Assembly (NCBI GenBank): GCA_026023565.1
Contig: JAPETS010000013.1
Location: 1 to 64,000, forward strand
From: Cirrosporium novae-zelandiae
Lineage: Eukaryota
DNA: 64,000 nt
Direction of reading: 5' to 3'
Shown here: one piece after another, positions 1 through 64,000 of the stretch
Numbering within the stretch: position 1 is the first letter of the stretch
Layout: every line of letters starts with the position of its first letter
Program-made: the position numbers and the translations under genes
Notes under the pieces: model-generated
The model's input: only the letters and a program-made list of their open reading frames with translations
Told to the model about the DNA's origin: nothing
The model's database searches: none

Positions 1-122
1 AACCCTAACCCTAACCCTAACCCTAACCCTAACCCTAACCCTAACCCTAACCCTAACCCTAACCCTAACCCTAACCCTAACCCTAACCCTAACCCTAACC
101 CTAACCCTAACCCTAACCCTAA
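1..122. repeat. Telomere, 20 copies of CCCTAA (TTAGGG-type), left chromosome end
   Basis: Perfect (CCCTAA)20 at 3-122 at the very start of the window, C-rich strand on +. Confidence 0.99.
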
Positions 123-525
123 ATATTAAAAATGATCGCTACGTCTAAAAATCAAAAACGGGGAAATAGCGTTACGTGGCGCCGATAGATTACCGAAAAA
201 GGAAAGACGTCAAATAAAAAAATTTATATAAAAAAATAGAAGGAAAGTTGGGAAAGGCCAGCTTTCAGTCTTGTATTATACAGGAGTACTATTATTTCAA
301 TATTACTACGATATAGGCACACTACCTATCCGCATCGCTACCTACACTATCAGAGCCCCAACCTTGACAGATTCTCGCTTGCCCTTATAACCCTCCGAAA
401 AAGAAACTAAACCAAATTGCTTTTGTTAGGGGGGGGGTTGTACAGAGGTAAGCGGGCATGCCCACTTACTCCACCATAATATATTGTAAGGTATTTTTTC
501 ATTAAATATAAAAACATTCATCTCT

Positions 526-2625
526 CTATACCGTACTAATATTATCAAACAGTTGGTTCCAATCATAATCGTAATTCTGGTTGATACCGCCCGCATCAAA
601 AACCGAAGCTGCGGACGTCCAATCAATGCCTAGCTCTGTCTCAGAAAAAGAAAAATGATCTGTCATTGAAGGGTTATTCAGACTAGGAAATTGAGTGAAA
701 GGTATATTGAAAAGGTTAGTGCTGAGCTCAATCGTGGGTGATGAAAATGGGTGTGCCTGTTGAGGCATGGGGATTTGATGTTGAAGATTATTCGGTGGTG
801 TTATTGTCCCAGGGCTGATGCGAATCTTCCCAAAATACGGAATCACTGCTGAGTAGCCTTCGGAAGCTGCGTACGTGCCTTGCCGGACCATGGAGAAATA
901 TTGGAGTAATTGCGCTGCTTGTGCCGCTACTGTGCATTCCATCGTTCTAGAGACGTGGTTTAGGGTTTTTGTAATGTCGTGGATGCGTTGCCAGTCTTCG
1001 GCCTCGACTTCCTGGTGATACAAATCACGCTGGGGGGAGGAAGGAGAAGAAAGAAGATTTATGACGAGGACCATTGCGGCGTTGAAGATTAGGAAGTCCA
1101 TGAGGTCGCATATAACATGGGTTGAGCCTGGCCCACCTCTGTTGGAGTTTCGAACCGTCTGGTAGCACCCGAGCATTTCTCTTGAGGCTTGTAGGGTGGA
1201 GATTCTGCTGTTCATAAACTCGCTGGAGAGTGAGGGCTTAAGCATATAAGGGAGGTGGAGGAATGTATGGAGCTGGTAATAGTGAAGCTTAATCACCTGC
1301 CGAGAATAGAGGACTGGGAAGGGCGTAGCGGGGGTTAGAATTGCATCCCACCAATCTAGAGGTATTTTGTTCCGCAACTGTTCTAATTCTTGTCCGATCT
1401 GCACAGTAACGGAATAGTCAACATTTTGACGGTTCTGGTTTCGATCAATTACATGACCAGTAATGATACTGAATTCATGCATCACCCATTCTTCAACGGA
1501 TTGTCCAGCGTGTTCCTTCGCAAGGCCAGGGTGTGATTCCGCTATTGCATACGGGAATCCCAAGATCAATGACAGGAGTCTATCGTTTTGCCAAGTCTGC
1601 GCCCATATCGCCTTGTGCCGCTTTTCTATATTATTTTCCGGACGATGCAGTCCCAGCAGTAAAGCAAAGTCCAAAGCGCGGCGGACACTAAGCCAAGCTT
1701 TCAGTGGTTTTCCCATGTTGATGTACAATTTTCCTTGTAGTGACAAACATTCCAAGCCCTCAATTGTTGCGCACGAGTTCTCGTCAACGGAAAGGAGAGA
1801 CTCTGCGCCATTCATATAGGAATCCACAAGAGCTTTTGGTGAAGAGAGCAGATCTGGATGTTGGTATTTACATTTAAAGTCCTCTGGAAGCTGCTGGACG
1901 CAAAGCGCGAGCCAGAGCACGGACTTTGCGACAACGGCAGGTCTCCCTGATTTGAACGAGTCGAGAATGAAATCCCTAGCGGAGGCTACTCCTAGTCCTT
2001 TGGGAGACACCGACCAGATAGGCCAGTACATCTCGGTGAGTTCGAAGATCAAAGTTAGATCGTTAAGGCTCGGTATCAGCACATTCAGAGCTTTGATACA
2101 AGTTTTAATTCGCTGATCTGTTGATGGCTCCAGTCCATCTCTGTCGGGCTCAACGTCATTCTTTTGAATTAGCATCGCATCTTTAAACAGGGTAAGCAAA
2201 GGCGCATCTTCGAATCGATCAGTCTGATTAGAGGATGTATTAACCATAGATGCATATTCTTCCGCTCTTGTTTCTAGGCTTGGTGTCGGTCGAAGGCGCT
2301 TAAGAGCTTCTGTCGCGCTCGTCTCAAAATCAGCCAAGCTTGATGACTCTATGTTCAAGTCAACGGCTTTGCAAATACGGCGGACCATGCCTTCCAGCTC
2401 TTCCAGTTTTTTTTGCACATTCGCTTGTGATCCTTTGTCCACATGCCCTTTACCCGTATGTCTTGGCTGTTGGGCCGTACATGGAGTGTCGTGCACGGCA
2501 CATTCTTGACAGACTCCGCTGTTTGGTCCAAAAATGCAGCGAACTTTGCGCCTCCGGCATTCTGCACAGCTTCGAGTGCCAATTCGCATGTGCTTGGGGG
2601 GACGGTCACTCTTCGGCGTGTTCAT
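526..2625 (-). CDS. Zn(II)2Cys6 transcription factor with fungal-specific TF middle domain, 699 aa, apparently intronless
   Basis: N-terminal CAECRRRKVRC-x8-CQEC-x6-C cluster, coiled coil (KKLEELEGMVRRI), middle-homology-type segment (ALLLGLHR...KAIWAQTWQNDRLLSLILGFP). Confidence 0.93.
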   Translation of the reverse strand: MNTPKSDRPPKHMRIGTRSCAECRRRKVRCIFGPNSGVCQECAVHDTPCTAQQPRHTGKGHVDKGSQANVQKKLEELEGMVRRICKAVDLNIESSSLADFETSATEALKRLRPTPSLETRAEEYASMVNTSSNQTDRFEDAPLLTLFKDAMLIQKNDVEPDRDGLEPSTDQRIKTCIKALNVLIPSLNDLTLIFELTEMYWPIWSVSPKGLGVASARDFILDSFKSGRPAVVAKSVLWLALCVQQLPEDFKCKYQHPDLLSSPKALVDSYMNGAESLLSVDENSCATIEGLECLSLQGKLYINMGKPLKAWLSVRRALDFALLLGLHRPENNIEKRHKAIWAQTWQNDRLLSLILGFPYAIAESHPGLAKEHAGQSVEEWVMHEFSIITGHVIDRNQNRQNVDYSVTVQIGQELEQLRNKIPLDWWDAILTPATPFPVLYSRQVIKLHYYQLHTFLHLPYMLKPSLSSEFMNSRISTLQASREMLGCYQTVRNSNRGGPGSTHVICDLMDFLIFNAAMVLVINLLSSPSSPQRDLYHQEVEAEDWQRIHDITKTLNHVSRTMECTVAAQAAQLLQYFSMVRQGTYAASEGYSAVIPYFGKIRISPGTITPPNNLQHQIPMPQQAHPFSSPTIELSTNLFNIPFTQFPSLNNPSMTDHFSFSETELGIDWTSAASVFDAGGINQNYDYDWNQLFDNISTV

Positions 2626-2860
2626 AGCTGTGGGAGAAGAGAAGATTTAGGTAAAATAGACGTTGACTGTTAGAGTTGAAGCTGAAATAATTGATGAGTA
2701 AGCGGGAGTCCTTCTTGCACGTATCTAACTTTACCTCATCTCACCCAGTTTCACTTGTATCGCTATCTACAACCATGGAAGGAAGAGGGGGAAATCCGGT
2801 CACCTTGCAAATCAGCTTCTTCACCTTTCCTCCTGTTATTTCGGATTACCCTATTTTCCC

Positions 2861-2940
2861 GTACTAATTCGCACCAATTCGCACCAATTCGCATTAACTC
2901 GCACCAACTCGCACCAATTCGGATGAATTCGGGCGAATTG
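2861..2940. repeat. 10-bp tandem array (consensus GCACCAATTC, 8 imperfect units) in the divergent promoter
   Basis: Units gtactaattc gcaccaattc gcaccaattc gcattaactc gcaccaactc gcaccaattc ggatgaattc gggcgaattg. Confidence 0.9.
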
Positions 2941-3203
2941 GAAATCAGCATCCAATACTATGGAAGATGAAGGACGAAAACACCCCCATGTCAGGTCTAT
3001 TATCTGCTTCTCTGGCTCTCCAGTTCAGACGAAGGTATATGAGTTATTAGAAATGTATAATTCCAACTCAGTCATGATGCAGTACTATAAAGGCACTCAG
3101 CTTCTCGTCTGTAACTGCCCATCAACATCAAGCTTATCTTCTCCTCATCTCAATCAAAAACAATACTATTATCGTTCCTCAATACCCTATTAGTTCAGCA
3201 AAC

Positions 3204-3851
3204 ATGAGTCTCGCAACCCAACTTTCCGCTGTTACCGAAAACTTCCAACAGGCCCCCGCAAGCATCAAAGAACCAATCATGGCTGCGACAGCAAATTTCA
3301 AGGCTTCGTACAAACCAGCCTCTGCCATTCAAGTCGGCGACACCCTTCCTGAGTTCTGCCTGAGTGACGCACTCGGCAAGGAGGTGACAAGCGCCAGTCT
3401 CCTCGCTCAAGGTCCATTGCTCATCACCTTCTACCGTGGCGAGTGGTGTCCGTTCTGCAACCTCGCATTGGCAGCTATGCAGAAACACCTTAGCGAATTT
3501 AAAGCCAAGGGTGTCACTTTGGTAGCCATTTCCCCAGAGCTTCCAAACCAATCCCTCTCGACGACTGAGAAAAACGCCCTCAAATTCCCCGTTCTCTCTG
3601 ATGTGGGTAATAAATTGGCCAAGCAGTTGGGGATTCTCTTTCCCCAGCCTGATACCTTGCGCCCTGTTTTCGAAATGATTGGTCACGATCTGAAAAAGCG
3701 TAACGGGGATGATTCATTCGAAGTTCCTGTCCCCGCTACTTTGTTGGTGGATCAGACAGGCGTTGTACGAAACACATTTGTGGATCCCGATTATACGAAA
3801 AGGCTTGAACCATCGGTGGCGCTAGAATGGATCAACGCATTGCAGGGTTAG
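3204..3851 (+). CDS. AhpC/TSA-family peroxiredoxin-like thioredoxin-fold protein (CxxC), 215 aa, intronless
   Basis: Motifs GDTLPEF, TFYRGEWCPFCN, LVAISPE, FPVLSD, VPVPATLLVD, DPDYTKRLEP; TATAAA at ~3086. Confidence 0.92.
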   Translation: MSLATQLSAVTENFQQAPASIKEPIMAATANFKASYKPASAIQVGDTLPEFCLSDALGKEVTSASLLAQGPLLITFYRGEWCPFCNLALAAMQKHLSEFKAKGVTLVAISPELPNQSLSTTEKNALKFPVLSDVGNKLAKQLGILFPQPDTLRPVFEMIGHDLKKRNGDDSFEVPVPATLLVDQTGVVRNTFVDPDYTKRLEPSVALEWINALQG

Positions 3852-4464
3852 GAAGTTGGCAGATTATGGAAAGGACATCTAGTAGTGGGAAGCATAGGGT
3901 CTAATTTTCCCAAAGGCTAAGCTTAGAGACAATCATTATAGAGCAGAAATAAAGTGGGCGGTTAGTTCTGCATATAGAAAGTTTTATATTTTATATATAA
4001 ACTAGAATCATAACTTTCCCCATCATGTCCCTAGTTTATAAATGAATTGTTTTAGAAAAGGTGGAAATAGATCGCCCGCGCTCCATATACAAAGATGCTG
4101 TGAATATAAGAATAACTTGACTAAACTAATCGCGTTAATGCAAACAAAGCAAACTCAAGCCCAAACGTAAAAGGTCTAGGGTGGTTCACATATTTGATAG
4201 CATTATCTATACCTTTCGATAAAAATAAAAACAAAAGCGACCAGACCCAGAAAAATGACCTTGGAGAGGCCATCAAACAACGCTCAAGGTACCCGTCGCG
4301 ATGTACCATTTATTCTCCGCCACCTTGTACATACTCGAGTACATCTACTCCCCACTCTTCAGTCCGCCATAAAAGACCCTTCATTTTCTCCTATAACCTC
4401 ACTTGCGTTAGCCCTTTCCTTATAATGGGAATGGATAATATATTGAATCATAAAATAGAAATTT

Positions 4465-5890
4465 TTACTGACCAATAGGGTTAGGAGCTGCCCTCATCAT
4501 AGTATTCTTTAGACAAGAGATAAGCCATGGTCGATATATATCAACCCCCCAATGATGTATTTCTCTTAATACGTTGAGAAGAGATATTATCTCAACATAG
4601 GATAGTGTACTAAAAGTATATATGGGTCCTCGGATAACCTGAGAATAATTAATTATATTTTCTTCGAGTAGATAAGGTCAAGTAACATACCACTTCATCG
4701 TGGGTGGGCTTGCTTGCAAAGTATAGCCTCCATTCATCCCCTTCAATACCCCACACCGGAATTGACATTGGCACGATCTCGTTCGCTTTCTCAAAGAAAG
4801 AGGTCTGGAACAACTCAGCCGATTTCGCGAATCCAGCAGCGCACCATGTTCCAAGTTGGATCCCTGGATCTTGACCGGAGTGTAATCGCTTAATCTCAAT
4901 GTTAGAAAATATAGGCCTACGGCGGAGCATTCGTTCGTTGGATTGATTAACGGAATCACAGTCGTAAGGGTATTGGACAATCACATCTTTGACGAAGTCC
5001 AGCTCGTCCTCCTTGGGGTCTAAGCAAAATGCGTAATTGACTTTCCTTGACTGAATGCGAATGCCTTTGTAAACTGGCAAAAGGTGAAGCTGATCGACTG
5101 AAATATGCTTTCTAAGTAAAAAGTAAGATCGTGGGTAATCAAGACAAAAACACGATAAGACTAACGTTGTGATAAGCTGGATATTGTTTCTCCGGCCAGC
5201 AAGACGTAAGGAGTAGTCAAGGATTTTATAAACAACCAAGTCACTCCAGCTTTCTTCGGGGCGTTCCTCGTTGAAGCACAAGCACGTAGCTTCCTGGATG
5301 GAACTCACGAATTTCCATAAGCTCTCGGAGATTTTAGGATCATCATCGACAAGATCATATCCTCGCAAGTTCGTCGTCCCTATCAACGTGGATGTTTCAA
5401 TAGCTTGCTGTGCCAGGGTTAGTTGAGTATCAAGAGCATAATTATATCATCTCACCTTTAGGCTGACCGGCAGTTCGTACCTAACCTGATCAAGACGAAG
5501 ACGGAGGGATATTTCATCGTTCGATGCATTTTCCAGACCGACAGTTTTATGTATCTTGGGGTAACTAGCATCCAGGTCTAGGTCTAGCCTGCGTTTTCTT
5601 GGGCTGCTGGGTCCACTCTTTCCACCACTACTAGTGGTATCTACGTGACTAGATTTTGTATCATAACGTTGGCTTCTATCCTGAGGTGGACCATTTCCAA
5701 GAGCACGACGTTTCGGAGGCAGGTCTGGTGGATCCATGTCTGATAGAGCACGCTTTCCGCCTAATTTGTGGTCTATGGTACTTAGTTTAGTTGAGGCTGA
5801 TGTATTTTGTGTGTTGGTAAATGGTTCAGAAGAATTTGGCAATGAAGAAAGCCAAAGCTTTATGGATGATAATGAACCTGGAGAAAGCAT
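4465..5890 (-). CDS. Fungal PD-(D/E)XK nuclease-like protein, 4 exons (5890-5456, 5407-5166, 5111-4691, 4638-4465)
   Basis: GT-AG introns of 48, 54 and 52 nt join ORFs 5447-5932 and 4649-5386 to a last exon (GPIYTFST...LREIHHWGVDIYRPW). Motifs EESWSDLV, SRKVNYAF, NIEIK, QLGTW, IEGDEWRLYF. The start ATG at 5890 is a best guess. Confidence 0.78.
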
Positions 5891-6646
5891 CTCGTTGTTT
5901 TCTGATCCAAGTTTAAAAGGTTGTGGTGACACAGTGCCTAATCAGGCAGTTGAGCAGAGGTTGTTAATTACCTGGGTACTGACGTAACTACCGTAACCAG
6001 AAATTTGAAAAAATTAGTTTTCAACAACAAAGCCTTGAAAACAAATTAATTGTAAATATATAACAATTGATTTTATTTAAAGGCCTCCTTAAAGTCACTT
6101 TTCTAGCTTTATTTTTTGGAGTCTGGTCGCTTTCGTTTGTACCCGTCGAAAGTAAACTCAGTCCTTTGTTAAAACAAAACAAAGCAAGCAAATATAGCGT
6201 AATAAACTAGCAGGTCAAATCATCTCAGAAGCCATGGAGATGGGACGTAAGCCAATGCACATCCAAACTACAAGTATATCTGCATCATTAATATTGTACT
6301 AATTCCTACCTAGCCGTGTAATTAAAGTATTGTCAAGGAACAAAAGAAAATGTACATCTTCTCAGCTGCTAGTCCGGGCTACACTCAACTACATTTACTT
6401 ATAGATTGATTGATACCAATGTAATATAATTAGGTACTGCATAATTAATACAATCATCAAATAATAAAGTGTATGAAATCCATAATTATATGTCTATCTC
6501 CCCCACCCCTAAATTCGTAGATGAAATAATTAATCTTGTACTACGCCATGTATAATCATGACTCCCTCTTCTTCAACTCCAGCTTCTGAAAAAACAAAAA
6601 CATAGGACTTATTCGTTGCTGTTGCTGGATCCGTTATTCCCTTCAT

Positions 6647-8056
6647 TCATATACCATCCAGCAAATCAGGCAAACATCTCCAAGCCCTCTCATTCTCCAT
6701 CAAATGCGTAAGCAACCCACTACCACAGACTCTCCTCAAGCCCTTCAATCTCATCAGCTTCCACCATTTGTCGATTGTGATAGCATTTGTGTATTTTTTG
6801 CTCTGTGTTCCCAACTTGACCTTCATCCTCGACCCGTAGGCTCGTCTCGGACCCGTTTTCTCGTCAGAGATCGCCGTCGAATAGGCGGGACCATGACGCG
6901 GATTTCTAACAGTCTCGAGAATATATTTAAAGGCTGTGTGGAGTTCTCTTCGGGCCTGTTTGGAGAGTGCGCGTGCGGGAGTGGTGGAGAGGTCTTCAAG
7001 AATTGTGGTGAGGTGATGGGTGTTGTGGTATGGATCATACCGTTTGACGAGTTTAGGACCATTGTTCCAGGCATCGTGGCCAGATAATTCTTCTGGATCC
7101 GAGTTTCCATTGGAGTATCGGTCGGAATATGTGTCTACTTCTTCGCCATCCTCGAGAGGGGTATAAGACTTCTCGTAGAGGAGGGCAACGGTTTCGCCAG
7201 CTGCAATCTGGATATTGGAATCGGCAGATTCAAGTTGATCTATGAGGGTTTCGATAGCCTCTTCAGATTCGGCCTCCATATCTTCGACTTCGGTGGCAAG
7301 AAAACCATATTCTTCGATGGCAGCGAGAACGACGGAAGCGGAATCATCTGCGGAAACAGATGCACCATCCGTAGAAACAATCTCCAGTAAGTAAGACATT
7401 ACGTCTAGAGCATCTTCTTCGCCGCTGGACGCGTTATGATAGGTCAAGGTAGCCAACGCATGAATGGCAGCGGCTTTTGCGAGTTCTGATTCTGAATGGC
7501 TGGCTGTGCGACGGACGAGAGGAAGAATATTGTCGAGAGACACAGGATCAGAGCAGGACAAAATTGTAAGAGCGAGGGCTTTCAGAGCAAGTATGGTTTC
7601 CTTCTCAGAACTCTCGCTTTTGATGCTCTTTCCAAAAGCAGCGATAAGATCAGATTTGTGTGGTCCAAGTTCATCGGATGCAACATTGGTGGCAAGTAGA
7701 TGAATGTAATTTTGTAGAGATTTTTCTCTACCTTCGATAGAGCTGCGCTTGCGATCGACAATTTCTTCGATAATAATCTCGAGAGTCTCGGACCAAGCAT
7801 CATTATTATCAGGCTCTTCGGCGAGGAGTAACTCGTCGAGCGAAGCCGAGTTAAAACTCCAAGTTGTTCCATCGCTGAGCTCGCCCTCCTCATCAGATCC
7901 CTGTCGACTTGGAGCTCTGGAGTTGGCTCTAGAATTTGCTCTGGAGTTGGTCTTGGAACCAGCGCGGGAATTTGGAAGTGAGGAATGTCGAGATTTTGCT
8001 TTGCGAGAAGTGGTTTTGCCGCTCTCCAGGAGCACTTGCTTTCGTAAATCGTGCAT
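6647..8056 (-). CDS. Interferon-related developmental regulator (IFRD) domain protein
   Basis: N-terminus MHDLRKQVLLESGKTTSRKA typical of fungal IFRD proteins, helical core with QIAAGETVALLYEK, C-terminal IDKWWKLMRL. Alternative in-frame ATG at 8068; a terminal intron cannot be excluded. Confidence 0.82.
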   Translation of the reverse strand: MHDLRKQVLLESGKTTSRKAKSRHSSLPNSRAGSKTNSRANSRANSRAPSRQGSDEEGELSDGTTWSFNSASLDELLLAEEPDNNDAWSETLEIIIEEIVDRKRSSIEGREKSLQNYIHLLATNVASDELGPHKSDLIAAFGKSIKSESSEKETILALKALALTILSCSDPVSLDNILPLVRRTASHSESELAKAAAIHALATLTYHNASSGEEDALDVMSYLLEIVSTDGASVSADDSASVVLAAIEEYGFLATEVEDMEAESEEAIETLIDQLESADSNIQIAAGETVALLYEKSYTPLEDGEEVDTYSDRYSNGNSDPEELSGHDAWNNGPKLVKRYDPYHNTHHLTTILEDLSTTPARALSKQARRELHTAFKYILETVRNPRHGPAYSTAISDEKTGPRRAYGSRMKVKLGTQSKKYTNAITIDKWWKLMRLKGLRRVCGSGLLTHLMENERAWRCLPDLLDGI

Positions 8057-9131
8057 TTTGACGATCATGATATTTGGATGTAAAGGATCAAAGGGTTCAA
8101 ATATGTGGTCTGACGAGGTGGGTGACGTGACCGACGTCAAAGTCTTGTTATTTCTTCTAGTATTTGTGCCTATCCTTGAGGTAGTAATGGTGGATGATGA
8201 TATGAAAAGGCCTCAGTTCGTAGTTCCATGAAGTGGATTGATAAGTGAATAGGCAGAAGGCCCATGTGACGGGAGAATGCAAGTTGGACGGATGTTGGAT
8301 CTAGGCACAAAGGCAGGGGGAGGGAAGGGGAGGTGCAGGATATTTAAATAGAGGACTTGTAGAGAGTACTCGGTCGAGAAATGGAAATACGATCTCGACT
8401 AGAAAATAGACTGTAAAGTATTTTTCACTATATCTATGATATCCGAGGCTTCGTTGTGTGTGGACGGGTTTGATTCGAAATCCAACTGAAGTCATTGTAT
8501 CATTTGTAGATTGTGGTGGGGGGTCCGATTACCCGACAACCCGAGCCCCAGGAGGAAATCACCAGTCATCGCTTCCCTATCACGCCTAGTCTAGTCTACT
8601 TTTTTTATACTCGAGTAATTACCAAGGATACACCTACGACATCATACATTGACTTGTCGATACCACAGTAAAGATACAGATAAATTCTTAATCCCTTCAC
8701 CCTAACATTCATTTACACGTCTTTTAATCACAAGTACCATATACATTTACCTCCGGTTCACGCATGCAATCCCCCAAAACACAAAAAGAAATACAAAACC
8801 CAAGTCTAATCTTTCCCCTAACAAACAATGCCGAGGAATAGAAATTTACCCTCCGTAAATGCTTGCTTCATGTTTCGTTTGCCTGTCAAGATAGACAAAC
8901 CTGTCACCCAAGGAAATTGATCATCCTGAAAAAATCTGAAAGGAGATAACGCCTGAAAATGCTGATATATCCTCTTCTCGATCCAACATCTTCCTCACAC
9001 TCTCTTTCACCAAACTAGACTACACTAAACCAGACACCTCTGCAAATGCAAAGGAAAGAATGGTAATAACCTAATTCATCTCCATCACCCCACATAAGAA
9101 GATACATGTCCAAGTTTATGCAATCATCTGA

Positions 9132-10913
9132 TCAATGTGTAGCTTCTGTGCTTGCTGTCCTTAATCCAGCCAGCGGACTCCTGCTTTGCGGTGGCATGGG
9201 GAGAGGGGCCGATGGTGGAGGAGCTGGCCGAATTGGGAGGCTCATAATTGAAGGGGGGTAGTTTGAGGATGGATGTTCTCGTCTTTCTGTTGGGTGAATC
9301 ATACTCGCACTGGAAGTTCGAGGGGGAAAGTGTGGACGATCCATGGTTGGAGGTGTTCGTCTTTCCCGTTCCCGTACTCGTTCTCTCTCCCGTTCCTTGT
9401 GGAGAGGCATAGTGCTAGATTTGACGATACCAATCGAACTTGGTTCTTGTGTGATTGTTGGATGAGGGTAATTGGTGGGTGGAGAAGAGATCTTTAAGCC
9501 CTCGCCTGCGATGGGGATCTCACCAGAAGTAGGTGTGTCTGTGTAGTTGGCAGTATGAGGTGTGTAGTTGCCTGTACGGGGAGTATAGTTGCTGGTGCTG
9601 GGCGTAATTGTTTTTTCGGTATTATCACTATTTGACGAGTGTGGAATAAACCCATCTACTTTAAGAGATGAAGGCGGCGGTGGTCCAAGGTGAGATTTGC
9701 GGTTATTACGCTCCATCATGCTTACAGCCCAAGCATGAAGGTCCACAGGAGTTCGTCGTGCAGCTTTGATGAACATATCGTTACTCTAAAAAGTCAGATG
9801 GTGTATAACCAAATTTCGCACATGGGGCTTACCAATAATTCTCTTGGACTTGGCCGTTGGTCTGGATTCTTCAGCAAACACTTGTCGACAAACTCATATA
9901 ATATAGGTGGGAATGCATCGCATTCTGGTAGTCTAGGAGCTGGTTCATGAACAATCTGTTGAAGAAGGTCAAGAATCCCCATGGGTCCGGAGCTAACACG
10001 TTCATCGGCGGTGGAGTCATTGGAGTCAAAGGGAAACTTGGCAAGAGCAAGTGTGAATACCGTCAACCCAAAGCTCCACACATCCGACTTGATGCTATAT
10101 TTTGCTCCTTGAATCCTTTCCGGTGCCATGTATGTTGATGTTCCTACAAATGTCTCTGCGATCGAGTTGACGATTTCGGCAGAGACACCAAAGTCGCAAA
10201 GTTTTATTTGACCACGAGAGTTCACCAGGACATTTGAAGGTTTTATATCTCGATGCATGATTCGATGTTCTTCATAGAGGTAGCATAGACCTTGAAGAAT
10301 TGCTTCGGATATTTTCCCAAGCACATCCACTCTAACAGGACCAAATTGTTTAAATATCCCTTCCAAGGACCTGTATCGTTGTTAGCCATATTCCAACTTG
10401 TACAGCATAAGATCCTTCTACCCAACATCCATATACTCCATACAAAAAACAATATCATGTGCTTCGTTGGCAAAAGCTCCATAGAAGGTGACGATATAAG
10501 GCGATTTGCACTCGTGTCCTATTTGTAGCTCTCTCAGTATTTGCTTGCGCACCTTCTCCTTGGCCTCGACTCGAATAATCTAACAGGACATCTTTAGCAT
10601 GTTCCTTCAAGGCAACTCTCGGTGTTGTTTGACCAACCTTTCTAGCCATTACAACGTTGGTCGACGCATGTTTGACCTTGCTCACAGTCCCACCATTCCC
10701 CGCACCTAGCTCTTTGATCAACACCAAATCTTCACTCTTGAGATCAAGCTTAAACTCCACCCCAATCTCCAGTGTATCTGCGGCACTTCCTTTGTCATCA
10801 TAAAAACTTGACTGGTTCTGGTTCAAAGATTTGGGAGGTGCAGCATTAAGCGCAAGACCTTTGACGTTCTTGCGCTTCATTGTCCGCACCTTGAAAGGTT
10901 GGTTATCCGACAT
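9132..10913 (-). CDS. STE7: MAP kinase kinase of the pheromone/Fus3-Kss1 pathway, 4 exons
   Basis: Docking site [57 protein letters not shown] introns 10580-10637, 10371-10421, 9786-9832 restore a continuous frame. Confidence 0.95.
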
Positions 10914-12209
10914 TTCGAGGGCGGTTATGAGGTCTTTCTCGGGTTGTCGATGTGCCTTCAAATCCAAGGCGGCAGTTTGCTGGATGCGATGGTTGAAAGA
11001 GGGGGAAGTAAATAGTCAAAGAAGACGGTGGAGTGAATAATGATTGGTGGTCAGCTCTTATTAACAGGTGGGTTTTGATCTCAGGTGTCGAATGGCCTCA
11101 GACGGAGATTGGAGAGGCGAAAGGGTCATGAAGCATTGGAAATCCAAGTACCGGCTTGAATGTGGTCCAGTAGAGCAATGAAGATAAAACAGGGAGGTTT
11201 ACGACAGGAAAAGCAGAGAAAGCTATTTTGCGGGGGTGAAAATCAAAAAAGCTATTGGTCTGCTAACTACTGCTTAAAAAAGGGTCAGCTATTGAATTTG
11301 TATGTATGTATGTGGTTGAGATATTGTCATCAAATGGACAATATTGCAATATTGAGGGGACCGCCCGCTACTGGGCTGCTGGAACTAACGATAATGGCCG
11401 CCGTAATGAAGGTAATGGCTGTAATGACCGTAATGGTGGTGGTAATGGTGGTAATGATGGTATTGGCCGTAACGATCCTTACTCGTCAGTGGTCAAGGGC
11501 CAACAGGTTAGGCGCATCTAGCCCCGAAGCCTCTTTATCTTTTATAGCCGCCAATAGCTCCAACAAACCTCAATAGCCCAAGACAAATACAGGACCGTCA
11601 CTTCTATTTGCAGTCAAAGTGGCGCCTATCAAATTCCATTTCCGGTCTTCCTTTGAACCCTCAAGCTTTTCTGGAAATTTTCCATTGCAAATAGTCCAGA
11701 ACATGAAATCAATAACTACCCAGGTACGTATCCTGTTACTTTAGCCATCACAATTTGGGCGCCCACATGTGTATATATATTATACATACGTAAAGGACTC
11801 CTATTTTTCTTGCATGAAGAAGCCATATTTCCAGACTACGCTATTTACAACAAAACCTCGGGTCGCTTTGACTTCAAAGCCCAAAGATCACATGCCTTAT
11901 TGATGCCTGAGGCTATGGGATTTGCCACATCCACCGTTTCAACTTTAACCCTATTTGTATCGGAAACAGTCGTGAGTTCCGAGTTGTGACAGGGAAGCCT
12001 TTTTGTCTATGGATGGTAATCAAAACTAACATTTTTCTTGAATTTTTAAACTAACCGATTTTAAATAAATGCCCATACTTCCCAAATACTCCCTCGAAAT
12101 AGTTGTTAGCCTCTCTAGAAAAAAAACAATTAATGTTGCCATCCTCTTGGCATATTTATTGACGGGTCACTCCTTACATTGGCTATGTGCGTGACTCCTT
12201 GTCTGGTAG

Positions 12210-15198
12210 TTACTTCTTCGTCGGTTTCTTTTCCGCTCCAGAGAGCCAAATCTTCGCTAGGTCTACTCCTGTACCAGCCACTCCCGCTACCCGCTTATCG
12301 GGGGAATGGGGGGAGGGAACGGGGGCGGGAGTGGGGGAAGTCTCTTGTTTGGCTGGATCTGGATCTTGTGGCGGATCAACTTGTATCTGCGGTAGTCCTG
12401 GACGCAGATCTGGTTGCGTTTGTCTTACTGTAGGTAAGCTCCGCCCAACTCTTGTCCCACCTCCTGGCGGGTGCAAATATTGGTTTGCCGCAGGTTGCAC
12501 TGGTTTTGTCTTTGGTTCTCCCATTTCTATAATTCGACGCTGGCGTGAAAGTGATGGCGGCACCACCACGCCCCTCAACTTGGGCAATTCAACATCTGGA
12601 TCCCAACCAGATTGCTTTAGGACATTTTTATAGTGACGTAAAACTTGACTGTTGGATTCATCGCTCATAAAGTCACGCTTTACCTGGAGAAAAAGATCCT
12701 TATGATGAGCAGCAATTTCACGCATGATCCAGAACTCGTCTTCGGTCAAATGTCTTTCCCACCGCTTTTTTTTTCCAGTCCTAAAGCGCCAGATAATATC
12801 ATACTGGTCATCGTAAAGAGCCTGCGTGACTTCTTTATCATCAATAAACTCATGTCCTTCGGGAAGTTCTTCACTTGGACTAAGTGAGCTTTCTCTTTCT
12901 TTGTCTGGTTCGATCTTGACTTCTCTTTGAAGGGCACGCCGAATACTTTCAGGAAAGGCTTTGGCAAATCGTTGGCGCGATTTGGGTGTGGTACCGGCAT
13001 TTTTTTCGATTTTCTGATTCCTGGACATGCCACGTAGAAGCATGATGGAATCATGCACTTTACGCCGCCCGTAAAAAGATACTCGTTGCAGCTGGGCCAC
13101 CATGTTAGGATTTTCAAGTATACGTTTGTCGTTACCACTATAGAACACTTTATCGGGATATATGTAACCGATTTTATCGGCTTGCTGTTGCAACGAGGGA
13201 TAGTTATCAATATACCATGTGTACTGTTCCCTGACACGGTGATAAAGACTGTAGATATCGATGCGTTGAGTGGGGTCATCCTGGCAACACTCCCCGATCA
13301 AGTAAAGGAGTTCAGCTGGATAAGGAAAGGCATTAAATCCAAATCGAGTCCAATCATCCCATAATAGGCCCCAGTGGTCATCATTGTATCTTACCGAACC
13401 AGTAGATTCGAGGACAAATTTTTTCATTATACGACCAAGAGAATACACATCGGCTGCGGGGCCAAACTTCCCCTCAGTGCCTTTATTCCATCTTCGTTCC
13501 TAGCAAGCATTAGCAAATCTACCAGAAAGTGTGGTTTCCATGTCTAACCGGAGCTAGTCCAAAGTTAGCGTAATCATTTCTCAAGTACTCAGAGTACAAC
13601 AACTTACAAACAAAACCTCGAGTTCCCAAGTCCCCGTAATATCTATGCTTAAATTTTGTTGTTGGTTCATGTGACACGGTATATGACAAGCCTAGGTAGT
13701 ATTAATTTATTTCCATGGCTTGTTTTTGAAGTGGAGTATACCAAAATCTGAAACCTTGAGAACAGGGTATTCTGTTGCTGTGTTGCCAGTTTTTGGAGGT
13801 GATAAAAGAACTGTAAATTTATATTAGTTAATCCCAGGTTCACAAATAGCTTCTCAAGCGTACCATTCTCTGGTTTTATATCTCCATGAAAAATTGGTTC
13901 CCAATCTGCAACAGGCTGTTCATCAACACCTCCCCTAGCCATATAACATAATGCTCTAGAGAGGCTCAGGAAAATATGCCAGAGAAATCGCTCTGGGAAT
14001 GCTAGTCTGTATTTCGTTAGTCATATGCAAAAGATCAATCTCAAATCTGAACTGCTTCTTTACCTTGAGCTATAGTAAAGACTTTCGATATCAAAGAGCT
14101 CTCCGCATTCACAAAACTCAGTATACATTCCCACCGAGAAGTCCGGTTTGATAGTCCAGGAATATACGTCGATAACATTTGGGCACCCTACTGCATTCAA
14201 CCGATTGATTAATATAGGTTCGGAGGGATAATCTTTGAAGAATGAGTCAGGACGGCAATCTTTTATAGCAACATATTGCTTAGTCTATTATTTATTAGCG
14301 AGTCAAAAACCTGGGCAGAGGTATTAAAATATACCTTGGTAGCATTGTCCACTTTATACACAAGTCTGACTTTGCCATAAGTCCCTTTGCCAAGAATTCT
14401 AACATCTTTCCAGTCGGAATCTGTACTTGCTACTTCGTCAAAGGATGGTGGTTCTTGATAGTCGTGCTTGATGAGATCCTGCGCGTAATAATTTCGCACG
14501 TTTTCACTAAATCTGCCTTTGTTCTTATACGCAGCTAAACTCTGTCTAAAGCTGGGAGGGATTCCTTTCTGCGTACTACGCCCACGTTTGGGCTGAAAAG
14601 ATGTCGATGGAGGAGTCGATGGGTCCTCCTGGGGGTTTGGTCGACGATTTTGCGTAGGAGCGGTTGGAGGACTCTGTGGAGGGTCCTGTGGATGGTCCTC
14701 CTGGGAGTCCTGCTTTGGGGGGTCTGAAGGTGGAATCGGCTTATGGATACGTGGAGGTACTAGCCTAGCAGTCGGTTGAAGATTTTTCGGGAGAGTCGCC
14801 ACCGCATCCTCAAGGTCAACCATGTCGGAACCTTCTTCAAGCTCTTCAGATTGATTGGGTCCCGGCATATCAGCCATCTCTGTATCAGTTGGGCCAGGCT
14901 CCAAGGCTTCAGCTAGTCCCGGTTGAATAAGTGGGGGGCTGAGCAACCGATCAAATAACGAGACCGGGGGACTACGAGGACGGCGGGGTGGGTGGATCCG
15001 ATTTCTGACTGGTTCATCCCGCCACCTATAGTTTGGCAACCACGGGCGGAAGATCCCTCGAGGTGATAAACTACGAATATTTCTCTTAGACCTCACAAGC
15101 CTAAGGTTTTCTCGCTCTCCTCTTTGGTCCAACTCTGGTATTTGAGTTCGCCTTGGGTGTCGTGTCGGGTCATCATACCGAGGGATGTTGAAAGCCAT
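12210..15198 (-). CDS. Divergent Ser/Thr protein kinase (non-RD) with Pro-rich N- and C-terminal extensions, 7 exons including a 5-nt micro-exon
   Basis: Exons 15198-14335, 14284-14064, 14006-13864, 13810-13742, 13691-13608, 13553-13549, 13499-12210 give LGKGTYG, YVAIK, YTEFC, PERFLWHIF, HGDIKPEN, SDFG, GTRGFVSPE, ADVYSLG, CCQDDPTQR. Confidence 0.88.
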
Positions 15199-15758
15199 TT
15201 TTAGCTCACTAGATTGTCTATCGTAACGAGAAAGTTATTATAAATCTGTCACTGCTAGAGGGAATAAATCATGTCAATAGTTTTCGAGAAACTTGATATA
15301 TAGGGTCCTCATTGAAGACAAAGAGAGTATGCCCCAATTCAAGATGTATAACCACATTCTAATAACAAGGCCGGATGCGGTGATGCCACCAAAGAACAAG
15401 GAAAAGCAGAAAGCGAACGATAATAAATTCTCAGTAAAAATAAAGAAATGGTTTTAAAACCAAACTCATGCATCGATTTTTGCCTTTTCACAACCCTAGT
15501 TGATGAATCATACACGCCAGCCCTATCACATAGATCCCGCGGGGACTATGCTTCCACTGTTCTAGAAGATTGTGTATCAAAAATAACTCTTCATTTATTT
15601 GATACCAAAGACTGTAAAAATATGTCGAATTCCTGCAAGGATGGCTAAGCCTAGCTTTGATGCCCCAAGACTACTTGATCGAATCACAATGAAGCCAGCG
15701 TCATTGCAAATGATTGGGCAACAAAAGGTGGGAAATACTTCCTTAGCAAAAAATAAGT

Positions 15759-16996
15759 TTATGAATTTGCCATGCTCCTCCGTGACTTCTTCGGATTCCC
15801 AGCGCCATCATCCTTCTTCTTCCTACTTGGACGACTGCTTCCACCCTTGGGCCTGTAAGGTTCATCATCACGCTTTCTCTTCCCTCTCGTGGTAGCCGAA
15901 GTAGGTGCTATATCCATTAGAATACCGTCCTCATCGTACATATCCTGCTCGGCTTTCGGAGTTACATTCGAAGCACGTTTGGAACCTCGAGTATTTGATG
16001 GTCTTGTGGTGGATTTTTCGGAAACGACATCATGGTCTTTGATGGCCTTTTCTCTTTCTCTATCTTTTTCCTTCTCCTTTTCCTTCTCCTTCTCTCTTTC
16101 TTTTTCTTTTTCCTTTTCGTGGTCTTGCAGAAACACCTGAGGTTGATGTTTCCTTAGCCAATTATGTACAGAGACCGGATTCCGCATCGCCAGATCCTTG
16201 TCGGTTTCGAATCTCTTGTCACCAGTACGAGTGAAGCTGCTTCGACTATCAAACTTGGGATAGCCATGTCCATTGTTCAATGATTCATCTACATCTGCTA
16301 GATACTTCTCTTCCTCTTGTGGTGTTAGATAGCCGACTGGATTCTCTGCGCCAATATCTTCAGGTAAAATGGCAATAGTCTCCTCAAGTCTAGTATGTGG
16401 AAGGTGCATCAATGCCGCAAGTCGCTTTCTTCGAGGTTTACTATATGTGCGCGATATCGTCTCTTGAAGTCGTTTGTAGGAATTTGGAGACATGTCGCCA
16501 GCATCTACATCAGCTTTGGCTTCTCGTAGAGCTGCATCCGCAGCGGCGGGGCTGTAATCAGCGATGGAGAACTCTTCATCATTTCCTACACCCGAATCAT
16601 TGGCTTCGGGGTTGGTATCGTCAAGCTCGTAGCGACAGGCGGCATTTGTATCGGATGATTCGTTGAGTTCGTCCAGGAGGTCGACTAATTGACTATAGCA
16701 GGATATGAGTTATACGGGCCAGTGTTGCATGACTCAAGGAGACAAACTTGTTCTGCTCCTTCAACCTCCTTGCGATATCCATAGCCTTGTTGTTGTTCTT
16801 GAACAAAGAGCTACTCTCGTTCATTGCGTCATCGAAATTCAGCTTCATCTTGCGATACTTCTTCCTATAGTATCCCAAATGAATTAGCTCATCAAGTGTG
16901 CTATAAATGATGGTCTAGAGCTTCTTACTTCCATGACTTGTAAGTCGCTTTTTGCGGTGCGTCGGTCATTTCCTGATCTTTAGGAGACTGCTCCAT
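15759..16996 (-). CDS. IEC3: INO80 chromatin remodelling complex subunit Iec3-like, 3 exons
   Basis: Spliced N-terminus TYKSWKKKYRKMKLNFD...RLKEQNNQLVDLL, plus GYLTP-EE-YL and NPVSVHNWLRKHQPQVFLQD; introns 16865-16928 and 16693-16747. Confidence 0.85.
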
Positions 16997-17338
16997 GGAT
17001 GATAGAATAAAAGAGGTAGGAACAGTTATTAAGTATAGTTAAGACGGGTGGTATAAATGTAGAACTATAAATTGAATAAAATCTAAAGGACGAAAGTAAT
17101 AAGAAGTGAATGACATGATGGCAGGAGCAGCCGATCAAACTGATGAGATTAAGGTACGTCGGAGTTATGGTGTGCCATTGCCGACGGTGTTCTGGTGTTG
17201 TGGATGCGCGTCGTAGCGTCTCCAGGCGCGCAGGGCAAGGCAATAATTACTGAGTAGCTTACTGTGGTAGACTATCTAGGGACTAACTAGGTGTCAGTGC
17301 TTAGTGGAGTGGTATCACAGTCTTGGCCGAGAATATTC

Positions 17339-17359
17339 AATTTTTCAATTTTGAAAAAA
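17339..17359. promoter_or_regulatory. RRPE-like A/T element upstream of the nucleolar RRM gene
   Basis: aatttttca (reverse complement TGAAAAATT) followed by attttgaaaaaa, about 100 bp upstream of the ATG of a ribosome-biogenesis gene. Confidence 0.4.
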
Positions 17360-17455
17360 CCTCACACTTAACTTGGAGAATCATCTTTAAATCCAAAACA
17401 AAATAACTTACAAATTTATTCTATCTAATAAACATAATACAGATATCTAATCATC

Positions 17456-18643
17456 ATGGCAGGGGATTCTCCCGAAATTCAAACAAAAAAGCGAAAGCGC
17501 TCTACAGATGTCGAAGAAATCGAAATCGACGTCTCGGCCCCAGAACCACCCTCTAAGAAAGCCCTCCGAAGAGCAAAGAAGCATTCCAAGTCTCAATCTC
17601 ACGACGATACCAAAGATGGCTCCGAAAATAAACCTACCACCCAGACTGCCGAAACCGAAACCTCACAAAAACGATCTCCTCATGGTGTCTGGATAGGGAA
17701 CCTGTCATTCACAACCAGCAAAGATGACATACAACAATTCATCATTTCCAATTCTACCGTCACAGAGTCAATGATCACAAGAATACACCTCCCCACCATT
17801 GCAGACCCCGAAGGGAAACGCGCACACTTCCCTAAGAATAAGCAGACACTGAACAAAGGTTTCGCATACGTCGACTTTGATTCAGAAGCAGGTACAAAAG
17901 AAGCCATTGGCCTCAGCGAAAAGTTGTTGGCAGGTAGGAGACTCCTTATCAAAGACGCAAAGAGCTACGTCGGAAGACCCAAGACCACCGCAGACGGCAG
18001 TGCCCACGGAAACTTGAAATCCGAAAAGCCCCCCAGCAAAAGGATATTTGTCGGCAATCTAGCGTTCGACATCACAAAGGAAGACCTCGAGGAGCATTTC
18101 TCCCAATGCGGCAAACTTCATAATGTCCACATGGCTACATTTCAGGACTCAGGGAAATGCAAAGGCTTCGCATGGATTGAATTCGAAGAACTAGAGGCTT
18201 CGGAAGCTGCTGTCAGAGGCTGGATATTAGTCAAGCAAGAAAGTTCTGATTTATCGGACTCCGATGATGACGAGAAAACTGAAAACGAAGAAGAAGATTC
18301 CCCCAATAAGAATAATAAAAGATCCAAACCCAAAAAGCCAAGAAAATGGTTCGTAAATCGACTCAACGGCAGACCCCTACGGATGGAATTTGCAGAAGAC
18401 AAGGCCGTCCGGTATCAGAAGCGCTACGGAAAGAACGGAACGGCAAAGGCTACATCCACCCAGGGGGAAAACGAGACCGCAACAACAACCCCAAATCCAC
18501 AAGACTCTTCGACATCGATATCTCAGTACCAGAACCGGGATACAACCGGCTCAGAAAGACCCACTCGGAAAGCCAATGAGGAAACAATGTATAGAACTGG
18601 AGCTATTGTCGAAGGAACCGGGAAGAAGACAGTGTTTACTTGA
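17456..18643 (+). CDS. NOP13: Nucleolar two-RRM RNA-binding protein (Nop13/Rnp24-like)
   Basis: EIEIDVSAPEPPSKK N-terminus; RRM1 VWIGNL...NKGFAYVDF; RRM2 IFVGNL...GKCKGFAWIEF; C-terminal GAIVEGTGKKTVF. Confidence 0.85.
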   Translation: MAGDSPEIQTKKRKRSTDVEEIEIDVSAPEPPSKKALRRAKKHSKSQSHDDTKDGSENKPTTQTAETETSQKRSPHGVWIGNLSFTTSKDDIQQFIISNSTVTESMITRIHLPTIADPEGKRAHFPKNKQTLNKGFAYVDFDSEAGTKEAIGLSEKLLAGRRLLIKDAKSYVGRPKTTADGSAHGNLKSEKPPSKRIFVGNLAFDITKEDLEEHFSQCGKLHNVHMATFQDSGKCKGFAWIEFEELEASEAAVRGWILVKQESSDLSDSDDDEKTENEEEDSPNKNNKRSKPKKPRKWFVNRLNGRPLRMEFAEDKAVRYQKRYGKNGTAKATSTQGENETATTTPNPQDSSTSISQYQNRDTTGSERPTRKANEETMYRTGAIVEGTGKKTVFT

Positions 18644-19082
18644 TCTGATAATTAATCAAAAAAATAAAAGGAATGGATAGAAGGAACTCTTCCTCTCCAA
18701 GATAGTGGAATTACTCCAAGGGTTTTCGGGACAGATGGACGAGGGCCCTATATTCTTGTTTGTCCGATGGATTTGATAGACTAGCGGCCTTGAAGGGACC
18801 AAGATGGACATGAGACTCGCTAGCCAGTGTAGATGGAATAAATGAAGTGACGATGCATATACGTATTAACCTCCTTCGTGGATGAATGAATGAATCGATC
18901 AATCAAGTTTAATGCAAGCTTTACCTGGTTCCTAGATAACCCAACCCACATACTCTCCAACCCGCATACTCTACATACACTTAGATGAAATACCGATGGA
19001 TAGTCCAATTTTAATATTATCCCAATCCCCTAGCCCCTGTCTCTAATCCCAATGAAATTCCCATCTCAAAAAACCCCTAGTT

Positions 19083-21526
19083 CTAACAAAACCCCTCGTC
19101 CCCACCCCCACCCCCATCAAATCCACTATAAGCCATCCCCAATTCCCCAACCGGCAAATCACCCATTTCACCATCAAACCTCACCTCCAAGAAATCTGGA
19201 TAGCTGACTTCACCCCACATCATCTGGTTGAAGAAGTTCTGGACCTCGGTTTCCGAGGAGAGGGACGGCTGCCATTGCATTGGGAGGGTCGTGGGGAGCG
19301 ATAATTCGGGTTCCGGATGGGGGGGTTGGAGGATGAGGGATGGGTGGGGAAATATGAGGTTTTGATTTGAGATTGGATTTGCAGATGTCGGTATCGGAGG
19401 AGAAGACGATGTGGAAATAGGGGCGATGATCTCTGGCCCAGCGGAGACAGCCATGTCTTTTGGTTTTCCCAGCTCAAAGGCAGTAGTTACCTGAGCCCCC
19501 CCGCCACACCATCTTGCACCTTCGAGTAAGCGTTCCACGAACGCCTTGCTCTTCTTCGCGGCAATACTCCACTCGCCCATGGAATCCAGAAGCTCGACAA
19601 CGCGTTCTGTCTGCGTGATTGCTTTTCTTACTTCCTTTTCGTTCCCTCTATTTGTCTCCGCGAAAAGGGTGACCAGAGGAACCGTGGACGCTTGGAAGAG
19701 AAGCCAGACTCCGTTCCAGCCGGAGATTTGGGATCGCGACCATAGGGCTTCGATGTTAGAGATGTTGTCGGAGGCGATGGTGCGGCAGCGTGTTACGATC
19801 TTGAGGTCGTCAGGAGATGGGGGCAGGTGGGGAGAGAGGGGGGGGTGATTAGGCAGTGAGGAGCGCAAGGCGTCGTTCAAGAGAACGGGACGATGGATAA
19901 GCATGCGGAGATTGTAGTAGCGCCAGGACATTACAGCTCTAGGAGTGCGGACGCGTTCGGGGCAGGACTCATTGGTTTGGAGGAGTGGGGGGAGTCCCTT
20001 GTGCCAACTAATCAATTCGTCGTCAAAGCGGGATATTTCATCAAAGGGGAGCAGAGGTTGTTCGGCCATTCGGTCTTGAATTTTGGTGGCGATGTTGCAG
20101 AATAGGATTTCGTGACGAAGAATCATAGTACAAATGTTGTCGGAGCCTTCAATGGACTGCGAGGTTGTGTAATAAGGATAGGCAACTGTTACGGCAGAAC
20201 CACTGCGACCGAGTGAGGGACGGCCTAGAGTTGTTGAAGCCCATGTATCAAGGCAAAATAGTGACCACCAAGTTCGACGGCGAATTTCGGCTGGGATGGG
20301 CTGGCTTGACAGAGATGATGAAGGGGTAGCGGGAGCAGGGGTTCCTGAGTATTCTCGATGTAGGCCTAACGCGAGAGCCATACGTATGGCAGCTCCCATT
20401 ATAGCGTTGGCCATGTTGGGCCGGCTTTCATAATGAAGATAGAACCCACCCATGAGACCGAGAGCTTGCAAAGCCTCTATATGCCCACTTCCGAAAGTGT
20501 TAAGGTCCAGATATTGTTTGGCCTTGTTGTAGAAGATGATATGTGAGTTGTTTTCGCAGGTACTTGCTGCAATGGTCCCCATTGCAAAAACCATATTCAA
20601 TAACGCGAGCCATGGAGGATCTCGTCGTTCATTTACAAGATAAGTCATACGGAATTGTTGTTCATCGACCATCTATTTGCATGATCAGAAGGCTCACAAA
20701 AGCGAATCATGTTGATACTTACGGGTATAAAAGGGTGTACATTGGCAAAATATGCGTCAACTAATGTCATCGAGCCTTCTGAAGAAGGTAATGATAGTGT
20801 CATGGTATTTAAAGCAGGGGTGTCTGCACAAAAGCCATGGGTAGGGGAATGACACCGTGTAGGCTGATTTGAAATCCGATTTGGAGTTGTAGTCAAGAGG
20901 AATTCGAGAGCGGGAGCAATTTTCCATATAACAGTAAGAGCAGCCGAAACTGAAGAAATACCAACATAAGACGACGTTCGATGAATAGACATGGAAAGGG
21001 CATTAACGTCATCAGGTATCATAGGAAGGCCATTTGATTCGAATCTAGATTCATCCCAATTTGCGCCTTGGCTTGGCTCCTTTTCCAGTGCTTCGAGGCT
21101 TGTACTTTCTTCGGATTTCACAGATGTAGTATGAGGAGAATCATTGGATGACAGACTTTGCTGGACCTTCTGTGATAATATGGTATCAATGAGATCATCT
21201 CGAGATAAAGTGGCAGCATCTTTGATATCAGTACCGGGAAGGAGACGGTTCAGAATGGCTCGTGATTGTTCGAGTGAAGCCTGAAGCTCGTCCAGGACCT
21301 TCTGTGACGGTACAACGCGTGGCTGACGTTTGAAATATTGACATAATTCTGGATGCTTATACCATTGGCAATGTCCACATGGTTGATTTCCATCGCAACG
21401 GATCTTACGTCGTCGGCACTCCTCGCAGGCATGGGCAGTTGAAATTCTTCGACGACCTTTGGCACTTGCCCACTCTGAAGGGGCTTCGCGGGTGGGAATA
21501 TTTGTGGCCTGGAAAGTGTGAAACAT
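19083..21526 (-). CDS. Zn(II)2Cys6 transcription factor with Fungal_trans domain, 2 exons
   Basis: ACEECRRRKIRCDG-QPCGHC...C; YFANVHPFIP joined to MVDE across intron 20673-20722; AIRMALALGLHRE; RRRTWWSLFCLD. Confidence 0.93.
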
Positions 21527-22533
21527 GGAAAATTATTAAAATGGAGAATGACTTAAATCGAGGAGAGTGATGATATGACAAGTTCTGTTGGATCAATCTG
21601 GTTTTCATCTTTTGAGGTCTTTAAAACTTGGTGGAGCTGAAAGATGAGTCTACAGAGGGACATTTAAGACCAGGATAAAATAATGCGGGGAGATTGGGGG
21701 GGAGGTCCAAAGGAACTTAAGAAAATGATTTCGAACGAGACATGAAGGGAGGGTTGCTGGATATCATTACTGTGTATGGTTGCGGACATGTACTATAACG
21801 AAGATTCACCTTCTTTTTTGTTCTTTGAGGACAACTTTTCAGGTTTCCCACCAATCCCAAGATCATTAGATGCCGGCGCATAATACACTCACCATATAGG
21901 TAGGTCCTTTGACCAGGAACGCTACCAAGGATATTAATCACAGACTCGAGTAGTAGCCTTGGATTTTCGCATGGTGTGAGAAGATTGAAAATAGCCTAAG
22001 TCTTGGTGTGCTCTATCCGTATCGTCCACTTTCCCCAATTCCCCGCAATACTCGAAATACCTCCTCGAGTAGGTACAGAAGACGGTATTGATATTCGAAT
22101 TAACCGTAATAACCTGATACAACCTAAGGATGCCACCCCATCCACCCATCCACCCATCATACAAAGTAGGTGCTTACTATGGTAGTTACACACAGTACCG
22201 TACAATTAAATTTTAATTTTACTCAGGGGAGAGAACACGGACCCTTCCCTCGCTTGAACTCCAGATGAAGATCGCCATCATCGTCTCATTCACTCAATCC
22301 ACAATAGAGTAATCTGTAATCTGTAATCTGTAGTTAAGCCTCCCTCTCAATCAACCGAAATCAAAGGGGATTCTCCGATGGTTCAGGGCTAGAGTTTAGG
22401 AAATATTACATTCCTAATTACTATCAATAAAGTATATGTACAAATATCGCTTTGAGCAATAAACTTTACAACAGTCTATACAATCAATCAAGGTAATATC
22501 TATTCCAATTTCAGCTTACATTTCAATAACCAG

Positions 22534-22643
22534 GACACTTTGGCCGAGCGGTTAAGGCGTTCGCCTGCTAGTGATGTTTCGTTTGAAGCATTCATTGTCA
22601 GCGGATATCTTCGGATGCGCAGGTTCGAGTCCTGCAGGTGTCG
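22534..22643 (+). tRNA. tRNA-Ser(GCT) with a 29-nt intron (22571-22599)
   Basis: Acceptor stem GACACTT/AGGTGTC plus discriminator G; A box TGGCCGAGCGG; anticodon stem TTCGC/GCGGA with GCT at 22567-22569; long variable arm TATC-TTCG-GATG; B box GGTTCGAGTCC; oligo-T just downstream. Confidence 0.96.
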
Positions 22644-24428
22644 TGATGATTTTCTTTTTGCTACCCTTTTCGCTTCGTTTTATTCTTTATTTTTGTATTT
22701 AAAACAAAGAGCGTCTTTACTATCTATAGTAAGTCTAGGTGTTTATTGACGATTGGTCTACATACAACCAATTACGTCGACTTGCTATGAAAAGATCTTC
22801 AAGACCCAGGTCGCCAGAGTAGACGACACACAATCTATTATAAGTAGCCGTGTGTTGCCTTAGGCTCCAATGTCCGATTACATCAGTGAAACGGACCACC
22901 AATAGCTACAACCAGCCAACTTCTGCTCTGACAGATTTCCAAATCAGTGGACTATTCTAAGGACTATCAATGAATTCAAGTCAGCCTTTCATGTATCTGA
23001 ACTGAACCCTTCTTCGTTCTCCAGGAATACTGTACAACTTTATGGTGGAGCTTTCAGGTATCATATTTCCTATCATGTTGAGCTTTAGGCTAAGACAATA
23101 GCTTTGAACCTCAAAGCCACGTCGGCCTTGGGAATTCACAGTTGAACCGATATTGGTTAGACTACCTAGGTAGTCAAAACTAAATAGTGAAGACCGAAAA
23201 GATAAAAAAAGGGTTGTCACAGAAGGCTCTGCCATACTAGCCGCATTTTCCACCAGGCAGAATTTTGAGGCTCTGTTTATATAGTAACTACTTGTCATAT
23301 TTAGTAACTAGTCCAGTTGATTAAAAGTTTTGATATGAAGTTGGAGCTTTGATGGGGCTTTGATGGAGAATCCGCCTAGTTTAAATATTGGGTGTTGCCG
23401 CGCCACAGATCCATGAACGGCACTGTTTCAGGAAATGGTGATGGTGAATTGGAACAAAAGATGTAGAAACCGAGACCTACAAGCATGTCAAATAATAATT
23501 ACAGACTATATACAGTACTCAGTACATATACTGGATAGGATCAGGTGCTTGAACGCGTGGCCTGGATTGGCCCGTAAGCTCGAATGTATTATGCTTATGC
23601 ATCGGAGGGGTAAAGACTAGAGTATTTTTTTCTCTTTTTTAGAAACTAATTAAGAAAGTAAGAAGGATGAAGGAGCATAAAGTATGTTTGCATGAATAGA
23701 AAAATACATAAAAGTTACCCAGGTATCTAGTCAAGTATATAATACAGAGCATCGCTATTCAAGCTGAAGATGTCGTCTTGAAAGAGGCTGAGCCACGGCT
23801 GTGTGTTTCTAGGATTCCTGATACCGTCTTGTATAGAGAGCTATGTTGTGATGTAAGCATTAGGTCGTTGAGGTCTCATAGGGCCTCAGAATGAAATTTA
23901 AGTGGAGATTAAATGCATCATAGTACAAATTAGTGCGGGTTGGTAACGAACAATCAGTTCCCGTGGTCCTAGGTGATAGGACCGACCAAGGCAGTGTAAA
24001 CAACTTGCCATGGAACCGCCGTCGATATCTTTCAACTACAAACTATCTCACGATATATTCCTTTAGAGACCATCATAATCCCATACTGTCTTGATCTTTC
24101 CTTGGACTTTTACTTATTCAGGCGCCTTTGCCAGGCCTCGAAAAAGTCAAGTCAAGCCACCATCTTGCGATAACTGACCGCAGTGACTGAAGAGCAACTT
24201 CATCACAAGCACTTTGAAGATCATATCAACTTGAAACGGCTATACCTAAGAGTTACCCTGAATAGTCTCTAACAGTAAGCTCAAGTCAATCCAGGAACCA
24301 ACCACCGGTTACTTATTTGCTAATGGTTGCCCCTACATAGTTTGACCAACCCGCATTCCAGTCCTCCAAGTCACCAAGACCACCACCCCCGCTACCCTTC
24401 AAGGATCCAATCTGGATTTTTGCTCATC

Positions 24429-27400
24429 ATGTCATACAACCGTTTAGGCATGTCGTCTCCTCTCTTTTTTCACTTGTACCTCGAGGTCATTGCTATCTAC
24501 CTCTCGAGATTGTTGTTCGCAGCTAGGCGGGACCTTGGATCACAGGCATAAGCTTACAGAGACTTTCGATACACTGCTGAGCACTGTCTTGAAACAAATC
24601 GCAGGCGATGCCATACATTCGATAAATCTATCTAACATCTTCAAGCAGATTATTCTGGTCACAACGACCAACACTCAGACGACGGTCGTTGGAACTCTCC
24701 CCCCCCCATGGATCCTCGACGGCAAACTTCTCCTGGGGTACCCTTGAGGGGATATCAATTGGAAGATGAACCATTTAGGCCACCTCAACCTCCTCTGCAG
24801 ATGCCCATGGCATCTAGTGACAGACTAGCTTCACAACCCACGGTGAGTTCACGAACAATATCCCATCTATGATCGAAGCTAATATTTTTTGATACCAAGT
24901 ACTCTATTGAGAATATGAGTAACACGTTCGGCCACAATTCTACATACGAAGCTAATCATCCCATCTCTCCACACGACTACCAACAATATGCATCGCATGA
25001 TTACGCCATCTCCCCGGAAGAACACCATAATGCATACTACAACCAACCCTATGAGCCGCATCCTCAGGATGCTCCATATCCACCGCAACAACAGTATCTT
25101 GATGATGATAATGTACCAATTCTTCGTACTGACAGCACTCCATTTGGACCAAATCCACATTTAGCATCCCCTATCCAAGAATATCCACAAGGAACGCCTA
25201 CCCCTCAACCAATTAGAAGATGGAAAACGGTAAAGGAAGTCCAACTCTATGATGGAAATCTTGTTCTGGATTGCCCGATTCCCCCAAGGCTTCTAAATAA
25301 TGTTCCTCATGCTCAAGCACCTGAGCGAGATGAATTCACCCACATGCGTTACTCCGCCGCAACCTGCGATCCTTCAGAGTTCTTTAATGACCGCTTCACT
25401 TTGCGGCAGCGTCTCTTCGCAAAGCCGAGACATACAGAACTTTTCATTGCGGTGACAATGTATAATGAGGACGACTTTCTTTTTGCCCGGACGATGATTG
25501 GCGTATTCAAGAATATCGAGTATATGTGTTCACGGCCAAACAGCAAAACCTGGGGGAAAGAAGCATGGAAAAAGATTGTGGTTTGTGTGGTTAGTGATGG
25601 TCGTGCGAAAATTAGTCCAAGAACGAGAGCTGTACTAGGAGGTCTAGGAGTTTATCAAGATGGGATTGCCAAACAACAAGTGAACGGCAAGGATGTGACA
25701 GCGCACATTTATGAATATACCACTCAAGTTGGTATGGAATTAAAAGGGAAAACCGTGCAGTTAAAGCCACGAGGCGCGACTCCAGTTCAACTAATCTTTT
25801 GCCTCAAGGAAAAGAACCAAAAGAAAATCAACTCTCATCGATGGTTCTTCCAAGCCTTTGGGCGAGTACTTGACCCTAACATCTGCGTTCTCATTGATGC
25901 TGGTACAAAACCAGGCAAGGATTCTATTTACCATCTCTGGAAGGCCTTTGACCTGGAACCCATGTGTGGTGGTGCTTGTGGAGAAATCAAAGTCATGTTG
26001 TCTAACGGAAAGAAATTACTAAACCCTCTAGTTGCCACTCAAAATTTTGAATATAAAATGAGTAATATCCTCGACAAACCTCTGGAATCGGCATTTGGGT
26101 TCATCAGTGTCTTGCCAGGAGCCTTTTCTGCCTATCGTTATATCGCCCTCCAGGATGACAAGACCGGACATGGACCGTTGGAAAAGTACTTTGCAGGAGA
26201 GAAAATGCACGGCGCCAATGCCGGTATTTTCACCGCAAACATGTACCTGGCGGAAGATCGAATTCTATGTTTTGAATTGGTCTCTAAACGCAATTGTCGT
26301 TGGATCTTACAATACGTCAAATCTGCTACGGGCGAGACCGATGTCCCTGATCGGATGGCTGAGTTTATTCTTCAACGCCGAAGATGGTTGAATGGATCCT
26401 TCTTCGCGGCTGTTTATGCCATTGCTCATTTCTATCAAATCTTCAGGAGTGATCATACGGTGATGAGGAAATTTGCTCTCATGGTTGAATTCACCTATCA
26501 GACAATCAACATGCTGTTTGCCTGGTTCGCTATTGGCAATTTTTTCTTGGTTTTCCGCATTCTCACAACAACACTAGGAGACAGTGATTTGCTGGGAACT
26601 GCAGGTAAAATTCTGGGTGTAATATTCGAATGGTTCTATCTCGGCGTTCTCCTAACTTGTTTCGTTCTCGCTCTCGGTAATCGTCCCCAAGGCTCTAACA
26701 AGTTTTACATGTCCATGGTCTATTTCTGGGTTTGCATCATGCTTTATCTGATGTTCGCCTCGATCTATATCACCGTCATCTCCATTAAGAATGAAGTCGC
26801 GGACAACTCTTTTAGTGTCTCGGACCTCTTCCAAAACACTATTTTCTTCAACCTCATCGTGTCTTTGGCCTCGACCTATATCCTCTGGTTCGTTTCTTCG
26901 TTCCTTTTCTTGGAACCTTGGCACATGTTCACTTGCTTTATCCAATATCTTCTTCTCACGCCAACATACATCAACATTTTAAACATCTACGCTTTCTGCA
27001 ATACCCACGACATTACATGGGGAACCAAGGGTGACGATAAGGCTGAGAAACTCTCATCTGTCAATGTCAAGCCTGGTGGCAAGGTCGATGTTGCTCTTCC
27101 ACAGGATGATGGGGATCTCAATGCCCAATATGACGCTGAACTGCGTAAATTTGCATTGAAGCCTCCCAAGGAAGTTAGAATTCCTTCTCCCGAAGAAAAG
27201 CAAGAGGATTACTACAAGGGGTTCCGTTCTGCTGTTGTTTTAGTTTGGATATTTTGCAACTTCGCTCTCGGGGCTGTGGTTCTCAGTGCTGCTGGATTGG
27301 AAAGGTTGAGCGTTTCAAGTAGTTCATCGTCAAGTGACGACGACGATGATGATACCCGCACAACTATCTATATGGCCGTAGTGCTGTGGAGTGTTGCGGG

Positions 27401-27467
27401 TTTGTCGCTATTCAGGTTCTGTGGAGCCATGTGGTTTTTGATTGTCAGGTTATTTAGAGGTGTTTAA
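24429..27467 (+). CDS. Chitin synthase, class I-like (GT2), 3 exons (24429-24447, 24649-24842, 24900-27467)
   Basis: [58 protein letters not shown]; spliced N-terminus MSYNRL...GYQLED...QPTYSIEN resembles class I enzymes. Confidence 0.93.
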
Positions 27468-28509
27468 ACTGACAATAATTCTTTACGGCACATGTCTGTT
27501 TACGATATGATTTTCCTAAAATCCACGATAACAAAGATAATCTGGAAGGGCTCTATATCCCGCTTGGACAGACTGGATATCTGATTGGTCTGGTTGGGGA
27601 AGGGATTGAGTGTATGCAAGGAGGTGATGTTTGTCCGGCTGTACATTATGAAGCAATGGCGTTGACCGCGACTACATAATGCTGCACGATGGGCTTTATG
27701 ATGCACACGTACAATTTGGGTTGGATGTGGAGACATGAAGGATACCGGCTGTACCTTGTTGACTTGTTTCTGGCAGCATAAGCATGCTATTTGTGTTTTT
27801 GTGATGGCAAAGTACATTTTCAGTACATGTATAGTTTGGCTTTGACAATGATGAATGTAATCCAAGGATAGATTCCTGTTGGTGGGGACCATTAACCCAA
27901 CAGGGATGCCTAAACAACTGAAGGTAGAGGTACGGTATTTTGTATCACGTGCTGGTCCCTGTGAGACTGGTGAATGTCATTGGAAATATGAAATATCAAA
28001 TGGACTTGCAAACATTGATATTCATATGGATCGACGACGTAAGAAATATGGGATCCAGTAAGGCTTAGTGAACATCTAAATCCCCTAGTTATAGCTTCTA
28101 AATAGCCATCAACAAGCTTGAAATGTATACTAAAATATTTTTTCAACGGTGGTTCGGATGATGGGCACAACGTGGTAATAAGCTCAAGGCCAATGGTGTA
28201 GTCGCACGCTAATAGTACACCCATGCAAGGATTCTTGCTCATGACACCAACGTTTTGCCTCCAGAAAAGATATCCCGATCCAACGCGCAAAAAAAAGCCA
28301 ACCTTTTGCCTTTCAAACATCCACCTTGCCAACGATAATCCCCTCTCCCCCTTTACGATTTCTTATCATCTCTGTTTAATCAACCTCTTCACGTTCTGAA
28401 GACCTTCGGACGATCCTTCCCGGCCTCTGCATCCTTGAAAGCCTTCCTACCTACTTTGACAGTGGCATTCTAAAAACCTTCCGTTTGCTCCCTTACCTCG
28501 CTGCCCAAA

Positions 28510-30639
28510 ATGGCTCCATACCGTCGCAAAAATCTTGTTGCAAGTCGGAGGCGGGTAGAAGATGAGGGAGAAGAAGAGGAAGGATCGACCACGCTTGATC
28601 TAGATGATGATTCATTGAGCGAGGGATCGATGATTAGCACTGCAGACGATGATGCGGATGGGGAAGGCAGCGACATCACCGAAGAGCCTGTCATCTCATC
28701 GACTGAAAAGGATATGATCAAGTCATCTACAAATGGTCATGTCAAGGTGGATCAGAACCCTGTCAAGGAGACAATTTCATCGACTGTTTTACTATCCTCT
28801 GCCGCTATGACGACGGATACTGAAGCTATGATGAATGGGCTGGATATACCGGGTAATATTGAAATTGAAGAAGGTATCTCGTTTGAGGAGATGACGGAAG
28901 AAGGGGGAGAACCGCAGAGAGTCCAAGAACCCCAATGGCAAGTCGCAGCAAGGAAGAGGGACAATCCAGCGGAAAGGAGACGGCGGGAACATGAAGACTA
29001 TAAAAAAAAGCGTGATGAAGATCCTGCATTTGTTCCTAACCGTGGTGGCTTCTTTATGCATGATCAACGTTCTGGGAGGACTGCGGGGCAGAACGGGTTT
29101 CGATCTTCCAGAATTCAAACCAAGGCTGCGGTCCCAGGTCCTCCCAATATATCAAGGTAATTACTTTGCATACTCATTTGACCAACTACGCTAACATGGT
29201 TATGTAGGCCACCCCAAACATCAGAACCTACAGATGTTAGATGGGCTCATGACCTTCATGAGGATATTTCGAAGCCAGAGACTCCAAGTCAAGAACATCA
29301 GAATGGAACGGACAAATCAGGCAATAGCTTTCCAATGAAGAACTCCTCTACACCACCTGGAATGGGACCACCTCGATCCTTCTCGCATGATCGTCATATC
29401 GGAAATGTGCAGCTACGGGTTTTGCTCCCCAATATGGCCAGTCCCATAATCTTTTCGGGAGTTCCAGTAAAACAGCACACACGTCTCCCCAATCACCGAC
29501 CTCCTCTCCGCCGAGACAAACCTGTTCGTATTTCGCTTCCGGACCATCCCCCTCGATACATCTTTCCGTCAATGCAAAGATCTTTCATCTTTATTCCTCG
29601 CGCCCTTCGCCCGAACCAGCAGATGTATCAACGTGGGAGAAATCGGGGAACCTATGGCGGATATGGCAATTATCCTTCCAGAAGGACAAGCATGTACGGA
29701 GGATCTGTTCATACCCCAAGCGTTGCTATGAGTCGACGGTCATCAATGGGTCGAACATTTCCTCAAGGTGAAGCCATGTCTAGAACTGGGTCGGCCACTT
29801 CAAAAACTGCCTATGGGCCCATGGATCCAAATAAACCGGTTGTTCGTTTACCACCTGCTGGTCAGCAACCGCATGACATGGCACCTTCAAGGCCTCTGCT
29901 TCCAACGTCAATGGGTGCTGGCCAAGTTGTTGATGGCCAAGTTACCCATTCTCATCCAACCCCTCAAGCATTTGCCATGCGTGACAGCCATTCGGAACCC
30001 ATCCCTATGCATCAGCCTCGACCCCAAAAGACTGTTACGGTTGCAGACCTAGAGTCTCCAGCCTCGCTTCCCTTTAATCCCCCTCAACAGCAACAAGAAC
30101 AGCCATTCCATCAACAGGTTCCCGCTCAAATCAATGGAAACATGATGGGGGTTGCCGACGGTGCTTTCAATGGGCAAATTCCGCCAGCAAGTCATCCTAA
30201 TAGTACACCGCTTCCCCAGATCCCCGAGCGGGCAGTTCATGCTCCAATGTTTCAACCTTATCAATACCCTTCCATGCCAGGCTATTATCCTCAACCATAC
30301 CCTCCACAGCCAGTTTACTACTACCCACCACCTCCTACCGAGTCACCAGCTTACAGTAACGTTCCGGTACCCACTGCAACTCCATTTGTTCCGGGTTCAC
30401 AGCCAGTACCATATATGATGCCTCCGGCTCCGCCAGCTACGGAAGCTACAGGTCAATCTGGGGTTGTTGCTCATGAAAGCAATGGCATGGTTTACTATTA
30501 TGATTCATCACAACAAGTTCCACCTCCTGGTCCACCATACCCTCCTACAAGTTACAACGTGCATGGAATGATGACGCCTCCTGGTGGTTACTATTATCCT
30601 CCGATGCAAGGACCTGTCTATTATCCGAACCAGCAATAG
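28510..30639 (+). CDS. Btz/CASC3 (Barentsz, eIF4AIII-binding) domain protein with Pro/Tyr-rich tail, 2 exons
   Basis: DPAFVPNRGGFFMHD and, after intron 29157-29207, RWAHDLHE; downstream HRPPLRRDKPVRISLP and ESNGMVYYYD. Confidence 0.8.
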
Positions 30640-32707
30640 CACAGCAAGCAGTCTTGTTGTTTTTCGCATTGATGATCTCAGTTGCTATTACCCTTTAATT
30701 ATCGTTTTACTTGTTTCCAGCGGGTTTGGCACAGAGGGTGTTATTGGGGATGGTGGAGGCATTGTTGCATTTCAGCGGTTAACGGCGTTTGGGTTCACTT
30801 CTGCTCCTAGGCTTTGGCTTTTGACTTTGATATTAGGGTTTCCTGGACAGGCGAGATGCATACACAGCTTTCCAGGTTACCTTAACTTTTGACCGTACTG
30901 ATCTTTATTATTATTCTACCTATTCTTATCCTTATCTACCTTAGCAAGCAGCGAGGGACGAAACGGTTTTATTCCACCCATGACGCTTCTTTAACTCGTG
31001 GTCTTTTACTATTGTCGGTACTTGTTGATCCGGCGAGTCTTCTTATGGATATCTTTTGTTGCTTTTAGTTTTCTCAAGCAGGGATCGGGGGGTTTGTTGG
31101 AATGAACGGAGGACGAAAAGCAAGGAGGACGTCGGCAGATGAGAGTTGTTGGCTAGGGACGGAATTGAAACTGGAATAAGTTTTAGATTTTTGTCAGCCA
31201 AGGTGATTTAAAGGCAGCGTGAGCGGCCATACATGGGCGGCCATAGTTTTCAAAATCAATGGAACTTGTCGATGGTTGCGCAATCGAGGACAAGTAGTTT
31301 CTGTCTCTGAATTCTTAGTTCTGGTAACGAGTACCCCCGCAAAAAAAGGGCAAATGGCAACTCCACAACGGCAAGTACCGTGTGCGGGGGTTGAGAAGAT
31401 CCGGAAAGAAATGGGTACTGACCGTATCGACGGTATTAACCATTAACCGTTAACCGTATTAACCGTATTAGTGGTATTGACCGTATTGCGTAGGTAATCA
31501 TTGGCATTACGACATGTCGGTTTCTGCAAAGTCTTGCATGGTTTACTAAGATTGTGGTCACTCTGGTACCTTGGTACATGTGGGGGGAGGGGGACACACA
31601 TGATGATTAATTTCGATGAGATTGGATTACAAGTTGCAAGTCACGTAAGTCCAGGAAAGCCTGCCACGCCTGCGTCGGGAAGATGGCGTGGATGGAAATA
31701 TAATGGAATTTATAAGCGGTGCAACCCTCGACCAAGCTGCAACCTGCAACCCGGGAATGACTAACTCATTTCCTCGCTATTCCGGGGTTATTTGAACTTC
31801 ACGATTTTCTTTCCCTTTCTTTTCTTTTTCTCCTTTGTTTTTTAATCACAATTGGCCCCTGCTACCATGGATCAAGAGGCAAGTACCCGTCACGAAGGAG
31901 GGTTAAGGGCGGTCAGCAACGGCTTGCTTACCTGCTTGATACTGCTGTAGTGTAGTGGTAAAGGGACTGAACAGGAAATACAAGTACCTGTACCGAGTAG
32001 TTCGTTATAGGTAGAGGCAATTATGAGCGAATACATCCAGATATCGAGGTATGAGTTATCTATGGTAGAGCTAATCTAAGTGAGATCTACAAAAGAGGGT
32101 CCGGAGCCTCCGTTTTAGCTCAGTTGGTTCAGAGACACAAGAGGGAGAGGGGGGGGGGAACGTGTGTATTATATAACTAAGTAATGAAATGATAATGAGA
32201 TTACTGTAAATGCAGGTATTGGATGACGGTGATGACTAGCCAATATTCGTAGGACTGATGCCTATTGCGCGGTTTGGCTTCGTTTGGCTTTCCTTTGGCT
32301 TCATTTCACTCCACCACCGCCTCACTCAACTTACCACCCACCTAAAGGTACAGTAGGCACCACCGATGGCCAGTTTCTAAGCTACGACCACCCCTCAATC
32401 CACTCACTTTACCATTTGCCTTCTTCTTACCTTTCCACCTCCACTCTTCAAGCTACTCTCTAACTCAGCTTTCCCAGCTCGCTTTCCTTCTTTCTCATCT
32501 TCTTCCCTTCCCCCCTCGAAAATCAATCCTCAACTTCCATCCCTATTTCATCACATCTAATTATTAAATACCTTATCTAGTTATTCTTGTATCCCTTGAT
32601 CATAACTAACCCCCCAGATCTCGATTCTCTCATCACCCCACACCAAACCATCCCCGACTTCCCTCCCCCCTCCCCCCCCCAAAAGAGTCGGTGGACCTGC
32701 CATCATC

Positions 32708-35700
32708 ATGTCTTCCCTACCACAACCAGTTACCCTGGATACTCCTATCACTGTCAAGGTCATTATCGATAATACTAACCGTCGATTTAAACTTCCTCTG
32801 AGAGCATGCTCTGCAACCGCGTTTGATGAGAAGGTAAGATCCTGCCTGATGTACCAATCTACCCTGACTGCAGTCATCTTCCGACCGCTATCAGGCAACT
32901 ACTTTCATCAAGCTTTCTATTCAACTACATGTCTTAAGATCATCAACAAAACCTACACATTATCTCATCAAATAAACCTGCTAACTCTTTCTCTCAGCTC
33001 CGATTCCTCCTAGCTATTCCTCCAAATGAAACAATAACCATTGACCGTTATTCCGACAGTGCCGCATCCTACATCACTCTCGACCGGAATCTCCCCTCAG
33101 TCTACAAGCAACTATTTAGAGCTGCAAAAGCAAAGCTTAAGCTTCGAATCAGAGTGACCCGTCAAATCAACTCTAGTCCTGACGTTTCTACAACTAATTC
33201 ACTCCCAACGTTGCCACAGCCTCTCCTACATCCAGAGCCTCTTGTACCGGTACCGGCCTTGGAACCTTTAATTAAGGACGTGCCAGTTGAGGAAGAACAC
33301 AAGGACGAAGCCCCAGTCCCAAGCCCCTTTGCAGCTTCAACCGACACCTTCGTCGACCCTTCATATTATCCCAAGACACTTGCACACGATCTCATCTTTC
33401 CCACCGATCGATCTATATCTAGTATGGCTTCATTCCGCATTGACTGCAACCACTGCAATAAACCAGTCTCCAACAAACATTTTCACTGCAGCATTTGCGA
33501 TAATGGGGACTTTGATTTGTGCCCGGCTTGTGTTGACGCCGGTGTATCTTGCGGTGGCGAAGGTCACTGGCTGATTAAAAGGTCATTCGAGAATGGCCAT
33601 GTTATTACAAGTACTACTGAACGCCTTCCACCATCCAAGAAAGCCGACGAGACACCTGCGCCTACTCCTGAAAAGCTTACTGAAAAATCAGTTGAACACA
33701 TTGAACCTGCCAAGGTGGTTGAAGAGGTTCAGGAAAAGATTCCAGAGATTCCTTGTCTGACTCGTATTTGCAACTCTTGCATTGAAGGTACGATGGCTTT
33801 TCTTGGTTTGCGGTAGTACATTAAATTTCTGCTAATACCGAATCTAGTTCGCCCGGAATCTGAAATGGTGACATGCAAAGACTGTGAGGACTATGACCTC
33901 TGTCTTGGTTGCCATCTTGATAATAAACATGGACATAACCCACGTCACACATTCACAGGTATTGGCGCCCACATCTTGGACGACGCGTCTATAGCTTTAG
34001 CGAGTCCTGGGCGTAACACTCGTCATCCTGCAATCTGCGATGGATGCGACAAGGTATGCCTTTCTTATGCAGGATATCCTATTTTCGCTAACAATTTGTA
34101 GACCATCTTTGGCCTGCGTCATAAGTGCCTGGAATGTCCAGACTACGATCTGTGTGCCAACTGCAAGTTATCGGCACCTGAAATTCATCCTCGTCATCGC
34201 TTTGTCTGTGTGACAGAGGTCCAAAACCTAGAGACTTCTCATGGCCCTATGCCCATCCATTTCGGCATCACTTGCGATGGGGTATTGTGCAAAACCAAGA
34301 CTCTCAAGCGATACATCTATGGTGTTCGCTACAAGTGTGCTGTATGCCATGATACCGATTTCTGTGCCAACTGCGAAGCATCTCCATTAAACCGTCATAA
34401 CCGAACTCATCCTTTGATCAAATTCAAAACCCCTGTACGCAATGTCTCTGTCACAACCTTGGGTGATAAGGTTAATGGCGATGAGACCTTGGTAATGGGA
34501 GATCAGATGCCAAAGACGAAGTCCAAGTCCACCGAGACCGTTCCAGCAGCTCCTTCTGCCAATGCTGCGACCCAGGTCCAAACCGTGGCGGAAGTCAAGC
34601 CAACCGAAAATGACCCAGAACAGTACAGAAAATCAGTTGCTGATCTCAGAGAAAAGATTGCTATTCTCTCCCAGCGTCTAAGAAATAGACTAGATGAGGA
34701 GCGTGCAAAGGAAGCTTCATCCGCCGAGACACGTCCGACCTCAAGTTCGAAGTTAAAGTCCAAGGCTTGCTCTCATTGGCTTCAAACTGGTCAATGTGAG
34801 TTTGGTCAGGATTGCATCTATAGACACGAAAGTCAAGATCTGGTTAAGATTAAGGTCCCTGAAGATCTTGAAATCACTAAAGAGGAGTTCGTTATCAAGG
34901 GGGATATTATCGCGCCTGCACCATCGCAAGACCTCCAAGCACACTTTATCAAGGATATTGTTCCTGATAGCACCAAAGTTGAGCCAAATCAACGTTTCAG
35001 TCAAGTCTGGACTCTCCGAAACCCTGGCCCTCGTGCTTGGCCAGCCAATTGTAGTGTACGTTTTGTCGGTGGGGATAATATGCTTGATGTTGACAGAGAT
35101 CACCCATCAAACTCAGACATGCTTAATGAAGCTACTGAGAGTAACGTTATTCGTCATGTCGTACAAGTTGGTGAAACTGTCAATTTCGAAGTCTGTATGA
35201 AGGCTCCTGAACGCGAAGGCAAAGCCATCTCATACTGGCGTCTTAAGACCTTTGCTGGTGTTCCTTTCGGTCACAAGCTTTGGTGCGAGGTTGACGTTTG
35301 CAAAGTTCCCGAAGCTACTGTTGCTGAGACTGAGCATGTTGAGTATGCCCCCGAGACCTCCGAGGAGCCAGCTGTTGAGGAAGAATCGGTACCAAAAGAG
35401 CCAGCCGATGAGCCAATCAAAGAGTCGGTCGATGAGCCAGTCACAGAGAAGGTCGAGGAGGTTGAGGAGAAGTTTGAAGAGTCACAAGAAACTGCCACTG
35501 CTGAAAAGGAACAATCCGAGAGTCAAATGATTTTCCCCACACTTGAAAAGGAGTCACCAGTGTCTAGCACCCACGAACTAGCTTCAGCACATGAAGCCCA
35601 TGAAGACCATATTTCCGCAGTCGAGATCGATCACGCAGTTGCTGAATTGAGCGAATATGATGGCGACGACTGGGAAGAAGGCGTAACTGATGACGGGTTT

Positions 35701-35778
35701 GTCACTGATGAGGAATACGACATTCTCGATGCCAGTGACGAAGAATATCTGGATGCGCAACAGGCTCCCAGGAAGTAG
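32708..35778 (+). CDS. NBR1: NBR1-type selective autophagy receptor: PB1-like N-terminus, four ZZ zinc fingers, coiled coil, CCCH finger, FW domain, acidic tail with AIM/LIR; 4 exons
   Basis: Introns 32834-32997, 33788-33847, 34054-34101; ZZ motifs (CNHC..CSIC..DFDLC, CKDC..YDLC, CDGC..CLECPDYDLC, CDG..RYKCAVC..DFC); FW domain (F-Q-W-LRNPG--AWP...SYWRL...PFGHKLW); C-terminal TDEEYDIL. Confidence 0.88.
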
Positions 35779-37094
35779 AATTTTCTGGTTACACGAGGCG
35801 TCTAGGTTGACCCGATCACATTCATCCCCTCTTCGACTGCTCATTCATCCTGCGGTGGGCTACAACCATCTAAAGCTTTGTCCTTCCTTACGTTCCAAAT
35901 TGATATGATGTGTACGTGTGCCGTTTGGATAGTCGAACTATGCGGAAATGAGGAGTTTTTTTTATTTGTTATCCGGAGGAACTGATATCTAACAATGGGA
36001 ACATTGGAGAAAGGGCTCTCTAGCTCTACTCCATATGTTAGGTTTCTAGGGTCGTTTTTATAGTATATTATAGCCTTTCTTTTATCAATGGCATTCGTTC
36101 ATCAATCAGTGGATTTTCAGATGATTTTTTTCTTGTAGTTTCTTGCAAGGCAAGAAGCAACGGCGTAGGGTATGTAAACTTTGCCAGCAGACGGTGATGA
36201 TATACAAGGCCAATAGTCTAGACGTAATATTCCAATTAAACCATCTTAGCCTTGGTTATCAGCACGGTCGGTTAGTGAATTTTCGTTTTATATTTAAGAG
36301 TAAAGAGGATACTACCTATGAAGAATTACTAGAAGCGAAAATATCTTCCAAGTTAATCGATCTTAGCTTACGATCAGGGTCTCAAAGGCTTATTATATAT
36401 TATCAGAACATAGGAACATAGGATGAAGGAATGTTTTATATTTTAAATATTATACATTATAGTACATAGATATATCTATCTAGGCGGGTTGTTCGGTGTA
36501 CTGTAGGAGTAATACGTCGGCGTAAGTCAGTCATAAATAAAAGTATTTGGATGGAAATGTGACTTGATCATTGACAACACAATACAGTATAAATACATAA
36601 ATCAATAAACAAACAGCCTCGGCGACCTACCTACCTATTCGTTCGTTCGTTCGATTTATGGGTACGTATGTATATATGTATGTATGCTGGGGTTTAAAGA
36701 CTAATAAGACTAAGACTCAGGAAAGGTAGATATGGGGTTATGACGCAACTACTGTAGGTGATATCTATGGCTAAATACTAGACTAGGTAGATTAGGCATC
36801 TGTTTAAGTTAATTAGCGGATACCTATAGACTAATTACTGTGGTATCCTTTGGGCTTATAATTAGTAGATGGTAAGAGTGTTTTGTTGGCTTTGCCTCTA
36901 ACTTCCGATTGGGGGGGGAATGATTAATGATTAATCGTATGGTATAAATAAACAGTATACTTTTTTTTTAATTTCCTCCTGCAAGTAGGGACGGATGGAG
37001 TAAGTGCCTAGTTAACATACATAAGAGTCGCTAGAAATTAGAACAAGGGAATGATGGGGAAAAATTATATAAAATGCTTGCAACTTCTTTGCGT

Positions 37095-37120
37095 TGTGTG
37101 TGTGTGTGTGTGTGTGTGTG
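37095..37120. repeat. (TG)n microsatellite in the SPT6 3' region
   Basis: About 13 consecutive TG units. Confidence 0.9.
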
Positions 37121-37324
37121 ACAAGGTGATTCAAAAATATGAATGATATGAAGTTGTGGTCCCGTCCAAAAAACTCCCACTTCCCCCCCACCTCCAAGTT
37201 TCACTCCATTTGCCCCTTACAAAGCAGTCTTTATCCCATCTTCCCCTTTTAAACACGAATGCAGAATCCCTTATCGAGCTATCCGTTTAAGAAGAAAAAT
37301 CCCTCTAATTGTCCCTATTTGTCT

Positions 37325-40300
37325 CTACCGTCTCCCAACTCCGGGTCCGCCTCCACCTCTCCTCATCGACTCCCACAACTTCTTAAACCCGTTGCACAAG
37401 CTAACCATATCCGGATATTGATTACGCACGAGGTCGAAGGCACCAGGGATCACTCGCACGTTCCAGCTCTGTAGGTGTGCATGCTGCCCCGCTTTGAAGC
37501 ATAGGTAGAAGTAGCCAGGATGCTTTGGGTCCAGGCAGAAGGCGTAGTTGGCTCGTTTGGGATTTGCTTCCGTGTACGTTGTTAACCAGCGTTCTGTTTA
37601 TTGTAATGGTTAGTAGCCTGTTGAGGAAAATATGGTTTTGTCTGGAAGGGAAAAATAGCATACCAGTATCACTCTTGCTCCCCTTTTGGAACTTCTCATG
37701 CCCACACATCTCATCCACCTTCCTCGCCATCGCTCGAACGTGATTCGCAATCAATTCGTCCAAATCACTGTACGTCCATTTGCCTGCAACCTTCAAAGTT
37801 TTGCCGACGCTGAAAGGGTTCTCCTTATCCAGTTCCAGTACATCAATGTGTTGGTATATCCCATCTGCAACTTTCCAGCTCACACAGAGGTGATCTGTTC
37901 CCTTTGACGATGGACGGATCACGCAATCGCCGCGACCCTGACTCCCCAAATATTCTTCAGCTTGTGTAAATGAAAATGGTTTGAAGAGAGGATGCTTGAT
38001 GACACGTTGTGTGCGGCCTGAGACATCCGCTTTGGATTCTGAGTGTTTCTTGTCTTCCATTTCTTGGGTTTCGTCCCATTCTCCCCTGGGTCTCCCAATT
38101 TGTCTACGCCACGGTCGGCGGAGAACATCTTCACGGAGGGAGACATTTGCTAAAAGACCCTTCACATTCAGACTCATGATTTTTGCTTGTACAGTTTGGT
38201 GTACTGCGTACAGTTGGCGGGGGGAGATATCAAGACGGTCAGTTAGCTCTGTTTCAGAAACGATGGCGTCAATACCACAGTCGAGTTTTGCATCGATGTG
38301 GTCGTCGCTTACACGCTTTATTGAGATTGGGACAATCATGCCTTCCTGTAGAGATTCACGGGTCTCGCCTGTGAGCATGGTGAAAACATCCTCTGAAGAT
38401 AGGGAACGGAATGGTTTTCGAAGTTCCTCATAAGGGGAGATAAGTTCTTCACGAATGGTTTCTAACGTTGCGCGTTTTCGTTGCATAAACGTCTTTTCAA
38501 GTTGTTCGGCGTATTCCTCAAGCACCAAGTCATTGACTTTATCTTGGGCATCTTCTTTGATCAGCTTGCGAACTACAGCAGAAGGTCCATTTTCGTCTTG
38601 CTCGGCCTTGACATCTTCCTCATCGAGTTCAAGAGCATCGGCTGCAATTTTACGAGCAAGCTCATAATCTTCTGGGTGGACACGAGTCGAATCAAGGTAA
38701 TCAGAGTCATCAGACATATTGTTGTAGTCGATAATGAAGAAGGAAGCACAGTTGATCAAAACTTTCTCTCCCACGGCAGCTAATTTTCCCTCTTCAGGGT
38801 CACCCGCAAGATCACCGCGAGAGCTGATGCTGCCGCCGTTGATATTGATCGTTTTCAGAAGTTGCGTAGCTTTACGTTGACCGAGACCACAGACGTAGGG
38901 GAGGAGGTTGGCAACAGAGGGTTGGGAAAGGGCGTCGTTGATATTAACGCCAGTAAGGTTAACCATGTCGACAAGGGCGGTTTCGAGGGATTTCATGAGT
39001 TTTTCTTGAGGGAGGAAGTTCTGGTTAGGATCAAAGGAGATAGAGATAATATCTCTGCCTAAAGCAGCGTATTCCTTAAGAGGGCTCTGCATATATCGGC
39101 CAAGGCCAACGCAGTAGTGTGTTAGAGGGGCAAACCCTGGATGCTCCATTTGAGCCCTCTCACTGTTCTGATAAAGACGAGCAACTTCATCATTAACAAT
39201 AAGAACATCCACCTGCTCAGAAATTGGACCACCGTCATCATTGTTATTTTCCGGTCCATGTAGGTTCTTGACTTCGACAAGCTCTGATACATTCTTGTAT
39301 AGTCGACGAGTTTCAGGGGAGAAGCCAGAAATACCAATGACATCTGGTCTGCGACGCTCGATCAGATCAACGAAAGCATCTACATCAGCCCCATCTCTGA
39401 TGCCTCGCTCCGGATCTCCAACAGCAAGATCTGTAAATTTGCCATTCTCAAGAACACGCCCGTCTTCGTCAACCCAAGCCCAGCAAATGGCGTCCCGTCC
39501 CGAGTTCCCATGACCGTTCGACATGGCAAGAACTCTTGGTTCAGTCCCAGCAAGCCATCCCTTGGGTTTGAATGGCATTTGGTCCAACCTATTAGTAAAC
39601 TCATTCCTGCAACTCTTAGCTACATGCGTCTCACATTCATTTCTCAGGTTTTCCCTGACACCTCGGGCTAGAATCTTATCAAGCTTTCCTAGGGCCACAT
39701 CCAGTACATCTCGTCTTTCTTTGTTCCATGCATCTGCAATCTCGCTAAGGTTGTCGGATTCAAGGTCTGTATATAAATGTTGTTTGATTTGATCCAGGCC
39801 TTGAAGTTTGAGTTTGATCTCGATGAGACCCTCTTCCTCTGCCTTTAGCATTCGAAGAAAGCGGCCAGGATATCGTGCGATATCCTGCATTTGCTGATTG
39901 CGGAGATACTTGAATTCATAATAAGGATGCTGCTCATCAATTTTGCGTAATCCTTTCTCGGTCCTAAAGACGTCAAACGCTCCATTCATGTAATAATAAG
40001 TTCGCATGACTTTTCGGAATTTCGGACTCATTGTCAATTCTTCAGCAAACATGGTCTTGGCTGCTCGGAACGCCTGACTTCCCGTTGAAATTTCAGTGCC
40101 ATCCAGAATATCCTCTTTGTCAGCCATGTCGTCGGGGCGTTCATTGGGGTCCTCTGTGTAATGCTTTCGTGCATCTCGTGCGGAAGTTTGACTGAAACGA
40201 CGCGAAGCATTTTGAGCAAAAGCATCTGCAGTAATACCAAAGGCCCGAACAAGATTGTAAACCTTGCCGTTTCGAATCCGTTCAAAAATCGACTTTTGAG

Positions 40301-41766
40301 CTCCCGGTCTTCGCTGGCTGTTGGCATTCTCGGTACTATTTACCAAAGCAAGATCCCGTAGCTGTGAGGAGTATTGAAAGTGAAGATAATCTTGAATATC
40401 CGAAAGCTCTTCCATAGCATTAGCTTGAGGAAGCATATCCTCAAATATCTCATCATTCACATTGGTGATACTCTTCAAATTGTCATAGGTTCTCTGTAAG
40501 GAGTTTCTCTTCTCGATCAAAGCCCGGTACTTTAGGTCCAGTTCAAATATATCCCATAGGTCGCCGGGTTCGAATAGTTTGATAGGGCGGTCGGGGTCTT
40601 CAGGCAACGTGTGAATCAAGTAGTCCTTTCGGTGATACATGATGAATGGGATTTCCACATTGTCAACGGTCAAAAATTCCAGAATCTTTCCCACTGAGAA
40701 CCAAAAAGGTTCTTTCAACTCTGGATCATGTTGCTTCTTCGGCCATAATAGATTACCAACCCAGTCAATCTCATCTTTCCGTTGGTCTTCGGTAAGTTCG
40801 AGACCTTCATATGGCTTACGTGCAATCTGAAAACGTTCAGGAACATCGGTATTGCGAATAACGTTGTCTTCTTCCGTCAACATTTTCTCCGCAAGTTGGG
40901 ATGGTTCGAAAACATCCTTCAGCTCGATGGGTTTCTCTGGATCGTGCTCCATCTCCTCTTCTTGTTCTTCAAGGCTCAAAGCCCAGTCGTATTCTGTACC
41001 ATCCCCAAATGCCAATCTCATATCTTCCATGGCTTGTTCGTCTAAGCCGGCTAAATCCGATGGCCCAACACCAGCAAATCCCTTTTTAGCTGGCCTTGCG
41101 ACTTCAGCATCATCTAACTGTTGAGCCCCACCCTCATTGGAAAACTCGTCTTCTTCGATAAAGTCGTCAAACTCATCAAACTCTCCTCGGCGCCCTTTTG
41201 TTGGGATATCGTCTTCTTCTTCGGAATCGAATATATCGTCGATACCGCGGCCGCCACGGCTTTCCCGATCTTCTCGGTGACCGCGCTTCAATCGCTTCAA
41301 CTTGGGCTATCAATGTAGTGTAAGTAAGAGCATATTTTATTGACCAATATTCCTACCTCGGTGGGTGCTCGTCTCTCGAGCTCTGGATGTGCCTCTCCAA
41401 TCAGGTCCAAATCTTCTTCATCCAGACCTTCTTCTTCGCGTTCTTCGCGCCGTCGTTTTCTTCTTTCGCGCTTTCTTGCCTCTCTTTCTTCGTCATCTTC
41501 GTCTTCGTCTACAATGAAGCCTTCGCGGACCTTGAGAGCACCAGCATGTTAGTTTGCTACATCGAATAAAATGTTTCCAGATGTACCTCTCGCTCAGCTT
41601 CTTCGTCGTCATCATCATCTTCTTCTTCACTTGAGTCCTCAAATCGAGCCTTTGCACCCTTGGGTTTGGGCTTTGGTTTATGCTCTCCCGTTTCTTCGTC
41701 AAATGAATCCTCGTTTTCGTCATCGTCAAGCTCAGCTTCACCTTCAATTAAAGAGTTAGGATCCAT
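37325..41766 (-). CDS. SPT6: Transcription elongation factor and histone chaperone Spt6, 4 exons
   Basis: Acidic N-terminus, [17 protein letters not shown], YqgF/HhH region ([13 protein letters not shown]), [12 protein letters not shown]1 and tandem SH2 ([15 protein letters not shown]); introns 41531-41586, 41307-41356, 37594-37663; stop at 37325-37327. Confidence 0.96.
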
Positions 41767-42229
41767 AGTGAAGCGCGATGATTTCCCGATAGTAAATTTG
41801 AGGTCAGGAGGTGAAAGAAGGTAAAAGTGGATTGAAGAACAAAATCGCAATAGAAGTCTTGAAGATGTAAACTCAAGCTGGTAATGAAAAAGCGCGCTAG
41901 GCGGTTTAATGTTCCCTTGTGGCAATCAAGGGAGCTCCGACTTTACGGGCGTCGGCCGTGACGGGGAACCCAAAGTACCTACCGTACCTACTGTAGTTAC
42001 TTATAGCCTCAGGCACTAATGTTAATACTGATAGATATTCTATATTTTGTCGAGGAGACAGGATAAAAAAATTAGAATTCTAATACTTAATCCCAATTGA
42101 TAATCTAAATGGCCTGTTCATTAATGACCTTGATGTAAAGCTGTGCCAGTCTACATAGCTTGGCCAAATATTTTCAAAGCCTGCAAGGTTCATAGCTCCC
42201 ACTTCCCCCTCTATTCAAATATTTTCAAA

Positions 42230-43351
42230 ATGGCCATCACAATTCTTCCCCCCACACCTGCTATACAAGATCAAGCTCCTTATCATTATGAAGATGTCGA
42301 CTCTGAAGGCGATACCGCCATGGGTGGAGACCCGATATATTATAGTAACTTGGCTGGGAGCTCTAACATTGTTACCCCCGGAGAAGTCGTGACTACTGAT
42401 CCACAATGGATGAGGTTGGTATCCTTTTCTAGATCCACATTGATGCTAAAAGGCTGATCGCATATTCTCTACAGAGGTCACGGCACCTACACCATCCCCC
42501 CATCTGCTACGATCCTCGCTACCGTCGCCGGGACTGTCCTCAAAACTAACAAACTCCTCTCCGTCCTCCCCATCCGCGCCCGTTACACTCCTGAAATCGG
42601 TGACTTGGTCGTCGGCCGCATTGTCGAAGTACAATCCAAGCGATGGAAAGTCGACATTGCTGCCCCTCTTCTTGCTCAATTACCTCTCTCTGCAATCAAT
42701 CTCCCTGGTGGCATCCTTAGAAAAAGAACCACAACTGATGAATTACGGATCCGAAGTTTTTTTGAGGAGGGAGACTTGCTTGTTGCAGAGGTACAAAGCT
42801 TGTACCAAGATGGGAGTGCGAGTTTACATACCCGAAGCTTGAAGTACGGCAAGCTACGGAACGGGGTCTTCCTTACAGTTACAGGAACCGGAGGTAATGG
42901 TGGAGGTGTTGTACGTGCTCGTCGCCAGGTCTGGACTTTGAATACTGCACATGGAGGCGGTGATGTGGATATAATTCTCGGTGTTAATGGATATATCTGG
43001 ATATCTGCTCACGCAGTTACAAATTCAGAGATGCCGAGCACGCCTGGCACGCCTTCTATTACGCGATTAGAGGATAGCTTGACAAATACAGTATATTCGA
43101 GTCAGAACGATGATATTGCGCCTGCGACGAGGAGAGAGATTGCAAGATTATCGGGCTGTGTAAGGGCGTTGGTCGAAAATGGGGTTAGGGTTGATGAGGA
43201 GATGGTTATAAAAGCTTACGAAGCTGCAGTTGAAGTGGAGGCGCAAGAGAGGATGGAAAAGGAGAGAGGACATGGACAAACTGAAGGGGTCTTTTTGGGT
43301 GGCGAAAGGGGTAAGAGGGTCGTGGAGTTTGCTGTGGGAGGAATTGTCTGA
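42230..43351 (+). CDS. RRP4: Exosome complex cap subunit Rrp4, 2 exons
   Basis: [20 protein letters not shown] across intron 42415-42474; [38 protein letters not shown]. Confidence 0.95.
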
Positions 43352-43674
43352 TACACTTTGTAAAATGCCCAAAAACATAAATAAAATACCCAATGATGAG
43401 ATGGAGAATAGAGAGGCTACAAGACTTTCAGTATGGTCTTTGGAGAGTAATTAATCCCCCTATGTCACTGACTTTGCCATAAGCACAATATCTCCTATTG
43501 GGGAAGTCCTTTCCCTGACAATACCGAGGATTAACTATTTTTTAAACTAAATAATAGAGACTCTCTTAAGGTCATGCCATTCTTGGAATATCAATACATA
43601 TCATGGTCCGGTCACAAAGCCCTATCCAGATATTCTTCCAAGAACTATCTTTCCCCTTTTCCGCAAGACCTATC

Positions 43675-44758
43675 CTAACCCTCCAACAACTCTATAATCT
43701 GTGCAGCCGTGGCATTATGCATAGGATAGGTGGGATGTAGATTATTAAGCCAAAAATACTCATTTACCGGAATCCCACAAGCCGCATCATAACTATCCCA
43801 TTCATCTGTTCCATCTTCATATGCTGTACAATAATCTGTTGTGTTTTTATAAAGTTCCGTTTGGGGATATGACGTGGGATCATCGAGGACTTGTGTAAAT
43901 ATCTCGTGGGTATTGAAAAGGAAGACGGTTGCGTCCAGGTGCGTCTTCTCTAAACTCGACGTGAGGTTTGTTATTTTTGCGTTGAAATCTGCAATGTCGG
44001 CTGCTTCGATTGTTTGTGCAGATGTTCCTTGAGCAATTGTGAGTGGAGAGCGGTCCACGGGTGGAACGTTAAGGAAAAGGAAATTTCGTGCTCCGGCTTC
44101 GTAGAGTTCGTCGACAAGATGGCTGTAGGCTTCAAAGATAAGGCCGTTGAGGGTAGAATTTTGCGATGAATATGAATTTCCGACGTCGTTAATTCCAATG
44201 AATATTGAGAAGAGACTGTTTGAGGCTGTCCAGTTCACACTTGTGGAATTGGTGTAGTATACCAAGAATTCGTCATCGACCTGTTGTTCAAGATCCAGGA
44301 CCGTTGGAAGATATTGTGCAACAAGGGAGGAATCGACAGTGGCACCTCCATATGCAAAATTGTAGGTCTGAACATAGGATTTGTTATATGTGGTTGTAAG
44401 GAAGTCGACCCAATTAGGGCCATTGGATGAAGTGTAGCCTGGGTAATCGGGGTTGCCTAATGGGTTTGAAGGATTAGGTTGCGTTCCTGTGACGTTGAAA
44501 TCAGTGGTGGTGTAAGAGTCGCCACTAAGATCAAGTCAGTATTTAGATCTTGTTAGATGTGAACCTTGAAACCTGATTGACTTAAAGGCCTTACGGCACC
44601 ATCTTTTTAGTCACGGTAGACTCTTACAATGTAAAAAAGTAATTAATATCCTCCCAGGAACTCCAATATTTCTGACTTCGTTTGTCATGAGTGGTTAGCA
44701 CTGCCGCTGCTCTATCGAAGATCAAAGCTGAACATAGAAGAAGGGGAAGATAAGCCAT
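43675..44758 (-). CDS. Secreted SGNH/GDSL hydrolase, carbohydrate esterase family 16-like acetylesterase, 2 exons
   Basis: Hydrophobic signal-like N-terminus; FTFGDSY across intron 44525-44627; NGPNW, NFAYGGATV, FIGIND, GARNFLFLNVPP, WLNNLHPT. Confidence 0.88.
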
Positions 44759-45806
44759 ATCGATAGAATATGTCAAGCTGTATTAAACAGTCTTTCTGGC
44801 TTTAGTAGTAGCAAATAAACACAATTAAGATGGACATGATCAAAACAAGTGACCCTCAAATGAGGATATCCATGAATAAATACATTTTGAAGTCAGACGG
44901 TGAAACATGGGAAGTCGATCTCAAGGATTGACCATGATCCAAGGTTAGTGAGAGAAATGACTTCAATGCATCCAATAAGGTGATAGACCCATGGTTAAAT
45001 ATATAGGAATTGGTGACAAAGATGATCTCGGTTATAAGTCTCCGCATTCAAAGTGGTTGGTGTGAATGCCAATGGGCTAATATTCCAGATGTTCAGCTAT
45101 TCTAAAAATGTTCCAGCTGAGAGAGGATGCAACTAATGCCCAAATCAAGATGCTTGCAATTGCATCTCCACTTTCCTGTGTTGCAGATTCTTACAGAAGG
45201 AAAGCTGAACGAATCGTAGAGACGTTTCGGTTTCAAGTTTATCAAGTGAACAAACAAAGCAAACATTGTGCAGTTGGATCACAGCCTCGCCTTCCATAAT
45301 TACCATTTTACTTAATGAATAGTATGACATGTAGTTGAAGTTAATTAATATAGATTAGGTAGCTACAGGAGGTGTTTAGCATATTTAGATAAATAAATAG
45401 AACCCAGGTTCAGATTGCCATTTCTGTCCTCGGTATCCATAGAACGTGTATGTCCAATAGATGAAAAGAAAGAAATATAAACATTTATTGAAAGTATGGA
45501 CATACAAAGGTTAGTAGAAAAAAAGGAAGCAAGAGAGTTACTTGACTCCAGAAAACACCAGGCATGCATCTATGTCCTTCTTTCCCTCTGTCGGGTATGA
45601 ATTCCAGCCATGGATAGATAAAACAAAGGTTGAATATTGTTTGGAATCGAATTGAATTAAAAGGAATACCCAACCAAACAACATAAAAAAGGTTACCTCT
45701 GATAAATTTACAACGAAAGCCCATAGAACAAGATTGCCCATCGTAAAATAAACGCCAAACACCTTTAAGACAATTTGTGTATGTTGAAAGAAGCTGCCAA
45801 GAGTAA

Positions 45807-48800
45807 TCAATTGCTGTGAATCGTTAGCAACTTAAGTGGTAGATGGATGATTAATGCAGCACTTACTAAATCTCCAACGGAGCCATTCTATCCACTTGAT
45901 ATTTTTGGAGCCAATCTTCATCCGAAAGCCTTGAACAAGTCAGTACGAATCTATCAGGGATTGGGGTGATGCTAACCAGTGATAAGGGAATACGATTAAA
46001 TGGCCTTGGATCCTTTCGGCCAGTTGGTTTGCATCACGAAGATTGATCATCATCGACTCTGGTGTATTGAGGGAGGGCTTAGAACTCTTGGTTGTTGCTC
46101 TTCGTCGTCTGGTCTGAGATGTCGCTTCCGAGACCGGTCTTTGGGTTTCGGATACAGGAACAATAATCTTCAAGTGGTGAGGGTCAGGGGGCGGATCTGC
46201 CGATGTATGAGGTCGAACTGGTAATTGTTGCTTCTCACTCATTTCCTGGGAAGATTCATTCTTCTCCATTGAGCGGCGTTGGTCTTTGGAAAGTGGGCGG
46301 GTAACCTTTTCCATCAATGAATCTCCTTTCTCAGCAGGTGAACAAAGTCTCTCGCCGAGTGTTCCAGATAACCTTGCATCTGGCAACGTTGATCCTGTAC
46401 CAGGGGGACCACTCTTGCCAATACTCTGTGCCTCGGTTGATTCCTTACTCTTACTAACTCCCTGGGCTTTTGCAAGAAGATCGGTATAGGCCATCCAATT
46501 ATGGTATTGATCCCACCTTGTTACTTGATTATCTGGCTGACAGCGGAAAATGGTGCGATAAAGCTTTGTGTTATTCTCTGCGACTCTTCGCCAGATACCT
46601 TCAAAGAAATGAATGTCTAATGGATCTTTCATGGCATCTTTATGAATGTATGGGTTATCCGTGGTAGCAAGTAATGGATGTAAACCTGCATATGGATTTT
46701 GAGGACCACCTATGTCGCTATCATCAAGTGCGGGAAGTGGCGGTAGTTGCGAGGGAGGAAGATCAAGCTGCGAAGCAATAAGCGGAAAGGATGGAGGCGG
46801 AAGGCTAAAGTTGCCTTCGGAATTGGCACTCGTCGGAGATTTGAATGTCGGGTCGTTCTCAACTTGCGGAAAAGGTTCAGAAGCACCATCTCTTCCCATC
46901 TCAGCCATTTGGTCAAATCCCCTGCGTTCAGTATCAGCTCTAGAGGAATCCGTCTTAGAGTAATCCGAATCATATTCGTCACTTTGAAAGTCGTCTTCCT
47001 CGGCTTCTAGTTCTTCTTCATGAAGTGCGTCTACATCGAGGCCAAGATGCTCTCTCATCAAGCTCATGCGAAGTGTGTGAGGAAATCTGCCAACCTGGAA
47101 TGGCTTACCGCCCATCGTTGAAGGGAGCATATCGGTGTCATACACAAGCGCTGCACATTCCGAGTCGCGTGAACCAAGCTGAGAGCGTTCATTAATGTTC
47201 GCAGAGCCAATAATTGCCCATCGGTCATCAACAACCATGATTTTGGCATGAATGTAGAGTTGTTCTGTCACAAGTTGTTTTAATGGACCGATCCTACCCC
47301 AGTTTCGAAGACTGTAGAACTGGATATAGTTTTCCGGTATAATATTTACGGCCTTTAACTTTCCAAAGATAGAGGTCTCTCCTCTACAGATACTGCGATA
47401 CTGGCATTCCATGATCAGTCTGACGCTAGTGCCATCGGTATCATCCACCCTGTTCTGGAAGCCTGGTATGAGCGGTATCAATATGACAGCCTTCCAGTTC
47501 TCACCATTAGCTGCAGCTCTCTTGATTCGGTCTACCAAGGCTTGGCCAATTCCATTTTCAATCTTGTTACCATTCCACTCGGAGGTGGTGATGAAAAATT
47601 GGTTCTCAATGTAGACGAAATGTTGTGAGTTTTCGATCAGGTCAACATATGCATTCATAATGCTGTGCTCCGTCTTGTCACGAGTTCCAATGGACCAATC
47701 AGTACAGGACCGCAACATTTGCACAGTACAAGTACCATCAAGACCCAATTCTTCAACATCTCTAGGATCTAGGTCAGGGGCTGGGAGTAAGAAAGGAGTA
47801 GGTCGAGAAGGTTTCTTTTGATGGAGAAGGAAGTTCCATCGTTGCGTGAAATGTCTTGACAAATCTCTTGCTGGTTGTCCAATTACTTGCATATGAACGT
47901 CATGCCAAGGCATTCGAGGAATCTTGGATCGATCATACATCTCTTCATATGGCTTTTCGAGACTATAAAAGTCTTGCACCCGAGGATTAGAATAGTCCTT
48001 CCCAGGCCAGAGTTGAACATGATCCGAGTCCCTGGGTGAAGTTGCGTTTTCAAATCCGGTCAGTTTGTCATCAACAACATCGTGATGAGGTGAATCCCAA
48101 CGACCAAAGCATAGATCAATGCCGCCAACAAATGCTACCATATGATCTATGAGAACTAGCTTTTCATGATGAGCCCAGAAAAATTGGTTTTGGCGAAATT
48201 GTTGAGGAGATCGCTGAACGTAGACGTTTGGAGACAGCTCGAGTAAAGCGGCCTTAGAATAGTCCGAATCGATTGGGATGGCATTTTGAACGTTCCGGTA
48301 CATGATGATGAAGATCTTGACACCCTCATCCGCCTTTCGTTTGAGAAGTCTGTCTAATCTCCATTTATGGCTGATAGCGGGCGGCCTCTGGAGGTATATT
48401 TCTGGGCTTAACCACCAATCATGAATATAAATGACTTCCCTGGCCTGGGCGATGGAACGCGATACAACCCAAAAGTAGTCTCGTCCATCTACAAGCCATT
48501 GGCACCTTACGTTGTCCCTCGGGGGAGCGAAGCTATCATACCTGTTCTTTAGTTGCCATGGAGTGTGTTCCATCATATACCGAATAGAATTCTCAAACTG
48601 TTCAATCAAATGTTCAGACTTGGCCAGGAGGCGAAGCTTCCTTTCAGAATTTTCAATTTTCAAGACATGTTGTGGGGTTGATGAGTCCTTTGCTACCACC
48701 GCTAGATCTTTAGCACTTGCCGTGTCTCGTAGTCGCTGTTTCGCTTGAAGTTTGAAGTCACAGTCCACAAGAATTACATCGTAAATGTCCATGCTTTCTG

Positions 48801-50892
48801 GATTATCGACGCACACGATATAGCTATGCCGTACGAGAAACCATTTGTGCCCATAATGCTTTGGTCCTATAGATTTTTTATAGTCAAGTGCTTGACTGCT
48901 TTGAATAAGCAGCATGCCTTCTTTACCATGGTAAGTACCCTCACTAGCAAGACGCACACCTAATATAGACAACTCGAAGAACCTGCACAAACGATTGCAT
49001 TCCGGGCGGAACATCATACATCTGATCAATTGCTGCAAGTATAATTCCAATTTCTTGCGTTGATGTTCAGGGAAGGCTTCTTTTTTAGCTGAAGGACCTG
49101 CTACTGCACTCGCGATACTTCCTGCTCTTGCTATGGCTGCACCAGCAACGCTCATTTCTGAAATACTGGAATCCTTCCGCCTTGAAATAGAAGATTTCTG
49201 GCGTTTATTCTTTGGCTTTTCTGTACCACCAGCGCCATCGGTTGCATCCGCATCATTATCCTTGCTATCTTCCTCTTCACTATCACTCCCAAGCAATGTT
49301 CCCATTCCTTTAAGGTAAGGAATGAATGCGCTTCGGGGGAAATGGGGCAACTTTGCCCGACCATTTCTGTCCTTGATCTGAAGATATTTTTGTCTACTAC
49401 GTACCAACTTGTATTTGGCATGTAACTTGGCAAAATCAGACAGAGCACGTCGAATATCCCACTTCATTCGAGTTTCTCCACTTCCATATTCAAGTTCTAT
49501 TCGAAAGTAGGGATGACGGTCTCCAGCATTTTCGATTTGATATTTGTCTTTAATATTAATTTTGAGCTGTTCCAGAAGAATAGGCATACGTCTGTGCCCA
49601 TGGTCATCCTTTTGAAATTGGCTTGCTAAGAAAATAACTGCAGGCGCACCAGCCATGAGCTCAGCTACGAGTGCCGCAGACTTGAGATGATCAATGGTCA
49701 TCTCAGCCTTCTTCCGTTGACCAAGATTCTTGATGCTGGCTTTGATCTGTCTCCACCTCTGAGCAGAGAAACTAGGCGGACGGCTTCCCCGAGGACGGGG
49801 ACGTTTGAATGGAGACATTAATCCATCCTGAATCTCAGAAGCACGCAAACCGGTGATTTTTCGGAAATTGCTAGGCCGACGAGGAGATTGTCGACCCGAG
49901 TGCGTCGCTCTTCCAGCATAGCTAAAGCCTCGAGGGCCATGCATCCAAGCCCTACTTCTTTGCCATGTACTTTCCCGTAATCTACTTCTGCCTTCATCCT
50001 CCGAAACTCCTTGGCGATCTTCTGCGTCTGGGGACATATCCGAGGTGGTAGCTCTTCGGTGAAGGAAATGAGGTCGAAGGTCGAGAGGAGAAAAACCAAA
50101 TGATGAGTGCGACGACAGGAAACCAGGTCGAGGAGTAGGGGGAGCACTAGGTGAAGCTGGTGCAGTCTGAGTACCATCCGAGTCAATCCTTCTACTTCTT
50201 CGACGCATCATCCTTTTCCGTTTTCTCCGACTGGGTTCTTCATTTGTACTTTCCTCAGAATCCGCGTCTGCATCACTATCTTCTTCAATCAAGGTATGAT
50301 TCCGAGTATCATATTGAGGAGAAGCAAAGTCCGGTGGCATTGTCCCATCTGTGCTCCTGACGGCTGTAGCACTAAAAGATCGACCCGACGGACTAGATAT
50401 GCCAGTAAAAGCTTTGAACTTTGAGACGAGCGATTGTCCTGTTGCATCCCCCTCGCCTGCAATTGTGCGCCTTGATGTTGGTCGCATAGGAGCCCAATCT
50501 TCAGCGGAAATTTCAGGACGTGAAAATTGCACGCTTCGCTTCCCGGGAGTATTTGGTGCATCGGGTTTCTTTGGACGTTCGGAGCGGGTAGTCTGAGGAG
50601 TAATTACCGTGGAATTGGGCGTATCATCATACTCTGTTGATTGGGCACATCCATTTCCGAAAGGAAATTCATTATCAATGTTTCTTTGATTTAATGTGCC
50701 GCCTGGGTTGAAGGAGGTAAAGGTGACCGAACTAGAAGTAGCAGGTCTTGATCCATCGCCAGAGGTCTCATCTCTAGGACGAGCAGGTTGTATTTGTTTT
50801 TGAAGGGGAATACTATGACCGTTGGATTTTATGGGATCGACAGGAGACTGTGAACGGGGACTTATATCGGGAGAGAGATCTAAATTTGGCAT
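45807..50892 (-). CDS. SPO14: Phospholipase D1 (PX/PH region plus two HKD motifs), 3 exons
   Basis: WLVDGRDYF, DWWLSPE, WAHHEKLVLID, PRMPWHD, YIENQFF, YIHAKIMVVDD, IGSANINERS; 3' introns 45930-45976 and 45814-45866 give the ending DRMAPLEIYN*. Confidence 0.95.
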
Positions 50893-51296
50893 TTTGAAAG
50901 TAGGAATCGTTGACTTTGAAGGAGTGGAGTATGTGAAGGATCCAAAGTATAGTCAAGGTCGGTAGGCCGTTATAGGCTGAAGGAGTGTAACTCAGTCTTA
51001 AAAAGGCGAGTTGAGAAACTGGAGGTGATAAAAAGTTGTATAGAATTCAAGGGTCAAGCACCATCAAGACCTCAAAAGGGTAAGCTGAAGGATAGAATTA
51101 GGATGAAGCTTAGTGAGGTGCCTAATTACCTACGCGTCGGTAGCTATTTCCCACGCCACCTGGGCAGAGGTTAAAGAGTAGTTAAGTATGAACAATAAAA
51201 GCGAAGAATTATTATTTGTATATAACTAATGCAGATCTATTGTAGATAGCCATGGTTGAAGGAGAGGGATGGGATGAGATGATATGTATGTAGATT

Positions 51297-51321
51297 GGGG
51301 GGGGGGGGGGGGGGGGGGGGG
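51297..51321 (+). repeat. G25 homopolymer in the PLD/OSH3 divergent intergenic region
   Basis: 25 consecutive G. Confidence 0.9.
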
Positions 51322-52207
51322 ATGTGGAGGAGTTAGTCGATAACCTGGAGACTGGAGTTGTTTGGGAGCTGGGATTAATTGAAAGCCTGATTAATCAGGT
51401 GTTGAGTCCTAATTTGTTGAGAGAGAGGGGGGAGATTGCCTTGAATCTTGGCTTTGTAACAGGACATCAAGGTTCGGGAACACGCCGGGAACACGCCAGG
51501 AACTCCAAATCTAATGATTTCTTGTTGCCCTAATAATATAATCCTCCGACCCAAGCCCTAACCTTCTTACCATAGCCTTTGCTGATCTTTCAAGCTGTGG
51601 CTGATGATATTCATCATGATTGGCTTACATGCTGAATCCCTGGAAACCTTTTTGTTATTACGCTCAACATCCTTGTCCCTACCCAGTAGCTTCCTTACCG
51701 TAGCTTACCTTTAGTAAACCTCTCAAGCCGAGAAGCCTTTCTCAGCATTTCTGAAGCCTTTCTTCTCAGGCATCCGTTTTCAGGCCTTCCTCAGCTTCCG
51801 TCAGCTCTCGTAAACTACTCGTATCCTCTTACTAAACCTACCTACCACCTTCTTACTTCTCCACCTATTCCACTATTTTACCATTCCACCCATACAATCA
51901 ATACACGCCTCAATCGACCCCCCCCCCCCCAACGACAACAACAATCCTTCCAAATACTCGTGATTCCTTCCCTTTCTATCTAGTCAGCAACGAACCCAAA
52001 TGTTTGCTGTACACTAATCCTTCCGAAATTACCGTATTACTTTTATCCTACATTCCTTTACTTCAGTAGCATGTAATTACATCCATTATTTCTCGTCTGT
52101 TTTTGCTTGATCAGAATCAAAACAAGCATCCGCCTTGACCGACTACACCACCACCTATCTGGTTCGTTGCGCGCATTTGTGACTAGGCTACTTTGCTTGC
52201 CCACGAC

Positions 52208-55200
52208 ATGGCAGGACTAGAACAACTTGAGATTCATAGCAGGGTATTTATCTCACCTCCACCAAATTCACCAAATTTCTACAACTATAATTCTAACACA
52301 ATTCATGCTATAGTCATACCTGGTACGTTGGGTAAACGTCAAGTCCGAGTGGACCATCTCCTGGAGTATCAATCCCCACAAAAAATCTGTTGATTTCGGT
52401 CTCTTCAAACATCCAGGTCATCATGGAAACAACCTTCCAACTGTTGGGAACCCATCAGCCTTCCTTCCCACCCCACCAACTGCTGAAACAACCCTTCGTA
52501 ATGGATCGGGCACCGTACCGGAGAAGCTCAAGAGTATCGGACTACAAGAGATAACTTGGGTTGGCAAATGTGAGGCGCATCGGGTCACGGTGGGGACATA
52601 CAATGTCCCTCCAAATGAGGGAGGCATGTATGCGTTAGTCTTCGATAATACATTCTCCAAACAAACTTCGAAAACAGTCACCTTTGTCCTAATGACATAT
52701 GCTACGAAGTCTCCTCCCTTATCGGTGCATAACAACTATCAACATTTGGGTGCTGGAAGCAGTACCATCAGCTTGGCACCAGGAAAGCCTAGTCCCGCAT
52801 TAAGACCAACCAAGCAAAAGTCTGTCGAATCACTTCAGCAATTAACTAATGGCAAGAGATCAACATCCGCGCATACTGTCCCCCCGCCCCTTTCAATACG
52901 GCCCGAATCATCGTCCAATGGTTCAGAGGCCAATTTCATTACTGGAATCCTCCAAAAGAGGCGAAGGAAAAAGCATCAAGGATATGCGAGGAGATTCTTT
53001 TCGTTGGATTATGGTACTGCGACTTTATCATACTATCAGAATCGTGACTCTTCTGCTCTAAGAGGTGCAATCCCGTTGGCTCTAGCTGCTGTTGGTGCAA
53101 ATGAGGCTACTCGCGAAATTTCCATTGATTCTGGTGCCGAGGTTTGGCATCTAAAGGCATTAAATAAGAAAGATTTCGAAACCTGGAAAACGGCGTTGGA
53201 GAAGGCTACTAGTACTGCGCCGGATGCTTTATCTCCTACTGTTCCTCCTCGAAACCTTGGTTTTGTCAACGACACACCAGTTTCGGACTTTAGAGATCCA
53301 CAGGACGATAAAGCATGGGAAAAAGTAGAGGCCTTGGTTGGTAGAATATCTGGTACTAGAGATGCAGTCAGGAGGCTAGCTGTTGATACCGACCCGAAAT
53401 ACCTATCTACTTCTCGAAAACAGTCAATTCGACCCCCAAGCCGAGATTCCAGCCCTTCGGGCTCAAATCGAATTAGAGAAGAATCATCGCCACAAGAAGA
53501 CCGACGTCCTTTCTGGAAGCGAAAACCGAGCAATCAAAACTTGAATGCCGCTGCATTTCGTCGAAGTGTATCCACTCAGCATGCACTACCGACACCTCCT
53601 AACATGAGCTCCGAGACCGATGGAATGCCGACAGGACCCGCCAAGCCTGTGTCATATCACCGTCATGAACATAGTATGCATGACCATTGCATGGAACTAT
53701 TACAGGACTTGGATGCTGCTCTGGCAGATTTTGCAACTCTCATTGCAGAAACAAAGCAACGGAGAGGACAGAAAGCCCTCGAAGCTTCACGGGCAAGCAT
53801 AGATTCGGATGTTTCGCAAGAATTCTTTGATGCTGTTGATGCTGATGGCTCGCAATTGCTTCGAATCCATAGAGATAGCAATGCCAATGAGCGGACCGTG
53901 TCGACGTATGGGGTTGATTCGGCTTCAAGTAGCGATGACGAAGATGAAGATGAAGACTATGACCATACAGTCTTGGATGGGGATATGGCTACGGCTCTTT
54001 TCCCCCCAAAACCAAAGTCTCTTACACCACTTCCCCTGGAACCAGTTCCAAGACGAGATCAGGTCGCAGCTCCCAAAGTTATGCCTCCTAGTTTGATTGG
54101 ATTTCTACGAAAGAATGTTGGTAAAGATCTATCGAGCATCGCAATGCCTGTATCTGCCAACGAGCCAACATCACTTCTTCAACGTGTGGCTGAGAATTTT
54201 GAATATTCCACCATCCTCGATGTCGCCGCATCCGAAGAAAATGCGAGTCTTCGTCTTATTCATGTTGCGGCCTTTGCAATCTCCACCTTGTCCAACGTCC
54301 GCATAAAAGAGCGGGCCATTCGCAAGCCCTTCAACCCCATGCTAGGCGAAACCTTTGAACTCGTTCGTGAGGACCGCGGATTTCGTTTGATCGCTGAGAA
54401 GGTCTCCCATCATCCTGTACAGCTAGCCTATCAAGCCGAATCCAAGAATTGGTCCTTGGTTCATTCTCCTATGCCCTCTCAGAAATTTTGGGGCAAATCC
54501 GCAGAATTGCTCACCGATGGCGTTGTGCGTCTCTCGTTACACGCAAAATCTGAGCACTATTCGTGGCTATGTGGAACTCAATTTCTCCGAAATGTAATTG
54601 CAGGCGAGAAATACCTTGAACCGGTTGGAACCATGACTATAACCAACGATTCCACCATGGAGAAAGCGGTTATCACATTCAAGTCTGGTGGCATGTTCTC
54701 CGGTCGTAGCGAAGAGGTAGTTGTCTCGACTGTTCATGCTTCCGGTGAACAGTCCCCGTATGGTCTCATTGGCAAATGGACCGAAAGCCTTCACCTGACC
54801 GAAAACAATCAGGCGACCCAAGATACCATCTGGAAGGCCGGTCCCCTTGTTCAAAATCCTGCGCTTCACTACGGCTTCACCACCTTCGCAGCTAGTCTCA
54901 ATGACATCACTCCCGTTGAACAAAACCACCTTCCTCCCACTGACTCACGTCTCCGGCCTGATCAACGTGCTGTTGAGGATGGAGATCTGGACACTGCGGA
55001 GGATATCAAGGCCACTCTAGAGGACCGGCAAAGGAGTCGACGACGACAGATGCAGGAAGACAACGAAGAGTGGAAACCCAGATGGTTCATGAAATCGGAG
55101 GTTGGGGAGGAGATTTTATGGAAATTGAAGGGTGGCAAGGATGGCTACTGGGAAGAGAGGGCAAAGGGGGAGTGGACGGGTGTAGTACCCATTTTTGCAC

Positions 55201-55208
55201 TCGACTGA
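52208..55208 (+). CDS. OSH3: Oxysterol-binding protein homologue (GOLD, PH, FFAT, OSBP domains), 2 exons
   Basis: MAGLEQLEIHSR joined to SYLVRWV across intron 52244-52313; YALVFDNTFSK; PH KRRRKKHQGYARRFF; FFAT EFFDA; KPFNPMLGETFEL, EKVSHHP, PTDSRLRPDQ. Confidence 0.94.
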
Positions 55209-58200
55209 CCTAGTGTAGATACGGACGTTTTGGTTGAATCAAACTCCCGGGTTGATCGGTCGTCCGGTCTGAAAAGACATGGTTTTAATTCTCGTTGATA
55301 CCATGACTACCGTGAACCACCCACAATACCCTAGATCCTAGAATACCTGTACTATTTAATAGAGTGGGGTGCCAGACACCTAATAATTTCTAGGTGTCTG
55401 TTAGCCAAGAATGTCCGGCTGGACTGGGTAATTCTGTGTGTACGAAAAGTTGTTGATATATTGAATCATTGAATTAGAATCTCTATTAGCATAAACACGC
55501 TTACTGTTGAAGAAAAATAAAGACATTTTTAGTAATTTATCATTTATCTTTCACGTTCTACATTTCGCTTAATAATCCCCAACAGCGGCTACGACTTGCT
55601 CTACGACCTCGCGTCCTGTAACATCTTTGATGATTATTCTTTGGTGAAACCAGGGAATGTATGTTATGTTATGCTTGAGCTTTTTACTGATTACATCACC
55701 TGGGATGAATAATCTATTCTAACAGATAGCTATTTCAACCCAGATCAGCCATTCACAACTGCAGTTTGAATAGACCAATCAAGTAAATGATTAATGCCAA
55801 CACTCAACATATATTTCGCCTCTGGAGGCTCATTTGGCGAGTTCGGGATTTTGTTGGATGAGTGGAAGAGCACAGCAAAAAAGGTAGAAGGATTAAAAAA
55901 AAGTGAACTCTCACAATCCCCAAGGTCGGTGGAACATATACATAATACTACGCGTCAACCATTTACCTCCAAAGGCTCCAACATATATTAATGGATGTCA
56001 GTTCAGGGTTGAAGGATCTACGATTTCGATATCAACTGCGGCTTAGATTTCAACAACATTTTTCTGAAAATATCAACACGCTTGGTTCTTGTTCAAAGTC
56101 CTGTAGTACAGCTCGATGGATGTATGTTTAATCGCCTGCTAGCAGAAGCTATTCACTTTGGGCAGTCCTACACTCAAGACACATGGAGAAAGCGCTTCAG
56201 TCGGATAGGATCTGACAAGCCATCACTTGCAAATGGAAGAGTGTTTTGACGTTGATGCTCTACCAGCTCCCTACGAAAGGCTCGGGCCCAGATGACATAT
56301 TGGACAACCCAACCACGTAGGTATAGCATATGCTTGTGTTATCAAAATGGCTTCTCTCGGCGGCAGATCAAACCTAATAAACAAAAGAGCTGGAGGAGAG
56401 GATCACGGTGTCATGTCAACTCGGCGACTCGAAGGATTTCAAACATCGGCTAATCGCCCTTTTTCACAAAATATTCGAAATGGTCCCAGGATATGGTGTT
56501 GAGGATATTACCAATGGATAGGTATATTGTACGCTATCAAGACACTGTCAATCGATTGTCCAGTTTCTATGAAAGGAATACACATCAACATTGCCTTGGA
56601 TGAGTTATAGGCTAGATGGAAGACATTGAGTTGAAATCTTACACCCTGTTATACTGACCTCCAAGGCAGAGGGACCATACTCCTTATCCTCAGTCTGAAA
56701 GTTCCAATCACAAATTCATGTATCATTCACCATGCTCATCTGATCCCTTTCCTTCATGGAGCAATGCCGCAATACCTAAATAAGGACAGCGAAATGGCGG
56801 TGGAAATGATTTTTTATCGATTCAGGAGTTGCGTTCTCGCAATCAAAAGAGTACCGTCTAATGCATGCGCCATAGTGGAGGCTTCTGACAGAATCAAACT
56901 ATTAACTCGTTACGAAGCGGACTGACATCCGCATCAAAGAAAGCAGAGTATGGGGATTACTCCTTACAGAAACGGAAGGGGAAGTGTTGGGAGAAATTGA
57001 GACTGACAGGTAATTTTGTGAATACAATTGTGAATACAATATACGACAAAAATAGAATGGATTTACTGTTTCCTTCAGGTTTGTCCTCGAGCCTCAAAGC
57101 AGCTCCGCCGCTGAAGTGCCGGGCGCGGTAGTCAAGCACGCTGTCAGATCGCCGTCGGACCAAGAACAAGCGGAGTTGGAGATAAAGTGGAGTTCTACCA
57201 TGTCGTGGCGACACATTGATCACACACCAACAGGCTCTAACAGCACTGCCTCACCCTAATATCTTCCAGAACCAGGGATTATTGCCAATAGAAAATTCCC
57301 CTGATTGACGAGCACATTAAACAATTACGACCATCATAAGTTTTCCTTGTCATTTGTGCAAAGGCTTGCCGATATTTGGGATGGCCTTTATTCCCGAGAG
57401 TTTCCTAGCACAAGTTGGATAATAATGTTGAAACTATCTTGGGGCGGTTATAACCATCTACTTGATATGGGAGCCGAGAACGGCGGGATATTTGAAAAGC
57501 CAAGCATTCCACCAGAATCGATAGAAATCCTTGGCAGGGACGAGGGAAATGCAAATCAAGCATTTTCAAGCCTTTTGGAATCTACCGACCAGGGTACCCA
57601 ATTGGATAACTCGACCGGAATCGAAACTCAGGGTGGAATTGTGTTTTGGAGGAATTGAGAGATGGGTCAATGACCCGGTTCGCAAATAGTTCCGAGGCTA
57701 TATACCTGTATTGGGATGTTGAATAGAAACATGACTGCAACAGGACGCCTTTAAACAAAACACGTTGTTTTGTTAGACTTTCTTGGCTATATCTTGGCGC
57801 TTTATGGGATTTGCTCCTTTTCATTAATTCCGCTGTCCGCTTTTCTTGGCATCGACTTGGCATTTTTGTCGCTGTTTTAGCTCCTCGGCTTATTGTTTCA
57901 TTGTTTTCATTGTTTCCACTGTCGAGGGAAACGTCGTCAGCTTGGGATCAATTATCATCACTCTCCTGCCGAAAGGGGCCACATGGGTGAGAAATCCTCA
58001 ACATACAAATATGGACCCGATGGCCCTTTCCGTGTTTTTTTTCTTCGTGCCATTTTTATCTTCAGCATCAATCATTCTTTAGTTTGTTCCACGACGACTG
58101 GCTTCGTCGACATTCATTTACACGCATAACTATTCATTGCTGTTCATTTTTGGTATCAATTCACACAATTGCATAGCCTTTCTTTACCAAACCCAATCCA

Positions 58201-58218
58201 CACATATCTACATTCACC

Positions 58219-59602
58219 ATGAAGGCACAATTCCTTACCGGTGCCGTTTTGGCCCTTGCTATGGGTGCTGTCGCTGCCCCAGCCACTGCTGCTAAGCGTG
58301 GCGAATCCACCGCATTGACTGCTCGTCATGCTGGTAAACTTGTGGCCAAGGACTACCTTCCTGTCCACCATCCCATTGCTTCCAAGCCTGTCAGGCGATC
58401 TCACGCGTTGAAGATCCGTGATGATGACGATGATGATGAGGAGGAGGATGATGATGAAGAGGAGGAGGATGACGATGATGACGAGGAAGAGGAATCCTCC
58501 GACGATGACGAGGAAGAGTCTTCAGATGACTCCGATGAATCTTCAGATGATGACGAGTCTTCTTCCGATGATGATGAAGAATCCTCAGACGATTCCGATG
58601 AGTCTTCAGATGATTCTGATGACTCTGATGACTCCTCCGATGAGTCTAGCTACTCCAGCGCCTCCGCTAGCTCTTATGAAGCGGCTTCTTCCTATGCAGC
58701 AGCCTCCTCCTACGAAGCTGCCTCTTCCTACGCAGTCGCCTCCACTGGCTCCGCTATCGCAGCTGCAACTTCTGCCAGCTATGCTTACTCCAGTTCCAAT
58801 TCCAGTGGATCTTCCGTCACTGCCGCTGCTGCGACTGGATCCGTTACCGCTTCCAGTCTCCCGGCTTCCTCCGGCTCCTCTGTCCTCGATGCCGTCCAGA
58901 CTATTGCTGCTGGCGAGTCTTTCGACGGTGGTATGTACATGTATGACCGTGGTGTTGATTGTGAAGGTCAGGAGGAAGGTGGTGACAGCGATGCTGTTTT
59001 CGAAATTGAGGATGGTGGTTCTCTCTCCAACGTCATCATTGGCCCCAACCAAATGGAAGGTGTCCATTGCTATGGTGCTTGCACTCTAACCAACGTCTGG
59101 TGGTCCGCTGTTTGTGAAGATGCCTTCACTGTCAAGGAACAAGACTCTGGCGAGACTACCACCATCACCGGCGGTGGTGCTTTTGGTGCTGATGACAAGG
59201 TCCTCCAACACAACGGTGGTGGAACCATCTCCGTTTCCGGCTTCTATGTTGAAACCTTTGGCAAGCTCTACCGATCCTGTGGAAACTGTGACTCCATGTA
59301 CGAACGTCATATCATCATGGACAGCATTACTGCTATTGATGGTAGCGAGCTCGCAGGTGAGTAACTTATAACCCCTAATTTCAGCTTCTGTAGTTTATGT
59401 GACTAATCATTTATTTATAGGTATCAACTACAACTATGGTGACAGCGCTACTTTCACCAGCATCACCGTCACTGATGTCGATGACATCTGTGTCACCTAC
59501 ACCGGTACTGATGACAACGACGAAGAGCCTGAAGAGTATGGTTCCGGTGCTGATGGAACCTACTGTATTTATGACAGCTCCGACATCACCACTCTCTCAT
59601 AG
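58219..59602 (+). CDS. Secreted pectate lyase, family PL3, with a long acidic/Ser-rich N-terminal extension, 2 exons
   Basis: Signal peptide; [59 protein letters not shown]; intron 59357-59420 then GINYNYGD. Confidence 0.95.
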
Positions 59603-60518
59603 AGAGCCTAATTCACTCGAGCTAGAACATCGTGTCGATAAAGGAAAGAGAAACCTCGATGGGGAAGAAGAAAAGAAAAGACAAAGTTCCAATATCTCGA
59701 TTGGACTTTGGGGTCGCTTGATTGGTTTTCAATTTATATGTAGATAATTAATTGTTTCGCTTTGCTTGCCTTTTGTCGGGATTGGAATCAACATTTTTGC
59801 AACTTTTATCCTTTTGCAAATGTTGTCTGATTTACACTAAGGGGGGTGATGTATTTTGTGTATCCATATTTCAAAAACTCTTAGCATTGAACGAATACAA
59901 AAGTGCTTTGAACGTGGTTCTGTTGAGTCCTTTTCTGTTTATTTTTGTATTGTAAAATAGAAGTATCGAGCTTATTTGAAGCTACTTGTTTGGTGCCTCA
60001 GGATTACTTACCCCTTTCTATCACTATCATCATCACCACCCGAATTCCCCAAGTCCTCCATCTAAAAACCCCCAACTAAAATATATATACCTTCCTTCCC
60101 ATCTATCCATTCCTCCCACGTCCACCACCACTCCACCACTCTACCACCTCTATCCTCTAACGCGTAGCAGACACCAAACACCAAACATCAAATGTCAAGA
60201 GAAGAACCTACCTTCTAAGTTCCAAGACCCTCTCCTCTACTCACCCCATGTACTGTACATGTACGAAGGACGACAGATGCTTCTGTTAAGATAAGACAGG
60301 TACCTAGGTAGTCGAAAGGATCATCATCATCATCATTTGTCAAGTGTAATAGAATGGAATAGTTGGAATTTAGAACCGAATCATGGAATAGATCGTTAGA
60401 TGGGGGGAGGGATTACGAGCGAGTGAGGTGAGGTTTAAAGAAAAGGTTTAGGGTTATGGCTCTCTTTTCTAATTCTCCATATAGAATAGGGGGGTGCACA
60501 AAGCTAGCCATACTCTAG

Positions 60519-60612
60519 ATATATATATATATATATATATACTCCCTCCTTCTTCCTCTTCCTCTTCTTCTTCTTCTTCTTCTTCTTCTTCTTCTTCTTC
60601 TTCTTCTTCTTC
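60519..60612. repeat. Compound microsatellite: (AT)n followed by (TCC/TCT)n
   Basis: About 11 AT units at 60519-60541, then about 20 TCT/TCC triplets to 60612. Confidence 0.9.
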
Positions 60613-61503
60613 TCCTCTTTCTCCATCTCGAACCCTATTCTTATATCATTCATATAAAATAACCATAAGTTCCATAACCAAACCCCCCTTATACCTTATA
60701 CTCCTTTTTCAAATTTTTATAAAAACAAAAAATGGATGGACGGGCTTCTGGTTACCTGTTGCCCTCTCTCTCTACGCTCCCATGCTATCGTTGGTGTTGT
60801 TGTTGTTGTTGATAGTTGCTTATTTTCCCATACCTTTATACATTAATTATACTTATACTAAGAGTCTGAGGTTGGATCAACTATCCAAAAAAAAAAGATC
60901 AATCCCCCCCCCGACCCCCGGCCCCCCTCGCACCCTAGGGAATGGATGGACTTGGTGGACTTGGTAGACTTGACTTGAGGAAAAGAAAAAAAAAGAAAAG
61001 GGAAGTAACGTAAAATAATAAATAAATAAATTAACAAACCCACTCACTCCTTCAAAGTTAATTAGTCTAATCCGTCTCCCTCCCTCCCTCCAGCTTCCCA
61101 AATCAAACAAACCCCCCCCCCCCCTACTTTGTAGGTTACATACATGCACATACACACAACCAAACCAACCTCCAACTAGCAAGGTTTTGATATCCTTTTT
61201 TGGGGGTGGAGGGGAAGGCAGTAATTAGTACACATACACAACATGAAAAACGGGTAAATTGAGTGATGAGTGATGAAGACAATGCTCATAAAGCATATCG
61301 AAAGGATACACTAATTATACAGGCATATATATATATATCTTATCACTAGTAAATCTTGTAGGTTCTTAGAGGTCTTGTAGGGAAACTGTCTAGCTAACTA
61401 GCTAGCTAGCCAGTTGTATAAATACCTTGGTATCTATCTATTTATTTATTTATCTATCTATAGACTATAGCAATAATCCAAAAGGGACGTTATACTAGGC
61501 TAG

Positions 61504-61654
61504 TGTTACGATTCCCTTTTAGGTTAGACTATTAGGGTATAGACCCTAGGCTCACCTTATAAGGTGAGCCTCCTCCCTAGCCTAGACAACGAACCAATCT
61601 AGATATCACCCAAATCAGAACCTTAGGCATTGCATGACCTAGGGTCCCCTGACA
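61504..61654. mobile_element. Probable solo LTR of a retrotransposon (151 bp)
   Basis: Starts TGTTA, ends TGACA (TG...CA with imperfect terminal inverted repeat); GCTAG on both sides (61499-61503, 61655-61659); composition differs from the surrounding simple repeats. Confidence 0.65.
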
Positions 61655-62110
61655 GCTAGGCTAGGCTAGGTATAATATAATATAATATGGATATGATAGA
61701 GTATAGGTAGAGGTAGAGTAAAAATTGGTAAATATTAGTAAAGATTTATGTGGATATTGGTATTGATGTTCCAAAAAAAAAAAAGAGGGAGAAAAAAGGC
61801 GTAAGGGAGGGTTTTTTTTTGATGTACTGTAGATCTTATATCATATTGTTATGATCTGGAGTACTTTGTACGCTATAAGAGTAAGGAAGGAACCAGTACC
61901 GCTTACTAACTAACTACTATGTACATGCACATGTACATGGATTTTTTTTAAACGCCCAACCCTACTTCTCCACTTCTCCTTCGTTGATATTTGCATACCC
62001 CAATCCCAAAACAACAAAATAACCAAAAAAATCTGATACATCGAATTTCCCTCACCTAAGCAAATATCCGTACCTTATAACCCATACATAGACTATATCT
62101 ATCTACGTAC

Positions 62111-62142
62111 TTAGGTTAGGTTAGGTTAGGTTAGGTTAGGTT
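62111..62142. repeat. (TTAGG)6 pentanucleotide microsatellite
   Basis: Six perfect TTAGG units plus TT. Confidence 0.92.
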
Positions 62143-64000
62143 GTCCTCTTCACTCACCTATTCAGCCACTCATCCACGTACTCATCCATTTATACCCACA
62201 TTATTACATATTATATAGGAAAGGAAAGGAAAGGAAGGAAAGGAGGAGGCAACACTTGTATAATATACCTGTATAATAGATAATAGAAAGAAAAGAAAGA
62301 AAAAATCAATCACACATCCTTCTTTTCCCCCTCCTCTCTTCTTTTTCTTCTCTTTCTTCTTTCCCTTTCCCATTCCTCAAGGTTCAATTGCCACCTTATC
62401 CCCTCTCCCTTCGCTCGAAAAAAAAGAAAAATAGGGTTTGAGATTTTCTTTAACCTTCTCGTGTTATATATTATGTTATGTTATTTTGTACATGTACTTA
62501 TGAAGTGCTACAAGGTACTCGTTCTTTTTTTTTTTTTTTTTTTTTGAGAGGGGGAGGGGGGGGGGGATGTTGGGTATGGTACAGTGGTTGGATGGATGGA
62601 TAATACTTTAATACCCAATGGGATATATTGATTGATTGGTTGAAGAAAGGAAGGAAGTAAGTGCTAATTTTGGATATGAGATATAAGATAAAACATTAAA
62701 ACTAGATCAGCTAGTTGAACAATTCCGTAAAGCGTAGTTCAATGGAGGGAGGATGCTGTACTTTATAGTTGAACCCCCCCCCCCCTCCCAAAAAAAAGGG
62801 AAAGAAAAGGGGAAAGAAAGGGAAAGGGGTAATTTGATTTGATTTGAGTTATATGATACGGTATAATATAATATAAGAACGAACTACAAGCTACTAATCG
62901 GTATCACAAGTTGGAGATGGAGAATAAAATATATAGAGAGAGAGAGGGAGAGAGGGAGAAAAAAACAGGTCTAAAGAAAATATATAAAAAGTGAAAAGTA
63001 AAAAAAAAAAAAAAAATAGGGGAGAGGGAGAGGGGGAGTATGGGTATCTGTAGTTTAAAACCCTAGTATTCCGGTGTAGTCAGGTTAATATATTCTATTC
63101 TATCCCAACACTACACCATAGTAGCTATTTATCCCCCCAAGTAGCAAAGTAGCAAGTAGTAGATATCTCCCACGTCCTTTTAGCTGGCTTAGTTACCTAG
63201 GTAAGTAAGAATGCCGACTTGCTTTCTAACACCTGGAGATTTTTTTTCCAATTTAATTGATCTTTGGAATCTCTGTTTATGCATGTATATTGTACATTGT
63301 ACAGTACGTAGATTTATCTGTTTGATGAGTTTGGGGAGTGAGTGAGTGAGTGATATAGTTATGTTATTGTAAGGCTATGTTTATTTAATCCTTTTATAGT
63401 CTTTTGACACGCTTGATGGTTAAAGGGGAATCGTGATAATAGACATCATGTGTGGTACTCTCTACCTGCAGAACATTTTTTATTATTTGGGGGGGTTGTG
63501 TTAATGGTGATATATAATGAAAGTGAATGGGGCGGGATGGTATATTTATCAAAATTGATTGATTAATTGCGAATTTTGGGACCCTCGATGTTTGTTTCCA
63601 AGGAAAGTTAGGAAAGGAATGGGATATCAAGGCTTGGAGGTATCAGTATTATGATTGTGACCCTTGTCTTGGGTTATTTATCTGTAGACTGTAGTACGAA
63701 GCCACTGACTCATCCTGTCTTATCTTTCTTCCTCGTCTGCTGTAGGTTTTGTTCTACCTTCAAATACACAAGGTATCTGGGGGCCAGGATCAAGAAAGGG
63801 ATCATCTTTTCGGAATGGCCTTTTCGTCAACTGTATCTTCTCTTTATTCCATTGGCAACTCTGGATGGACGAAACTCATCTGGACTTTTTGTAATATAAT
63901 GTGAGCACCTTAACGCCGAATTCCCTATCTTATCCTATCCTCACAAATACAGTGGATATTATTGGAATATCCATTCATGGCTATCCTCTTCTTCCCCACA

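What the first reader, a model, noticed from the sequence alone, without database searches (positions are those of the whole stretch)
34612..34830. NBR1-type autophagy receptor with a coiled coil and a CCCH zinc finger between ZZ4 and the FW domain
Seen: inside the open last exon, EQYRKSVADLREKIAILSQRLRNRLDEERAKE is followed by LKSKA-C-SHWLQTGQ-C-EFGQD-C-IYR-H (34768-34827), an exact C-x8-C-x5-C-x3-H finger with the usual aromatic positions and a KSKAC lead-in like the KTxxC of TTP-type fingers. Established: fungal Nbr1 proteins bind vacuolar hydrolase cargo through ZZ and FW domains and Atg8 through an AIM; CCCH fingers usually bind RNA. I do not know of a CCCH finger in a described Nbr1. Inference: this could be a receptor that sends RNA or RNPs to autophagy, or a lineage-specific domain gain.
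Basis: partly seen in the sequence, partly recalled or inferred. Interest (0 to 1): 0.72.

Follow-up and report, generated by a model that had tools for sequence, protein, structure and literature searches.

The report
Fungal autophagy receptor gained zinc finger
In one isolated fungal lineage, the Nbr1 protein that carries cargo to the vacuole has gained an extra helix and an intact zinc finger of a type that usually binds RNA; the gain looks real, but it was seen in this species only and its job is untested.

Summary
Observation confirmed. The gene (32708-35778, +, four exons) encodes a 932-aa Nbr1, identical to the NCBI model from Cirrosporium novae-zelandiae. It has a PB1-like domain, four ZZ domains, an FW domain with an intact cargo pocket, and a C-terminal AIM-like motif. 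About 90 extra residues (34606-34875) sit in the ZZ4-FW linker: a three-heptad amphipathic helix, a spacer and one C-x8-C-x5-C-x3-H finger. The finger is not chance: 27.9 bits on an independent profile against at most 16.8 in shuffles with the four ligands fixed. The insert has host codon usage, and no in-frame intron with canonical signals removes it. No finger was found in 239 other Nbr1 proteins or 80 metagenomic Nbr1 loci, and no DNA-level donor in the genome. No close relative was available, so conservation is untested. It is a single finger, not a TTP-type tandem, and two usually basic positions are not basic. Best reading: a retained, lineage-restricted gain that gives an ordinary Nbr1 a weak RNA contact, made multivalent by oligomerisation. 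RNA delivery to the vacuole is possible, not shown. New variant; interest 0.45.

The parts
32708..32833 (+). Nbr1 exon 1 (ATG; first part of the PB1-like domain)
   Evidence: splice model translates to 932 aa, identical to NCBI model P0001
32998..33787 (+). exon 2: rest of PB1-like domain (to about 33165), low-complexity linker, ZZ1 (about 33430-33627), start of ZZ2
   Evidence: AlphaFold pLDDT 92-97 with strand-strand-helix-strand-strand-helix-strand order over aa 13-97; PB1 not hit by Pfam, name inferred
33848..34053 (+). exon 3: end of ZZ2, start of ZZ3
   Evidence: Pfam ZZ 23.6 bits
34102..35778 (+). exon 4, 558 codons plus stop
34249..34455 (+). ZZ4 (aa 424-492)
   Evidence: mean 74% identity to 86 orthologues; Pfam ZZ
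34522..34602 (+). conserved linker motifs SKSTET and NAATQVQTVAEVKP (aa 515-541), left border of the insert
   Evidence: A[AG][TS]Q[VI][QH]T in 159 of 218 linkers, [ST]ET in 171 of 218
34606..34875 (+). lineage-restricted insert, about 90 aa (aa 543-632; borders approximate)
   Evidence: ZZ4-FW linker 171 aa against median 81 (98 of 120 measurable) or 87 (218 of 240); mean identity to orthologues 7%
34615..34728 (+). amphipathic helix aa 546-583 with heptad Y549 V553 L556 I560 L563 L567 (possible short coiled coil)
   Evidence: AlphaFold helix, pLDDT 86-90 over aa 551-580; only 1 of 218 linkers, this one, passes a crude heptad score of 4
34768..34827 (+). CCCH zinc finger, ligands C597 C606 C612 H616
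34927..35298 (+). FW (N_BRCA1_IG) domain with pocket residues F656 D659 D663 L767 W768
   Evidence: Pfam 123 bits; match to CtNbr1-FW in 7VQO, E 6e-34; pocket conserved; only FW match in the genome
35707..35727 (+). AIM/LIR-like motif DEEYDIL (aa 910-916)
   Evidence: same motif near the C-terminus of 140 of 240 proteins examined, the set including fragments and fused models; Atg8 binding inferred

Best explanation
An otherwise ordinary filamentous-fungus Nbr1 took up a helix-plus-CCCH module in its disordered ZZ4-FW linker and has kept it. Shown: the module is in frame, has host codon usage, is a normal-scoring CCCH finger, and leaves the FW pocket and AIM-like motif intact. Inferred: (1) it binds zinc; (2) its retention without decay, with no close donor left, reflects selection; (3) F608/Y614/W600 and the Arg/Lys-rich helix give a weak single-stranded RNA contact; (4) PB1 oligomerisation, perhaps helped by the helix pairing, displays many fingers and supplies avidity, so the receptor touches RNA or RNPs, either as added cargo or as a regulator of its assembly, while still carrying hydrolases by ZZ and FW. 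The structural part (real exonic finger, lineage-restricted gain) I put at about 0.88; the confidence given is for the whole chain including RNA contact.
For: Splice model identical to the deposited gene model. Codon adaptation 0.848 against 0.757 +/- 0.024, 0 of 2000 random recodings as high; ZZ4 0.857, FW 0.866, intron 1 0.789; coding log-odds positive only in the reading frame. None of 71 in-frame GT..AG pairs over the finger has both YAG and a branch-point motif. Finger significance. Model pLDDT 79-88 over the finger with an 8-row alignment; its structural matches are CCCH proteins at 0.4-0.8 A over 21-22 residues in many rows, though none reaches E 0.001. Best PDB sequence matches are TTP/TIS11-type fingers. 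No DNA paralogue, no paralogue of the helix, closest finger in the genome only 44% identical, yet all ligands and aromatics are kept. PB1 mediates oligomerisation (PMC9233695, passages). Precedents for RNA-linked receptors: p62 binds vault RNA through ZZ (review PMC10642158, passages); yeast Rsa1 is a ribosome receptor (PMC12152620, abstract) and a NUFIP1-domain protein of this genome carries a CCCH finger.
Against: One genome only; no relative carries the insert, so selection cannot be measured. Single finger, not a tandem. The 20-residue core has 1 K/R and 2 D/E; E607 and I613 replace positions that are K/R in about 60% of 736 related fingers. Pfam scores straddle the cut-offs. In the full-length model the finger is low confidence (pLDDT about 40), where no alignment row covers it. 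CCCH proteins also act through proteins and DNA (PMC9698766, passages). A consensus donor GTGAGT lies inside the finger at 34796, with in-frame AAG acceptors 69-144 nt on but no branch-point motif, so alternative splicing is not excluded. A second Nbr1 (P0378) has an unrelated Myb domain in the same linker, which shows that the linker tolerates inserts.
Confidence: 0.42

Rival explanations
1. Tolerated passenger: a piece of another gene landed in frame in a permissive disordered linker, folds, but does nothing useful; the donor was lost or is missing from the assembly.
For: Linker length varies from 79 to 178 aa; a single JGI record has a Myb domain in the same linker; the insert is known from one record only.
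Against: No DNA-level donor and host-like codon usage suggest age, yet the finger scores like working fingers; a neutral finger should have decayed.
Confidence: 0.25
2. The finger and helix are under selection but bind a protein: a new cargo or adaptor, or the helix dimerises Nbr1 as CC1 does in vertebrate NBR1, with the finger as a structural or protein-binding unit.
For: Non-basic finger surface. All known Nbr1 cargo domains bind proteins (PMC9233695). Human NBR1 self-interacts through CC1, and Atg19/Atg34 have a CC (PMC9582228, passages). CPSF30 fingers bound to Fip1 are among the structural matches.
Against: The base-stacking aromatic positions F608 and Y614 are kept; the helix has only three heptads.
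Confidence: 0.22
3. Artefact or non-coding: the segment is a retained or alternative intron, or an assembly chimera in a genome deposited as a MAG.
For: Single record labelled MAG; consensus donor inside the finger.
Against: 270 nt without a stop (chance 0.006 from local non-coding composition), in frame at both ends, coding-type codon usage, no in-frame intron with YAG and branch point; no second copy in the assembly from which a chimera could be made.
Confidence: 0.08

Closest known systems
Chaetomium thermophilum Nbr1 (PB1, four ZZ, FW, LIR; PDB 7VQO; PMC9233695)
   Same: Same domain order; FW pocket F651/D654/D658/L762/W763 corresponds to F656/D659/D663/L767/W768.
   Different: R761 is K766 here (K in 33 of 86 orthologues); no helix-CCCH insert is described for CtNbr1 in the passages read.
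Sordaria macrospora SmNBR1, pexophagy receptor (review PMC7162830, passages)
   Same: No UBA, repeated ZZ, LIR-dependent Atg8 binding.
   Different: No CCCH finger mentioned; the primary paper was not held.
TTP/TIS11 tandem CCCH proteins (1M9O, 1RGO, 9Y10)
   Same: C-x8-C-x5-C-x3-H spacing, G-x-C-x-(F/Y)-G-x-x-C-x-(F/Y)-x-H pattern, Lys in the lead-in.
   Different: Single finger, no 18-residue linker to a second finger, lead-in KLKSKA rather than YKTEL.
Fungal CCCH proteins with a C-x-Y-W-x-x-x-G-x-C core (this genome: G000:C63 801567 and C82 50474)
   Same: Best finger matches in the genome, 44% and 41% identity, sharing Trp at +3 and the Y(K/R)HE end.
   Different: No match to the helix or to DNA; donor status not shown.
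NUFIP1/Rsa1 ribosome receptor and p62-vault RNA
   Same: Autophagy receptors linked to RNA or RNPs; a NUFIP1-domain protein here has one CCCH finger.
   Different: Rsa1 is unrelated to Nbr1; p62 uses its ZZ domain and RNA regulates it rather than being cargo.
Vertebrate NBR1 coiled coil CC1 (PMC9582228, passages)
   Same: A self-interaction helix in an NBR1 protein; from my recall CC1 also lies between ZZ and FW.
   Different: No similarity to it was found or tested; the helix is absent from the other 217 fungal linkers scored, so it is an independent gain.

Membership tests
Nbr1 (definition in PMC9582228: FW plus PB1 or ZZ) | FW domain | tested here: met
   Pfam PF16158 123 bits, cut-off 28; 7VQO match
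Nbr1 | ZZ domains (four in filamentous fungi) | tested here: met
   PF00569 74 bits, 3 stretches, plus ZZ_ADA2 at 192-226; four confident modules in the model
Nbr1 | N-terminal PB1 domain | tested here: inconclusive
   No Pfam hit; confident folded domain aa 13-97, 54% mean identity to orthologues; fold not searched
Nbr1 | FW cargo pocket residues | tested here: met
   F656, D663, L767, W768 invariant and D659 in 84 of 86 orthologues
Nbr1 | AIM/LIR that binds Atg8 | tested here: inconclusive
   Motif DEEYDIL present and conserved; binding not testable
CCCH zinc finger (PF00642 clan) | C-x8-C-x5-C-x3-H ligands | tested here: met
CCCH zinc finger (PF00642 clan) | Non-ligand signature (Gly, aromatics) above chance | tested here: met
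   27.9 bits against max 16.8 in 4821 ligand-fixed shuffles
CCCH zinc finger (PF00642 clan) | Pfam gathering threshold | tested here: inconclusive
   20.1, 16.5 and 21.5 bits against 20.5 depending on context
CCCH zinc finger (PF00642 clan) | Zinc and RNA binding | not testable with these tools
   needs experiment
TTP/TIS11 tandem zinc finger | Two fingers 18 residues apart | tested here: not met
   one finger only
TTP/TIS11 tandem zinc finger | (R/K)YKTEL lead-in | tested here: not met
   KLKSKA; only the Lys is shared
Coiled coil | Heptad repeat in a long helix | tested here: met
   three heptads; helix 546-583
Coiled coil | Helix-helix pairing | not testable with these tools
   needs SEC-MALS or CD

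The most novel reading that the evidence does not exclude
This Nbr1 is a selective-autophagy receptor that recognises RNA or RNPs directly through a captured CCCH finger, arrayed by PB1 oligomers and a new coiled coil, and carries them to the vacuole beside its hydrolase cargo. With the Myb insert in a second Nbr1, the ZZ4-FW linker would be a slot where receptors gain new cargo-reading domains.
Probability: 0.18. Interest if true: 0.78.

Novelty: new variant of a known kind. Interest (0 to 1): 0.45.

Why it matters
Nbr1 is described as the archetypal selective-autophagy receptor, and its cargo domains bind protein N-termini. A natural Nbr1 with a dedicated RNA-type finger would show a receptor changing cargo class by domain capture and would give a clean test: graft or delete 90 residues in a tractable Nbr1 and ask whether RNA goes to the vacuole. 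The value is limited by the single species, which sits alone on its branch. A full-text search for Nbr1 + CCCH + fung listed 6 papers, none on this subject by title or abstract start; subscription papers and supplements were not searched.

Tried and rejected
Sequencing runs: no RNA holder listed for 32600-35900, so no reads were laid; no evidence either way. Homodimer prediction of aa 540-625 with zinc: no verdict, score 0.03, mark 0.32; no evidence either way. Donor search: phmmer of the insert over 1.84 billion representatives gave 1243 hits at E <= 0.001; the 150 listed are this protein and 149 multi-stretch proteins (3-15 matched stretches each, best stretch centred on the finger), ranked by summed score, so it names no donor; best single finger 13 of 28 identical. 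Word search with aa 530-640: only itself among 159 candidates. Metagenome scan with the insert: 0 of 408 pattern matches confirmed. ESM Atlas: no feature hit; structure rows are CCCH clusters, all TM < 0.5; no hit for the C63 paralogue. Short direct repeats between the insert and the upstream linker (15 nt, 87%) are within chance (15% of 200 shuffles), so internal duplication is not supported. The first profile (736 fingers from query-selected hits) is circular, so the genome-derived profile is the one relied on. TTP membership rejected. LC8 binding not modelled: the genome's LC8 gene is split by introns. Earlier findings of this scan: none. Werner et al. 2019 not held. The NBR1-ribophagy search listed 10 of 29 papers, all reviews by their titles, none on this case.

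Full report
Gene. The + strand gene starts at 32708, has three GT-AG introns (32834-32997, 33788-33847, 34054-34101) and stops at 35778, giving 932 aa. That translation equals the deposited model KAI9735803.1 of Cirrosporium novae-zelandiae, alone in its 90% cluster. NCBI places the species in Xylobotryomycetes; a phylogenomic paper used it as the only representative of that class and recovered it as an early branch of Eurotiomycetes (PMC12238968, passages). It is the only FW-domain match in the genome. Domain order matches C. thermophilum Nbr1: PB1, four ZZ, FW, LIR (PMC9233695, section 6). The FW residues that grip the Ams1 N-terminus are kept, and DEEYDIL at 910-916 is an AIM-like motif shared with many orthologues.

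The observation. The finger is at 34768-34827 and is the only C-x8-C-x5-C-x3-H in six frames of the window. Pfam places it at the edge of the cut-offs, which is why the precomputed domain list of this protein omits it. Better tests are clear. On a profile of 23 other fingers of the same genome it scores 27.9 bits; shuffles that keep the four ligands in place reach at most 16.8 (4821 of 5000 scored), and the genuine fingers score 11.9-41.4 leave-one-out. With an 8-row alignment AlphaFold gives pLDDT 79-88 over the finger, and the structural matches are CCCH proteins, many at 0.4-0.8 A over 21-22 residues, though none is significant for so short a query. In the full-length model the helix 546-583 is confident (86-90) and the finger is not (about 40), where no other row covers it.

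Is it exonic? Codon adaptation of the insert is 0.848, like ZZ4 (0.857) and FW (0.866), against 0.757 +/- 0.024 for random recoding, 0 of 2000 as high. Of 71 in-frame GT..AG pairs overlapping the finger, none has both a YAG acceptor and a branch-point motif; the two candidates with good signals shift the frame and cut into FW. A consensus donor, GTGAGT at 34796, does lie inside the finger, so a minor spliced form remains possible. No transcript evidence could be examined.

Distribution. The ZZ4-FW linker is 171 aa here, against a median of 81 in the closest set (98 of 120 measurable) and 87 overall (218 of 240). No other listed Nbr1 has a finger: best score 1.8 bits among 239 against 32.3 here (these are the listed best of 1426 and 159 hits). 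The 80 kept of 157 confirmed metagenomic loci score at most 4.2 bits, longest linker 129 aa in the 70 measurable. Only this linker has a heptad helix (1 of 218, crude score). Searches with the insert alone return no relative. But the protein sits on a terminal branch of 0.50 substitutions per site (median 0.09; nearest neighbour 0.76 away; 87 sequences, unrooted), so absence elsewhere neither dates the gain nor tests conservation. A more distant Nbr1 with its own finger could lie among the unlisted hits.

Origin. There is no DNA copy of the insert in the genome and no paralogue of the helix. The nearest fingers are in two fungal CCCH proteins of this genome, 44% and 41% identical. Capture from such a gene long ago is the simplest inference; no donor is identified. 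One other Nbr1 record (P0378, JGI, single sequence) has a Myb domain, 41.8 bits, in the same linker just before the AATQVQT motif, which shows that the linker accepts folded inserts.

Mechanism. An intact finger with no close donor and host-type codons suggests retention under selection (inference). The aromatics that stack RNA bases in TTP-type fingers (recalled role; alignment) are kept, and the helix adds 9 K/R in 33 residues, with 7 D/E. Against strong binding: one finger, an incomplete lead-in, E607 and I613 at usually basic positions. A lone finger would need avidity, which PB1 oligomerisation could supply. I therefore favour a weak, multivalent RNA contact added to a normal hydrolase receptor (0.42), over a tolerated passenger (0.25), a protein-binding or dimerising module (0.22) and artefact (0.08). 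Whether RNA would be cargo, as ribosomes are for Rsa1 (PMC12152620, abstract), or a regulator, as vault RNA is for p62 (PMC10642158, passages), is open; direct RNA cargo delivery I put at 0.18.

Novelty. A member of the Nbr1 family by the stated definition (PMC9582228, passages), with an architecture not found in the proteins examined or in the full-text search Nbr1 + CCCH + fung (6 listed papers, judged by title and abstract start) or 'selective autophagy receptor' + CCCH + RNA-binding + Atg8 (2 listed). Supplements were not read, and domain tables there could bear on this claim. Verdict: real, a new variant of a known kind, one species, function untested; interest 0.45.

Noticed in passing
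window 34522-34602; orthologue linkers: Two strongly conserved motifs in an otherwise disordered linker, S(K/T)(A/S)TET and NAATQVQT(V/I)A(E/D)xKP (159 of 218 for the second). They resemble dynein light chain LC8 TQT-type motifs (recalled, not from a call); the strict [KR]xTQT form is in 0 of 218. No held paper has NBR1 + LC8 + TQT. If LC8 clamps Nbr1 here, the new helix follows the clamp directly.
   Followed up: partly
P0378 aa 541-592: A second fungal Nbr1 (single JGI record) has a Myb/SANT domain inserted in the same ZZ4-FW linker.
   Followed up: partly
window 28474-30639 (+): Btz/CASC3 gene (PF09405) lies 2 kb upstream of nbr1 on the same strand. Five deposited models list Btz and Nbr1 domains in one protein (P0282, P0283, P0325, P0338, P0366), Btz first in the three scanned: conserved synteny and probably merged gene models.
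   Followed up: partly
L005:499-1941 (G000:C52): NUFIP1-domain protein (Rsa1-like) with a C-terminal CCCH finger; an Ascomycota cluster of 143 has the same pair of domains.
   Followed up: partly
L003:1192-2388 (G000:C63), L002 (G000:C82): Fungal CCCH proteins with a C-x-Y-W core and YKHEMP end; closest fingers to the insert; no Atlas hit for L003.
   Followed up: partly
Dothideomycete Nbr1 linkers (e.g. P0270, P0054, L041): A different lineage-specific addition at the same spot: two repeats of KI(E/K)(I/V)xDLL.
   Followed up: no
window 37422-41306 (-): Long ORF of 1294 codons that reads like the Spt6 elongation factor (recalled, not scanned), convergent with nbr1.
   Followed up: no
window 31430-31490: Short degenerate repeats (accgtattaacc-like) in the Btz-nbr1 intergenic region.
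   Followed up: no
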